Below, in pieces: positions 1 to 64,000 of a stretch of 64,000 nt of DNA. The DNA comes from Phyllobates terribilis (taxonomy: Eukaryota): the NCBI RefSeq assembly GCF_046119375.1, contig NW_027362765.1, forward strand, positions 252,960,001-253,024,000, given 5' to 3'. Below the pieces are notes generated by a model that saw only the letters and a list, made by a program, of their open reading frames with translations, was not told the origin of the DNA and did no database searches. Position numbers and translations under genes: made by a program. The first letter of the stretch is position 1. Every line of letters begins with the position of its first letter.

Positions 1-193
1 CTTAACTTTGTTACCATTTTGCCCTTCCCCATCATCCTGTAGAATGTAAGCCTGCAAGAGCAGGGTCCTCCTCCTCCTGTACCAGTCTATCATTGTTTAT
101 TTGTTACTGTAAGTAATATCTTTATTTTGTATGTAACCCCTTCTCATGTACAGCACTATGGAATTAATAGTGCTATATAAATAAATAATAATA
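1..193 (+). mobile_element. 3' tail of an L2-type LINE or L2-tailed SINE
   Basis: TGTAAGCC...GCAGGG...TGTACAGCAC...GTGCTATATAAATAAATAATAAT tail. Confidence 0.6.
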
Positions 194-1314
194 TGCTTCA
201 GGTCATTGTCCATTTGGAAGACCCATTTCCGCCCAAGGTTTAACTTCCTGGCTGATGTCTTGAGATGTTGCTTCAGCATTGCCACATAATATTCTTTTGT
301 CATGATGCCATCTATTTTGTGAAGTGCACCAGTCCCTCCTGCAGCAAAACAACCCCACAACATGATGCTGCCACCCCGTGTTTCACAGTCAGGATGGTGC
401 TATTAGGCTTCCAAGCTTCTCCCTTTTTCCTCCAAACATGACGATGGTCATTATGCCCAAAAACTTACATTTTAGTTTCACAAGACCACAGGATATGTCT
501 TCAAAAATTAAGGTCTTTGTTCCTGTGTGCATTTGCAAACATTAATCTGCTTTTTAATGTTTCTTTTGAAGTAATGGCTTCTTCCTGGCAGAGTAGCCTT
601 TCAGCCCATGTTGATACAGTACTTGTTACACTGTGGTTATTGACACAACCTTACCAGATTCTGCCATCAACTTCACAAGGTCTTTTGCTTTTGTCCTTGG
701 GTTGATATGCACATGTCGGACCAAAGCACGTTCATCTCTGGGATACCAAACCCGTCTCCTTCCTGAGTGGCATGATGGCTGGACATTCGCATCTTTTTTG
801 TACTTGCGTATAATTGTTTGTACAGATGAACGAGGCACCTTCAGGTATCTTGAAATTGTACCCAAGGATGAGCCAGACTTGTTCAAGTCCACAATTCTCT
901 TCCTGATAGCTTGGCTGATTTCTTTAGACTTTCCCATAATGCCACACAAAGAAGCAGTGTGTTTCAGGTGTGCATTAAAATACATCCACAAGTGTGTCTC
1001 TAATTAACTCAGATGTTGCCAAAAATCCTATCAGAGGCTTCCAAACACATGACATCATCATATGGACAGTCCAGAATTGTTTAAAGGCATAGTAATCTTA
1101 GTGTATGTCAACTTTTGACTTTGCAGTAAGTAATAAAAATGCCCTAAAACATTCTCTCTCTCTCATTATTCTGGCATTTGGCAGATATTAATTATTATGG
1201 TAATCCTAATTGACCTAAAACGGGAAAGGTTTATTCTGATTTCATGTCAAATATTGAGAAAAACATGCAGATGTGTCTATTTATATAGTGTATGTAAACT
1301 TATTGTTTCAACTG
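194..1314 (-). mobile_element. Tc1/mariner (Sleeping Beauty-like) truncated copy
   Basis: TIR CAGTTGAAACAATAAGTTTACATACAC. MGKSKEISQAIRKRIV HTH (ORF 626..991) and a WGCF...FQMDND catalytic fragment. Confidence 0.9.
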
Positions 1315-1442
1315 TGTATAGAAGTAAACCCCCCAAAATAATATACACAAAGACTTCCCAAAGCATTTCAGCCTCATCAGTACTTGTAGGAGAGAAAGCT
1401 GGATCAAAGGATCCAAATCTATGGGGTATCCAAATGAATATA

Positions 1443-1783
1443 CAGTTATATGAAAAAGTTTGGGCACCCCTATTAATCTTAAGCTTAATGTTTTATAAAA
1501 ATTGGTGCGACTAGAGGCTGTTGTTTTTGCAAAAGGAGGATCTACTAAATATTAATGTCACTTTTCTGGTGAGGTGCCCATACTTATGCACCTGTAAAAT
1601 TTTGTTTGAATGGAGATTGCACATTTTCTGTTAGTACAATAAACCTCATTTCAAGGCAGAAACATTACTGTGTCCAACAGTTATTACATATATCAAACTG
1701 AAATAGCTGTTGCAAAAACACCAATTTTTATAAAACATTAAGCTTAAGATTAATAGGGGTTCCCAAACTTTTTCATATAACTG
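1443..1783 (+). mobile_element. Non-autonomous Tc1 deletion derivative (341 bp)
   Basis: TIR CAGTTATATGAAAAAGTTTGGG, TA flanks. Retains the GGSTKY* end; same family as 60934-62581. Confidence 0.9.
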
Positions 1784-1829
1784 TATATAAAAATGGGCAC
1801 TGTAGTAGCAGTAGAACCCCTAGCAGACT

Positions 1830-2000
1830 GTGCAGACTGCTGAAAATCAACTCAATAGGAGTAAAATTTACCTATGAAATTCATGAACAAAAACTGTCTT
1901 TTCTTTGATCACTAAATTGGGATGGGGCACTAAAGACAACTATATTCCGTAAACCAACTGATCATAACCTTTATTACTCGCACTGACATCACTGAGCACT
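1830..2000 (+). mobile_element. Degenerate Penelope-like RT fragment
   Basis: Peptides GVKFTYEIHEQKLSFL and KTTIFRKPTDHN resemble the PLE RT C-terminal motifs (KFT..FLD..YRKPT). Confidence 0.55.
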
Positions 2001-3905
2001 TTATAATTGTATATACTTTGTCTACTTGTGGTTTATTTGAGTAAAAGCTCTTTTACCGGTAACTATTACAAGTTAGGTTTCATATCTCTTCTTCTGTATA
2101 TTATGAGAATGATCATTCACCATCGCTGATTGCTGGAACAGTGATGTTGGAATTTTTCAGCAACTATGCTGAAACTACACATGTATCTGACTTTTCATCC
2201 CTCCATTCAGGTTTGTGTCATACCTCAGTTCAGATGTCCCCAAATCACTAAATATTAGCACACAAAAAAGTATGAAGTTGGTGGGGTCTTTGACCTTTGT
2301 ATTAGACAAGGCTCTATAAATAAAGTGTTATAGCTGGGTTAGCAACATCACTCATTGTTCTATGGTAATGAATATAAGGATGCAGCTAGCCTGACAAGCT
2401 TTGTGGTTAAATTCCTCACTGTAAAGTCTCATGCATTATTGACGTTCTACAGCAGATCTGAGTAGTATGAATCTGTAATATTGCACCCATATTGCTCTAT
2501 TGCATGTCATTAAGCAATTTTCTGATAAGAACAAAGGTTTTAAGGAAAATATGGTGTCTTATAGAGTTGCCGTGATGTGGCAGTAAACATTTCTCTGAGT
2601 TCATAATGTTTACTTTTGAGAAATATTTGATTTTGGTCGTCTTGGCAAATCCTTGCACGGCCCTTCACGGATCACACAAAGATAAAATCAGAACGCTGTA
2701 AGACTTCTGCTATAGATAGATTCTGATGGCTCTGAATAAATCCAGATGATGCAAAGACTAAGTTGGTTGAATGCCTTTGGAAAAAGCCTGCTTGCCTGCA
2801 TCCTTCATTTCTTGAATGATAAGTCTGTGGCCCAGTTGTCCATCTTGGGAATTTGGATTGTGGAGAACATGAAACTGCTAGGGCAGGATTTTGGCAGCTT
2901 CCTGAACATGGCCAAGGGGATCCTGTTGCCCCCCCCCCTGGTGGTTCAAGTAGGCCGACTCTATCAATTTGTCAGTCTGTATGGATGGTGCTTGAAAAGG
3001 ACCAGTGGGAGAGAGGTAGAAAGATGGCATACAGTTGCAGGGAATTGAGCTGGAGCCAAAACTCTTGGTATGATGGGAAAATACTGCCCCTCAACTCAAG
3101 ATACTAGCATTGGTAGTCACCACCTGCCACAAAGGGGAGGACTTGCCATGAAGTAGAGCAGGGGATGTAAACCATCATGAAGGTGTCTACTGGCTTAGAG
3201 CAGCAGATTGATACGAGAGTTGAAGGCGTTTGCTGACTTGTTCCAGAGAGCTGAATGGACCTCTAAGGAATGAGTGTGGAACTGGGCATAGGGTACTGTC
3301 TTGAAACCATGCCCATCCAGCCTGAGACCCTAATGCAGAAGTAGATGGAGCACAAGGTCTCGATCTGAAAAAAGACTGAAGGTTTGAAAGCTTGTCTGGA
3401 GGGAGGAAAAAAAAATCACATAGTTGTTGAAAGTATCATCCACCACTGCTGTTGGCTGAAGATCCAACCTAAAAGTTCCTGGAAGTCCAAAGTCGACTGT
3501 TCTTGTGCAAAAACTTGACCTTGCTAGTGGTTGGGGGGTGGGAGGGAGGAGGAAGTGGGATAATAAACTGGAAATGAGGAGGGCAAAGGCAAACAGGAGG
3601 AATAAGAGGCTTCTCCAACAAAAACAGTGTACAAGGCGCTGATAGGCCCTCTTCAGCACTGCCTGAGCTGATCCAGAGGTGATGAGAAAAGCTGTAAGTG
3701 GCAGTGAAGATAGCTGCCTAGCCATGAGAAAAGGGGGGCAGGATAGTGGTGGCAGCAGGGTGGTGCGCTATAGTGGAGCACATGTTGTGTCCTCCCTGGG
3801 CTAATAAAGAGACAGTGTGGCACATCCATGCCACCTAAGAGGTGTGAAAGAAGGGGACAAAAACTGTTTGCTCTGTATCCCTGCTGCTGATGTACTCATC
3901 ACTGA

Positions 3906-6283
3906 CAGGGCCGGCTCCAGGTTTTCATGGGCCCTGGGCAAAAGAGTCTCAGTGGGCACCTTTAACACATAGTATGATTCATGATGCACAGATACAGCAG
4001 ATAAATATACAGGGGTATGGAAAGTGTTCAGACCCCTACAAATTTTTCACTCTGTTTCATTGCAGCCATTTGGTAAATTCGAAAATGTTCATTTTTTTTC
4101 TCATTAAAGTACACTCTGCACCCCATCTTGACTGAAAAAAAACAGAAATGTTGAAATTTTTGCAAACTTATTCAAAAAGAAAAACTGAAACATCACATGG
4201 TCATAAGTATTCAGATCCTTTGCTCAGACACTTATTTAAGTCACATGCTGTCCATTTCCTTGTGATCCTCCTTGAGATGGTTCTACTCCTTCATTGGAGA
4301 ACAGGTGTGTTTAATTAAACGGATAGGACTTGATTTGGAAAGGCACACACCTGTCTATATAAGACCTCACAGCTCACAGTGCATGTTAGACCAAATGAGA
4401 ATCATGAGCTCAAAGGAACTGCCCAAGGAGCTCAGAGACAGAACTGTGGCAAGGCACAGATCTGGCCAAGGTTACAAAAGAATTTCTGCATTACTCAAGG
4501 TCCCTAAGAGCACAGTGGCCTCCATAATCCTTAACTGGAAGAAGTTTGGGACCAGTAGAAGTCTTCCTAGACCTGGCTGTCCAGCCAAACTGAGCAAACG
4601 TGGGAGAAGAGCCTTGGTGAGAGAGGTAAAGAAGATCTCCAAGATCACTGTGGCTGAGCTCCAGCGATGCAGTATGGAGATCGGAGAAAGTTCCACAAAG
4701 TCAACTATCACTGAAGCCCTCCACCAGTCAGGCCTTTATGGCAGAGTGGCCCGATGGAAGCCTTTGCTCAGTGCAAGACATATGAAAGCCTGCATAGAAT
4801 TTGCTCAAAAACACATGAAGGACTCACAAACTATGAGAAATAAGATTCTCTGGTCTGATGAGACGAAGATAGAACTTTTTGGTGATAATTCTAAGCGGTA
4901 TGTGTGGAGAAAACCAGGCACAGCTCGTCACCTGCCCAATACAATGCCAACAGTGAAACATGGTGGTGGCAGCATCATGCTATGGGGGTGTTTTTCAGCT
5001 GCAGGGACAGGATGACTGGTTGCAACTGAAGGAAACATGAATGCGGCCAAGTACAGAGATATCCTGGATGAAAACCTCTTCCAGAGTGCTCTGGACCTCA
5101 GACTTGGCCGAAGGTTCACCTTCCAACAAGACAATGACCCTAAGCACAGAGCTAAAATAACAAAGGAGTGGCATCAGAACAACTCTGTGACCATTCTTAA
5201 CTGGCTCAGCCAGAGCCCTGACCTAAATCCAATTGAGCATCTCTGGAGAGACCTGAAAATGGCTGTCCACCAACGTTCACCATCCAACCTGACGGAACGG
5301 GAGAGGATCCCCAAATCCAGGTGTGAAAAACTTGTTGTATCATTCCCAAGACGACTCATGGCTGTACTAGCTCAAAAGGGTGCTTCTACTCAATACTGAG
5401 CAAAGGGTCTGAATACTTATGACCATGTGATACTTCAGTTTTTCCTTTTATAAATTGCAAAAAATTTTACATTTCTGTTTTTTTTCAGTCAAGATGGAGT
5501 GCAGAGTGTACTTTAATGAGAAAAAAATGAACTTTTTAGAATTTACCAAATGGCTGCAATGAAACAGAGTGAAAAATTTAAAGGGGTCTGAATACTTTCC
5601 GGACCCACTGTATGTATAGTACAATGTAAAGGTTTCATTTACTTTACTGAGTGATATTTATTGTAAATCCCACAATAGCTCCCTCCTGAGCTATTGTAGG
5701 ATTTACATACAGTACAATGAGCCCCATATAATGCTTCCTACAGAATAATGGACCTCATATAATGCTCCATACAGAATAATAAGCCCAAGATAATGCTCCA
5801 TACAGAATAATGAGCCCCATATAATACTCCATACAGAAAAATGGGCCCCATATAATGCTCAATATATAATGGGTCCCAAATAACGCTCCATACATGACGG
5901 GCCCCATACAATGCTTCATAATGAAAAAAAAAATCAAACACTCAACTCTCCTCGCTGGCCACTGCTCTGTTCCGGACTCCTCAGCGTAGCTATCTTCCCG
6001 CTCTCTGCACTGTGACTGCTCAGCAGAGGGCATGCTGTAGTGACATCATCGTGCCCTCTGCCACGAGACGTCACAGTCAGGAGACGCAGACAAGACAGGA
6101 CCTGCAGAGGAGTGAGGAGAGGTAAGTATTGCAAGTGCCGGGGCCCTAAGCAAGTGGGGGGGAGGGGGCCCACTTGAGGAGCTGGCACCGGGCCCCCACG
6201 ACTCACGGGCTCCATAGCCCGTTGGTGTCCCCGATGGCGAGTGGGCCCCCCCGCTTCCTCACAGCCCAGGTGAGCCGGGCCTG
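3906..6283. mobile_element. hAT-type non-autonomous element interrupted by Tc1
   Basis: 8-bp TSD ATCACTGA at 3898-3905 and 6284-6291, TIR CAGG(G/C)CCGGCTC, internal ~29-bp repeats at 5718-5915. Confidence 0.85.
4010..5610 (+). mobile_element. Tc1 transposon, defective transposase at ~4404-5399
   Basis: Long TIRs and TA flanks. WSDETK / QDNDPKH / SPDLNPIE motifs, a stop at 5013-15 and a small internal deletion. Confidence 0.95.
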
Positions 6284-6381
6284 ATCACTGAGGCCCACTT
6301 TTCTTCTTGTCAAGCTTACCTACCACAAGAAGACTAGCTTATTGTTTGGTGTTCAGGTATATCTTGAATGTTAAGGTGCAA

Positions 6382-6805
6382 GGCTATGTTCACACATGTT
6401 GTATTTTGCGGTGTATTTTGCAGCAGATTTTTATGTAAATTTTCAGCTGCGTCTAGCAGTATCAGCAGTCTATGAGAAACCAGAATTCTCTGTTCACACA
6501 TGTTGCTTTTTGTTTGCTGCATATTTTCTGCCTTGCTTTGCTGCATCTAAAACACAGCAAAAAACGCACATGTATTTTTTCAGCAATTTCTCAGCGTTTT
6601 TGATGGCAAAATAGAATAGGAATTTTTTTTCACAGAACTTTATGTACATGCCTAAATAGAGACAGAAGGACACTGAAAAAAACGCTGCAAAAACGCAGGA
6701 AAACCTGCATTTTTGACACCGCTGTTTTCCTGCCAGAGAAAAGTTGTCAGCAGATTTGCAGCACATTTAGTTGCAGAAAAAAACACAATGTGTGTGAACA
6801 TAGCC
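6382..6805. mobile_element. PIF/Harbinger-type MITE
   Basis: TIR GGCTATGTTCACAC / GTGTGAACATAGCC, with CAA/TAA flanks. Confidence 0.75.
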
Positions 6806-7998
6806 TAAATTAAACATGATTACCTCAAATAAGAAAGTTGCTTTTAATGGCTTGCATGGGCATTAAATATCATATTCATTACATAGTTTATAAAAAAAAT
6901 GAATGTTTCCCATTTATAGGCTGTTAAATTAACAATGCCACACAAGAAACATCTTTACTATTCTGGATCATGTCACCTATCTGCAAAATGCATAAAAAGG
7001 TATTATATTGTTAGCTGCCAGGTGGGGAAGGAGAATGATTCTGTTCCGAGGCTGCTGCACAGAGTAGAGCAGTTAAAAGCAAAGAAAAAAATATATATTA
7101 TGGAAAGAGAAAGGTTTACATGTTAGAAATGGTATATATTACTTTTGAAGCAACATTGCTAGTCTCTGAAAATTATTTGTGGGCCGATCCCTTTAATTCT
7201 TGTAGAAGGAACATGAAGGTGCTGTAAATATTTACTCATCTAAATAATATGAAATACATTTCATTCCATACACGCAACAGCTGACCTGCCTGAAAGTCAT
7301 GTGGACCCCGAGGCTGCGGTGAGGTGGACGCCATTCCACTGCAGGATCAAATTTCTACAGATTGGAAACAAAATTATTCATACAGTCAAAGAACTGAAGA
7401 GCAAAATGCTAGCACCTAGATCCAGTTAAAGGATAAGATGCCACTGGATGAAGTCTACATATTATATAACGCCACACTAGAACTTTCTCTTAGAATAATA
7501 CAACACATAATGCTATCTGGCTTCCGCTTTAATTCTGTGAGATAATTAGTGTACAATGCCTAAAAGGTCTCCCCAAAAATAGTTATCTGTGCCCCACTTA
7601 ATGCCACAATTATATGTTACCCAGGTGTAGTTTAGCATTACCTAGATAGACTCACGAAAGATATTGCAATTCATTGCTATGTTTGTACATTATTCCTATT
7701 TTTTTTTTTTTTAACGTTCTACAGCTCAGGGCAAGAAGAAAAAATATTTTATGTCTGACATTGGAGTAAGAATTTACAGTAACAAGAAAAATCATGTACA
7801 CCCTCTTTGAATTCTATGGTCTTATGTATCGGGACATGAAAAAAAAAAATGTTCCTTCAAAGATCTCAAAATTAGGCAAATACAACCGCAAATGCACAAA
7901 ACAAATAATTATAAAGGTGTAGTTTGTCAAGAAAATCTAGGCCAAAATCAGTGTGTGAAAAATTAAAGGGGTTTTTTGGTAGGATCAATTCTTCTAAG

Positions 7999-8312
7999 CA
8001 GGTCTTTGGAGTCGGAGCCCATTTTGGTGGAGTCGGAGTCGGTATAAAATGGACCGACTCCTAAAATTGGGTACAGTAGTTCAATGCAGTTTGTGGGGAA
8101 TATTTTTTCAGAAGAATTTGGGAAAGTTATGAAATGTCCTATAAATGTCTGTCCTATTCCTGATCTAAGGGTCTAGACTTTTAGCTGAGATGAATCTGCT
8201 ACAGTAAATTTATCACTTAAACATGAGCCATGTATGAGAGAGTCTGAGGCGTGGAGTCGGAGTCATGGAAATTGAGGAGTCGGAGGTTTGGCTTACCGAC
8301 TCCACAGCCCTG
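7999..8312. mobile_element. hAT MITE (GGAGTCGGA repeats)
   Basis: 8-bp TSD CTTCTAAG on both sides, TIR CAGG(G)CT(G/T)TGGAGTCGG. Confidence 0.88.
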
Positions 8313-8944
8313 CTTCTAAGTCGTCTTTATGGGCATGTAAATCATAGGAAGCTGAATTAAATGATACCTTTATATTTGCAATCTGATGTCTGATGCCAGA
8401 GAAATCCACATTTTTCTTAATATGTAAATGAGCTGTTCAGGACTATGGAAATGACACTGATCTGCAGGAGAATCTGCCTCCATAGATAATTTTAAATGAA
8501 AGGGAGTGATACCAGTGTGAGACATGTAATAACTGACAGTCTGCTCTTCTGATGTACAGGTCTCACACTGTAAAAAAACACACAAAAAAAACGTAGAAAG
8601 TCAGTGAGCCAATGAGTACGTATAAAATTAAATATTTTATCATTATTCAAGTGTCAACAGACGGAAGGAAGAAAGGGCATGAATTACATAGGGGTAATAA
8701 AATTGACAAGTGTCAAAAATAAGACAGGAGGCATGCTGCATAGATAATGACAAAAATACATGTATAGTATGAAATCTGAATGAAGTATGTGAATGTATCA
8801 GACTGAAGGCAATACAGATCTCTCTATATATTTTTTTTCTTTGTGCTTTATATCTATCTGTGCAAGTGACGCATAGTCATAGAAACTTCAGGTAAGTATA
8901 TAGTCATGTATATTGGGGCAGGTCTATAATTATATATGTATATA

Positions 8945-10568
8945 CAGTACAGACCAAATGTTTGGACACACCTTGTCATTTAAAGATTTTTCTGTATTTT
9001 CATGACTATGAAAATTGTACATTCACACTGAAGGCATCAAAACTATGAATTAACACATGTGGAATTATATACTTAACAAAAAAGTGTGAAACAACTGAAA
9101 ATATGTCTTATATTCTAGGTTCTTCAAAGTAGCCACCTTTTGCTTTGATGACTGCTTTGCACACTCTTGGCATTCTCTTGATGAGCTTCAAGAGGTAGTC
9201 ACCGGAAATGGTCTTCCAACAATCTTGAAGGAGTTCCCAGAGATGCTTAGCACTTGTTGGCCCTTTTATCTTCACTCTGCGGTCCAGCTCACCCCAAACC
9301 ATCTCGATTGGGTTCAGGTCTGGTGACTGTGGAGGCCAGGTCATCTGGCGTAGCACCCCATCACTCTCCTTCTTGGTAAAATAGCCCTTACACAGCCTGG
9401 AGGTGTGTTTGGGGTCATTGTCCTGTTGAAAAATAAATGATGGTCCAACTAAACGCAAACCGGATGGAATAGCATGCCGCTGGAAGATGCTGTGGTAGCC
9501 ATGCTGGTTCAGTATGCCTTCAATTTTGAATAAATCCCCAACAGTGTCACCTGCAAAGCACCCCCACACCATCACACCTCCTCCATGCTTCATGGTGGGA
9601 ACCAGGCATGTAGGGTCCATACGTTCACCTTTTCTGCGTCACACAAAGACACGGTGGTTGGAACCAAAGATCTCAAATTTGGACTCATCAGACCAAAGCA
9701 CAGATTTCCACTGGTCTAATGTCCATTCCTTGTGTTCTTTAGCCCAAACAAGTCTCTACTACTTGTTGCCTGTCCTTAGCAGTGGTTTCCTAGCAGATAT
9801 TTTACCATGAAGGTCTGCTGCACAAAGTCTCCTCTTAACAGTTGTTGTAGAGATGTGTCTGCTTCTAGAACTCTGTGTGGCATTGACCTGGTCTCTAATC
9901 TGAGCTGCTGTTAACCTGCGATTTCTGAGGCTGGTGCCTCGGATAAACTTATCCTCAGAAGCAGAGGTGACTCTTGGTCTTCCTTTCCTGGGGCGATCCT
10001 CATGTGAGCCAGTTTCTTTGTAGCGCTTGATGGTTTTTGCAACTGCACTTGGGGACACTTTCAAAGTTTTCCCAATTTTTCGCACTGACTGACCTTCATT
10101 TCTTAAAGTAATGATGGCCACTCGTTTTTCTTTACTTAGAATTTGTATTATGGCAAGAAAAAAGCAGCTAACAGTCTATTCAGTAGGACTATCAGCTGTG
10201 TATCCACCAGACTTCTGCACAACACAACTGATGGTCCCAACCCCATTTATAAGGCAAGAAATCCCACTTATTAAACCTGACAGGGCACACCTGTGAAGTG
10301 AAAACCATTTCCGGTGACTACCTCTTGAAGCTCATCAAGAGAATGCTAAGAATGTGCAAAGCAGTCATCAAAGCAAAAGGTGACTAGTTTGAAGAACCTA
10401 GAATATAAGACATATTTTCAGTGGTTTCACACTTTTTTGTTAAGTATATAATTCCACATGTGTTAATTCATAGTTTTGATGCCTTCAGTGTGAATGTACA
10501 ATTTTCATAGTCATGAAAATACAGAAAAATCTTTAAATGAGGTGTGTCCAAACTTTTGGTCTGTACTG
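8945..10568 (-). mobile_element. Tc1 transposon (CAGTACAGACCAAA family), defective
   Basis: ~267-bp TIRs, TA flanks, ORFs 9108..9620 and 9759..10121. Confidence 0.95.
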
Positions 10569-11169
10569 TATATATACACACCACCACTTAGCCAGCAATA
10601 TTGTACCAGTAATAGTGGTTTAAGACATACCAGGATAGCAGCAGGACCTCCAAAGTGATGCGCCCACCCTGATGCGCATTTTGGCAATGCCTTAGTCAGG
10701 GGGTAGCGTCATCATTTAAAAATGCAGCACAGGCCAATGAGCGTCAGACCCGGCATTGATTGAAGTATGCACACTGAGACAGAGCCGGAAGTTCGCCGCC
10801 ATCCACGTCGCATGACCACCAAAGCCGCACACGTGGTTGTCTCACACTGGTAACACCTCCATTCATTTAAAATAAGCTCTGGAGGAAGATTCTCATGCTG
10901 ATCAGTGTTCGGCCCATAGATCTCAGCTCATTTACATATTAAGAGAAATATGGATTTCTCTGGAATAAAACATTGGATTGCAGATATCAAGGTATCACTT
11001 TATCCAACTTTCTATTACTTACATACCCATATAGATGGCTTAGGAGGGTTGATCCTACTGACAGATTCCCTTAAAGTAATCAATAGCTTGTAAAATCACC
11101 TTAATCATTAGGCACTTGATGTATTCGTTTTCTATATTATTTTAGCACTCTTACATCGTCGTGGAGAAA

Positions 11170-11530
11170 TTTTGGCCAACTCAGCTGGAATTTTTGGGCC
11201 ATTGCAACACCTTCTTTCCAGTTTCATCGATGCTGATGTAGATGTAGATTTGCTAGCATGCTTGGGATCACTGTCCTGTTGCATGAACCAGTTTCAGCTT
11301 TTGGATATATGCCCTCTCATTTGACTTTGGAATACTTTTGGTATAGAGAGGACTTTATCGTCAACTCAGTGACAAGGGCCATAGTCCTGTGGCTGTAAAA
11401 TAAGTCCAAATTATCACCCTTCCACCAGTTGCTATGAGATATTTCTGCTGATATGCTGTGTTTGCTTTTTGGTGTAATTTATTCAACATCAGTTTCACTG
11501 AGCATTACACAGTCTGACCTTGGAACAAAT
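11170..11530 (-). mobile_element. Old Tc1 transposase remnant
   Basis: Minus strand reads FMQQDSDP (QDNDP motif). Confidence 0.6.
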
Positions 11531-13210
11531 TTTCTGGGACTCACACTCCTGGGAAAATTGTTATTTAGTCTCAAAATCCCAGATGGTCTTGGTAAAGAAG
11601 GGGGTAACGTCAGCATGCCTGGTGGTGTACGGCAGAGAAGTCAATTTTACATATCTGGTATCCAGTTGCTCTTCAACACTCTGCTAATCTCTAAGGGGGC
11701 AGGGTGATACAAATATTTGCTAAAATAAACATGTCAGAGTGTTAATTGTTCCTTACAAAAGTTATGTTGAAAGAATTATTCAAGCAAAATTAAACTATTA
11801 AGTGTTGCAAAATACATGGATTTTCTCGTTCTGCTGGGTTTGCATTAAATTTTCTTCCCCATTCAGCCCACCATCAAGGGCTCCCACCAAAAAAATGGTA
11901 TTTAGACAGGGCCAGGCAATTAATTTTTCAAAGGGGCCACATAAGAGACCATGACTATTGTGGAGGCCGAACCAATAGTCTGAAATTAATTCTGTTAATT
12001 ATATCACTTAATATTGAGCAGAATTGTATGCTGATTCCCCTCACTGTCTCACAGGGGGAATCATATGCGAGGGGCGGTATTTATTCCCCAGGATACGCAC
12101 AGAGGCACTGCAATCACAGCCACTTTTATTTTGCACTGCAACCACAGCTGTAAATGCGGACTAGGTCAAGCTATTTGACTAAGTCAGATTAAGAAAACAT
12201 GGGCTTTTATTTTTGGAGTGATCTACAGCCTGGGTCTTAGAAGTGGCTCATGGCCACAGTTTTCATTTAAAAACCTGCAGCAAAGGTTTTGGTGTGTCAG
12301 TGTTGGGATTGCTAGCAGCAGAGTAGGAATCTCTGTGCAACGCAGGTCTGTGTGAAGGCTGAACACAGGCCTGAGAAGGCAGTATAACTGATGCACCCAC
12401 GAGTGACATGGGGGTGCAGTCTCCCATTTCAATGGGGTTGTTTTGTACAGGCTATAGTGGAGGATCCAAACCAAACAAAAAGGTATAAAGAAACTACAAT
12501 ATTGACAAATTGAATTCATAAATTTTATTAAATACAAGAACAATAAATAAAAAACAGACAACAAAACACCAATTTAAAAAATTAAATAAAAATACAGCAG
12601 CATAATAATATGTCCCAAAATTAATATATTTAAATAAAATATAAAGTGTTTGTGCAATAAATATATATACACACATACATTAATATTTGGCAAATAATCA
12701 CATATGTATGTGTATATATATTTATTGCACAAGCACTTTATATTTATTTATATATATTAATTTTGGGACATATTATTATGCTGCTATTTAGAGGTTACTA
12801 TATATATTTAATCAATCAATGTGAATCAATTTTGGCTGCCAATTGAATACACATATACCCCTTTTCTATATAGGTGATCCATGTTTAATAATCAGTGAGC
12901 ATCCCCCTCCCCCCTCCTGAGCTGTATTTTAATCATGTTTTATTTAATTTTTTAAATTGGTGTTTTGTTGTCTGTTTTTTATTTATTGTTCTTGTATTTA
13001 ATAAAATTTATGAATTCAATTTGTCAATATTGTAGTTTCTTTATGCCTTTTTGTTTGGTTTGCATTGTGAGTTTTGAGGTATTTAGATATATTTATCTTT
13101 TTGAAACTTGTGGTATTTCCTTCTTTTATAGGATTTATTATATTGGAGGATCCGGCTGTGATCCGGAGGATAAAGCTGCCTTTAACTGTGTCAGAGTTTT
13201 TGGACAAAAA

Positions 13211-14132
13211 GGCTGCATGCCCACTATGCGGTTTTCAAGCGTTTTTGCCGCGGAATTTCCACAGCGAAAATACGTGCCCCATGGTCCCCAATGATAATCC
13301 GCATGTGCTGTGCACATGCTGCGGAAATTTCCACTGCAGATTATCATTGCGGAAAAATATGCAGCATGTCCATTAATTTTGCGGACATGCAGCGTAATTG
13401 CCGCCATTGACTTGCATTGAATCGCTTACTATCCGTATGACTACATGTGCACATGCGGATATTAAGCGATTCAATGTGCGGATGGTACCCGGGTCTGGAG
13501 AAGAGGAGACTCTCCTCCAGACTCGGGTACCAAAGAACCTGTTAAAAAAAAGAATTTAAAATAAAAAATAAACATATACTCACCTTCTGATGTCCCCCGG
13601 TCTCCTGTATGATGCGTCCTGGCTCCCCGACGACTCGCGATGGTCTAAAAGGACCTGTGGTGATGTCATTTAGTCATGTGACAGGTCACGCGACCGCTGA
13701 CGTCGGTGGTCGCGTGACCTGTCACATGACTAAATGACGTCATGAAAGGTCCTTTCACACCACCGCGAGCTGTACAAGAGACCGGACGCACAGGAGAGGA
13801 GACCGGGGGCCATCAGAAGGTGAGTATAATGTTTTATTTACATTTTTTTACCATCTTTAATCTTTTTTTCAACTATTAACTTGGTCACACTATATAAATC
13901 CATGCAGATTGCATGGATTTATATAGTGTGACCAAGTTGTCAAGCACTTTCCAAGTGATGCTAAAATCACTTGGAAAAGCGCTTGATAACCCGCATGCAG
14001 AAATGCATGAAAAAAAGCTCGACAAAAGCTTCTACCTGGCAGGAAAAACGCATGTACAATCCGCATGTGTTTTTTCCTGCCAGGGAGAAGCAGAAAAAAT
14101 ATGCAGCAATTCTGCATCGTGGGGACTTAGCC
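13211..14132. mobile_element. Harbinger-type non-autonomous element
   Basis: GGCTGCATGCCCAC / GTGGGGACTTAGCC-TAA ends; homologous to 36142-36780. Confidence 0.7.
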
Positions 14133-14886
14133 TAAAGACTTTAAGTTGGACATTCTTAGGTCACTGCCTGTTAAATCGCAATGTGTGAACACCGCCGCAC
14201 TACACCCCCTATATACAGTATGAGTCCCCACACAGCCCCCTATATACATGAGCCACCCACAGCCCCCTATATACAGTATAAACTCCCACACAGACCTCTA
14301 TGTCCGTATGAGGAACAGATCCACACACATCTGAAAAAAAAAAAATACATACTCACCTCACTCCTGTACCTCCGGTGCTCTGCTCCAGTCTGTGCTGTGT
14401 GCACTGACGCACCGAACAGCAGACATCATGTAGTGACGTCATCACACACACTGAATGCTGGAATAAGGAGCTGGCGTCTTCGTCCTTCACAACTGAATTT
14501 ACCGCTATCTGCATCCCAACGATTGACAGTTTGGGCCACTAGCATGGTGGCGCCGCTGGATCAAACAAAGCGCTCTCCGATACAGCTAGCAGAGGCAGCC
14601 TCGTCTCTGCAGCATGGAAGAAGCACAGAGGGAATAAGGCTGGCCGAATCCAGCCAGCCAGCTACAGACCAGTGCGAGCAGGTTATAAAGCATTGAGCAT
14701 GAAATCGACAGGCGCTCCTTGCCTATGTAACTGGCCACCAATGAGACTGCAGGGTGATCTTTAATCTAGGCAACAAGCTCTACACCATAGAATTAAAAAT
14801 CCTGCCATTATTGAGAAGGGAGAGGGTTTTTAATAAAAGGTAAAATGTAAAGTTGCTTGTTTAGACAAGCAATTTGAACCATTTAA

Positions 14887-15182
14887 AGGTAATCTGGCAG
14901 GCAGCTTGAATCAGAGCCTCTCTGCACTATTGCAGACAGTTTTGCGTTACTCTGGCTGACTTTTTTAAAAGCATATTTACGCTTAAACACTGCAGCATTT
15001 CAAAGACTATAGAGAGACCCGACTAGTCTGCTGGGGCCATGGATGGCGCCTCGGTGCCTCATTCCTGATTGACAGGTCTCTTACAATATATACACATGGG
15101 AGGTACCTGTCATTCAACTGAAGCACAGTGGGAGAGAGGCCAACCAGGGACCTCACTGGACCAATCTAATGACAGGTTCCCT
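14887..15182. mobile_element. T2/Kolobok MITE
   Basis: TTAA TSD, AGGTAATCTGGCA / TGACAGGTTCCCT ends. Confidence 0.7.
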
Positions 15183-15469
15183 TTAACAACTTGAGGCAAA
15201 CCCTTTGAATCACATTTACAGAGATCAAATGCAATAGCATGCAAACATGTAGCACATAATTATTCGGTTTAGATGTTTAGTGGAGAGGTGTAGGGAATTC
15301 ATCACATTAGACAATTGCATAAAGTGTTCCTGTTAGGCTAACATGTTGTGACTGCAATGCAGTTTTCTTTTGAACCACAAGGGGGCACTCCTATCATTCT
15401 GTATTTTGTGGTTACAGTATATTTTTACACAAGATATAGGGAATAGTGATGTAGAAGGTAATACTGTAT

Positions 15470-16346
15470 GGCTATTATAGAACGGTCAAAAAAAATCCCT
15501 GCATCAGTATTATTTCACCACTATAAAAAGAATAATTTGGCCATTTTACCATTTTTGGCCCAATAGCATTATAATGTAATACGCATTTCACAATGTGGTG
15601 TATCTTATATAAAAATTCTAGTAGCAAATAAAATACAATAATTTGATAAAGATCTGGAATCATCAGGATTTTGCACTCAATTTATATATGAATAGTGACA
15701 AAATTGTCTATTGTAATAGATTCCCAATCCCGGTCACAGATCGCATAAACTAGATACCATACGCATCAACTGCCATAAAGATTTATCTACAACATTTCAT
15801 AATAAAACATGATACAGATTTCCAAGGTGCATCAACAGTATATAAAAAATATTATATAACAGCATTGGCATATTCCGGTTAGTAAATATATATTTATAGA
15901 GGTTTATACATACATATATATAAAATTACTTTAAAATAGACTTTTCTTACAAAAGATTCAATCATTTACAGTTTAATTTTAGCAAAAAGAGAATAATACA
16001 GTTTCATCAAACTGAAATGGATATGGCAGTAGACAGACAAGCTTGGGGCAGGGGCTTTACGTTGTTTGAGATGGTTATTTTATATATTTGCCCTAAATCG
16101 GCAGTATGGGTGATTCAGAACTAAAAAATAAAACCTCTCAGAACAATGCGTCAGCCATATCAAGGCCATGTCATTAAGAAAAAAGTGTGGGGGAAATCGA
16201 GTGCTGCAGAAGTTCTAAATCCAAACCAAATTCTTTGACAGTGATTGATGTGCAATAGGTGGAGCCACAGCTGATGCCCAAAGCTAGAAGAGTTGTGCCG
16301 TCATGTAGTCCCAGCTAAAGTGCCAAAAATATGGGAATATGACTCC
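15470..16346 (-). other. putative caskin 3' UTR
   Basis: Unique AU-rich sequence downstream of the stop, with ATTAAA (minus) at 15972-15977. The 3' end is not determined. Confidence 0.4.
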
Positions 16347-16437
16347 TCAATCCAACATGGCTTCCAGCTGCTCGGCAAGGTCATCGAACATTGTACTGAT
16401 GTCATCCAAGATGTTCTTCGTCAGAGGAGCTGTGTCA
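16347..16437 (-). CDS. CASKIN2: caskin last coding exon: [29 protein letters not shown]
   Basis: Conserved caskin C-terminus with TGA at 16349-16347. Confidence 0.95.
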
Positions 16438-19400
16438 CTAACAGAAGTAAGACATTATTGGAGTTATGAACTGATAGTTTTCAATCCAAAGAAACACAAA
16501 TCAATTATTCAACTACAATTGTTTATATTGTCACACACATGCAATGTATATAATATTATTGGGTATTTAGTAAGGCAAAATGAAATGACAGGTCCCTGTA
16601 AACTGCCCCCAATGCCAAAGTCGCTCTGCGTGCTCACAGTACCAGCAGCTTCCGGAGCATGGACATAATAAAAATGAAGCTGGGGAGTACATCCATCTTG
16701 AATGTGCAAGCCCAGGAAGTGCAAGCAGGCGTGGGATTTCATTGTATAGGGCGGTGACATTGAGGCACTCAACGCCGTCACACTGTGGTGGGCGTCACTA
16801 CCTACTGGGGCACGTTACATAACTGCGCATTGTGGGCAGTTTAGAAGGGTAAGTTCCCTTTAAAGAATTATTCTCAAAAAATCAAGTTATACCTTATCTG
16901 ACCACCTGGATGCCCAGCGATCCCAAGGATGGGCCTATGTAGCACAGTCTTGAATAGAGTGGAGGTGTGCATACTCGATCTCAGAACCATTTACTGTCTA
17001 TATGACTACTAGGAATAGCTAAGCAATTCTTCCGTCTCTACCACAGATAATGAATAGAGTGGAATCCAAGCATGCACACCTCCACTCCATTCAGGACTCA
17101 TCCCCCGGGATAGCTGGGTGTTCCAGCAAGTGGACCTCCAGCAATCAGCAAGTTATCCCCTATCCTGTTACGGGAGTGTTCTTTTTTTGGGAGGGAGCGG
17201 GAGCAATGCTTTGTAGGGAACCTACTATGTAAAAAAAAAAAAAAAAGCAAAAAAACTTTATTAACCTGCAGATATGGGGTTAAAGAAGTTGACCACAACT
17301 TTTTATTATGCCCCCAATGTATCCCCCGGGGCCCGTAAGTGTCTTTGTAATTACCTTCTGTTGCAGATTCTGCCTGTGAGCGGCGCTATCGGTGGCCGCT
17401 CACAGGCATCACGTGACCCCGCGCCGACGTCACGACAAGCGAGGCGTGACTCAGCGCTGGGGTCCCCGCGGTGGCTGCTGGGTTGTGGGAGGGGTTTCCC
17501 CGCAGGTCACACCCAGCATCCATTGCGCGCTTTCCCAATGAATGAGGGCAGGGAGAGCGCGTGGTCGATGGTGGGTTTGACGTGCGGGGTAACTCCACCC
17601 ACAACCCAGCATCCACCGGTGGAACGCAGAAGAGGGACCCTTGGCTGCAGCCTGGACTTGTCGTGACGTCAGCGGATTTCAGAGCCGTCTGCAGCCTGGG
17701 GGTCAGATGATGCCTGTGAGCGGCCAGTGATAGCGCCGCTCACAGGCAGAACCTGCAACAGAAGGTAATTACAAAAACACTTATGGGTCCCGTTGAGATA
17801 CATTGGGGAGGGGATAATAAGTAGTGGACAACCCTTTTAATAGCGTTCTGAAGCGGCCTGATGTCCACACTGAGAGCCCCGCTGCCAGGAGGAAATGAAA
17901 TGTATTCCTCCCAGCAGCCCCGGGTTTCAGTCATAGGGGTGGGCTGGCACAACTTCAGTCACCACTCAGTGCATAGTGTGCGGTGGCTGTAGCCACACAC
18001 CAGCATTGATTGACTGTTGGCGCGAAAGCTGAACCACATGTCAGTCAGTGCCGGAGCATGGTTACAGCTGCCACTCACTATGCACTGAGCGGTGACTTAA
18101 GCTAAGCCAGCCCACTCCCATGACTGAATGCCTGGGGCTGCCAGAAGGAACAAAGTTAACTTCCTCCTGGCAGCGGGGCTCTCTGTGTGTGTGCTGAGCA
18201 GCTTCAAAACACTATTAACCAGCAGATTAATAGTGTTTTTTTTTACATGACTGGTTCCCTTTAAGATATGTATTAATCTGTCAATTGTGGCATATTCTAG
18301 CAATACGTCCTAACCTACAATCATGGTGACACTCCCTCACCTTTACTGTAGCATGAATTACCTGATATTTGTTTCTATAGGTTCACGCTCAACTTGGGTT
18401 TTCTGAGGTGAGGTGGTATATCTCAATGGCCCAAGCTGTGAGTGGTCCTGGTTCTGTGAAGACACCTTACTCCATTCCCTAACGACAGTGCAAGATTCGT
18501 TTGCCCACACAATGGAATTTGTATTTGGAGGTGGACCATTTGTTCCCCATGAAGGCTTCTGTAACACCTGCTCTGGCCCCGATATCACCAAGTGCGCTTG
18601 AGAACCTATAAACCATAAGAAACGGATGGTTCCTGATCAGGAAGGTTATAATAGCATTTGGACGCTACATGTATACAATAAAAGTCCTTAAAACATACAA
18701 TCCTAACCAAGGAGACTAATGCAACAAAACCACATGCCATATAGGTAAATCTATATAGGTATTGTGCATTCGCACCATCTCATCATCTGAACATTTGGTA
18801 AATCATGCTCAATCATGAGGCAAACTCATGATTGGCTATCAATAACCAAAGAAAAAGCAGCAGTATAACAAAAAAGTATAGAAACAGTTAATATACAGTA
18901 CAGACCAAATGTTTGGACACATCTGCTCATTTAAAGATTTTTCTGTATTTTCATGACTTTGAAAATTGTACATCCACACTGAAGGCATCAAACTATGAAT
19001 TAACACATGTGGAATTATATACTTAACAAAGAAGTGTGAAACAACTGAAAATATGTCTTATATTCTAGGTTCTTCAAAGTAGCCACCTTTTGCTTTGATG
19101 ACTGCTTTGCACACTCTTGGCATTCTCTTGATGAGCTTCAAGAGGTAGTCACCGGAAATGGTCTTCCAACAATCTTGAAGGAGTTCCCAGAGATGCTTAT
19201 TTCCACGCTGATAAAAATGCACCCAAGATTTTTTTTTTTTTTGGTCACACGCTGGACAAAGTGACCCTCCACTTTTGGAATATTCTGTCATTTCATAGAG
19301 ACCCTGGCTAGGATCAGTGTGGGTCCATAGCACTGTAATGCAGATTCATTACAATCTCAATGATTTTTATAAACGTGTTAAAGGATTATTCTTGTCTTCT

Positions 19401-22400
19401 AAGATGAGTACTTTTACAAAGTGCTTCTAAAAAAAAGAAACAACTTTGCAATTTTCTTATTATTAGAATTGTGCCCCATTATCCCCAAATTTTTAATTCT
19501 TTATTTGTTTTCTAGGAAATTGGCTGCTGTCGTAGCCAAACATGCACAGGGCCTACAAGCACTTTCATAGTGAGCCTTTAAGCACTGCACTGAGGCTGGC
19601 CAGATCGCATTGTTAGCTTTGGTCCCGGCCAGCTTCAGTTCCTTAGCGCTTCCAATACAGTCGACACAATTCTAACTTATGTAGCAGCATCTGGAGAGCC
19701 CAGATCAGGCCTGCAGCGCAACGAGGCTGGTCTGAACAGTCACTCAATAGGGAGCGCCCACCCCCAAGTAATCAGAAAGTCGGAAAGCAGGAGAGCAGTG
19801 TGCTTTATAACAATTGTTTACAAACCTGGATAGCTCCAAACTAAAAGGGATTTTCTGGAATATAAAGTGGTTTTGCCTTTTTTTCCCTCTAGAAACAGTG
19901 ACGCTCCTAAGGCGTAATAGCATACAAAGTCAAAAGAGCAGGATCGGCAGTGTTTTTGTGGGTTGGTGGAGGGAAGGAAAAAGGAGACCCTCATTTTCTC
20001 AATTTTTTTTTTTTTTTAGAGCCGAATTTGACTAAGCACTTGGGAAACCACCAATGCCTGTCTGTGGAAGACATGATTTAAAAAGAAAAAAAAAAGACAA
20101 AATTAATTCAGTTGTCTCACAAAAATGACACCTTTGTATGCTGGCAAATGATCAAAAAAAGCACTCTCTCTTAAAAGAAAAGTAAGGTTCAAAGATTGCA
20201 ATAATGGTTATGTCGTCCAAAGCCTACAATAGAGGGGAGTTAGCGCCCTTTGTTCTTTGACTGGGGATCTGCCATTTAACTCAAAAGGAATGTATTACAA
20301 TGCGATAAAAAAAATACACACAAAACTGTTCATTTTCATCAGCAAAAGTCTTAAAAGGGGTTGTCCCACAAGCAAAGTACATTTTAATTAATAGATTTTG
20401 GAATAATAATAAGTTCAACAATTCGATGTTTAAATAAAATGTTCCTGTGCTGAGATAATCTTATAAATGTGCCCCTGCTGTGTACTGTGTAATGGCCATG
20501 TCTGACCGTGCTGGAAAATGGTCTGATCATACCACAGCTCCTGGGCAGAGGAGGAAGCAAAAGAGAGTATACAGACAGGACAGCAGGGGATCACAGCTGA
20601 TTCATTTTGTGAAGTAATACATTTCACTCTCTGTTTTTAAACAACGTTTTATCTCAAATTAAGAATCAGCTGCAACATCCTACTGTAACGTCTGTATACT
20701 TTTTTTTCTTTCCTCCCCTGCCCAGGAGATATGGTATGATCAGACCATGTTCCTGTACGGTCAGACACAGCCATTACACAGTACACAGCAGGGGCACATT
20801 TATAAGATTATCTCAGCACAGGAACATTTTTTAACTCATCTAATTGTGGAACTTATTATTCCAAGATTTATTGATTAAAAAATTTATATGTGGAAAACCC
20901 CATTAAAATACTTTTTAAGCATTTCATAGCATTTCTAACTGGGTACACTACCTAATTTTTCTACTTTTTCCCTTCTCTTCTCAATTTCTTCTTGATATTT
21001 GTCTCTTGTTTCCAAGCCTAGAGAACCTTTCTCAATCTTGTCTATTCTGTTCACAACAGAATCTGGTGCTGGAGGACCACATAAAGTGCTTGCTTCGGCT
21101 GGTACAGGAGTGGTTGGACTTTTGAGATCTGCTTCTTGATGGCTGCCTGCCTCTTTGTCTTTGATCTTTGGTCTTCTCTTCACTGTATCGGATTCAGTGA
21201 GGTGGAATTCCAGCTCCGCATTTACTTTGGAGCCATGATCCTCAGTAAGGAATTTAGAATCAAGATTTGGCTTAGGACTGATAAGGGGTTTGGCTCCTAT
21301 AGAAACCTCTTTTTTTGTGTCGGGAATCAGCATTGTTTCAGAGCTGGCTTGTGAATGCACAGGAGTTCGTGACTGTACCGCTGAGAACAGTTCTGCAGCT
21401 GTGACAAACTCTGCCTTGGTTGATGGAGGTTTGGGTCTTTGTTTGATGGTAAGGTTTCCCTCCTCAGCAAAAGGAATGCTCTCACTTGAGCTATGCTGTG
21501 ATGAGATAGTTTCCTCTTTTCTCTCATCTTCTTGTCTTACTGCAAGTGGCAACGATAATCTCCCCTCCACTCCGGCGGCTGATTCACTCACTGTTCTTCT
21601 TCGAGCTCCAGAATTCTCCAAGACTACAGTTTTAGAAACCTCTGTTGGTTTAAACTCCAGCTGTCCCTCCAGACTTGCCGCTATGCTTTTCACAGAGTTA
21701 TTTCCAACAGTAGTGCCGCCATCCACACTAGACATGGAACTTAGTCTCTTAGGAGGTGGGGGAGGTGGTCCTTTCCTGCGTGCCCGTACAGCAAAGGATT
21801 GACTCCGTAGGACTTTCTTTACTGGCTGCCCATTTGTGAGGGAGCTACGACCTGGACGACGCGTAAGTGTAGCATAAGAACTCAGCGTCACTGATCCTGA
21901 AGTTGCCGTCTTCTCATCGTCCTCTGGTTCTCCATCTGACAAAGCATAGCGACATACGCTCAATGATCGTTTTTTCATAGAGGGCTTGGGAGGAGGCACA
22001 GGAGGCTCTGGACGTACAGAGGAACCATTTGCAATACTTTGTAATTGGTCCATTCCCTCTGGCAAGTTCCTTTCTGGTAAATTGGAGTCCAAAACTTTAA
22101 AGTTAGTGAGTACTGGCGCTTGGAGAGTCATAGAGTCTTGAGAGTGACCTGAGCCCTGCGAACGAGAACTAATACTCTCCTGACTATATGAACGCCTTCC
22201 CGTACACAGCATCTCTCCACCATGTGTTAATGCACTTTGGAGTTCCCGGCTTAACTCCACATTTTGAAAGGTCTGTAGCTTGGGGGTAACTGGTGGTTCT
22301 CCATTTTCAAGGAGCTCTACAACAGGAACAGATGACAATGAACCTGATGTTCTAGATCTTAAGGTGCCTCCGCTTGTGTATCCCTTCTGGAGATCAAGCA

Positions 22401-25400
22401 AGCGTTTGACACCCAGAAGCAACTTCTTTTGGTGACCTGAGAAATGTAATAAAAATCATTTTAGTAATATATCTGTTTCTGTATATACATAAAACAAGTG
22501 TGAGACAACTAAAAATGATTTCATGCACAAGCTCTTTTACCTAGTCTATGAATTCCAATCTCCTGCAGGTCCTCCCATGTCAGTTCTGTCACACTGGTCA
22601 GAGATTCGTATCCATTCTCCGACAGCTGCTTGTGGTACTCAGGAAGCCCTAACTGAGAAAGCCAATCCCACACGTCTACCTAAATAACCAAATGAGAAGA
22701 GACAGTTCCATTACATAGAACAAGAACTTAAACTGATGCTTTGAGAGAGTGGATATGGGTTTCTCTACATTATAGGCTGCCCTTGTTTTTCCAGCCTTTA
22801 TTTAAATATCTGATTTCTTCTGACAGATAGTTGTTTCTAAACTATCATCATCTCGGTGTCAGGTCGCAGATAGGGCACCCCTAAATCTAAATTAATTTCA
22901 TGCATTTTTGTTGTTTTGTACATTCCTATGTCCCAGTTTCAAACACTATAATGGGGTTCTGTCCCTCAGGACCTGTAAAAGGCTCCAAATTTAAAATATA
23001 ATGTCTGTAAGAATGATTGGGGTTACAAAAAACAAAGTTTAAATAAAAGGTGGTGACTAGAAAGACAAGAGAATTCTTACTGGTGTTTTTTGAGGAAGTC
23101 CATCTGTAACGCTCATTCTGCCGATCTCAGTAGAAATTTTCTTCCTGTGCCCAGGTTTTGTTACACCAATTGCTGTGAGATCCTATAGAATAAATGGGAG
23201 ATAATGAAGTATGTACAGAATGATGACTGAGTTTTGCGTGTGAATCCGTTATTGCTTAATCGCCCTCACCTCTGGGGTCATGCGGCTGATTGTCGAAAGA
23301 TCATAGCCTGCCGACAAAAAGTTCCCCACATACATGTCCAGCTGGAAGCTACGAAGCCAGCAATATATAAGCTCTGCGTCCTAAAAATAAAGCAGACAAA
23401 AGGGTTACAATGTATATAGTATGTTTAGCAAAAATGTCTATCATCTAATAAGACTCACAACTGTCAATAAGACGTTTCCCCAGAACTCATTTTAAACTTT
23501 GCACCTAATACAGTACAGACCAAAAGTTTGGACACACCTTCTCATTTAAAGATTTTTCTGTATTTTCAAGACTTTGAAAATTGTACATTCACACTGAATG
23601 CATCAAAACTATGAATTAACACATGTGGAATTATATACTTAACAAAAAAGTGTGAAACAAATGAAAATATGTCTTATATTCTAGGGTCTTCAAAGTAGCC
23701 ACCTTTTGCTTTGATGACTGCTTTGCACACTCTTGGCATTCTCTTGATGAGCTTCAAGAGGTAGTCACCGGAAATGGTCTTCCAACAATCTTGAAGGAGT
23801 TCCCAGAGATGTTTAGCACTTGTTGGCCCTTTTGCCTTCACTCTGCGGTCCAGCTCACCCCAAACCATCTCGATTGGGTTCAGGTCTGGTGACTGTGGAG
23901 GCCAGGTCATCTGGCGTAGCACCCTGTCACTCTCCTTCTTGGTCAAATAGCCCTTACACAGCCTGGAGGTGTGTTTGGGGTCATTGTCCTGTTGAAAATT
24001 AAATGATAGTCCAACTAAACGCAAACCGGATGGAATAGCATGCCGCTGCAAGATGCTGTGGTAGCCATGCTGGTTCAGTATGCCTTCAGTTTTGAATAAA
24101 TCCCCAACAGTGTCACCAGCAAAGCACCCCCAAACCGTCACACCTCCTCCTCCATGCTTCATGGTAGCAACAAGGCATGTAGAGTCCATCCGTTCACCTT
24201 TTCTGCGTCGCACAAAGACACGGTGGTTGAAACCAAAGATCTCAAATTTGGACTCATCAGACCAAAGCACAGATTTCCACTGGTCTAATGTCCATTCCTT
24301 GTGTTCTTTAGCCCAAACAAGTCTCTTCTGCTTGTTGCCTGTCCTTAGCAGTGGTTTCCTAGCAGCTATTTTACCATGAAGGCCTGCTGCACAAAGTCTC
24401 CTCTTAACAGCTGTTGTAAAGATGTATCTGCTGCTAGAACTCTATGTGGCATTCACCTGGTCTCTAATCTGAGCTGCTGTTAACCTGCGATTTCTGAGGC
24501 TGGTGACTCGGATAAACTTATCCTCAGAAGCAGAGGTGACTCTTGGTCTTCCTTTCCTGGGGCGGTCCTCATGTGAGCCAGTTTCTTTGTAGCACTTGAT
24601 GGTTTTTGCAACTGCACTTGGGGACACTTTCAAAGTTTTCCCAATTTTTCGCACTGACAGACCTTCATTTCTTAAAGTAATGATGGCCACTTGTTTTTCT
24701 TTACTTAGCTGCTTTTTTCTTGCCATAATACAAATTCTAACAGTCTATTCAGTAGGACTATCAGCTGTGTATCCACCAGACTTCTGCACAACACAACTGA
24801 TGGTCCCAACCCCATTTATAATGCAAAAAATCCCACTTATTAAACCTGACAGGGCACACCTGTGAAGTGAAAACCATTTCCGGTGACTACCTCTTGAAGC
24901 TCATCAAGAGAATGCCAAGAGTGTGCAAAGCAGTCATCAAAGCAAAAGGTGGCTACTTTGAAGAACCTAGAATAGAAGACATATTTTCAGTTGTTTCACA
25001 CTTTTTTGTTAAGTATATAATTCAACATGTGTTAATTCATAGTTTTGATGCTTTCAGTGTGAATGTACAGTTTTCAAAGTCATGAAAATACAGAAAAATC
25101 TTTAAATGAGAAGGTGTGTCCAAACTTTTGGTCTGTACTGTATATCATTTTTATACAGGTTGGGTAACTTTGTAAATACACTGAATTACCTATCTGACAC
25201 TAATCCTGAGTGACAGCCTGTATAGTAGCCCAGGGAAGCAGTCTGAGGTTCCTGGTTCCTTCTGGAATCAGACACCACAACGCCAAACAACTAAAGCAGT
25301 TGAGCTTAACTTCCTCAGTGCAAAGGATTCTGGGAGAGATAGATTTTCGGCGTCACACCGTATGGAGGTTGATTTAAAGACTACATTTCCCTAACTGCAG

Positions 25401-28400
25401 GGCACCCGAACAAGCTCTGTACAGCAATAAACACAAAGGGAATGCTGGGGGGTTATAGACAAAGCCTGAACATTTTAGAAAAACTATTATTATTAAACCT
25501 GGTCATTTATATACGAACCAAAATAGTGGCAAAAAATAAACCAAATTTCTCAAGCAAAAAACAAGGCCCCTACATGTGTGACATTATGGCTGCTATATAT
25601 CTCAGTGGTAAAGTGTACATTGAGAAAGTGAGCTAAGTAATAATGGGCATCGTAGGTAGGTATTCTATCTGAATCTAGCTGTGATGTGTGTGTGAGCTTT
25701 GCATGAATAATATATGGATGTGTGCTAGCCCTTCTACAATTTTTTCACCGTCCATTTTAATGATGCAACATAAAACGTATACTGTAATGTGAGCCGTTGA
25801 TATAAAAATACTATACATTTACCACGACAACATACCTTTCCTTGCAAATATGATCCTGGGTCTTTCTCCACCACATGAACAGAATGCATCTTATGACTTG
25901 GAGCTGTACCTGAAATTCAAGATGTGCCATTTTTAATATTAATGGCATGATGCATAGATAAAAAAAAATAATACAAATCATCAGCATCATCAGAATGATT
26001 ATGAATATTAATTGTTTACAAACTCAAAACACTTAAGATAAAGCTGATCCTCACCAACTAGTACTCTGTTATGGTGATCATCGTAGCCATGTTGTAGGTT
26101 CTGAAAAGAAGACATCCAAAGTGTCCAATGAATGTGAGGAAGAAAGGACGTGACAGAGAAATGAAAGAGCAAATGTTCTTGACGTTACCTGGGAATTCTC
26201 TATGAGAACAGTGGAGCTCAGACCACTACTTTCACAGCTCTGGCCACTTCCAGCACTGCGTACGCTGCCCAGACTCCCCTCACTGCCCACACTGTGACGG
26301 TCACCAGCTAGAATTGCACACGGAAGAAAACTGATCAACAGCATTACATGATTAACCCCTTTACAACCCAAGGTGGTTTGCGCGTTAATGACCAGGCCAA
26401 TTTTTACAATTCTGACCACTGTCACTTTATGAGGTAATTACTCTGGAACGCTTCAACGGATCCCCCTGATTCTGAGAATGTTTTTTCGTGACATATTGTA
26501 CTTCATGATTGTGGTAAAATTTCTTCGATATCACTTGCGTTTATTTGTGAAAAAAATGGAAATTTGGCGAAAATTTTGAAAATTTTACAATTTTCAAAAT
26601 TTTAATTTTTATGCCCTTAAATCAGAGAGATATGTCACACAAAATAGTTAATAAATAACATTTCCCACATGTCTACTTTACATCAGCACAATTTTGGAAC
26701 CAAAATTTTTTTTTATTAGGGAGCTATAAGGGTTAAAAGTTGACCAGCGATTTCTCATTTTTCCAACAAAATTTACAAAACCATTTTTTTAGGGACCACA
26801 TCATATTTAAAGTCACTTTGAGGGGTCTTTAAGACAGAAAATACCCAAAAGTGACACCATTCTAAAAACTGCACCCCTCAAGGTGCTCAAAACCACATTC
26901 AAGAACTTTATTAACCCTTCAGGTGCTTCACAGGAATTTTTGGAATGTGGAAGAAAAAAATGAACATTTAACTTTTTTCACAAAAATGTTATTTTAGACC
27001 CAATTTTTTTTATTTTCGCAGGGGTAACAGGAAAAAATGTACCACAAAATTTGTTGAGCAATTTCTCCTGAGTTAGCAGATACCCCATATGTGGGGGAAA
27101 ACCACTGTTTGGGCGCATGGCAGGGTTCGGAAGGGAAGGAGCACCATTTGACTTTGATTGTAAAATTTGCTTGAATAATTAGCGGATGTGCCCCTGATGT
27201 GCCTAAACAGTGGAAACCCCCCACAAGTGACACCATTTTGGAAACTAGACCCCTCAGGGAACTTGTCTGTGTGGTGAGCACCTTGAACCCCCAAGTCCTT
27301 TACAGAAGTTAATAACAAAGTTAATTTTGTGCAATTTCTCCTGAGTACGCCAATACCCCATATGTGGGGAAAATAGTGTTTGGCCGCACGGCAGAGTTCA
27401 GAAGGGAAGGAGCACTGTGTGACTTTTCGAACGCAAAATCCGCTGGAATCGAGAGCAGACACCATGTCGCGTTTGGAGAGCCCCTGATGTGCCTAAATAG
27501 TTGAAACCCCCCACAAGTGACCCCATTTTGGAAACTACACCCCTCAAGGATTTTATCAAGGGGTATAGTGAACATTTTGAACCCAGAGGTAGGACACAGA
27601 ATTTGATGACATTAGGTCATCATATTGAATAAGTTGTCATTACTCTTGAGCGCAAGTGCTCGCTACTTGAGTTTGCATCGGGTACTCAGGTATGCACCAT
27701 GTATCACAGGTGCTCAAGTGAAATGCTCGAGTCCCCGCCCGCATGTTTCAGGGTTATTAGACACCCCAAAAAAAACATGCGGGGATTGCTCGTGCATGGC
27801 AGGCAATCCCCGCGAGTTTTTTTTGGCCGCGAAGCATATGGGGCAGAGACTCGAGCACCCGCGATACTCAATGCATACCTGAGCACCCGATGCAAACTCA
27901 AGTAGCGAGCACTTGCGTTCAACACTAGTTGCCATATCGTCATCTATTTTTTTTTTTTTTTTTTTTTTACTTTTGAAAAAAAAAACAACCCTAACCCCAA
28001 CCCCAACATTAGCACAACCCTAACCCCAACACGAACATTAGCACAACCCTAACCCCAACCCCAACCCTAGCGTTTATTTTTTACGCCGTTCCTCGTGCGG
28101 TATAAGTGATTAGATGACCTTATTCTTCGGGTCGGTGCGACTACAGAGATACCAGAATGATATCGGGTTTTTATGATTGACAGCTGTCACACACTAAAAG
28201 ACACATATTTTCTAAAATCTAGTTTTTGCATCGCCATATTTTGAGAGCTATAATTTTTCCATATTTTGGCCAACAGAGTCATGTGACGGCTTGTTTTTTG
28301 CGGGATGAGTTGACGTTTTTATTGGTGCCATTTTCAGGCACGTGACATTTTTTGATCACTTTCTATTCCAGCTTTTGGGAGGCAGAATAAACAAAAACCA

Positions 28401-31400
28401 ACAATTCAGGAATTGTTTTTTTAAAATTTTTTTTATTCTACTCTGCGTGTGGTAAAATTGATAAGGTAGCTTTATTCTTTGGGTCACTACGTTTACAGCG
28501 GTACCACATTTATATCGTTTTTCTATGTTTTGGCGCTTTTACACAATAAAAGATATTTTATAGAAAAAAATAATTTTTTTGCATCGCTTTATTCTGAGAG
28601 CTATAACTTTTAGATTTTTCGGATGATGGAGCTGTATGGCGGCTTGTTTTTTGCGGGACAAGATGACGTTTTCAGAGGTACCATTTTTATTTATATTCGT
28701 CTTTTTGATCGCGTGTTATTCCATTTTTTGTTTGGCGGTATGATGATAAAGCATGGTTCTTTGCTTCGTTTTTTTTTTTTACCGTGTTCACTGAAGGGGT
28801 TAACTAGTGGGACAGTTTTATAGGTCAGGTCGTTACGGACGCGGCGATACCAAATATGTGTACTTTTATTGTTTGTTGTTTTTTTTTCAGAATAATATTT
28901 ATTGATGGGTACATTATATTTTTATTTTTGGTGGATTATTTTTATTTATTTTTTTTTTAAATATTGTTACAATTTTTTTTTTTTCACTTTCTGAAATTTT
29001 TTTTTACTTTTTTACTTTGTCCCACTCTGGGACTTTCACTTTTTTTATTCTGATCGCCTGCATAGCACCATCCCTGTGCTATGCAGGCAGTCAGCGCTGC
29101 ACAGTGAGAAGATTGTTTGGTCATGCACTGCGCATGACCAAACAATCTTCCTGCTGTCTGGTGCCCCGGATGCTGTCATGACGACATTGAGTCGTCATGG
29201 CAACCCCCGGGAAGCCGCGGCAGACAGCGCAGGAGGCAGGAAGAGGAGGTGAGTATCCCTATCACCTTCCCTTAGCCACCGCAATGCTGCGATCGACTTC
29301 GATCGCAGCATTGCGGGGGTTAATGTGCCAGGAGCGGTGCGGGACCGCTCCCTGCACATTGTCACAGCTGACACCAGGTGGCGATCGCGCCCGCACAGCC
29401 TGTGTGCGCGCGCGCGATCGCGATGACGTACTAACACGGGTCAGGCTCTTAAGTCCCAGGGCAGAGACACATATTAGTACGTCATGGGCTTTAAAGGGGT
29501 TAAAATAACATAATCATATTGACACAATTACTTACCTCCACTGTATTCAGGGGTCATACCAATGCTGGTTATTGTACTGTACTGACTGTGCTGGTGTAGC
29601 TGTGACTTTGCCAAACGCTGCTGAGAAGTTGTGGTGTTACGAGAAATAGTGGAACCTACTAAACAAGAATTAGGAACTGAGAACAAAGAAATCTGACAAA
29701 GTCAGATTCCTTCTAAAATACTATTGCTTCTATAGATAGTTGTGCATTCTCACCAAGCCTCTTACTGATGACCTCTACAATTGCCGGAGGAAAGAACCCC
29801 ACTCTATCAGTTCCCTTCTGTGCGTCATGGATGTGACCTTTCCATCTGCCATCTGGATGTTGCTCCAATACCTATAGTCAAAATATGTGGTTACAAATAA
29901 TAAAGAATATATGTACCATTAAAAATGAGTAATGCAAGAATTTAGTCACTACCGTAATGAGGTCTCCAGCCCGGATATTTAGAGCAGTGGGATCATGAGC
30001 ATTCCAGAAATCCTTCAGGGCCCGAACTTTAAGTATCCCAGATGCCTCTGCAATTAAAAGTGTTCATTGTTTTATGACACACTCAATTATTTCAATGATT
30101 CCTCTAGTTTAATCCCACCATGTCACTCTCTTATGACTTGCACAATTACCTCGAAGAAGCTGTTTTATGTCTGTACTAGCATGAGTGGTGGTGAATTGAT
30201 TTACAATGTCCAAAGCAGTTTGATTGTATGTGTTGCGGATATTAACATCTATGCCGTTCTAGAAAAGAAAGAAAGAGCAGGCTTACTCATTAAAAACAAC
30301 AGTCATGGATAAAACCCTGGACACAAGTCTTTAGGTTATACAGTTGGCTTAGTGGTTAGGTTAGCACTGTTGCTTTGCAGCGCTGGGTTCAAATCCCACC
30401 AAGGACAACATCTGCAAGGAGTTTGTATGTTCTCCCTGTGTTTGTGTGGGTTTCCTCCGGGTTTCCTCCCACACTCCAAAGACATACTGATAGGGAATCT
30501 AGATTGTGAGTCCCAATGGGGAGAGTGCTGATAATGTCTGTAAAGTGCTAATGGTGCTATTTGAGTAAAATAAATGAATACTCCCCAACATTTCCTACCT
30601 CTATGAGCAGCTTCACAATTTCAGTCTTTCCACATAGTGATGCCTCATGTAGAGCACTGCCCATCTTTGTCACTTTGTTAACCTCAATACCAGATTTAAG
30701 GAGCAATCTGAAAATAAATAAATAAGAAAGAGGTCAATATACATGGTTAGCATTCAGCAAAACAAGTGTTAATAATAAATAGACTGCAAGATCATTTTGT
30801 GGTTACCATTGCAACTAGAAAATTCAACCATCAACCCACCTGATGACTTCCCGGTGGCCATTTTTTGCTGCCAAGTGCAGCGGTGTGGTAAAATTAGGGT
30901 CGGTGGGATCTTTGGATATGCCCTCCAACAAAGAGACACACAGATGGCTATTCAGGAGCAGTTGCACCACCTAATGAATCAATTAAAGGAGACAATACAT
31001 TGACTACAGTTGAAAGTGAGATTTATACTACAGGAGTGGAAGATGCTGTAGACCAGTGATTCTCAAACTGGTTTCTGTGGAACTTGTGTTCCACCAAATC
31101 GATCTCAACTGTTTCTGGAAATAAGTGGGGGACACTCCACTAAGTCATAGTTCCTCAGATGATCTTATCCTGCTGCCAGGCCAATCTTCTCAGAGAAACC
31201 TCTACGTTCTGTAGACATTGCCGTCTATAGGGTTCTGTGATTCCAGCAGTTAGAGCTTGCACCCCCAATATTACACTTCGTGCAGAACCCCTACAGTTGG
31301 TTTACCAATGATAATTCTACACTTTGACAATGTATTTTAGATACTATACTAAAGGAAAGGGGGGGGATTCATAGAACATTCTGTATAGACCATCACCCAA

Positions 31401-34400
31401 CTCAAGTCCTGACCTAGCTTTACCTTATTATCTAAAGTTTTATGTGCTAAAATCACAGCTCTAAAAGGAAGCAGATACATAGCAATGAGAATTCAGAGAG
31501 AAAATAAACAATTACTACAAACGGTCATACCTTTACTCTCCCAAATTCACAAGCCAGATCTAAGGGTGTCTTCTTGGATTTATTAACATGGCATGGATTT
31601 GACTGGTGCTGCAAAAGGGTTTCAGACTGGTAGTAAAGGAATAAAAAAATATATAAAGCATAATGCTACACAAAATTCTGAAAATTAAAGTGTGTCTGCA
31701 TTTATGGGTACCTCCGCCAGTCCATCAGTGTTGTCACCAAGATTATTCCAGTGTGACCCACTTAATCTGTGACTCACTACTCCAAACAATGGACTCTTCC
31801 ACCATCCAGTCTTTCCCAAGTAACTTGAAAAGCCTCCTCTTCAAAACCTGTATACAGAACTGTAGAAAGAACTGTATATACAGTCTCTACCCTCGTCTGC
31901 TGACACTTTCCTATGCAGATTGTAAGCATTACCATTTGCTGGTAGGGCCCTGTCTTTTTCTATGCCAGTTTTATTTACTGGCTTTATTCTCATATGATGT
32001 ATTTGCATTTCATAAGTACCATGTCCTAGAATAATATCCTAATAATGTCCTAAGATAATAATACTGCAGATATCCGATGTGCCCTTTAATCCTAAATCTG
32101 TGTTTTTTCGTCAACTGTGGCTATGATGGGGAGATTGCATCAAGTAGTTTAAACTTCCTAATCGGCTACCTGAAATGGAGACTCTGATATACTTCAGGCA
32201 CTGTTATACTGTATAGTCCCTTTATGTAAGCATTATATGACTAATGTGTGGCACTGTGAATATTGCACTTTTTGGACACGAAGTCGCCATATTACTTAAT
32301 TAAAAGGGAATCTGTAGCCAGTCTTTGCTATATAATCTGAGAGCAGCATGATGTAGAGACAGAGACCCTGATTCCAGTGAAGTGTCACTTACTGGGCTGT
32401 TTGCTGCAGTTTTGAAAAAAAAAAAACCTGTTTAATCTGCTGCAGATCTAGCAGTTCTCTGAATGCTGAGCTCTATATAACCCCGCCCACACCACTGATT
32501 GGCAGCTTTCTGTGTACACACTGACAACTTATTTGGAAAAGTACATGTTACATTTTAAGAAGCACCACATTAAAACCATTACTTAAGTCCTTCCCTTTCT
32601 TAGTGTTCCAGTGCTCTCATTAACTAATTATTTCTTGTAATAATTAGTATGTTGTACATACATGTCATGAAAGCAACAGTGGTCACCACCACCCATCATA
32701 CAGACAGGAAGTATTATAAAATTCCTGTATTATTGTTAAAGGGGTGGACTGAAATACAAATGAATTTTCATCCTAAATCTCTATCAATTTAATGTCATAA
32801 TCTAAACTATTGCTATATACACTTTAATTAAAAATTTCCTATCCTTTCCTAACTACACTGTCTAATCGATTTTCTTTTTTTTTCTACTTCCTTTTTTATG
32901 ACGCGTCATTGGACAATCCCAGTGCATGATGGGATACTGAAACGAAGAGTCATCTGGAGGCAGAGACTGCTGTCCCCTCGCTGAAAAGAAGCATCATCAG
33001 TGACCTTTGTTTCATGGGCTGGGTTAGTCCCTGATGTGCACAATGACAACGCTCTCTCTCGCTAGCTCAGATCAGCAGTAATGAGCCAGCAACAAAGCAC
33101 ACTGTCAGTGCGGGTTGTCAGAATACCCAGAATGCAGAGACCAGAGCCGACCCCACAAATGATGTCACTGGTCTCTGCTCACCAGGTTTTCTGACAACAC
33201 ATTGAGAGTGATCTCTGTTGCTGGCTCGTTACTGCTGATCTGAGCTGGCAAGAGAGCCGTCATTGTGCACATTACACATTGCACAGGGACTAGTCCAGCT
33301 CCTAAAACGAATGTCACTGATGAAGCTTCATTTCAGGGAGGAGGCAGAAACTGCAGCATTGACCGCAGCCTTTGCCCCCTGGTTATGCTTCTTTTGAATA
33401 TCCCTGAAGGATTCTCAAATGTAGACTCATCAAAAAGGAAGTCGAAAAATGGAAAAAGAAAAGCAGATAGTGTAGTTAGGGAAGAATAGGACATTTTTAA
33501 AGTATATTATAAAATAGTTTAGACTGAGGCATTAAATAGATAGGGATTTGGGATGAAAATTTATTTATATTTCGGACCACCCTTTTAAGGCTTAGAAGAA
33601 ATAAATAGAAGACTGAGAGAAAAGGTACCATATATCAATTATACATTGTAGACTACTGATAGGCACTTCATAGGAGATTACTACAATTACCTTCAATATA
33701 GGATAGTCCTGTTTGTGCAGCTGCCCCAAGTTACTCTTTAATAAACCTCTGGAATATTTATAATTAAATACCCAAGGGAATGTAGCGGATATTTTCATAT
33801 TAGAAGAGATAGAGAAGAATGAGTGTGACTTACTACTTCATAGTGTCCATACTGAGCAGCTAAGTGCAAGGGAATCTGTCCATCATTGGAAGCAGCATTG
33901 ACACTGGCAGCTGCTCGGAGAAGGAGCCGCACTGGCTCTGGCTGGCCCTGCCATGCAGCGTAGTGTAATGGACGCATTCCTGGAGAGAAAAGAATGCCTT
34001 TATTAGAAGGGCAGCCGGCTTTCAGATATCTCAGAGGATACACTTGGTTCACACTCACCATTGCCATCCTTGATGTCCACAGCTGCCTGTGTTTCTAGAA
34101 GTAGCAGCAATAGCTCAGAGTTGCCACTAAGAGCTGCATGATGCAAAGCGGAAAACCTGTCGAGAGAAAAGAGGCCAGCAAATGATTAAAAGTGGAGCAT
34201 TACCAATCAGCAAAATGTGAGACTTTACTGGCATTTCCCTAAACGAGAGCAGAAAAGTAGACTTCATTCTGTACAGACTTAATTGCTACAGAGAAGGTTC
34301 CACAACGGAGTTACTTTGCAGTTTCTTTTTCGAAAGAGTCGACAGCTTTATTATTCATGTTGTCCCCGGGTTATAAACTAGATGGGTTGCGAACAAACCT

Positions 34401-37400
34401 ACAGAACCTAAATTTGAATGCAAGTTGGAATAGTAGTGGCAAAAAATAAAACCTCGCCTCATCGCAGACCTCTCCGGCCACCCAGCCTCGTCCTCTTCTT
34501 TTTGCCATATTGCGCTGCATCTATGGCCTCTTCACTATTTTCCAGGACCTCTGGCTGTGTCCAGGCCTCGGAGGTCATTGCATGCTGAATTTGTGAAGCG
34601 CAATGACCTCTAAGGCCTGGACACCGCAAGTCCTGACCTATAGTGAAGAGACCAGAGATGCAGAGCACTAAGGCGGAAAGAAGATGACTCGACGCCGGGC
34701 AGTAAGCAGAGGGATGGCTGGAAATGACCGCCTCTCACAGGTCCTGTGCATATGTCATTGCATCTGCATTCTTTCATGATGACCATACAAATGACACTCA
34801 CCCTTGCCTGTTAGAATTTATGTTGTTTTACTATCGGCCATCTTGTTGTGGTTTGCTGGCTTCTAGTCTTTTCCTCTGGTGCTGGGGTTCTTGGTCACGT
34901 GATCTCTGCACTCTTTATTACCCAGCACCTGGCCCCCATTCCCCGCTGGACATCAGTGTTATGCTTGTGCTCTGGCTAAGTAGCCTGGTTTAGTTCTTCT
35001 TGCTTTGGACTATTGTTATCCTGGGACTTATTGTTCCACCAGTTTTGTTTCCTTTAATTTTCATTTCTGCAACTAACTTTTCTGTTAGGAGGTCTCCTGC
35101 TTTTGCTCCCAGTCCTTAGACCTTTTAGGGACCCCTTTCCCTGTCCTACAGGTCTTCTTTGAGTTCAGTGCAGGAGTTTTGGTGGGACTATTCATAAGTA
35201 ATAGGGCACTCACCCCAGCGTAGGGTTAAGCTGAGTCTCAGTGCAGGGACAGCTTTTCCCTCCTATTCCTTAGCTCTAAGTTGCAGAACATAACATTACC
35301 ATTTTTTGGACATGCCTTTAGATTTGATTATGCATTCATATTTTCTTATTGATGTTTGATATATATATTTTTAATTGTTGATATTTTAATGGCTATTAGC
35401 TTCAGAGAACTCATTATTACATATTCTTTGGTGTAACTATTTAATGTGTCTCTCTTTGGCATGTTGGTCCATAGGACTATGCACGCTTGTTATTTTGCAT
35501 ATATCATTGTTTCCCTGTGATTTTTCAACTTTCAGACGGATGAGGGTAGGCGTTAGCCCTATTTTGGGCACACCAGGTATGTAGTGTTTTGCGTAACGGC
35601 TTTTTAAGTGTTTTAAACCAGTGTATATAGTATGTCTTTATAAATTACGGTAAATAAAACTCATTTTTACGGTGATCCTCAAGTGTTCGCATATTTCATT
35701 TCCCTCCGTACTTTTAAGAATCTCAGGTATAGCAAATATACCAGTAAGGTCATTTAAAAGATATTTAGACATATCTCTATCTCTCTATACACAGTTTATT
35801 CACGTTTCCAGACTGATGTAGCCTCTTTTGTTTGCATTTGTATTACAACACATCAGCGGCTCCAAAAGATTTCATCCATTTGTTTCGGATGTGCTGGTTT
35901 CCTTTCTTTTTTAAAGATCTCGTAAGATGCAATGGTATTATAGTAATCTTATGACTAGAAATGTAGGGCAAAAGAGGTGATAGCAGTAGATCGTCAAAAA
36001 AGAAAAAAAAAAAGTATACAAATTTCCTATATGCTTCCAGCTTTACATCAAATGTACCATATGAACATTTCTATCTTTTGATGTTTAGCAGTCGGCATAA
36101 TCACTACAGAAACTTCTATATCTAAAGGACAGACCCTTTATTAGGCTATGTGCCCACGATGCAGAAATGCTCCGGATTTTTTTCCTGAGCATTTCTGCAT
36201 CTCCCTGGCAGAAAAAACACATGCGGATTGTACATGCGTTTTTCCTGCCAGGGAAAAGCGGATGTGAAGCGTTCTTCACTTGCATTTCTGCATGCGGGTT
36301 GTCAAGCGCTTTCCAAGCGATTTTAGCATCACTTGGAAAGTGCTTGACAACTTGGTCACACTATATAAATCCATGCAAACGGCATGGATTTATATAGTGT
36401 GACCGTAAAGCATGGTAAAAAATAAATCTATACTTACCTTCCGATGTCCCCCGGAGTCTTAATTCGCTCCGCCCTGGCTTGCCGGCAGCTCGCGGTACAC
36501 TGAAGGACCTGCCGACGTCGGCGGTCGCGTGACCCGTCACATGACTAAATGACGTCAGCGCAGGTCCTTCAGTCCACCGCGAGCTGCTGGCAAGCAAAGA
36601 CAAAGACACCGGGGGCCATCAGAAGGTAACTATAATATTTATTTTATTCTTTTTTTTTTACAGGTTCTATGGTACCCAGGTTCGGAGGAGAGTCTGTAAA
36701 ACAACCATGGTCTGTAGCATGTGGCCTTATTGCAAAGCTGGCATGATTGTCTACCAAATCCACACTCCGCTTCGGTATAGGAGAGAAATACACTGCTCAA
36801 AAAAATAAAGGGAACACTCAAATAACACATCCTAGATCTGAATGAATGAAATATTCTCATTGAATACTTTGTTCTGTACAAAGTTGAATGTGCTGACAAC
36901 AAAATCATACAAAAATCATCAATGGAAATCAAATTTATTAACCAATGGAGGCCTGGATTTGGAGTCACCCCCAAAATTAAAGTGGAAAAACACACTTCAG
37001 GCTGATCCAACTTTCATGTAATGTCCTTAAAACAAGTCAAAATGAGGCTCAGTATTGTGTGTGGCCTCCACGTGCCAGTATGACCTCCCTACAATGCCTG
37101 GGCATGCACCTGATGAGGTTGCAGATGGTCTCTTGTGGGATCTCCTTCCAGACCTGGACTAAAGCATCCGCCAATTCCTGGACAGTCTGTGGTGCAACGT
37201 TGGTGGATGAAGCGAGACATGATGTCCCAGGTGTGCTCAGTCGGATTCAGGTCTGGGGAACGGGCGGGCCAGTCCTTAGCTTCAGTGCCTTCATGTTGCA
37301 GGAACTGCTGACATGCTCTAGCCACATGAAGTCTGGCATTGCCCTGCATTAGGAGGAACCCAGGGCCAACCACACCAGCATATGGTGTCACAAGGGGTCT

Positions 37401-40400
37401 AAGGATCTCATCTCGGTACCTAAAGGCAGTCAGGCTACCTCTGGCGAGCACATGGAAGGCTGTGTGGCCCTCCAAAGAAATGCCACCCAACACCATTACT
37501 GCCAAACCGGTCATGCTGAAGGATGTTGCAGGCAGCAGATAGTTCTCCACGGCGTCTTCAGACTCTGTCACGTCTGTCACATGTGCTCACTGTGACCCTG
37601 CTTTCATCTGTGAAGAGCGACTTTGCCAATCCTGGTGTTCTGTGGCAAATGCAAAGCGTCCTGCACGGTGTTGGGCTGTGAGCACAACCCCCATCTGTGG
37701 ACGACAGGCCCTCATACCACCCTCATGGAGACGGTTTCTAACTGTTTGTGCAGACACATGCACATTTGTGGCCTGCTGGAGGTCATTTTGCAGGGCTCTG
37801 GCAGTGCTCCTCCTTGCACAAAGGCGGAGGTAGCGGTCCTGCTGCTGTTGTTGCCCTCCTACGGCCCCCTCCACGTCTCCTGATGTACTAGCCTGTCTCC
37901 TGGTAGCGCCTCCAGCCTCTGGACACTACGTTGACAGACACAGGAAACCTTCTTGCCACAGCTCGCATTGATGTGCCATCCTGGATGAGCTGCACTACCT
38001 GAGCAACTTCTGTGGGTTGTAGAGTCTGTCTCATGCTACCACGAGTGTGAAAGTACCACCAACATTCAAAAGTGACCAAAACATCAGCTAGAAAGCATTG
38101 GTACTGAGATGTGGTCTGTGGTCCCCACCTGCAGAACCACTCCTTTATTGAGTGTGTCTTGATAATTGCCAATAATTTCCATCCATTGTCTATTCCATTT
38201 GCACAGCAGCATGTGAAATTGATTGTCAATCAGTGTTGCTTCCTAAGTGGACAGTTTGATTTCACAGAAGTTTGATTTACTTGGAGTTATATTCTGTTGT
38301 TTAAGTGTTCCCTTTATTTTTTTGAGCAGTGTAGCTCAATTTGATTCCATTCTGTTCCATGTGTCTCTTCCTCCAGAGATTTGCATTTAAAAGGTTTGTC
38401 TAGGATGAGAACATAAAGGATGCTTTCTTCCAGGAATAATCACCACTCTCATCTATAGGCTTTGTTTATTCCCAGTTTTTCGTTCTGGTGCTTTCATTTT
38501 GTCCTCGCCTTCTTCCAAGATTCATAACTTATTTTTCTGTCAATATAGTCATATAAGGGCAGGACAAGTTGTGGTTATGAATTACAACATTCATTTTGCC
38601 ATACAAGGTACTGACAAATGAGCAAAAAAAAAAAAAAATCCAAGTGTCATGAAATGGTAAAAAAAATGCAATTCCACAATATTTTTTTGGGTTTTGTTTT
38701 TACAGCGTTCATTATGTTGTAAAAATTACCTGTTGACATGATTTTTCAGGTCAGTACAATTACAGTGATACCAAACTTCCATGGATTTGTTTTTAATCCT
38801 AGTAGTTAAAAAAAATCTTAATTAAAAAAAAAAAAAATACGTTTTTGTTGTTGGAATATTTCAGAGAACCGTAACATTTATATTTTTCCATCGAAGGAGC
38901 TGTCTAATGACTTGTGTGTTTTGCACGGCAAGCTGATTTTTCATTGATCTCATTTTTGGGGTACATAAGAAATTGAGGACTTTTTTTAGTTTTATTTTTT
39001 ACACAGGTGTGATTATTAAAATACAGAAATCTGTTTTTTCAAATTATTTTTCTTTAAGGCATTGGCGTACCAATGAATTAATTTTATATTTTGATAGGCC
39101 TGACTTTTACACATGTGGCGATATCTGATATATATTTTACTAATTTATTTATTTTTAATGATGAAAAAGGTGGGGCATTTTGAATTCTTAGGTTTGTTTT
39201 TGTTTTCAGTCCTCTCGAGGCCATTTACCCACGGCAATTCTTTGATCACTTGTTCTATATATTACAATATGACCCACTGAATGCTTCGTACAGGCCTAAT
39301 CCCGATTCTAATTTGTGGGGGTCTGACCAGTGGTGTACCATGTGACTGTTATGGTGCCCATCAGTCGCGGATGGCCACACCCTTGCCTGGCGTCACAATG
39401 TCAGAGATACAGTTTAGTAGTAAAATGCAATGGTCTCAATGCAGCAGGCTCGATTATGTCAATATATAACGCCTGCTGCATAAAGCCTCAGTCCACATAC
39501 TGCACAGACTGGGCCAGCGCATCAGGGGAATGGGGCTAGTTCATATATTTTTTTTTAACATTGTCCATACTTGTGGGAGGGTGTGCGATGGGGGCCATGA
39601 TGCTGTGTGAAGGCTGGCAGTGGAATAAAGGGGACATAATACTGTGTGGATCTCAATGTATGGGGGAATTATGAGGGCATTACACTGTGTGGAGGCCATG
39701 TGTGGGCTGTATGGGCCATAATACTGTGTGGGTGGCGGGAGGTGGGGACCATTATACTATCTTGAGGGTCACCACACTGCATTGGGGGCACTGTGCCAGC
39801 ATCATACTGTGCTGGGTGCACAGTAGCGGCATCACAACTTGAATGTGGGTGAATTTACTGTGGTGGTCTCATGCTGTGTGTTGGGGACATGATACTCTCT
39901 TGAGGTCAAGAGGGGTATTGTAGTGGGTGAGAACACTAAGCAGCTGCAATATGGGCACAATTATTGAGTTTGTGCTGTAATACAAGTCCGTCTTGAAAAA
40001 TTGGGAGGTATGACCTTCTGTAACTGCGAATATGCAATGTGACTCCATCTCAGCTGAATTATTATTGAGCGTGTGGGGGTTAAATTAAGACTTTTGCTAT
40101 GTAGTCCCATGATTTCTATGTACGCCTTTGGGTCTAACCTTTACTGTTTACACTTTTTCCTGTGGGAAAATCAAATAAATCATATGCAGGAATCTCTATT
40201 GCTTCAGAACCACAAGCGTCAGTTTCCATATTTCCCATTCATTATAAGACTGACTATACATGGGGCAGGAAATTGGATGTGCACCCATATTTTTTAGATC
40301 AATTGTGTGACAGTGGTCCATCCCGCAGCAATCAGGCATTTCTAGTGTAGCGCCCCGAGGGCTCGGCCGCTACAGGGGTATTGCACCTCAGACCAGAGGT

Positions 40401-43400
40401 GTGGTATTCCACTCCCGGGTAAGGATGGAGTATGGACCAGGGCTCAGTTAGCTGCATACAGCACACTCACCCCATTTCCGAGGGACAGCTCAACGGTACT
40501 CCCATTAGACAGAAATGCAGGTACGACAGACCATGTCCCTGGCTGGAGTGGGGAGGGGGGAGGAATACCCAGTGATGTAGGAGCAGATAGGGGACGGTTC
40601 CTGAGCGTAGGTAGGAGCCCATTGGTTGCTGGTCACCTGGGCTCATGGCTAGAGGGAGGTATAAAAGGTGGGCACCATCTTAGGACAGTCAGTTCAGTTC
40701 AGTCTGTGCAGAGAGAGGAGAAGACAGGGAGTAGAGGCTCTGTAGGCGCTCTACTCAAGAGTGGGCCTAGAGAGAGGCCGAGGAGGAGAGTGGAGAGAGA
40801 GAGGAGGTGAAGGGGAGCTGGGATTACTTCTCAGCCCAGCTCCACGAGAAAGGAGAAGAAGGAGGAACAGAGAAGGGAAAAGAAGAGAAAGAAACAGAAG
40901 GGCTCAGGAACAAGAAGGAAGAAGGGACCCTAAGAACCCACGAGAATACAGGGTGAAGGGTCAGGCAGATTAAGGGTGCCGGATCCCAAGTTGGTGGAGG
41001 AGAAACTACCCTCAGCCAAAGACCGGACGTCGTGATCATTTATTGGTGCGACACCTCATTAAACCTGCTAGGAAGGCACCATATAGAACAGCGGGGAACG
41101 GGATCCACGTTTACCCGCACAAGTTCGCGGCAGCTGGACAAAAGTGGGTCACTGGTGAGGCAGGCCAGAGGAAGGATTGAAGGGGGTCCTGAGCCATACT
41201 TCCGAGCTGCCTGGGAGTTGACCGAGCCCCTCACCTGGTGGACGCAACACGGCTCGGGCAGTCATTGCCAGCTGAAGTGACTTGGATATTAACCGTGAGT
41301 AAAGACCCTGGACTGCAGTACGTTGTCTGTGTGCTTTTTCGCTCCTCCGGCACTACCGGTACTGGGACTCTCAACACCATCACTCCCACCATCCACTACA
41401 CTGCCCTGGGGCCACACTCTTCCCGTGGGGAGTCACACCATCCCAGCTGCATACATCATCAGCCCCAGCGGTCTGCCTTGCTGCAGCGGTTCCTAATAGC
41501 AGCAATCCACGGGTGGCATAGTCGGACATCACTTAAGATTTATAAGGGGACTGCCACTGGTCTGACCACCCTGAGCCACGGACCGGGTCGCCACTGCTAC
41601 CCCCCATCGTTCCCCTATTGCCCGGATCCGAGTGCCCCACGGCCCAGGGGGCAAGTCAGCTTTGGCGTAGTCGGCAGGATTTCGTGCCCGCTAACAACGG
41701 GTACTGCGCGCCTGAAGAGAAAGAGACTGTTTTATTGAGATTGACTGTGTTGGAAAATGGCGCCCGCCCCAGAAGAACGAGCGCCATAATGTGCGCGCCA
41801 AAAGACCACAGGAGGCCGCCTTCCATCGTGGGCCAGGTCCCAGAATGGCGCCAAAGAAGGAGCCCGCCCCCAACAGCCATGAGCGCGGCTGTGGAGATGT
41901 CCATCAAAGTGGGGGGGCTGCCCCTGAAAGTGATCGTTACCAAGTTGCCCCGGGACCACCCAATGGGGGTGGGAAGAGAAGAAAACTGTGGGGCAGGGCA
42001 CGGTCTGGATCAGCCTAGACAGACCGCACCCGGGAATGGACGCGTTCAACAGCACCAACCTGTTGGCCCGGAGCCTGCTGCAAGCCGGACCACCCTGCAG
42101 CCTGGCAGAGATCCTGGCGCAGCTCCCGAGAGACCCGGAGCGTGAGCAAGCTGCACTGGAGGACCTGGAGCGGAGGATGGTCCGAGTGCAGCGGGGTGCG
42201 CTCATCGAGTGGAGGGAGGAACTGGCCCGGCAGGCCGAAGCCCACCAGCGACAGGCCTCAACCGCACCCCGGAGTCTGCCTGCCTCTGAGGACGGCGCAG
42301 GAGGAGAGAGGACCGGAGGACTGAGGCAGGTACAGGGGACGTCACCACCCCAGGCCCAGCAACCGCAAGCCTGCCCCAGCCTCCCGTCGCAGAACCCGAA
42401 GCCCCACTCACCGCGCCTGTTGCCGAGCCGCCACTGCTCCCAGCTAGGCCTCAAGCGGCGAGCGCCGCGGCCACGCCCCGCCCCTTGACCCCGGGCGCCA
42501 TAAAGAAGGAAGCGTCATCGGCCCGGTCGCAAGGCCTGGTCAACCCGGGCGCCGCTACCCCACCAGCACCCCCTTCCCGGGCTGGGCCGCCACCAGACGT
42601 GACCAGAAGACCCCCGGCCTGGTCGCAAGGCCGAGTGCCCCCGGGCGCTGCTACCAGACCAGGTCCCCCCCACTATGCCATCGCTGGGCGTGGACCTATT
42701 TGCACATCATACCGGTCCGGATGGACTGCCGCTGGAGTGGCCGGCTGAAGTGACCAGCAGTCAGCCATGGAAAACCAAGCCCCCGCGCGAGCCTCTGATA
42801 CTGGCTCCAGAGCCCGTAGAGGTCATCCTACCCCCACTGGAGGACGCCCAATTTGAGTGGGACCCCGCCGGCAAGAACTTGATGGGGTTCACTCAAGAGA
42901 CCCGGGCAGACGCAGTCCGTCATCTGGAGGCTTGTCAGCAGCAACTGGCGACCTTCGAACGGCGGGAGAGGCGCGTCAGGGAGGAGCGGCTCCAGGCGAG
43001 GAGCAAAAACGCAAAGCCCGTCAAGACCCTCGGGCCGCCCGCGGTCCCCGAATCACCGGGACCATAATCAAATTCCATATGGAGAACGGTTGGGGCTTCA
43101 TCAGGGGCCCGGAAACGGCAGGCGACGTCTTTGTAACCCGCAGGGACGTTGAAAGCCACCTACCGGAGGGACACAGTGGCCGTGACCTCTACCCTGGTGA
43201 TGTGGTCACCTTTACCCGACACGAGGGCGCAAAAGGACCATATGCCCTACATGTACATCGACTCACCGAGGAGGAGCTGCAGCACTACGGCTGTGAGGAG
43301 AGCCAAGAGGACCCGGACGGGTCTGAAGAACCGTATGAGGAGGAAGAAGGAGCATATGGAGGACACCGCTACTAGTAAGTAGCAAAAGCATGTGTGTAAA

Positions 43401-46400
43401 TAGTTACCCGTCGGGGTAAAAGAACTGTTTCCAGAGAGTGTGTGGTCCCCGTTGGGACTGTTAAGAGACTGTCACCTGTGTGCCCCTCATCCCCTACCAG
43501 GCTGAGGACTGTGAGCAGCCATTCCCCTCCCCCTTTCCAACCGGCCGAGGACTGGGAACGGCCAACCCCCTGTAAATAGTTGCGCACCCTACTGGTTTTA
43601 TAAAAAGACTACCACGTCTACCTCGGGACAACGAGTCCCTCATGTTTACAAGTTTGCCAAGGTACCTGCACTTAAAAGAAGAATGCACACCTGGTCGCAA
43701 GTTGCACCGCCGCCAGGATCCAAGAATGTGTTTTGAAAATGTTTTCTTGCAAATGTTTTATATGAAAAGTTTTTATATGCTGCTAAATAGTGTTGTGAAT
43801 GTTTTCTATAGTGTTTATATGTCAAAAGAGTTCCAGAAGTATTAGTATGTGTTTTATAATAGTGTGACAAGAAAAGAAAAGTGTTTCTCATAAAGGCAAT
43901 TGAACCGTATTGCCCGTTTCCTGATGTGAAAAGTTTTAAAAAGTTTTGCATGTCCTGTAATTAACTGTTTTTGCTCTTTTCCAGCCCGAGGACGTGCTGT
44001 GGTTTACCAGGGGGAAATGTAGCGCCCCGAGGGCTCGGAAGCTACAGGGGTATTGCACCTCTGCCAGAGGTGTGGTATTCCACTCCCGGGTAAGGATGGA
44101 GTATGGACCAGGGCTCAGTTAGCTGCATACAGCACACTCACCCCATTTCCGAGGGACAGCTCAACGGTACTCCCATTAGACAGTAATGCAGGTACGACAG
44201 ACCATGTCCCTGGCTGGAGTGGGGAGGGGGGAGGAATACCCAGTGATGTAGGAGCAGATAGGGGACGGTTCCTGAGCGTAGGTGGGAGCCCATTGGTTGC
44301 TGGTCACCTGGGCTCATGGCTAGAGGGAGGTATAAAAGGTGGGCACCATCTTAGGGCAGTCAGTTCAGTTCAGTCTGTGCAGAGAGAGGAGAAGACAGGG
44401 AGTAGAGGCTCTGTAGGCGCTCTACTCCAGAGTGGGCCTAGAGAGAGGCCGAGGAGGAGAGTGGAGAGAGAGAGGAGGTGAAGGAGAGCTGGGATTACTT
44501 CTCAGCCCAGCTCCACGAGAAAGGAGAAGAAGGAGGAACAGAGAAGGGAAAAGAAGAGAAAGAAACAGAAGGGCTCAGGAACAAGAAGGAAGAAGGGACC
44601 CTAAGAACCCACGAGAATACAGGGTGAAGGGTCAGGCAGATTAAGGGTGCCGGATCCCAAGTTGGTGGAGGAGAAACTACCCTCAGCCAAAGACCGGACG
44701 TCGTGATCATTTATTGGTGCGACACCTCATTAAACCTGCTAGGAAGGCACCATATAGAACAGCGGGGAACGGGATCCACGTTTACCCGCACAAGTTCGCG
44801 GCAGCTGGACAAAAGTGGGTCACTGGTGAGGCAGGCCAGAGGAAGGATTGAAGGGGGTCCTGAGCCATACTTCCGAGCTGCCTGGGAGTTGACCGAGCCC
44901 CTCACCTGGTGGACGCAGCACGGCTCGGGCAGTCATTGCCAGCTGAAGTGACTTGGATATTAACCGTGAGTAAAGACCCTGGACTGCAGTACGTTGTCTG
45001 TGTGCTTTTTCGCTCCTCCGGCACTACCGGTACTGGGACTCTCACCACCATCACTCCCACCATCCACTACACTGCCCTGGGGCCACACTCTTCCCGTGGG
45101 GAGTGACACCATCCCAGCTGCATACATCATCAGCCCCAGCGGTCTGCCTTGCTGCGGCGGTTCCTAATAGCCGCAATCCACGGGTGGCGTAGTCGGACAT
45201 CACTTAAGACTTATAAGGGGACTGCCACTGGTCTGACCACCCTGAGCCACGGACCAGGTCGCCACTACTACCCCCCATCGTTCCCCTATTGCCCGGATCC
45301 GAGTGCCCCACGGCCCAGGGGGCGAGTCACTAGCATATACATTTAAACCACATACTGTATATTACCAATGCAGGGTGCAGTGTTTTTCTGCAGTGGTCTT
45401 TGATGATTTAAAAAAAGGGAAGAAAAGGTCAAGCTTATCCAAATTCATGTCAGTAATGAGGGGCACATACTTTCCACTTCCACCAGCAGTGGGTATTACA
45501 TGCACATACATAAACTAGAAGATGAGCTCTTTTATGAAGTGTAAGGTATAAATAAAAGTCAGAGCAATAGCAATCCCATAATCCCATAAACCAAATCTTA
45601 GTAACAGATAACAAATGTATTTGTAACACAAAGCTCATTCCCACAAATGAGCATATATGTGACGTTTCTCTCTAAACGGCTGCAGGCACGTCTATTCAGT
45701 AAACCAAACCTCAGCCACCACTAGCCCAAAAAAAAAAAAAGGTTAAAAGAAGGCCCTATCCATTATAGTAAGCCCATAACAAGGCCAAGTATGGGACATC
45801 ATCTTCTTCCCCATGGTAGCAGAGACAAAAACAGGCCATTCCTGTTTAGGCTGACTGTGATGCTGTATTTCCACAAGGGTGAAGATAAATGACCTTGACT
45901 CCCACGTCCATCACTCCATCACTCAAGACGGGACTGGGAATAAAAAGCAGCCCTGGCACACAAAATTCACCAGTCCACATACAATAAGTGTCCTCAACCG
46001 AAATCGTAGAACACTGACAGGTCGTGTCAAATTTTACTTTACTTGTTACACCACTAGCTTAAACGTGTTGGGTAACCACTTTAAAGGGGTTGTCCACTAC
46101 TCGGACAACCTCTTCTCAATCCGAATGTTTTCCTCTTTTAAAAAAATAAAACTTTTACATTCTCCTCAGATTTCGGCGTCGTTCCAGCAGTGTTAGCAAT
46201 CGGATTGCGTACCAGCCTTACGTCATGCGATCCCTGTAGCCAATCAGCACTGGCTTCACTCTACCCACCTTCGGACGTATCACATACATCTAGAGCAGCG
46301 GCTCTCAACCTGTGCGACTCGACCCCTTTGGGGGGTCACCTAAGACCATCGGAAATATGTGTTTTCTGATGGTCTTAGGCAGGGCCGCCATCAGGACATT

Positions 46401-49400
46401 ACTGCCCTAACTGCTGTATGGGGCCCAATGAACAGCGGTAAAGAGCTGCTCACTGGACTCCAGGGTATCGTGTGCAGGAGCGCAGCCACCGGCGGCTTAC
46501 ATCTCGGGGTAAGGAGCTTCAGCCTTGGAGCTCTCATGGCCGAATAGCCGTGCAGCTCCAAGGGAGTCCCTCCGCCTCTTCTGTAACGCGCTGGATTCAG
46601 CACGTACGTGACGACGTCATTGCGCGCCAGGATGTCAGTCCAGAAGTGGAGCTGCAGGGATTGTATGAGAGGTAAGTATGAAAAACTTTTTTTTTAATTA
46701 AATGGTCTTGGGGCACATGATAGACAGAGTCGGGGGTGGGGAGAGCACGTGATGCACTGGGAGGTGGGGAGAGCACGTGATGCACTGGGAGGTGGGGAGA
46801 GCACGTGATGCACTGGGAGGTGGGGAGAGCACGTGATGCACTGGGAGGTGGGGAGAGCACGTGAGGAACTGGGAGGTGGGGAGAGCACGTGAGGAACTGG
46901 GAGGTGGGGAGAGCACGTGAGGAACTGGGAGGTGGGGAGAGCACGTGAGGAACTGGGAGGTGGCGAGAGCACGTGAGGAACTGGGAGGTGGCGAGAGCAC
47001 ATGATGCACTGGGAGGTGGCGAGAGCACATGATGCACTGGGAGGTGGCGAGAGCACATGATGCACTGGGAGGTGGCGAGAGCACATGATGCACTGGGAGG
47101 TGGCGAGAGCACATGATGCACTGGGAGGTGGCGAGAGCACATGATGCACTGGGAGGTGGCGAGAGCACATGATGCACTGGGAGGTGGCGAGAGCACATGA
47201 TGCACTGGGAGGTGGCGAGAGCACATGATGCACTGGGAGGTGGCGAGAGCACATGATGCACTGGGAGGTGGCGAGAGCACATGATGCACTGGGAGGTGGC
47301 GAGAGCACATGATGCACTGGGAGGTGGCGAGAGCACATGATGCACTGGGAGGTGGCGAGAGCACATGATGCACTGGGAGGTGGCGAGAGCACATGATGCA
47401 CTGGAAGGTGGGGAGAGCACATGATGAACTGGAAGGTGGGGAGAGCACATGATGCACAGGGAGGTGGCGAGAGCACATGATGATAAAATTTCATTTATTT
47501 GTAATTAGAAACAAATATTTCACAATATATAATTACATATTGCTTTTGTGATTAATCACTATGCTTTAATGTTCAATTTGTAATAATGAAAATACATCCT
47601 GCATATCAGATGTTTACATTACAATTCATAACTGTAGCAAAATTACAGTTAAGAAATAGCAATGAAATGACGTCACCGCAGGTCCTGCAAGTACACCGCG
47701 GGACGCCGAGTAGAGAGAACACCGCCGGGAGCAGACCGGAGAGGTGAGTATACAGTTTTTTTTATTTTTAACTTTTTTATTTCATTTCTTTTTTTCACCG
47801 AGAGGTAGCCGGGATGAAGAGGAGTTGTAGTCTCCTCTTCATCCTGGGTACCACACGCACCGCGATTACGCTGCAAATTCGCGGCCATTGAATTTAATTG
47901 AAACGCAGCAAATCCACATATACCTGCGGGTTTGCTGCGTTTCAACGTTCCTCAATGGCCGCGAATTTGCAGCGTAATCGCGGTAGAAATGGTCATGCTG
48001 CGTTTTGCAACGCAATGCGAATTCGGCGCGCTAATTAGCGCATCATTTGCACAGCACATCCGAATTCACATTGCTTTGCATGGCAGACGGTTTTACAAGC
48101 GTTTTCGTGGCCATAAAAACGCCGCAAAAAAGCTACGTGGGCACATGGCCTTAAAGGGTCGCGGCATTAGAAAGGTTGAGAACCACTGATCTAGAGGAAG
48201 AGAGAGAGCAGCAGCACATCTGTGTGTGGCCGAGTACAGACAGTTATTCACCAACCGGCAGCAGGTCTCCTGACCTGAACTTTACAGCCTCATATATGAT
48301 TATGGGGTTGGCAATTTTGGGTCAAAAGACCTGTAGCCAGTTTGTGAATGACGGTCTGTAATCGGACCGTGACACACAGATGTGTGAATGTGGCCTTAAT
48401 TGAATAAATTGTCACAATTCTTCTATCAACAGTCTGGCAGTGTGCCATTATCCCTCCCAATATCAGACTGTGTAAGAACACATCCCTCTGAGAAGGAGAA
48501 TAGCGACGCCCAGTTGTCAGTTAGGTCTAGGCTACACTTTTTGAAGTGCTACATACAGATTTTGACCATTGTGCGGCAGATGAAGTTTTTCACGCTATTA
48601 ACCTGCAGATATGGAGTTAATCTGCTGGTTAATAGCGTTCTAAAGCTGTGCAGCTGACAGTCCGGCTACCAGGTGGAAATGTACTTTATTCCTTCTGGTG
48701 GCCTCCAGCTCTCACCCATAGAGGAGCGGCTCCAGTCACCGCTCAGTACATAGTGAGCGGCTGCTGTAACCATGCTCCGGCACTGATGGACTGGCGGCTC
48801 AGCAGTGCGTCAGTACAGAGCCGGCTGTCCATGACGGAGCATAGTTACAGCCACTACTCACTGTGTACAGAGCGATGAATGAAGATGCTGCCACAACGCT
48901 ATGGCTAAAAGCCGGAGGCCCCCAGGAATGAAGTTCATTTCCTCCTGGTAGGTGGACTGTCAGTGAGGCGGCCGGGGAGCTTTAGAAGGCTATTATCCTG
49001 CAGATTAACACCATATCTGAAGGGTAATAACATATTTTGACATAACATGTTCCCTTTACTGGCACTGTCCACTACTCGGACAACCCTTCTCAACCCCCAT
49101 GTTTCCCCCATAGTAAAATAATAACACTAATACCTCCAGTGTCGGCGCCGTTCTAGCGATATCAGCACTGGCTCTCCCGGGGTTCATGCAGACAAATCAG
49201 ACACCTGGAGCTCTCTCATTTCCTCCGAATGTCAACTACGTCAGAATGAGGGGAGAGTGAAACCGGGATCGAAGGCTAGTATAAGGGCAGAGACACATTG
49301 CCATATAACTCGTGCGAGGATTGTATTGCACTGAACGAACTGGCCGGCACCTCTCCTGACCGGAGCATGACAGCGTGATGGATTTCTATGCAGCTGTCAA

Positions 49401-52400
49401 GCTCAGGTCAGGGAGCAAACAGTCAGTACGAGGTTTACCAGGGGATCCTCGCACACGAGAAATACAGCAGTCTGACTCTCCCCTAAGTGATATTATTTTA
49501 CTGGAAGGAAAGCATAGGCATTCAGAAGAGGTTGCCTGAATAGTGGGCAACCCCCTCAAGGCCAGATAGCAGCTACTATGGCGTTGATTCATCAAGACCA
49601 GGGTTGTTCATGCAGGGCTTGATGATGGGGTGCGTGGACTGGAGTAAAATTTCTAGCAGTACATACGTTGCGGCTCATCATGAATTAGGCGAGCTGCGGC
49701 GTCTTACCCCTGTTAGAACTTAGCTCAGCCCACTTTGGCAGAGCTGGATGAAACTACATATGAAATTTACATAAATGTGTATTTTGGATCATTGTTGTGT
49801 TGGAAAGTGCACGTCTACCAAGGGCACGGAGTGATGGTAGCATTTTCTCTTTCAATACAGAGCTCCCTGACACCAGCAGCACCCATGCAGCCCCACATAT
49901 GGACACTGCCACCACCATGTCTCACTGTAGGCAGTATGCATTTTTCTTTGTACTCCTCACCTTTGTGATGCTATGCAGTTTTGAAGCCATCATTTCCAAA
50001 AAAATTTACTTTGGTCTCATCACTCTAGAATGTAGTCTCATAGTCTTCATATTTTTCAGCGTGGGCCCTGGTAACTCTGAAGCGGGCTTTTTTGTGCCTC
50101 AGCTTTAGGAGTGGCTTACTTTGTGGATGACACCCATCCATGCCATTCCTCTGCTGTGTACCCTGTATTGTGTCATGGGAAACACTCACCCTGGTTTGGC
50201 TTTCTACTTCTCTATCTCTTCTCTATCTATCTAACTACAATGATCTCAGTACTATTCATTCTCTATGGCAGGGTTCCCCAACTCCAGTCCTCAAGGCCCA
50301 CCAACAGGTCATGTTTTCAGGATTTCCTTAGTATTGCACAGGTGATAATCCCATCACCTGCACAGGCAACTATCCCATCACCTGTGCAATACTAAGGAAA
50401 TCCTGAAAACATGACCTGTTGGTGGGCCTTGAGGACTGGAGTTGGGGAACCCTGCTCTATGGGACTGCTCTGTACTCCTATTGTGCATTTAAGCATTTAG
50501 TAGGGCTTAAAGAAGACCTGAGCAAAGTTGCGGCCCGCGGGCCACATTCGACCCTCTGGCTGTTCCAGTCTCGCCCATGGACTGAGACAGTCGAAGGGCT
50601 GAAACTGTGGTCCATGGAACGCACCAAGCTCTCTGGTGGCCGCCGTCCATCCGCCGCCCGCTGTCACCACTCTCCGCATCCACAGGATGCAGACAGCGGT
50701 GAATACATTTGTGGAAGAGGGACCAGAGGGTGGGATGGTTGTAGGTACGTATGTGGTTGTATGTACCTTGGAGGCTATGTAGGGCTCACAGCATATATAG
50801 GGAGGCTGTGTGAGGGCTGATGCGGTATATAGGAAGGCTGGATATATGGAGGCTGTATATAGGGAGGCTGTGTGGGGGCTCATACAGTATATAGGGGATT
50901 TCAGCATACTTTATTCTGCTCAATATTAAGTGATACAATTAATATAAAATAATTATAATTAATATGTTTATTTTAATATTGAGCAGAATTAATTTCAGTC
51001 TATTGGTTCGGCCCTCCACAACAGTGATGGTCTCATGTGGCCCCTCAGGAAAATGAATTGCCCACTTCTGGCTTAAGGTAATTATTGGGCTTATTACACA
51101 TCAAATCCGTAGATGCGCTCACTAATTAGACTTAGGGCAACTTTAAAATATGTGAAGTTTATTTTACAGGCTTCTGGAGAAAGACACAATGCCAGTCATT
51201 CAAGGGTTAATTCTTTGGAACACTGAGAGGGACTTTCTAGCCAATGAAGCACCAGTAACAAACACCTGTGGTAACTATGGCAACTGTGCTGATGTCATAA
51301 ACACATATAGCATAGATGTAAAAGAAGATTCCGGAACCACAGGTCATACTTGCCGTACTTGATGTGTCTGGATACCTTTAGCTTCATCATTCCAAAATCT
51401 ATAAGTGAAGAAGGGGATACCGCCTAGCCAGCCAGATCAGCCATACCGCCCAGCCAGCCAGATCAAACTAACCCTAGCGATCAATGGGGTGACAGATGTT
51501 GTAGCCAAATCTCCCTCATGTCCAGTACTAGCCGCCTTCACCTTTATGTGTACGGCCTGGAGACGTCGCATTAGGCTTCTCCATACGGCGCTCACACAGG
51601 GCACCTGTTTTGACCTTCTCCATTACTGTCCATTTTATGCTGAAGTAATGTGTAACCTGTGTGACTGTGTGATGTCACTGCTATCATATTTATAGTGGAT
51701 GTATATTATGTCTCACTGTAATTATGATACAATGTACAAATTCTGGTACAATTTGCTGTTACGTATTGGCATGAACCTTCTAAGCCAAGGGAAGGGCAGT
51801 CCTCCAGCCATGGTTCCCTAGAGGTTTCCTCCACAGGGGGTTTTCCTCTCCTGAGTGCTGAAGGATGATTCTTCGTGAGTCGGAGGTTTGCCATTTTCAG
51901 TGTCTTTTTCATACCAATTGGCTAATTCTAAATTTCAGACACTGAATGAAATAATAATAATGTGATTTGTAATAAAATTCGGTCAATTTAACATCCAATA
52001 AAAGTGTTTTGTGCGTTTCTTTCACAATCTTGGGTTAATGGGATTTTCTTGGGGATCAGGCTCCAGCATCAAAGATCAAGCCATGAAGCCAGATATAGAG
52101 TCAGAGCATTTCTAACCCTTTGCTGGAAAACAGGACAGAGCAGAGATGACAAAGTGTTACTGCACAATTAGCACAAGTTCACATGCTTCCTTGCATTCAG
52201 ATAATGGGGGCAGGGTCCGGCTGGGACTAAAATTCAGCCCTGGCATTTAAGAGCACACAGGCTCACTTGCTATAAAGTGAATGTGATATGTGTTCGTAAT
52301 TTTTTGTGGATCGCTTGAGATATATATCCCATTCGGGCCACGTTCATACATTCAGTATTTGGTCAGTATTTTACATCAGTATTTCTAAGGCAAAACCAGG

Positions 52401-55400
52401 AGAGGAACAATCAGAGGAAAGGCATAATAGAAACATGTGCACCACTTCTGCATTTATCACCACTCCTGGTTTTGGTTTACAAAATATTGATATAAAATAC
52501 TGGACGTGTGAATGTGGCCTTACGGGATACAAACTGCTGTGAAGCCAGAATAACACTATGTGAAATTTAAAGGGAACCTGTCAGGTCCAATAACTCTATT
52601 TACCTGCAGATATAGGGTTAATCTGCAGGTTAATATCATTAGAAAGGTGCCCAGCCACTGTACTGAAAGTAAGGCAACTGGGACAAAATAAACTTTATTT
52701 CTCCCAGGAGCCACTTACAGTGAAGAAGGCGTGCCCGGAGCAATTATAGTCACTGCTTACAGCAGTGAGAGCAGCAGTGGTAAGCACGCCCGAGCACTTT
52801 GACTGACAGCCGGCAGTGCACTGATGCACAGCTGTCTGTCAGTCAAGGGAGGAACAGAGCAAGCACCAAAGTGACCTCTCACTATCGGGTGCATGACTGG
52901 TCTCTGCTCCCCTGTTTTCTCCTTACAATGCGCATTAACAGTGCACTCTCTTTCCAGCTCATCACTTATCATTAGAGCTGGCGAGGTTGCGCACGGTCAT
53001 TACGCACTGAGAAGAATCTTGCACAGTGACAAGATCCTACTGTGCTTATATCGAAACTGACAACCTAAGAATGCTCAGTAGAGCTGGGGCTAGCCCAGCC
53101 CTTAAATGGACATCACTGATGACGATGACCTTTTGTTTCAGAGTGGGGACAAAGGTTGCGGCACTGACAGCAGCCTGGGCCTCCTGATGATGACTGTTTG
53201 AGTATCCCAGCACTCAATGTGGATTCTCAAATGGATCATCATCAAATAGGAAATAAGCACTGACCTCTTCACATCTTATCATTGTCTTCAGTTTGTAAAA
53301 GCCATCTACACAAGGAACAAGATTTAACTCGTTCACTACCTAGCTACAAACACAGTTCTCAAGTCAGCTGAAGGAAGGCAACAAAAGCGTTAAATCCACT
53401 GTTTTGTGCAGACTGCTTCTACAAACACAGGACAGTGATAAGAGGAGTGAGAGGGGAGCAACTGATCAAAAAGAGAGGAGCTGCCAGAGAACAACTGTTT
53501 CAGACTCAGAGCAGCTCTAATCACAGCCTGAATGTGGGGGGCATGTAATCTGCAGAACTGACCTGAGCACAACTGTCACCATCTGATTTCGTTACAACCA
53601 GGTGAAAATTGCCATCTTGGGGATCCATTTGCTCCAGATTAGATGTCCATTCCAAAATTTTGGTAAACACATCCACTGATCCCTTCCATTTGGTTTTCCT
53701 CTTTTGGAGAGTCCAACAACTCATGCTACAAGATTCGGGCCACCGGCTGTGTGATGACACAGCATTTAATCTCAATTATCCAGGTGTCTATTTTCAGTAA
53801 GTCAGGAGACATTGTCATATTGTCTGAATGTTGACACTTGAGTTGATGTTTGTTGTAACTTACTATCTGTTATCTCTGAAAGACCGAGAGGCAGGGTCAT
53901 TGAACAATGGATGCTTGCTAAATATGTTGATTAACCATTGTGTGAGCCCTGTGGTTTGCTGACCTGCAAAACAAAGGACAAACTAGGCAGATCTCATCAC
54001 ATCACCCCCCTGACCTGTGGATGAAGCCTTGAAGAAGGACAGTTGTGAACTATATAGGGGGATATGCCTCTGTATCAGGGTCCTTTTACAAAACCACAGC
54101 CAGGAACACTCTACATGGCAGCTCTACAGGACACCATGGCTCCATCAAGAGGGACACAGATTTGGATTCTACAGGATGCCAGCTTATGGGACCACAGCCC
54201 TGGTTCGAGGAATACAGATCTTCTCCTTTGACCATCACAGAACCCATACATACATTTGGGGAAATCAGGTTGGGACCCTCCGGTCACCTGGCGCCTGGTC
54301 CTATGGAAATGTTCAGGGTAGCCAGGTTAGGGCCCTCCGGTCACCTGGTCCCCATGCATACGCTCGGAGAAGCCAGGTTGGGACCCTCGGGTCTCCTGGC
54401 CACGTACCTCAATGGACTGTCAGCTTCCTAAGCTTGTCATTACATCCTCTCTGTGGGTGTCTGCCAAAAGTGGGGTGCCAATGGTGGGGTTAGTCGGCCC
54501 TGGAAGCCCCAAAGTCGCAGCTGCTCTAACCCTGGCGAGTCAGCGGAAGGGTGAGACTCTGTAATTTGCACCATCTTTGGTATTTTCTGAGACTGTTCTA
54601 TATGTTTATTGTCTGTTTGGTGGTTCAATAAAGTATTGCCACACTGTTTTACCCTCACCCTGTGTTGTCTGAGTAGTATTTTACCAAAGGGAAACCCCTG
54701 GGTCTCAACAGGCTGCATTTATCTCACTCTGTTCGCTATAGTAGTGTTGGGCCTATAACTAGCACAACACACAAAGGTGAGCCTCCTTTACCTACACAAC
54801 TACATTTTGTGTTTATCCTTTTTTTTTCTTGCCTTGACATCGGCAGGGGACACAGTAGTGAGGGCAGAGTAGCAGTGCCAGTCCAGGACACATACACTCC
54901 AGAAATGTATTACTTACTGGGCTGCTTGCTGCAGTTTTGATAAAATCTCAGTTTTCTATGCTGCAAATCTACCAGTTGTCAGAATACTGAGCTCTATATA
55001 ACCCCACCCACACTACTGAGCTTTCCGTGTACAATATGCATAGGCGGAAAGCTGCCAATCAGTGGTGGAGGCAGAGTTATACAGACCTCAAGAATATAGA
55101 GGACTACATGGCAGCAGGTTTACTAGTCCTCCAGTGATAATCTCCTGCTGATATGATAACAGTGATTGTATCAAAACTACATCAAGCAGCCCAGTATGCA
55201 CACATTGCTGGAATCAGGGTCTCTGTCTCTACATCAAGTTGCTTTCAAATTAGGGGGGGGGGGGGGCTAGTGACAAGATTTCCTTTACGGCCTACATTCT
55301 AGTGCTAGACAGAGGTCGTGCGACATATTTTACAGCTGTGCAAAAATACTCCTCATAACATTTTAAAGAGTGTTTTTTAGCCACAAAGGAGTATGCAATT

Positions 55401-57040
55401 TGCAGCAATTCCAATCTGTAACAATTCTAGAAATGTTAGGAACTTGTATTCATGCAGGGAAACGTTACTAAGAACAGCACAGTGGCTCAGTGGTTAGCAC
55501 TGTTGCCTTGAAACGCAGGGGTCCTTTGTTCAAATCTCGCCAAGATAAAAAGCTGCAAGGAGTTTCCATGTTCTCTAGTTTCCTCCCACACCCCAAAAGA
55601 CATAGTGATAGGGAACTTAGATTGAGCCTCGATGAGGCCTGTGATGATAATGTCTATAAAGTGCTACAAAATATGATGGTGCTACCTAAGAAAAATAGCT
55701 AAAAAAAATTCTTAGACAAAGTTTCCATACATAAATAGAGAATTGCGGTAATTCTAAGGCTATGTTCACACCATGGTTTAGCAGTACATATAGTGAAAAC
55801 ACCAGGAAAATGCCTGACATAAAAGCTTTGTGTGACTATAGGGAGCTATTGTTAGGAGACGGCACTCAAAATAAAAAAAAAAATTGTCCCATGTCTGGAA
55901 AGTATATGCATCACAGACTACAATCTTATACGTCAAGAGCCTTTCCTGGTGTATTCGTTCATCGGAGGATGATATAAAACATGAACACTTCTCTCCCACT
56001 GACATAGTGAGTGGCATATACAGCATACATACGGTCGTGGAAAGACTCATATTGGGAAGTTTAAATGTAGTGCAACGACTTTATCCGTACAGTTGATAGC
56101 GATTGCTAAATCACTACCAATATGCACCCAGCAGGTAGATCGGAGCCCCAATTACAGCTCTCCAACGACGGCACCGTGATACTTATACTTACTTACGGTG
56201 CGCCTCCTTAGTGGCATCCAGCAAGAGACATTGCCGTGCAGGCAGCCACTGGGACCAAATAGCTGCTGCCACGCACAGGTAATTTGTTTAAGCGCTTTGC
56301 TTTGGCTTTACTGCAACCCCTGATGCTCAAATCCCTCTCTATCAGCCGAAAGTGTATAAACTAAGTATATAGCCTTGTAGGGCATATAGACCCTATAAAA
56401 ATCTAATAAAATATCACACCTTTAGTGACCCAATTGCTGCCTTTGTTCTGCAGAAGATGAAGGTTAAAGGGAACCTTCAGTTCTTCAGAAGGGAGGCAGC
56501 GATTTTTATGGGTGCCATATCCCCTACAAGGCTATGTGCTCAGTTTATCCGGTCACTTTGGTTGAATATCAGAGATTGCAATAAAGCCAGTATAGATGAT
56601 TTTACACTTTAAACATATGTGTGCTTATTTATACTGTCAATGTGGTCTAAAAGACTCCCTTTAATCTGAGGACTTGGGACCCCCATTCTCATAATCGGTT
56701 GATCTCCAAGCAATGGGACCCCCCGTGATAAGCAACCTATTACCCTTCCTGTCGATAGGTAATAAGTTGTGATAGCAGCAAAAAGCCCTTTATAGCATAT
56801 CCGGAAAAAGGTCACCGGCATTATTCATTAAACTATTTACCCACTACTAGATCAAGGTTCTCTGAGGCAGAAATATGAACAAAATTTACAGCCCCCCACT
56901 ACTGTAATAGAATTGAAACTCGGTGCAGGTCCAGATACACTGACAGGACAGCCCAAGACAGAAGAAAGTAACAGAAGTGTATACTCACCCATCACTGTCC
57001 TGATAATTGATGTTTAACCTCTTGGTCGATCCCAGAAGTT
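16347..57040 (-). CDS. CASKIN2: CASKIN-family scaffold gene (caskin-2-like), 19 coding exons in window, 5' ATG exon not found in window
   Basis: The spliced exons total 3485 nt with every phase matching. They translate to ANK repeats, SH3, SAM1-SAM2, a Pro-rich region and a C-terminal [21 protein letters not shown]. Diagnostic residues ([25 protein letters not shown]) match CASKIN2 better than CASKIN1. Confidence 0.85.
17284..17836. mobile_element. CpG-rich fold-back T2/Kolobok MITE nested in another T2 MITE (host ends at 18260)
   Basis: TTAA on both sides, ~130-bp inverted arms. The host sequence resumes at 17841. Confidence 0.75.
18362..18605 (-). CDS. CASKIN2: caskin penultimate coding exon (divergent)
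   Basis: 244 nt open frame with AG/GT flanks. Phases 1 and 2 fit both neighbours exactly; homology is weak (AHLVISGP vs QLAFSGP). Confidence 0.75.
18896..19199 (-). mobile_element. Tc1 end fragment (same family as 8945 and 23511)
   Basis: One TIR plus the transposase 3' end. Confidence 0.9.
20355..20902. mobile_element. T2/Kolobok MITE
   Basis: TTAA flanks, AGGGGTTGTCCCACA / TGTGGAAAACCCCA ends, long inverted arms. Confidence 0.8.
20952..22436 (-). CDS. CASKIN2: caskin large exon: SAM2 end plus Pro-rich disordered region
   Basis: 1485 nt, within ORF 20935..22422. Conserved motifs [64 protein letters not shown] and [12 protein letters not shown]. Confidence 0.97.
22541..22679 (-). CDS. CASKIN2: caskin exon, SAM2: [46 protein letters not shown]
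   Basis: 139 nt, AG/GT flanks. Confidence 0.95.
23081..23182 (-). CDS. CASKIN2: caskin exon, SAM1: [34 protein letters not shown]
   Basis: 102 nt, AG/GT flanks. Confidence 0.95.
23270..23380 (-). CDS. CASKIN2: caskin exon, SAM1: [37 protein letters not shown]
   Basis: 111 nt, AG/GT flanks. I read this exon as DAELIYCWL... from the sequence; it matches the SAM1 helix pattern. Confidence 0.94.
23511..25140 (-). mobile_element. Full-length Tc1, DD34E transposase 24726-23674 with one premature stop
   Basis: TA TSD and ~270-bp TIRs. Continuous frame except TAG at 24444-24442. Confidence 0.97.
25836..25909 (-). CDS. CASKIN2: caskin exon: [24 protein letters not shown]
   Basis: 74 nt, AG/GT flanks; ends LQGK like the LEGK that precedes SAM1. 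Confidence 0.82.
26055..26100 (-). CDS. CASKIN2: caskin micro-exon: [15 protein letters not shown]
   Basis: 46 nt, TTTTCAG acceptor and GTGAG donor. Needed to bridge phase 0 to phase 1. Confidence 0.75.
26189..26307 (-). CDS. CASKIN2: caskin exon: [39 protein letters not shown]
   Basis: 119 nt; matches the CASKIN2 [23 protein letters not shown] motif. Confidence 0.93.
26356..29499. mobile_element. piggyBac-like non-autonomous element
   Basis: TTAA-CCCCTTTA ... TAAAGGGG-TTAA ends, internal tandem repeats, no transposase. Confidence 0.75.
27641..27927. mobile_element. Palindromic hAT MITE nested in the piggyBac-like element
   Basis: TSD GTTGTCAT/GTTGCCAT, TAGTGTTGA(G/A)CG-type TIRs, long inverted arms. 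Confidence 0.8.
29536..29655 (-). CDS. CASKIN2: caskin linker exon: [18 protein letters not shown]...[10 protein letters not shown]
   Basis: 120 nt open frame, phase 1/1, strong GTAAGT donor. Poorly conserved, so called mainly from phase fit. Confidence 0.8.
29754..29871 (-). CDS. CASKIN2: caskin exon, SH3 C-half: [39 protein letters not shown]
   Basis: 118 nt, AG/GT flanks. Confidence 0.95.
29953..30047 (-). CDS. CASKIN2: caskin exon, SH3 N-half: [31 protein letters not shown]
   Basis: 95 nt, AG/GT flanks. Confidence 0.95.
30150..30258 (-). CDS. CASKIN2: caskin exon: [36 protein letters not shown]
   Basis: 109 nt, AG/GT flanks. Confidence 0.95.
30340..30575 (+). mobile_element. tRNA-derived SINE (V-SINE-like)
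   Basis: A box TGGCTTAGTGG, B box GGTTCAAATCC, core GGGTTTCCTCCGGGTTTCCTCCCACA, L2-like tail. Confidence 0.8.
30599..30707 (-). CDS. CASKIN2: caskin exon, ankyrin: [36 protein letters not shown]
   Basis: 109 nt, AG/GT flanks. Confidence 0.95.
30840..30970 (-). CDS. CASKIN2: caskin exon, ankyrin: [17 protein letters not shown]...[16 protein letters not shown]
   Basis: 131 nt, AG/GT flanks. Confidence 0.95.
31531..31626 (-). CDS. CASKIN2: caskin exon, ankyrin: [32 protein letters not shown]
   Basis: 96 nt, AG/GT flanks. Confidence 0.95.
32740..33584. mobile_element. T2/Kolobok MITE
   Basis: TTAA flanks, AGGGGTGGACTGAAAT / ATTTCGGACCACCCTT ends. Confidence 0.8.
33834..33979 (-). CDS. CASKIN2: caskin exon, ankyrin: [20 protein letters not shown]...QYGHYEV
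   Basis: 146 nt, AG/GT flanks; lies within ORF 33795..34067. Confidence 0.96.
34059..34156 (-). CDS. CASKIN2: caskin exon, ankyrin: [32 protein letters not shown]
   Basis: 98 nt, AG/GT flanks, phase 2 to 1. Confidence 0.95.
34809..35295. mobile_element. Putative solo LTR
   Basis: TGTTAG...TAACA termini with TTGCC/TTACC flanks (imperfect 5-bp TSD). Confidence 0.55.
36142..36780. mobile_element. Harbinger-type element, inverted homolog of 13211-14132
   Basis: TAGGCTATGTGCCCAC end, shared hairpins and shared internal sequence. Confidence 0.7.
36791..38331 (-). mobile_element. Tc1-family transposon, decayed transposase (ATG ~38034)
   Basis: TIR CACTGCTCAAAAAAATAAAGGGAACACT, TA flanks. HTH and [13 protein letters not shown] fragments. 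Confidence 0.93.
40346..41658 (+). repeat. 5' LTR
   Basis: Direct repeat of 44018-45329, about 18 substitutions and 1 indel counted by eye. TATAAAA at 40660-66, reverse CCAAT at 40621-25, AGTAAA at 41298-303. Confidence 0.97.
41663..41681 (+). promoter_or_regulatory. Primer-binding site complementary to tRNA-Ser
   Basis: TGGCGTAGTCGGCAGGATT is the reverse complement of the vertebrate tRNA-Ser(AGA/TGA) 3' end AATCCTGCCGACTACG-CCA. Confidence 0.92.
41879..43375 (+). pseudogene. Frameshifted internal ORF: helical N-domain, Pro/Ala linker, coiled coil, cold-shock domain, acidic tail
   Basis: GCCATGA Kozak at 41879. Overlapping ORFs 41988..42488, 42485..42748, 42675..43067 and 42857..43375 join through about 4 single-base shifts. 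Confidence 0.7.
43052..43258 (+). CDS. Cold-shock domain (OB-fold, CspA/YBX/LIN28-like)
   Basis: [17 protein letters not shown] (RNP1), GDVFVT (RNP2) and [23 protein letters not shown] align with the CSD consensus over its full length. Confidence 0.9.
44008..44017 (+). promoter_or_regulatory. Polypurine tract
   Basis: AGGGGGAAA immediately 5' of the 3' LTR. Confidence 0.8.
44018..45329 (+). repeat. 3' LTR
   Basis: Direct repeat of the 5' LTR, followed by TSD CTAG. Confidence 0.97.
46296..48188. mobile_element. hAT non-autonomous element
   Basis: 8-bp TSD ATCTAGAG, TIR CAG(C/T)GG(C/T)TCTCAACC. Confidence 0.88.
46733..47480. repeat. 28-bp minisatellite, ~26 copies
   Basis: Unit GCGAGAGCACATGATGCACTGGGAGGTG with variants arranged in blocks. 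Confidence 0.95.
49750..50190 (-). mobile_element. Old Tc1 transposase remnant
   Basis: Minus strand reads [14 protein letters not shown] and QHNNDP-like motifs. Confidence 0.6.
50269..50454. mobile_element. Palindromic hAT MITE (186 bp)
   Basis: Perfect ~78-bp TIRs, TSD CTCTATGG. Confidence 0.93.
50513..51070. mobile_element. hAT MITE
   Basis: GCGGCCCGCGGGCC subterminal motif and GCTTAAAG/GCTTAAGG flanks. A related end occurs at ~11905-12015. Confidence 0.6.
52336..52519. mobile_element. Harbinger-type MITE
   Basis: GGCCACGTTCATAC / GTGAATGTGGCC ends. Confidence 0.7.
53941..54710 (+). mobile_element. Possible solo LTR
   Basis: TGTGAG...CTCAACA ends, internal repeats and AATAAA at 54627-32. 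No TSD found. Confidence 0.45.
55477..55700 (+). mobile_element. tRNA-derived SINE, second copy
   Basis: A/B boxes and core homologous to 30340-30575. Confidence 0.75.
56989..57040 (-). CDS. CASKIN2: caskin exon (52 nt): (K)[16 protein letters not shown](G)
   Basis: AG acceptor at 57042-41 and GT donor at 56988-87. Peptide matches the caskin N-terminus. Confidence 0.93.
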
Positions 57041-58221
57041 CTGTAAGAAAAGGCCAACGGGTTATTATCTATTGCTCAATGAAACTGTGCGCATACATAA
57101 TTAAGAAAGTAGGTCAGCCTAGAAACCACTGCAGTTTGGAGAAAGAGGCCCTGGACAGACAGCAATTCCTAAAATCCTCTAATAGGATAACTTACTAGGT
57201 CTGGATGTATAAGCGCAGAGCAGGACTTGGCCCATGTGGCTTTCTGCAGAGGCCAGCTCTTCTATAGGATTATTCTATAATGTCTACAGTGTCTCTGCTC
57301 ATTACACATCTAGGCTGCGACGTCTTAAGATATTCTTACAGACTATTTTCACTGTCTTCCAGTTCTCTCTTTTTCTGCCTGGGTTTTAGAGAGAGAAGGA
57401 TTTTTGTTCTTGTTCACAACCCACAGAAATCACTGACATTTTGCATACACAGACTGAATTGTATCTGCTGTTTGCAGACAAGAATGAAGGTCTATTGCCA
57501 TGCTCTGCATACTTGTGGTCGAACGCACAAACACTGCGGCCATGCATAGCTATGTCCTGCAGGCTCTGGTTAGAAAAGTGGGGTTTGTTTGGAAAAAAAA
57601 TGGGGATCACTGGCTCTACTGTGGATGATTCATTCAGTAAAAGGGTGTCACACAGCTATTAAATTACTCCAGGGCTGGGACAGGAAAGCGTTCATAGAAC
57701 TGCGCTCTGCAGGAATTGTGGTCACACCAAGAGTTTTCCATCTCTATAGCAGGATATGATCTAAAAGCTGCTGCTAAGACAATTGAAAACCAAGGTGTCT
57801 CACTTCCACAGGCCCCTGTAATGTCACCCTGAAGTCAATGTCAGGGACATTTTTGGTGGAGGGCGCTACCCTTTTGCTTTATGCCTGAATAGAGATTGTC
57901 TGGCTTCATAAGTGTTTAAGGGTTTAAAAGTGCAGGTACATAGATTATCGTGAACAAGCAATACTAGGAACGCTCGTTTCACGATAATCTAATAATGTAA
58001 AGTGTGCCGATCACCCAATGAATGAGAAAAATGTTTGTTCGTTGAGTGAAATGAGTTTTAAGCTTGCATAAAGGGGTTGTCAACTACCTGGACAACCTCT
58101 TCTGATTCCCTATGTTTTTCCCTCAGTAAAATAACACTTATGCTATGTTCATACATTCAGTACTTGGTCAACAATTTACCTCAGTATTTGTAAGCCAAAA
58201 TCAGGAGTCAGAGGAAAAGTA

Positions 58222-59110
58222 CAGCAGTGTTCAAAATAATAGTCCAATATGACTAACCAGATTGTTCACTGTTTTTGGAATTATATTACCACATGTCAAA
58301 CAATTTACCAGTTAATGCAGTAGATTCTAAGAAAACCAACAGACTCCGCATTCATGATCTGCATGGTTTTGAGTCTGTGTATTTGAGTAATTATTTGAAA
58401 GGGGATGTGTTCAAAATAATAGTAGTGTGGAGTTCAATTAGTTAGGTCAGTCATTCTGTGAAGAAACAGGTGTGAATCAGGTGGCCCTTATTTAAGGGTG
58501 AAGCCAGCACATGTTGTACACGCATTTCTCCTTGAAAGCCTGAGAAAAATGGGTCATTCGAGACATTGTTCAGAAGAACAGCGTACTTTGATTAAAAAGT
58601 TGGAAAGGGTAAAACTTATAAAGAAGTGCAGACAATGATAATTTTAGCTGAACAGTCTATCTCCTATGCTTTAAAATGGAAAGAAAAACCATAGACATGG
58701 AAGAAAACTTAAGACTACCATTCGAATGGATGGAAGAGTAGCCAGAATGGCAAAGGCTCAGCCAATGATCAGCTACAGGGTGATCAAAAGTCTCAAGTTA
58801 CCTGTGAGTACAGTGACAGTTAGATGCCTGTCTGAAGCTAATCTCTTAGCAAGATGTCCCCGCAGAGACCCACTTTAAAAAAAAATAAAAAAAAGACATG
58901 TACTGAAGCGGATACAATTTGCCAAAAAACACATCAACTGGCCTAAAGAGAAATGGAGAAACATTTTGTGGACTGATGAAAGTAAAAATTGTTCTTTTTG
59001 GGTCCAAGGGCTGCAGACAGTTCGTCAGACGACCCCCAAACTCTGCATACAAGCCACGGTACACTCTGAAGACAGCGAAGCATGGTGGTGCAAGCATCAT
59101 GATATGGGCA
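58222..59110 (+). mobile_element. Tc1 5' half, decayed
   Basis: IR/DR motif GTGTTCAAAATAATAG twice, ATG at 58549, and [11 protein letters not shown]. Confidence 0.85.
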
Positions 59111-59473
59111 GGTTTAAGTAAGTCCAAAAAAATCGACCAGCAGAAGGACTTGCAATAAAATTCATAGCGTTATTGTTGAATTCTTTGCACAAGAGTAAAA
59201 ACCACCAAGCAGTGTGCACATAAAATCACATAGAAAAGATACACAGGTTACGCGTTTCTGGCCCTTAGTCTCTACCTGAATACAAAACATATTGCATGAA
59301 CTTTTATAGGGAAATACCTAAACCACAAAAAGATACCTCCCCACATACGAGATGGAGCTCAAATACTACAGGTGAACAAATCAGTAAATACAAGTAAACG
59401 CAATGGGGCATATAAGAACGGAGAGGAAAAAAACAAAACAAAAACAGTATCTATAATAATACACAAATGCACA

Positions 59474-62400
59474 CAGTACAGACCAAAAGTTTGGACACAC
59501 CTCATTTAAAGATTTTTCTGTATTTTCATGACTATGAAAATTGTACATTCACACTGAAGGCATCAAAACTATGAATTAACACATGTGGAATTATATACTT
59601 AACAAAAAAGTGTGAAACAACTGAAAATAGGTCTTCTATTCTAGGTTCTTCAAAGTAGCCACCTTTTGCTTTGATGACCGCTTTGCACACTCTTGGCATT
59701 CTCTTGATGAGCTTCAAGAGGTAGTAGCTGGAAATGGTTTTCACTTCACAGGTGTGCCCTGTCAGGTTTACTAAGTGGGATTTCTTGCCTTATAAATGGG
59801 GTTGGGACCATCAGTTGTGTTGTGCAGAAGTCTGGTGGATACACAGCTGATAGTCCTACTGAATAGACTGTTAGAATTTGTATTATGGCAAGAAAAAGCA
59901 GCTAAGTAAAGAAAAACGAGTGGCCATTATTACTTTAAGAAATTAAGGTCAGTCAGTGCGAAAAATTGGGAAAACTTTGAAAGTGTCCCCAAGTGCAGTT
60001 GCAAAATCCATCAAGCGCTACAAAGAAACTGGCTCACATGAGGACCGCCCCAGGAAAGGAAGACCAAGAGTCACCTCTGCTTCTGAGGATAAGTTTATCA
60101 GAGTCACCAGCCTCAGAAATCGCAGGTTAACAGCAGCTCAGTTTAGAGACGAGGTCAATGCCACACAGAGTTCTAGCAGCAGACACATCTCTTCAACAAC
60201 TGTTAAGAGGAGACTTTGTGCAGCAGGTCTTCATGGAAAAATAGCTGCTAGGAAACCACTGCTAAGGACAGGCAACAAGCAGAAGAGACTTGTTTGGGCT
60301 AAAGAACACAAGGAATGGACATTAGACCAGTGGAAATCTGTGCTTTGGTCTGATGAGTCCAAATTTGAGATCTTTGGTTCCAACCACCGTGTCTTTGTGC
60401 GAAGCAGAAAAGGTGAACGGATGGACTCTACATTGCCTGGTTCCCACCGTGAAGCATGGAGGAGGAGGTGTGATGGTGTGGGGGTGCTTTGCTGGTGACA
60501 CTATTGGGGATTTATTCAAAACTGAAGGCATACTGAACCAGCATGGCTACCACAGTATCATGCTATTCCATCCGGTTTGCGTTTAGTTGGACCATCATTT
60601 ATTTTTCAACAGGACAATGACCCCAAACACACCTCCAGGCTGTGTAAGGGCTATATGACCAAGAAGGAGAGTGATGGGGTGCTATGCCAGATGACCTGGC
60701 CTCCACAGTCACCAGACCTGAACCCAATCGAGATGGTTTGGGGTGAGCTGGTCCGCAGAGTGATGGCAAAAGGGCCAACAAGTGCTAAGCATCTCTGGGA
60801 ACTCCTTCAAGATTGTTGGAAGACCATTTCCGGTGACTACCTCTTGAAGCTCATCAAGAGAATGCCAAGAGTGTACAAAGCAGTCATCAAAGCAAAAGAT
60901 GGCTACTTTGAAGAACCTAGAATATAAGACATACAGTTATATGAAAAAGTTTGGGCACCCCTATTAATCTTAAGCTTAATGTTTTATAAAAATTGGTGTT
61001 TTTGCAACAGCTATTTCAGTTTGATATATGTAATAACTGTTGGACACAGTAATGTTTCTGCCTTGAAATTAGGTTTATTGTACTAACAGAAAATGTGCAA
61101 TCTGCATTCAAACAAAATTTGACAGGTGCATAAGTATGGGCACCTCACCAGAAAAGTGACATTAATATTTAGTAGATCCTCCTTTTGCAAAAATAACAGC
61201 CTCTAGTTGCTTCCTGTAGCTTTTAAGGAGTTCCTGGATCCTGGATGAAGGTATTTTTGACCATTCCTCTTTACAAAACAATTCCAGTTCAGTTAAGTTT
61301 GATGGTCGCCGAGCATGGACAGCCCTCTTCAAATGATCCCACAGATGTTCAATGATATTCAGGTCTGGGGACTGGGATGGCCATTCCAGAACATTGTAAT
61401 TGTTCCTCTGCATGAATGCCTGAGTAGATTTGGAGCGGTGTTTTGGATCATTGTCTTGCTGAAAGATCCATCCCCTGCGTAACTTCAACTTTGTCACTGA
61501 TTCTTGAACATTATTGTCAAGAATCTGCTGATACTGAGTGGAATCCATGCGTCCCTCAACTTTAACAAGATTCCCAGTGCCGGCATTGGCCACACAGCCC
61601 CAAAGCATGATGGAACCTCCACCAAATTTTACTGTAGGTAGCAAGTGTTTTTCTTGGAATGCTGTGTTTTTTTGCCACCATGCATAACGCCTTTTAGTAT
61701 GACCAAACAACTCAATCTTGGTTTCATCAGTCCACAGGACTTTCTTCCAAAAAGAAATTGGCTTCTCCAAATGTGCTTTTGCACACCTCAGCCGACTGTT
61801 TGTGGCGTGTTTTCAGAAACGGCTTCTTTCGCATCACTCTCCCATACAGCTTCTCCTTGTGCAAAGTGCGTTGTATAGTTGACCGATGCACAGTGACACC
61901 ATCTGCAGCAAGTTGATGCAGCAGCTCTCTGGAGGTGGTCTGAGGATTGTCCTTGACTGATCTCACCATTCTTCTTCTCTGCCTTTCTGATGTTAAGGCC
62001 AGAAGTGGCAGGCCAAGAAAAACAAGAACTGTCCCTGTGTTCTTCCATTTCCTTACTATGTTCCTCACAGTGGAAACTGACAGGTTAAATCTCTGAGACA
62101 GCTTTTTGTATCCTTCCCCTAAACAACTATGTTGAATAATCTTTGTTTTCAGATCATTTGACAGTTGTTTTGAGGAGCCCATGATGCCACTCTTCAGAGG
62201 AGATTCAAACAGGAGAACAACTTGCAAGTGGCCACTTTAAGTAGCTTTTCTCATGATTGCATACACCTGGCTATGAAGTTCAAGGCTCAATGAGGTTACA
62301 AAACAAAAAAAAATGCTTTAGTAAGTCAGTAAAAAGTAGGTAGGAGTATTTAAAACAAGAAAATGATAAGGGTGCCCATACTTATGCACCTGTCAAATTT

Positions 62401-62740
62401 TGTTTGAATGCAGATTGCACATTTTCTGTTAGTACAATAAACCTCATTTCAAGGCAGAAACATTACTGTGTCCAACAGTTATTACATATATCAAACTGAA
62501 ATAGCTGTTGCAAAAACACCAATTTTGAAAAAGCATTAAGCTTAAGATTAATAGGGGTGCCCAAACTTTTTCATATGACTGTATTTTCAGTTGTTTCACA
62601 CTTTTTTGTGAAGTATATAATTCCACATGTGTTAATTCATAGTTTTGATGCCTTCAGTGTGAATGTACAATTTTCATAGTCATGAAAATACAGAAAAATC
62701 TTCAAATGAGAAGGTGTGTCCAAACTTTTGGTCTGTACTG
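59474..62740 (+). mobile_element. Tc1 (CAGTACAGACCAAA family), frameshifted, host of a nested Tc1
   Basis: TIRs at both ends, transposase at ~59885-60927. Confidence 0.93.
60934..62581 (-). mobile_element. Tc1 inserted in the right TIR of the previous element
   Basis: TA duplication (GACA-TA[...]TA-TTTTCAG), IR/DR TIRs, ORFs 61162..61770 and 61727..62227. Confidence 0.95.
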
Positions 62741-63026
62741 TATAAGCGCAATACAAAAAACATATACAAATACACCAGATAGTACAGATAATCGATAAAC
62801 ACAATATCATAAACAAAATACAATATATGATACAAAAATGTTTCATTTTTTTCTTTTTCTTCTTTTCTCTCCTTTCCTTTCTCTTTTTCAGAATCAATAA
62901 TGCAAGATTAAATCAGTGCGCTTATTTAACCCATATGGGTACAAAGTATTCATCATAAGAATCCAGTACACTTCTCTGTTTTATAATGCTCTTCTACAAA
63001 CTCTGCCCCTACGTGGTCTCCCCACT

Positions 63027-63480
63027 AGTGTTGAGCCACCCCCGTAGTGTTCGAGTTCGGTTCGGTTCGTCGAACACCCGTGTGTTCGCCGAACTGTTCG
63101 TCGAACTGTTCGTCGAACACCGTTAAAACCAATGGCAGGCAAACAAAAACACATAGAAACCACCTTCAAAGGTGTCCAAAAGCTGACAAACTGCTCAGAA
63201 GACACAACTAACACATGGAAAAGTGACAAGTACATATAGTCATGCGAAAAGAAAAGAGGTGGAGGAGTAAAAGGAGAGGGAGACACAAATATAGGCATGT
63301 CATGCCCTTCTAAAATCCAAAAAGTGAGAAGCTGACACGTTCAGTCCGCTCCTGCCCGTGCCACCTCCGTGTCGCCGGGTTTGTGCCAGAGCCGCGGTGA
63401 ACCCTGACGGCCAGCCCCCCTCTCCCAATACTGGTGCCTGTCCGCTGGTGGGTCGAGCGAGCCCCCCTGTGGTGGAGGCA
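63027..63480. mobile_element. hAT-type element left end
   Basis: TAGTGTTGAGC terminus followed by TTCG-rich subterminal repeats. The right end is not seen. Confidence 0.55.
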
Positions 63481-63512
63481 GCTCTAAGCTTTTTAATTTA
63501 AATTGTCTCTCT

Positions 63513-63778
63513 AATTTGAATGAATACACTTTAAATCCATTTACAAGGATCTATTGGAGGGCAAGTCTCATGCCAGCAGCCGCGTAATTCCAGCTCCAGT
63601 AGCGTCCACTAAAGCTGCTGCAGTTAAAAAGCTTTTATAAGGATCGAGCTCGGCTGTCCACCGCAAGGCATCCTACTGCCAGTCCCAGCCCCTATGCCTT
63701 GGGGTGCCTCCTGATGCTCTTCACTAAGTATCCCATGGTCCCGAAGCATTTCCTTTGAAAAAATTAAGTGTCTAAACT
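63513..63778 (+). pseudogene. 18S rRNA pseudogene fragment (helix 18 / V4 region)
   Basis: GGATCTATTGGAGGGCAAGTC..GCCAGCAGCCGCG-TAATTCCAGCTCC..GCAGTTAAAAAGC..CTTTGAAAAAATTA matches 18S with many substitutions and deletions. Confidence 0.9.
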
Positions 63779-64000
63779 ACAGGTGGTGTAGCTTGCTTAA
63801 CAGCCGGGATAATCCGCTGACTAGCAGACACTGCTACTAGGCACAAAGTATTTCCTGGGCTAGATGCAGTTAAAAATTTGTAATTAGATACTCTCGTTGG
63901 ATGCTGAGAAAGCATTCCATAGAGTCTCCTGGCACGCCATATATGATTCTCTTAAAAAGCTTGGGGTAGGGGTCTAGGGGACCCTTTTATAGCCAAAATC

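Follow-up and report, generated by a model that had tools for sequence, protein, structure and literature searches.

A high-copy LTR retrotransposon family of Phyllobates terribilis with a single cold-shock-domain ORF, and its likely gag-pol helper

The window, a stretch of 64,000 nt from Phyllobates terribilis (GCF_046119375.1, NW_027362765.1, 252,960,001-253,024,000, forward strand), contains one copy of a high-copy, non-autonomous Ty3/Gypsy-type LTR family that lacks Gag and Pol and keeps one conserved ORF, with a C-terminal cold-shock domain (CSD). Judged from its sequence, the copy in the window is dead, while the family is alive. We consider it very probable that this family is a passenger that depends on a gag-pol Ty3/Gypsy helper for packaging and copying, and we lean slightly towards the whole account in which the protein of this helper-copied family is in addition a YBX-like germline RNA coat. 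Non-autonomous elements usually lose genes. Here a host-type RNA-binding domain, once captured, has been preserved in the passenger by strong selection, from which it follows that a passenger can gain from an accessory protein of its own. One Phyllobates study reports 62.6% of reads as unclassified repeats (PMC12208295); with poison-frog repeats largely unclassified, the CSD family puts a name to one abundant class missed by RT-based surveys. It offers a testable handle on unchecked Gypsy elements in poison-frog germlines, and a natural helper/passenger/cheater series.

Structure of the window copy

The original prediction described TG..CA LTRs, a CTAG target-site duplication, a primer-binding site (PBS) and a polypurine tract (PPT), and we located each of them, with CTAG on both flanks:

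40342..40345, no strand: left target-site duplication (TSD) CTAG, seen in the sequence
40346..41658, + strand: 5′ LTR, 1313 bp, TG..CA, from LTR pair comparison
40621..40666, + strand: inverted CCAAT-like box (40621-40625) and TATA-like box (40660-40666), from sequence; putative promoter role
41298..41716, + strand: block in common with the gag-pol helper, 87.7% over 422 columns
41663..41680, + strand: PBS, 18 nt, complementary to the tRNA-Ser(TGA) 3′ end plus CCA
41789..43375, + strand: single ORF, with four frame-disrupting indels in the window copy, from comparison with open sister copies
42135..42255, + strand: predicted N-terminal long helix, from dN/dS and structure prediction
42255..42840, + strand: Pro/Ala-rich disordered middle with repeated W-S-Q-G motifs, dN/dS 0.5-0.7
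42850..43045, + strand: FxW..LMGF motif and 45-residue helix or coiled coil running into the CSD, dN/dS 0.11
43055..43258, + strand: CSD, five-strand OB barrel, by Pfam, AlphaFold and Foldseek
43268..43375, + strand: acidic tail, short basic end and stop codon (43373-43375), from frame translation
43376..43984, + strand: AT-rich 3′ UTR, from motif listing
43960..43984, + strand: putative splice-acceptor-like pyrimidine tract plus CAG, in 30/30 sampled copies
44009..44017, + strand: PPT, from sequence
44018..45329, + strand: 3′ LTR, 1312 bp, from LTR pair comparison
45330..45333, no strand: right TSD CTAG, seen in the sequence

The two LTRs are identical at 1294 of 1313 columns and enclose an interior of 2,359 bp, and the PBS pairs with the 3′ end of tRNA-Ser(TGA) genes found in the genome. 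The interior had been said to lack RT, RNase H, integrase, protease and a CCHC knuckle, and we found the same: among the seven interior frames scanned, only one gave a Pfam match, the CSD, and the helper's Gag and Pol used as tblastn queries gave no match anywhere within the 64-kb window. The 3′ UTR has TGTANATA at 43395 and again at 43571, as well as four TTTTAT/TTTTAAT motifs; we take these to be of Pumilio type and CPE type, respectively.

Compared with three natural open copies, the window ORF has indels that break the frame at four places (near 41958, 42315, 42664 and 42995), and translation from the first ATG gives only 118 aa. With all four frameshifts lying between start codon and CSD, the window copy cannot make the CSD protein. 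The proposal that a coiled coil, the CSD and an acidic tail sit in one protein accordingly holds for sister copies but not for the window copy, where coil and CSD lie in different frames and the coiled-coil region is itself divided between two frames. Open sister copies encode 545-630 aa, modelled by AlphaFold as two long helices plus disorder. Neither a CCHC knuckle nor a capsid domain was found in the CSD ORF by Pfam, hhalign or AlphaFold, and nothing in the protein proved homologous to capsid or Gag: hhalign gave a probability of 0.1%, and the CSD was the sole Pfam match. In the ESM Atlas, residues 1-170 had no usable match and the C-terminal part gave only CSD leads below 0.9. For the N-terminal helix, most of the family comparisons gave a dN/dS of 0.16-0.29, with B-D at 0.51, and the acidic tail was among the least constrained parts between subfamilies (0.39-0.76).

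The cold-shock domain and the family that carries it

A full-length CSD had been placed at 43052-43258, and Pfam, AlphaFold and Foldseek agree that it is a true one. It scored 36.6 bits against PF00313 (cut-off 27, E 4.2e-9) at 43055-43258, was modelled as a five-stranded OB barrel, and had CspA (1mjc) as its best Foldseek match (TM 0.87 by target, rmsd 1.8); CSD proteins of the older subfamily and of other genera scored 23.7-25 bits, below the cut-off. Identity to YBX1 is 31-32%, and E. coli CspA scores equally. CSDE1 was rejected as the donor: host CSDE1 domains form a separate group in the CSD tree, which was built without any YBX, LIN28 or CARHSP1 sequence. The reported loss of the beta-1 Trp and the RNP2 His-to-Thr change (positions aligned to CspA/YBX1, residues presumably numbered as in CspB) are family-wide: all 102 copies examined have K/R at the first position, and 98 of them have T/N at the second. 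Three canonical base-stacking positions are altered among these 102 copies, namely Trp to Lys/Arg (102), His to Thr/Asn (T 80, N 18) and Phe to Arg (88), and the RNP1 Trp/Phe and RNP2 Phe are retained (W 101, F 102, F 100). With these three positions changed, the affinity or target of the domain could differ from that of canonical CSDs.

The passenger's 3′ (PPT) signature has 27,325 exact matches in the genome (reversed control, 0), and among the first 30 of these sites a CSD lay within 1.5 kb upstream at 26 and pol at none. Multiplied out (27,325 x 26/30 x 5 kb), this gives a rough floor of ~24,000 elements, which would occupy 120 Mb, or ~1% of the assembly, with solo LTRs and older copies left out of the count. 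An exact CSD core pattern matched at least 7,365 times, a floor only because the pattern fixes one Arg codon class. ATG through CSD was open in 16 of 23 position-sampled copies, all located within the initial ~12.5 Mb of a single chromosome and related by descent, so that such counts are not independent events. A comparison of dN/dS among copies had been suggested as a check against a one-off, decaying capture; 22 of the 23 copies gave a CSD dN/dS of 0.11 (codon bootstrap 0.07-0.18) at dS 0.79, pointing to a domain under selection at the level of the family. All seven within- and between-subfamily comparisons fell at 0.07-0.19, and distances by codon position were 0.116/0.071/0.356. Named relatives occur in three dendrobatoid genera as a single clade (support 100/100). 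LARDs are defined as lacking coding capacity, and the family is not one, as its interior keeps a conserved, selected ORF. In annotated gene models P0002, P0006 and P0008, the CSD has been fused to real genes.

The view that a CSD is not a standard LTR-element domain needs qualifying, as 46 bird ERVs encode one, for which an adaptive post-transcriptional role has been suggested (He et al. 2025, PMC12287698). They resemble the frog family in having a PF00313 domain within an LTR element, but are described as scattered among the ERV-A/B and ERV-G groups, with many separate captures, and were found by their RT, whereas the frog family reflects one capture, has a Ty3/Gypsy partner, lacks Gag and Pol and reaches an estimated 20,000+ copies. 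The retroviral RT by which the bird ERVs were recognised is absent from the frog element, and its partner's Gag is of the PNMA-type Gypsy kind. Purifying selection was measured in the frog family, while the passages on the bird ERVs report no selection test (PMC12287698). A literature search, which was not exhaustive and missed the bird ERV paper, found no prior report of a selected CSD-only passenger family.

A gag-pol helper and its shared module

A pattern combining the LTR end and the PBS matched 47,903 times, and the first 60 matches comprised 29 gag-pol elements, 23 CSD elements, 6 with a partial CSD ORF and 2 others; none of those 29 gag-pol elements contained a CSD. Pfam identified PNMA (weakly, at 27 bits), zf-CCHC, protease, RT, RNase H and integrase domains in the helper, with pol in the order PR-RT-RH-IN and cis signals common to the passenger, and a CX2CX4HX4C knuckle lay in the open Gag frame of 17 of the 29. 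Homology between helper and passenger is limited to the poly(A) signal, U5, PBS and leader (88%). The shared block in the window begins exactly at an AGTAAA poly(A)-like signal and continues through U5 and PBS into ~58 nt of leader, and U3/R, the first ~950 bp of the 5′ LTR, is private to CSD families and unrelated to the helper's U3/R.

Helpers and passengers were interleaved in the U5 tree, with at least five helper/passenger changes on starred branches, and a single passenger clade was rejected (p-AU 2e-42). We also found helper-passenger mosaics (L184/L167 and L309/L321). The interleaving in the U5 trees and the mosaics make this gag-pol Gypsy family the likely helper, and the suggestion that the element moves by a helper's pol now has a family to match it, through the shared signals, the U5 trees and the PR-RT-RH-IN set. 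Mobilisation in trans is what the common signals, TSDs and mosaics suggest; 4-bp TSDs flank 30 of 33 passengers and 20 of 21 helpers. An older CSD subfamily uses a different PBS, one common to an older gag-pol lineage, and this older class holds 25 helpers versus 4 passengers, plus 1 mosaic. The PNMA-Gag Gypsy family of the top PF14893 loci was rejected as helper, having another PBS in 27 of 30, the Ser motif in none and no blastn match to the element.

Soybean SNRE/SARE, with LTR swapping, Dasheng and BARE2 are likewise enzyme-less, reach high copy number via a partner and exchange LTR parts; these are plant elements, and the text describing them mentions no CSD (PMC4079214). What sets the frog family apart is an exchanged module made up of exactly the poly(A) signal, U5, PBS and leader, together with a private U3 and the retention of a selected non-Gag gene. 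Xenopus 1a11, xretpos(L) and lambda-olt 2-1 are pol-less frog LTR elements expressed in embryos, 1a11 and xretpos having one ORF; they differ by description, with a Gag-like 1a11 protein, tens to hundreds of copies and neither CSD nor helper mentioned in the account given (PMC4585706). Host-type domains have also been captured and retained in ORF3 of bdelloid LTR retrotransposons (env, GDSL lipase, DEDDy exonuclease), where ORF3 accompanies gag and pol, as described in PMC5408684, whereas the frog CSD ORF replaces them.

The role of the CSD protein

The best remaining reading of the CSD protein is that of a putative accessory RNA-binding factor. That it is specifically a YBX-like RNA coat, acting in the germline and partly in trans, we regard as evenly balanced between right and wrong. 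YBX1/YBX2 (PDB 6ktc, 7f3i) share with it a Pro/Ala-rich region ahead of the CSD, a charged tail and a similar long barrel loop, and serve as a works-like model for RNA stabilisation; YB-1 is reported to stabilise HIV and MLV RNA and to support MMTV production (PMC6040738). The frog protein is not a member of the YBX1/2/3 family: vertebrate YBX CSDs are near-invariant whereas this one is 31-32% identical, RNP2 is altered, a long coiled coil precedes the CSD, and the long basic/acidic repeat tail of YBX is replaced by one of ~35 aa. Under the coat reading, the private U3 would drive transcription of the passenger and the Pumilio- and CPE-type motifs would time its translation in oocytes; Gypsy RNA is reported to be high in poison-frog ova (PMC6278860). 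The protein would oligomerise via its helices and bind RNA via the CSD and basic flanks, and coated passenger RNA would survive longer and reach helper Gag particles more often. There the helper RT would prime on tRNA-Ser and the helper integrase insert the copy, and template switching in mixed particles would keep the passenger's U5/PBS matched to the current helper. CSD-deleted derivatives have themselves multiplied (100 and 62 dispersed copies). An element can thus do without the protein in cis, and the protein probably works at least partly in trans, which would let such derivatives ride along.

The original prediction cast the CSD as a nucleocapsid substitute, replacing the zinc knuckle in primer annealing and packaging. 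CSDs are single-stranded nucleic-acid chaperones, and this one is C-terminal, as is NC within Gag, but the absence of capsid or Gag homology (helices and disorder in the AlphaFold model), the knuckle retained in helper Gag and the transposition and spread of CSD-less derivatives largely refute the idea, which we rate as very improbable. We give next to no chance to a neutral cargo, a captured host fragment amplified passively: the window copy is dead and LTR elements capture host CSDs repeatedly (PMC12287698), yet a dN/dS of 0.11 at dS 0.8, the codon-position distances, the 16 of 23 open copies and the single clade across three genera refute it. A trans-activator or Rev/Rec-like export factor, recognising the family's own U3/R as DNA or RNA and so raising transcription or exporting unspliced RNA, would fit the private U3/R, the acidic tail and inverted CCAAT box, the acceptor-like site ahead of the PPT in 30/30 copies and the amplified CSD-less derivatives. 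We nevertheless think it unlikely. The tail is weakly constrained, and the helper, which has no CSD gene, has a similar acceptor-like end. Only 31 of 99 copies have a GTRAG donor close to the stop codon, which also led us to reject a general splice donor there.

The CSD family might instead be the second segment of a bipartite element, supplying an accessory factor from which the two families would both benefit, for instance by shielding both RNAs from piRNA or decay. Passenger-type and helper elements each number 29 among the 60 sampled, both are young (median LTR identity 99.8% and 99.2%), the pairing is repeated under two PBS types and the ORF is selected though dispensable in cis. The helper, however, has everything that an ordinary gag-pol element encodes, the older PBS class has 25 helpers to 4 passengers (1 mosaic), and parasitism with U5 capture explains the same trees, and we find the bipartite arrangement quite improbable. 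Distinctly unlikely, too, is a two-part retrotransposon in which an enzyme family and a CSD-gene family would have kept company in poison frogs over tens of millions of years while exchanging U5/PBS modules. The CSD-gene family would contribute a germline RNA-coat protein of its own making that shields the RNAs of both, which would partly account for how far Gypsy elements have amplified in these very large genomes, and CSD-less cheaters would form a third tier riding on the other two.

Contigs from four sequencing runs, whose type was guessed, extended over the element, and no clean splice joint was seen in them. The TGTANATA motif was present in 55 of 56 passenger UTRs (mean 1.9, versus 0.05 in shuffled and 0 in antisense sequence) and also in 20 of 23 helpers, and is therefore not specific to the CSD gene.

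The window element and its family

The element in the window is genuine, and this copy of it is dead and looks ordinary; its family, whose members we term passengers, is unusual: LTR elements lacking Gag and Pol whose single ORF ends in a cold-shock domain (CSD).

40346-45329, whole LTR element
41663-41680, primer binding site (PBS), complementary to same-genome tRNA-Ser(TGA) genes

Its LTRs (1313 and 1312 bp, TG..CA ends) are identical at 1294 of 1313 columns and CTAG flanks it on either side, so that the LTR element, target-site duplication (TSD) and PBS of the original prediction were borne out by alignment and by tRNA-Ser(TGA) complementarity. ARAGORN called tRNA-Ser(TGA) at two of four loci; four further loci (one called as tRNA-Ala, three uncalled) look like non-gene fragments by our reading. 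The K2P distance between the LTRs, 0.0139, corresponds to an age of about 2.8 Myr at the rate of 2.5e-9 used in PMC11152451. Only one of seven interior frames had a Pfam match, to the CSD. What the original prediction had overlooked was the broken state of this copy, in which four frame-disrupting indels (near 41958, 42315, 42664 and 42995) interrupt the reading frame, and translation from the first ATG would give only 118 aa. The frame that extends across U5 and the PBS as far as the ATG (e.g., window 41546-41788) was open in 21 of the 22 CSD copies that have a start context, and from sequence a non-AUG start upstream of the passenger ATG is possible.

Searching the 10.57-Gb genome established a family rather than a single copy, with 27,325 exact matches to the passenger 3′ signature (the PPT-end sequence) vs. 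none for the reversed control. A protein listed by NCBI under Phyllobates terribilis matches this genome at 100%. Among the first 30 by position, a CSD lay within 1.5 kb upstream in 26, other ORF parts in three and neither in one, with pol in none. Protein searches gave 33,000–55,000 first-look candidates, of which the best 97–150 were scored, and these figures are not copy numbers. We distinguished at least four subfamilies. The window copy belongs to A; B is the youngest, all 12 copies fetched by score having LTR identities of 99.7–100% and frames of 740–827 codons; and C is older, with LTR-pair identities of 83–97% where pairs were found. In one locus (L044, G000:C5:217252900-217262800) a subfamily-A element has inserted into an older element of subfamily C, within its CSD, and two others (L046, L049) hold head-to-tail double elements with a common middle LTR, i.e., three-LTR tandems. 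Seven contigs (G000 C205, C358, C417, C843, C894, C1120 and C1371) carry numerous copies of equal score whose frames are 581 codons long, almost all on the same strand at 100–400 kb spacing; either one large unit was amplified or the contigs are duplicates, and counts are therefore a little inflated.

The cold-shock domain and its conservation

The original prediction of a full-length CSD was upheld by the Pfam match and by AlphaFold, which, from an alignment of 11 natural copies, predicted a five-strand barrel (pLDDT 77–91 across the CSD) with CspA as its closest structural match and YBX1, YBX2 and CARHSP1 near behind. By sequence, CspA and YBX1 tied at about 36 bits, and LIN28 scored 16. The RNP1 aromatics and RNP2 Phe are nearly fixed among passenger copies; at three further canonical positions an altered state is fixed. 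The whole-protein model (mean pLDDT 50.6) comprised disorder, a helix (117–156), a Pro/Ala-rich region, a helix (385–429) that leads straight to the CSD, and finally an acidic tail, also disordered, with no capsid fold. In a CSD tree of 81 columns whose bootstrap had not settled, all 18 frog element CSDs formed one long-stemmed clade (100/100) apart from CSDE1.

Rather than the near-1 dN/dS of neutral decay, we found strong conservation. Across seven within- and between-subfamily sets (dS up to 1.9), CSD dN/dS was 0.07–0.19, and the Pro-rich middle gave 0.5–0.7; these 26 of 28 copies (two had no long frame) were picked for long frames and are thus biased. We also drew 23 CSD copies by PBS position, ignoring ORF state, of which 16 had an unbroken frame between the conserved ATG and the end of the CSD (509–630 aa). 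In 22 of the 23, dN/dS was 0.11 for the CSD (0.07–0.18 by codon resampling, pairs not being independent) and 0.11 for the coil region, with codon-position distances of 0.116/0.071/0.356.

Probable helper elements and possible role of the protein

We counted 47,903 exact genome matches to the LTR end joined to the PBS, the first 60 of which comprised 29 gag-pol elements (none with a CSD), 23 elements with a CSD, six with part of the ORF and two others. These gag-pol elements, hereafter termed helpers for their likely role, are about 7.9 kb long and encode a PNMA-type Gag (27 bits), protease, RT, RNase H and integrase, plus a CCHC knuckle with a complete motif that scored 18 bits, under the 20.8 cut-off. 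The original prediction proposed looking for gag-pol relatives with the same LTR; one helper, L182, and the window element have a single common block (87.7% across 422 columns) that spans the AGTAAA signal, U5 and PBS and takes in some 58 nt of leader; their U3/R and 3′ UTRs are unrelated. Both families have 4-bp TSDs (helpers 20/21, passengers 30/33) of similar composition. In a 56-row tree of the common block, helpers and passengers interleaved, with two supported helper-passenger sister pairs and starred branches forcing at least five changes; a single passenger clade was rejected (p-AU 2.4e-42, 27-row subset) in a test devised after the first tree was seen. Subfamily C carries a different PBS, presumably for tRNA-Ser(CGA), with 540 exact matches; the first 30 comprised 25 members of an older gag-pol lineage, four CSD-ORF elements and one mosaic joining a Gag start to half a CSD inside one LTR pair. 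Interleaving, common block and mosaic are the traces to be expected if templates were switched inside particles that both families share. We also saw another abundant Gypsy family with a PNMA Gag, distinct from the helpers and using a different PBS (L113-L142; 48,628 first-look candidates), and six loci (L283-L286, L317, L318) place 30–50 nt of a tRNA-Ser 3′ end with encoded CCA beside element-leader-like sequence, possibly as over-extended primer copies.

We then considered what the passenger protein might do. TGTANATA occurs in the 3′ UTR of 55 of 56 passengers, within 40 nt of the stop in 53 (against an average of 0.05 per UTR after shuffling and none in antisense); it is also present in 20 of 23 helpers; TTTTAT/TTTTAAT averages 3.7 per passenger UTR vs. 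0.5. By their consensus sequences, we take these to be putative Pumilio and CPE sites. The original prediction of a nucleocapsid substitute now appears very improbable: judged by sequence, the protein cannot replace Gag, because hhalign against 15 helper Gags gave a probability of 0.1%, and the model's want of a capsid fold points the same way. Moreover, four partial passenger copies lack coil and CSD, two through clean deletions at short repeats, and since those two junctions occur 100 and 62 times, over many chromosomes, the CSD protein is not needed in cis. Despite these derivatives, intact lineages still predominate under continuing selection.

It is unlikely though conceivable that the protein serves the private U3/R as trans-activator or export factor, and we doubt rather more that it is a factor benefiting both families. 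We favor, at roughly even likelihood, a YBX-like protein that would bind and coat RNA in the germline with a partial preference for acting in cis, given the selection and UTR motifs, together with reports that YB-1 of the host makes HIV and MLV RNA more stable and aids MMTV production (PMC6040738) and that Oophaga ova are rich in Gypsy RNA (PMC6278860).

Related elements and surroundings

Among the best 150 protein matches, named relatives came from Phyllobates, Ranitomeya variabilis, R. imitator and Anomaloglossus baeobatrachus, a list that may miss other frogs because repeat ORFs are rarely annotated; four matches (P0007, P0012, P0054, P0121) were rejected as unrelated multi-CSD proteins. 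Among published elements, 46 bird ERVs resemble passengers in having captured a CSD (PMC12287698), and plant passenger elements likewise reach high copy alongside a partner (PMC4079214). Xenopus has elements with a single ORF and no pol (PMC4585706), and rotifer elements have captured additional ORFs (PMC5408684). We found no earlier description of the frog family in the literature searched, nor any relevant use of “cold” in the main text of the poison-frog genome papers searched, and the family is apparently undescribed so far.

Four public gene models (P0002, P0003, P0006, P0008) join the element CSD region to R3HCC1, a Harbinger-type transposase, a MIF4G protein and astacin; these are likely annotation chimeras, with exonisation a lesser possibility. 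Intronless, partly duplicated CSDE1 retrocopies, one reading into LINE-like sequence, lie at G000:C1:734.44 Mb (L071-L076), and CSDE1 exons at C2:702.8 Mb. The window itself also holds:

20938-22455, minus strand, 506-aa frame with Caskin proline-rich domain (PF16907, E 5e-34)
4266-5012, plus strand, Tc1/Sleeping-Beauty-type transposase remnant
23677-24441, minus strand, Tc1/Sleeping-Beauty-type transposase remnant
46592-47591 and 47799-47984, tandem array (28-bp unit, about 35 times), then two short inverted repeats

The PF16907 frame is a large host exon, and the window element may therefore be situated within a Caskin gene or close to one.
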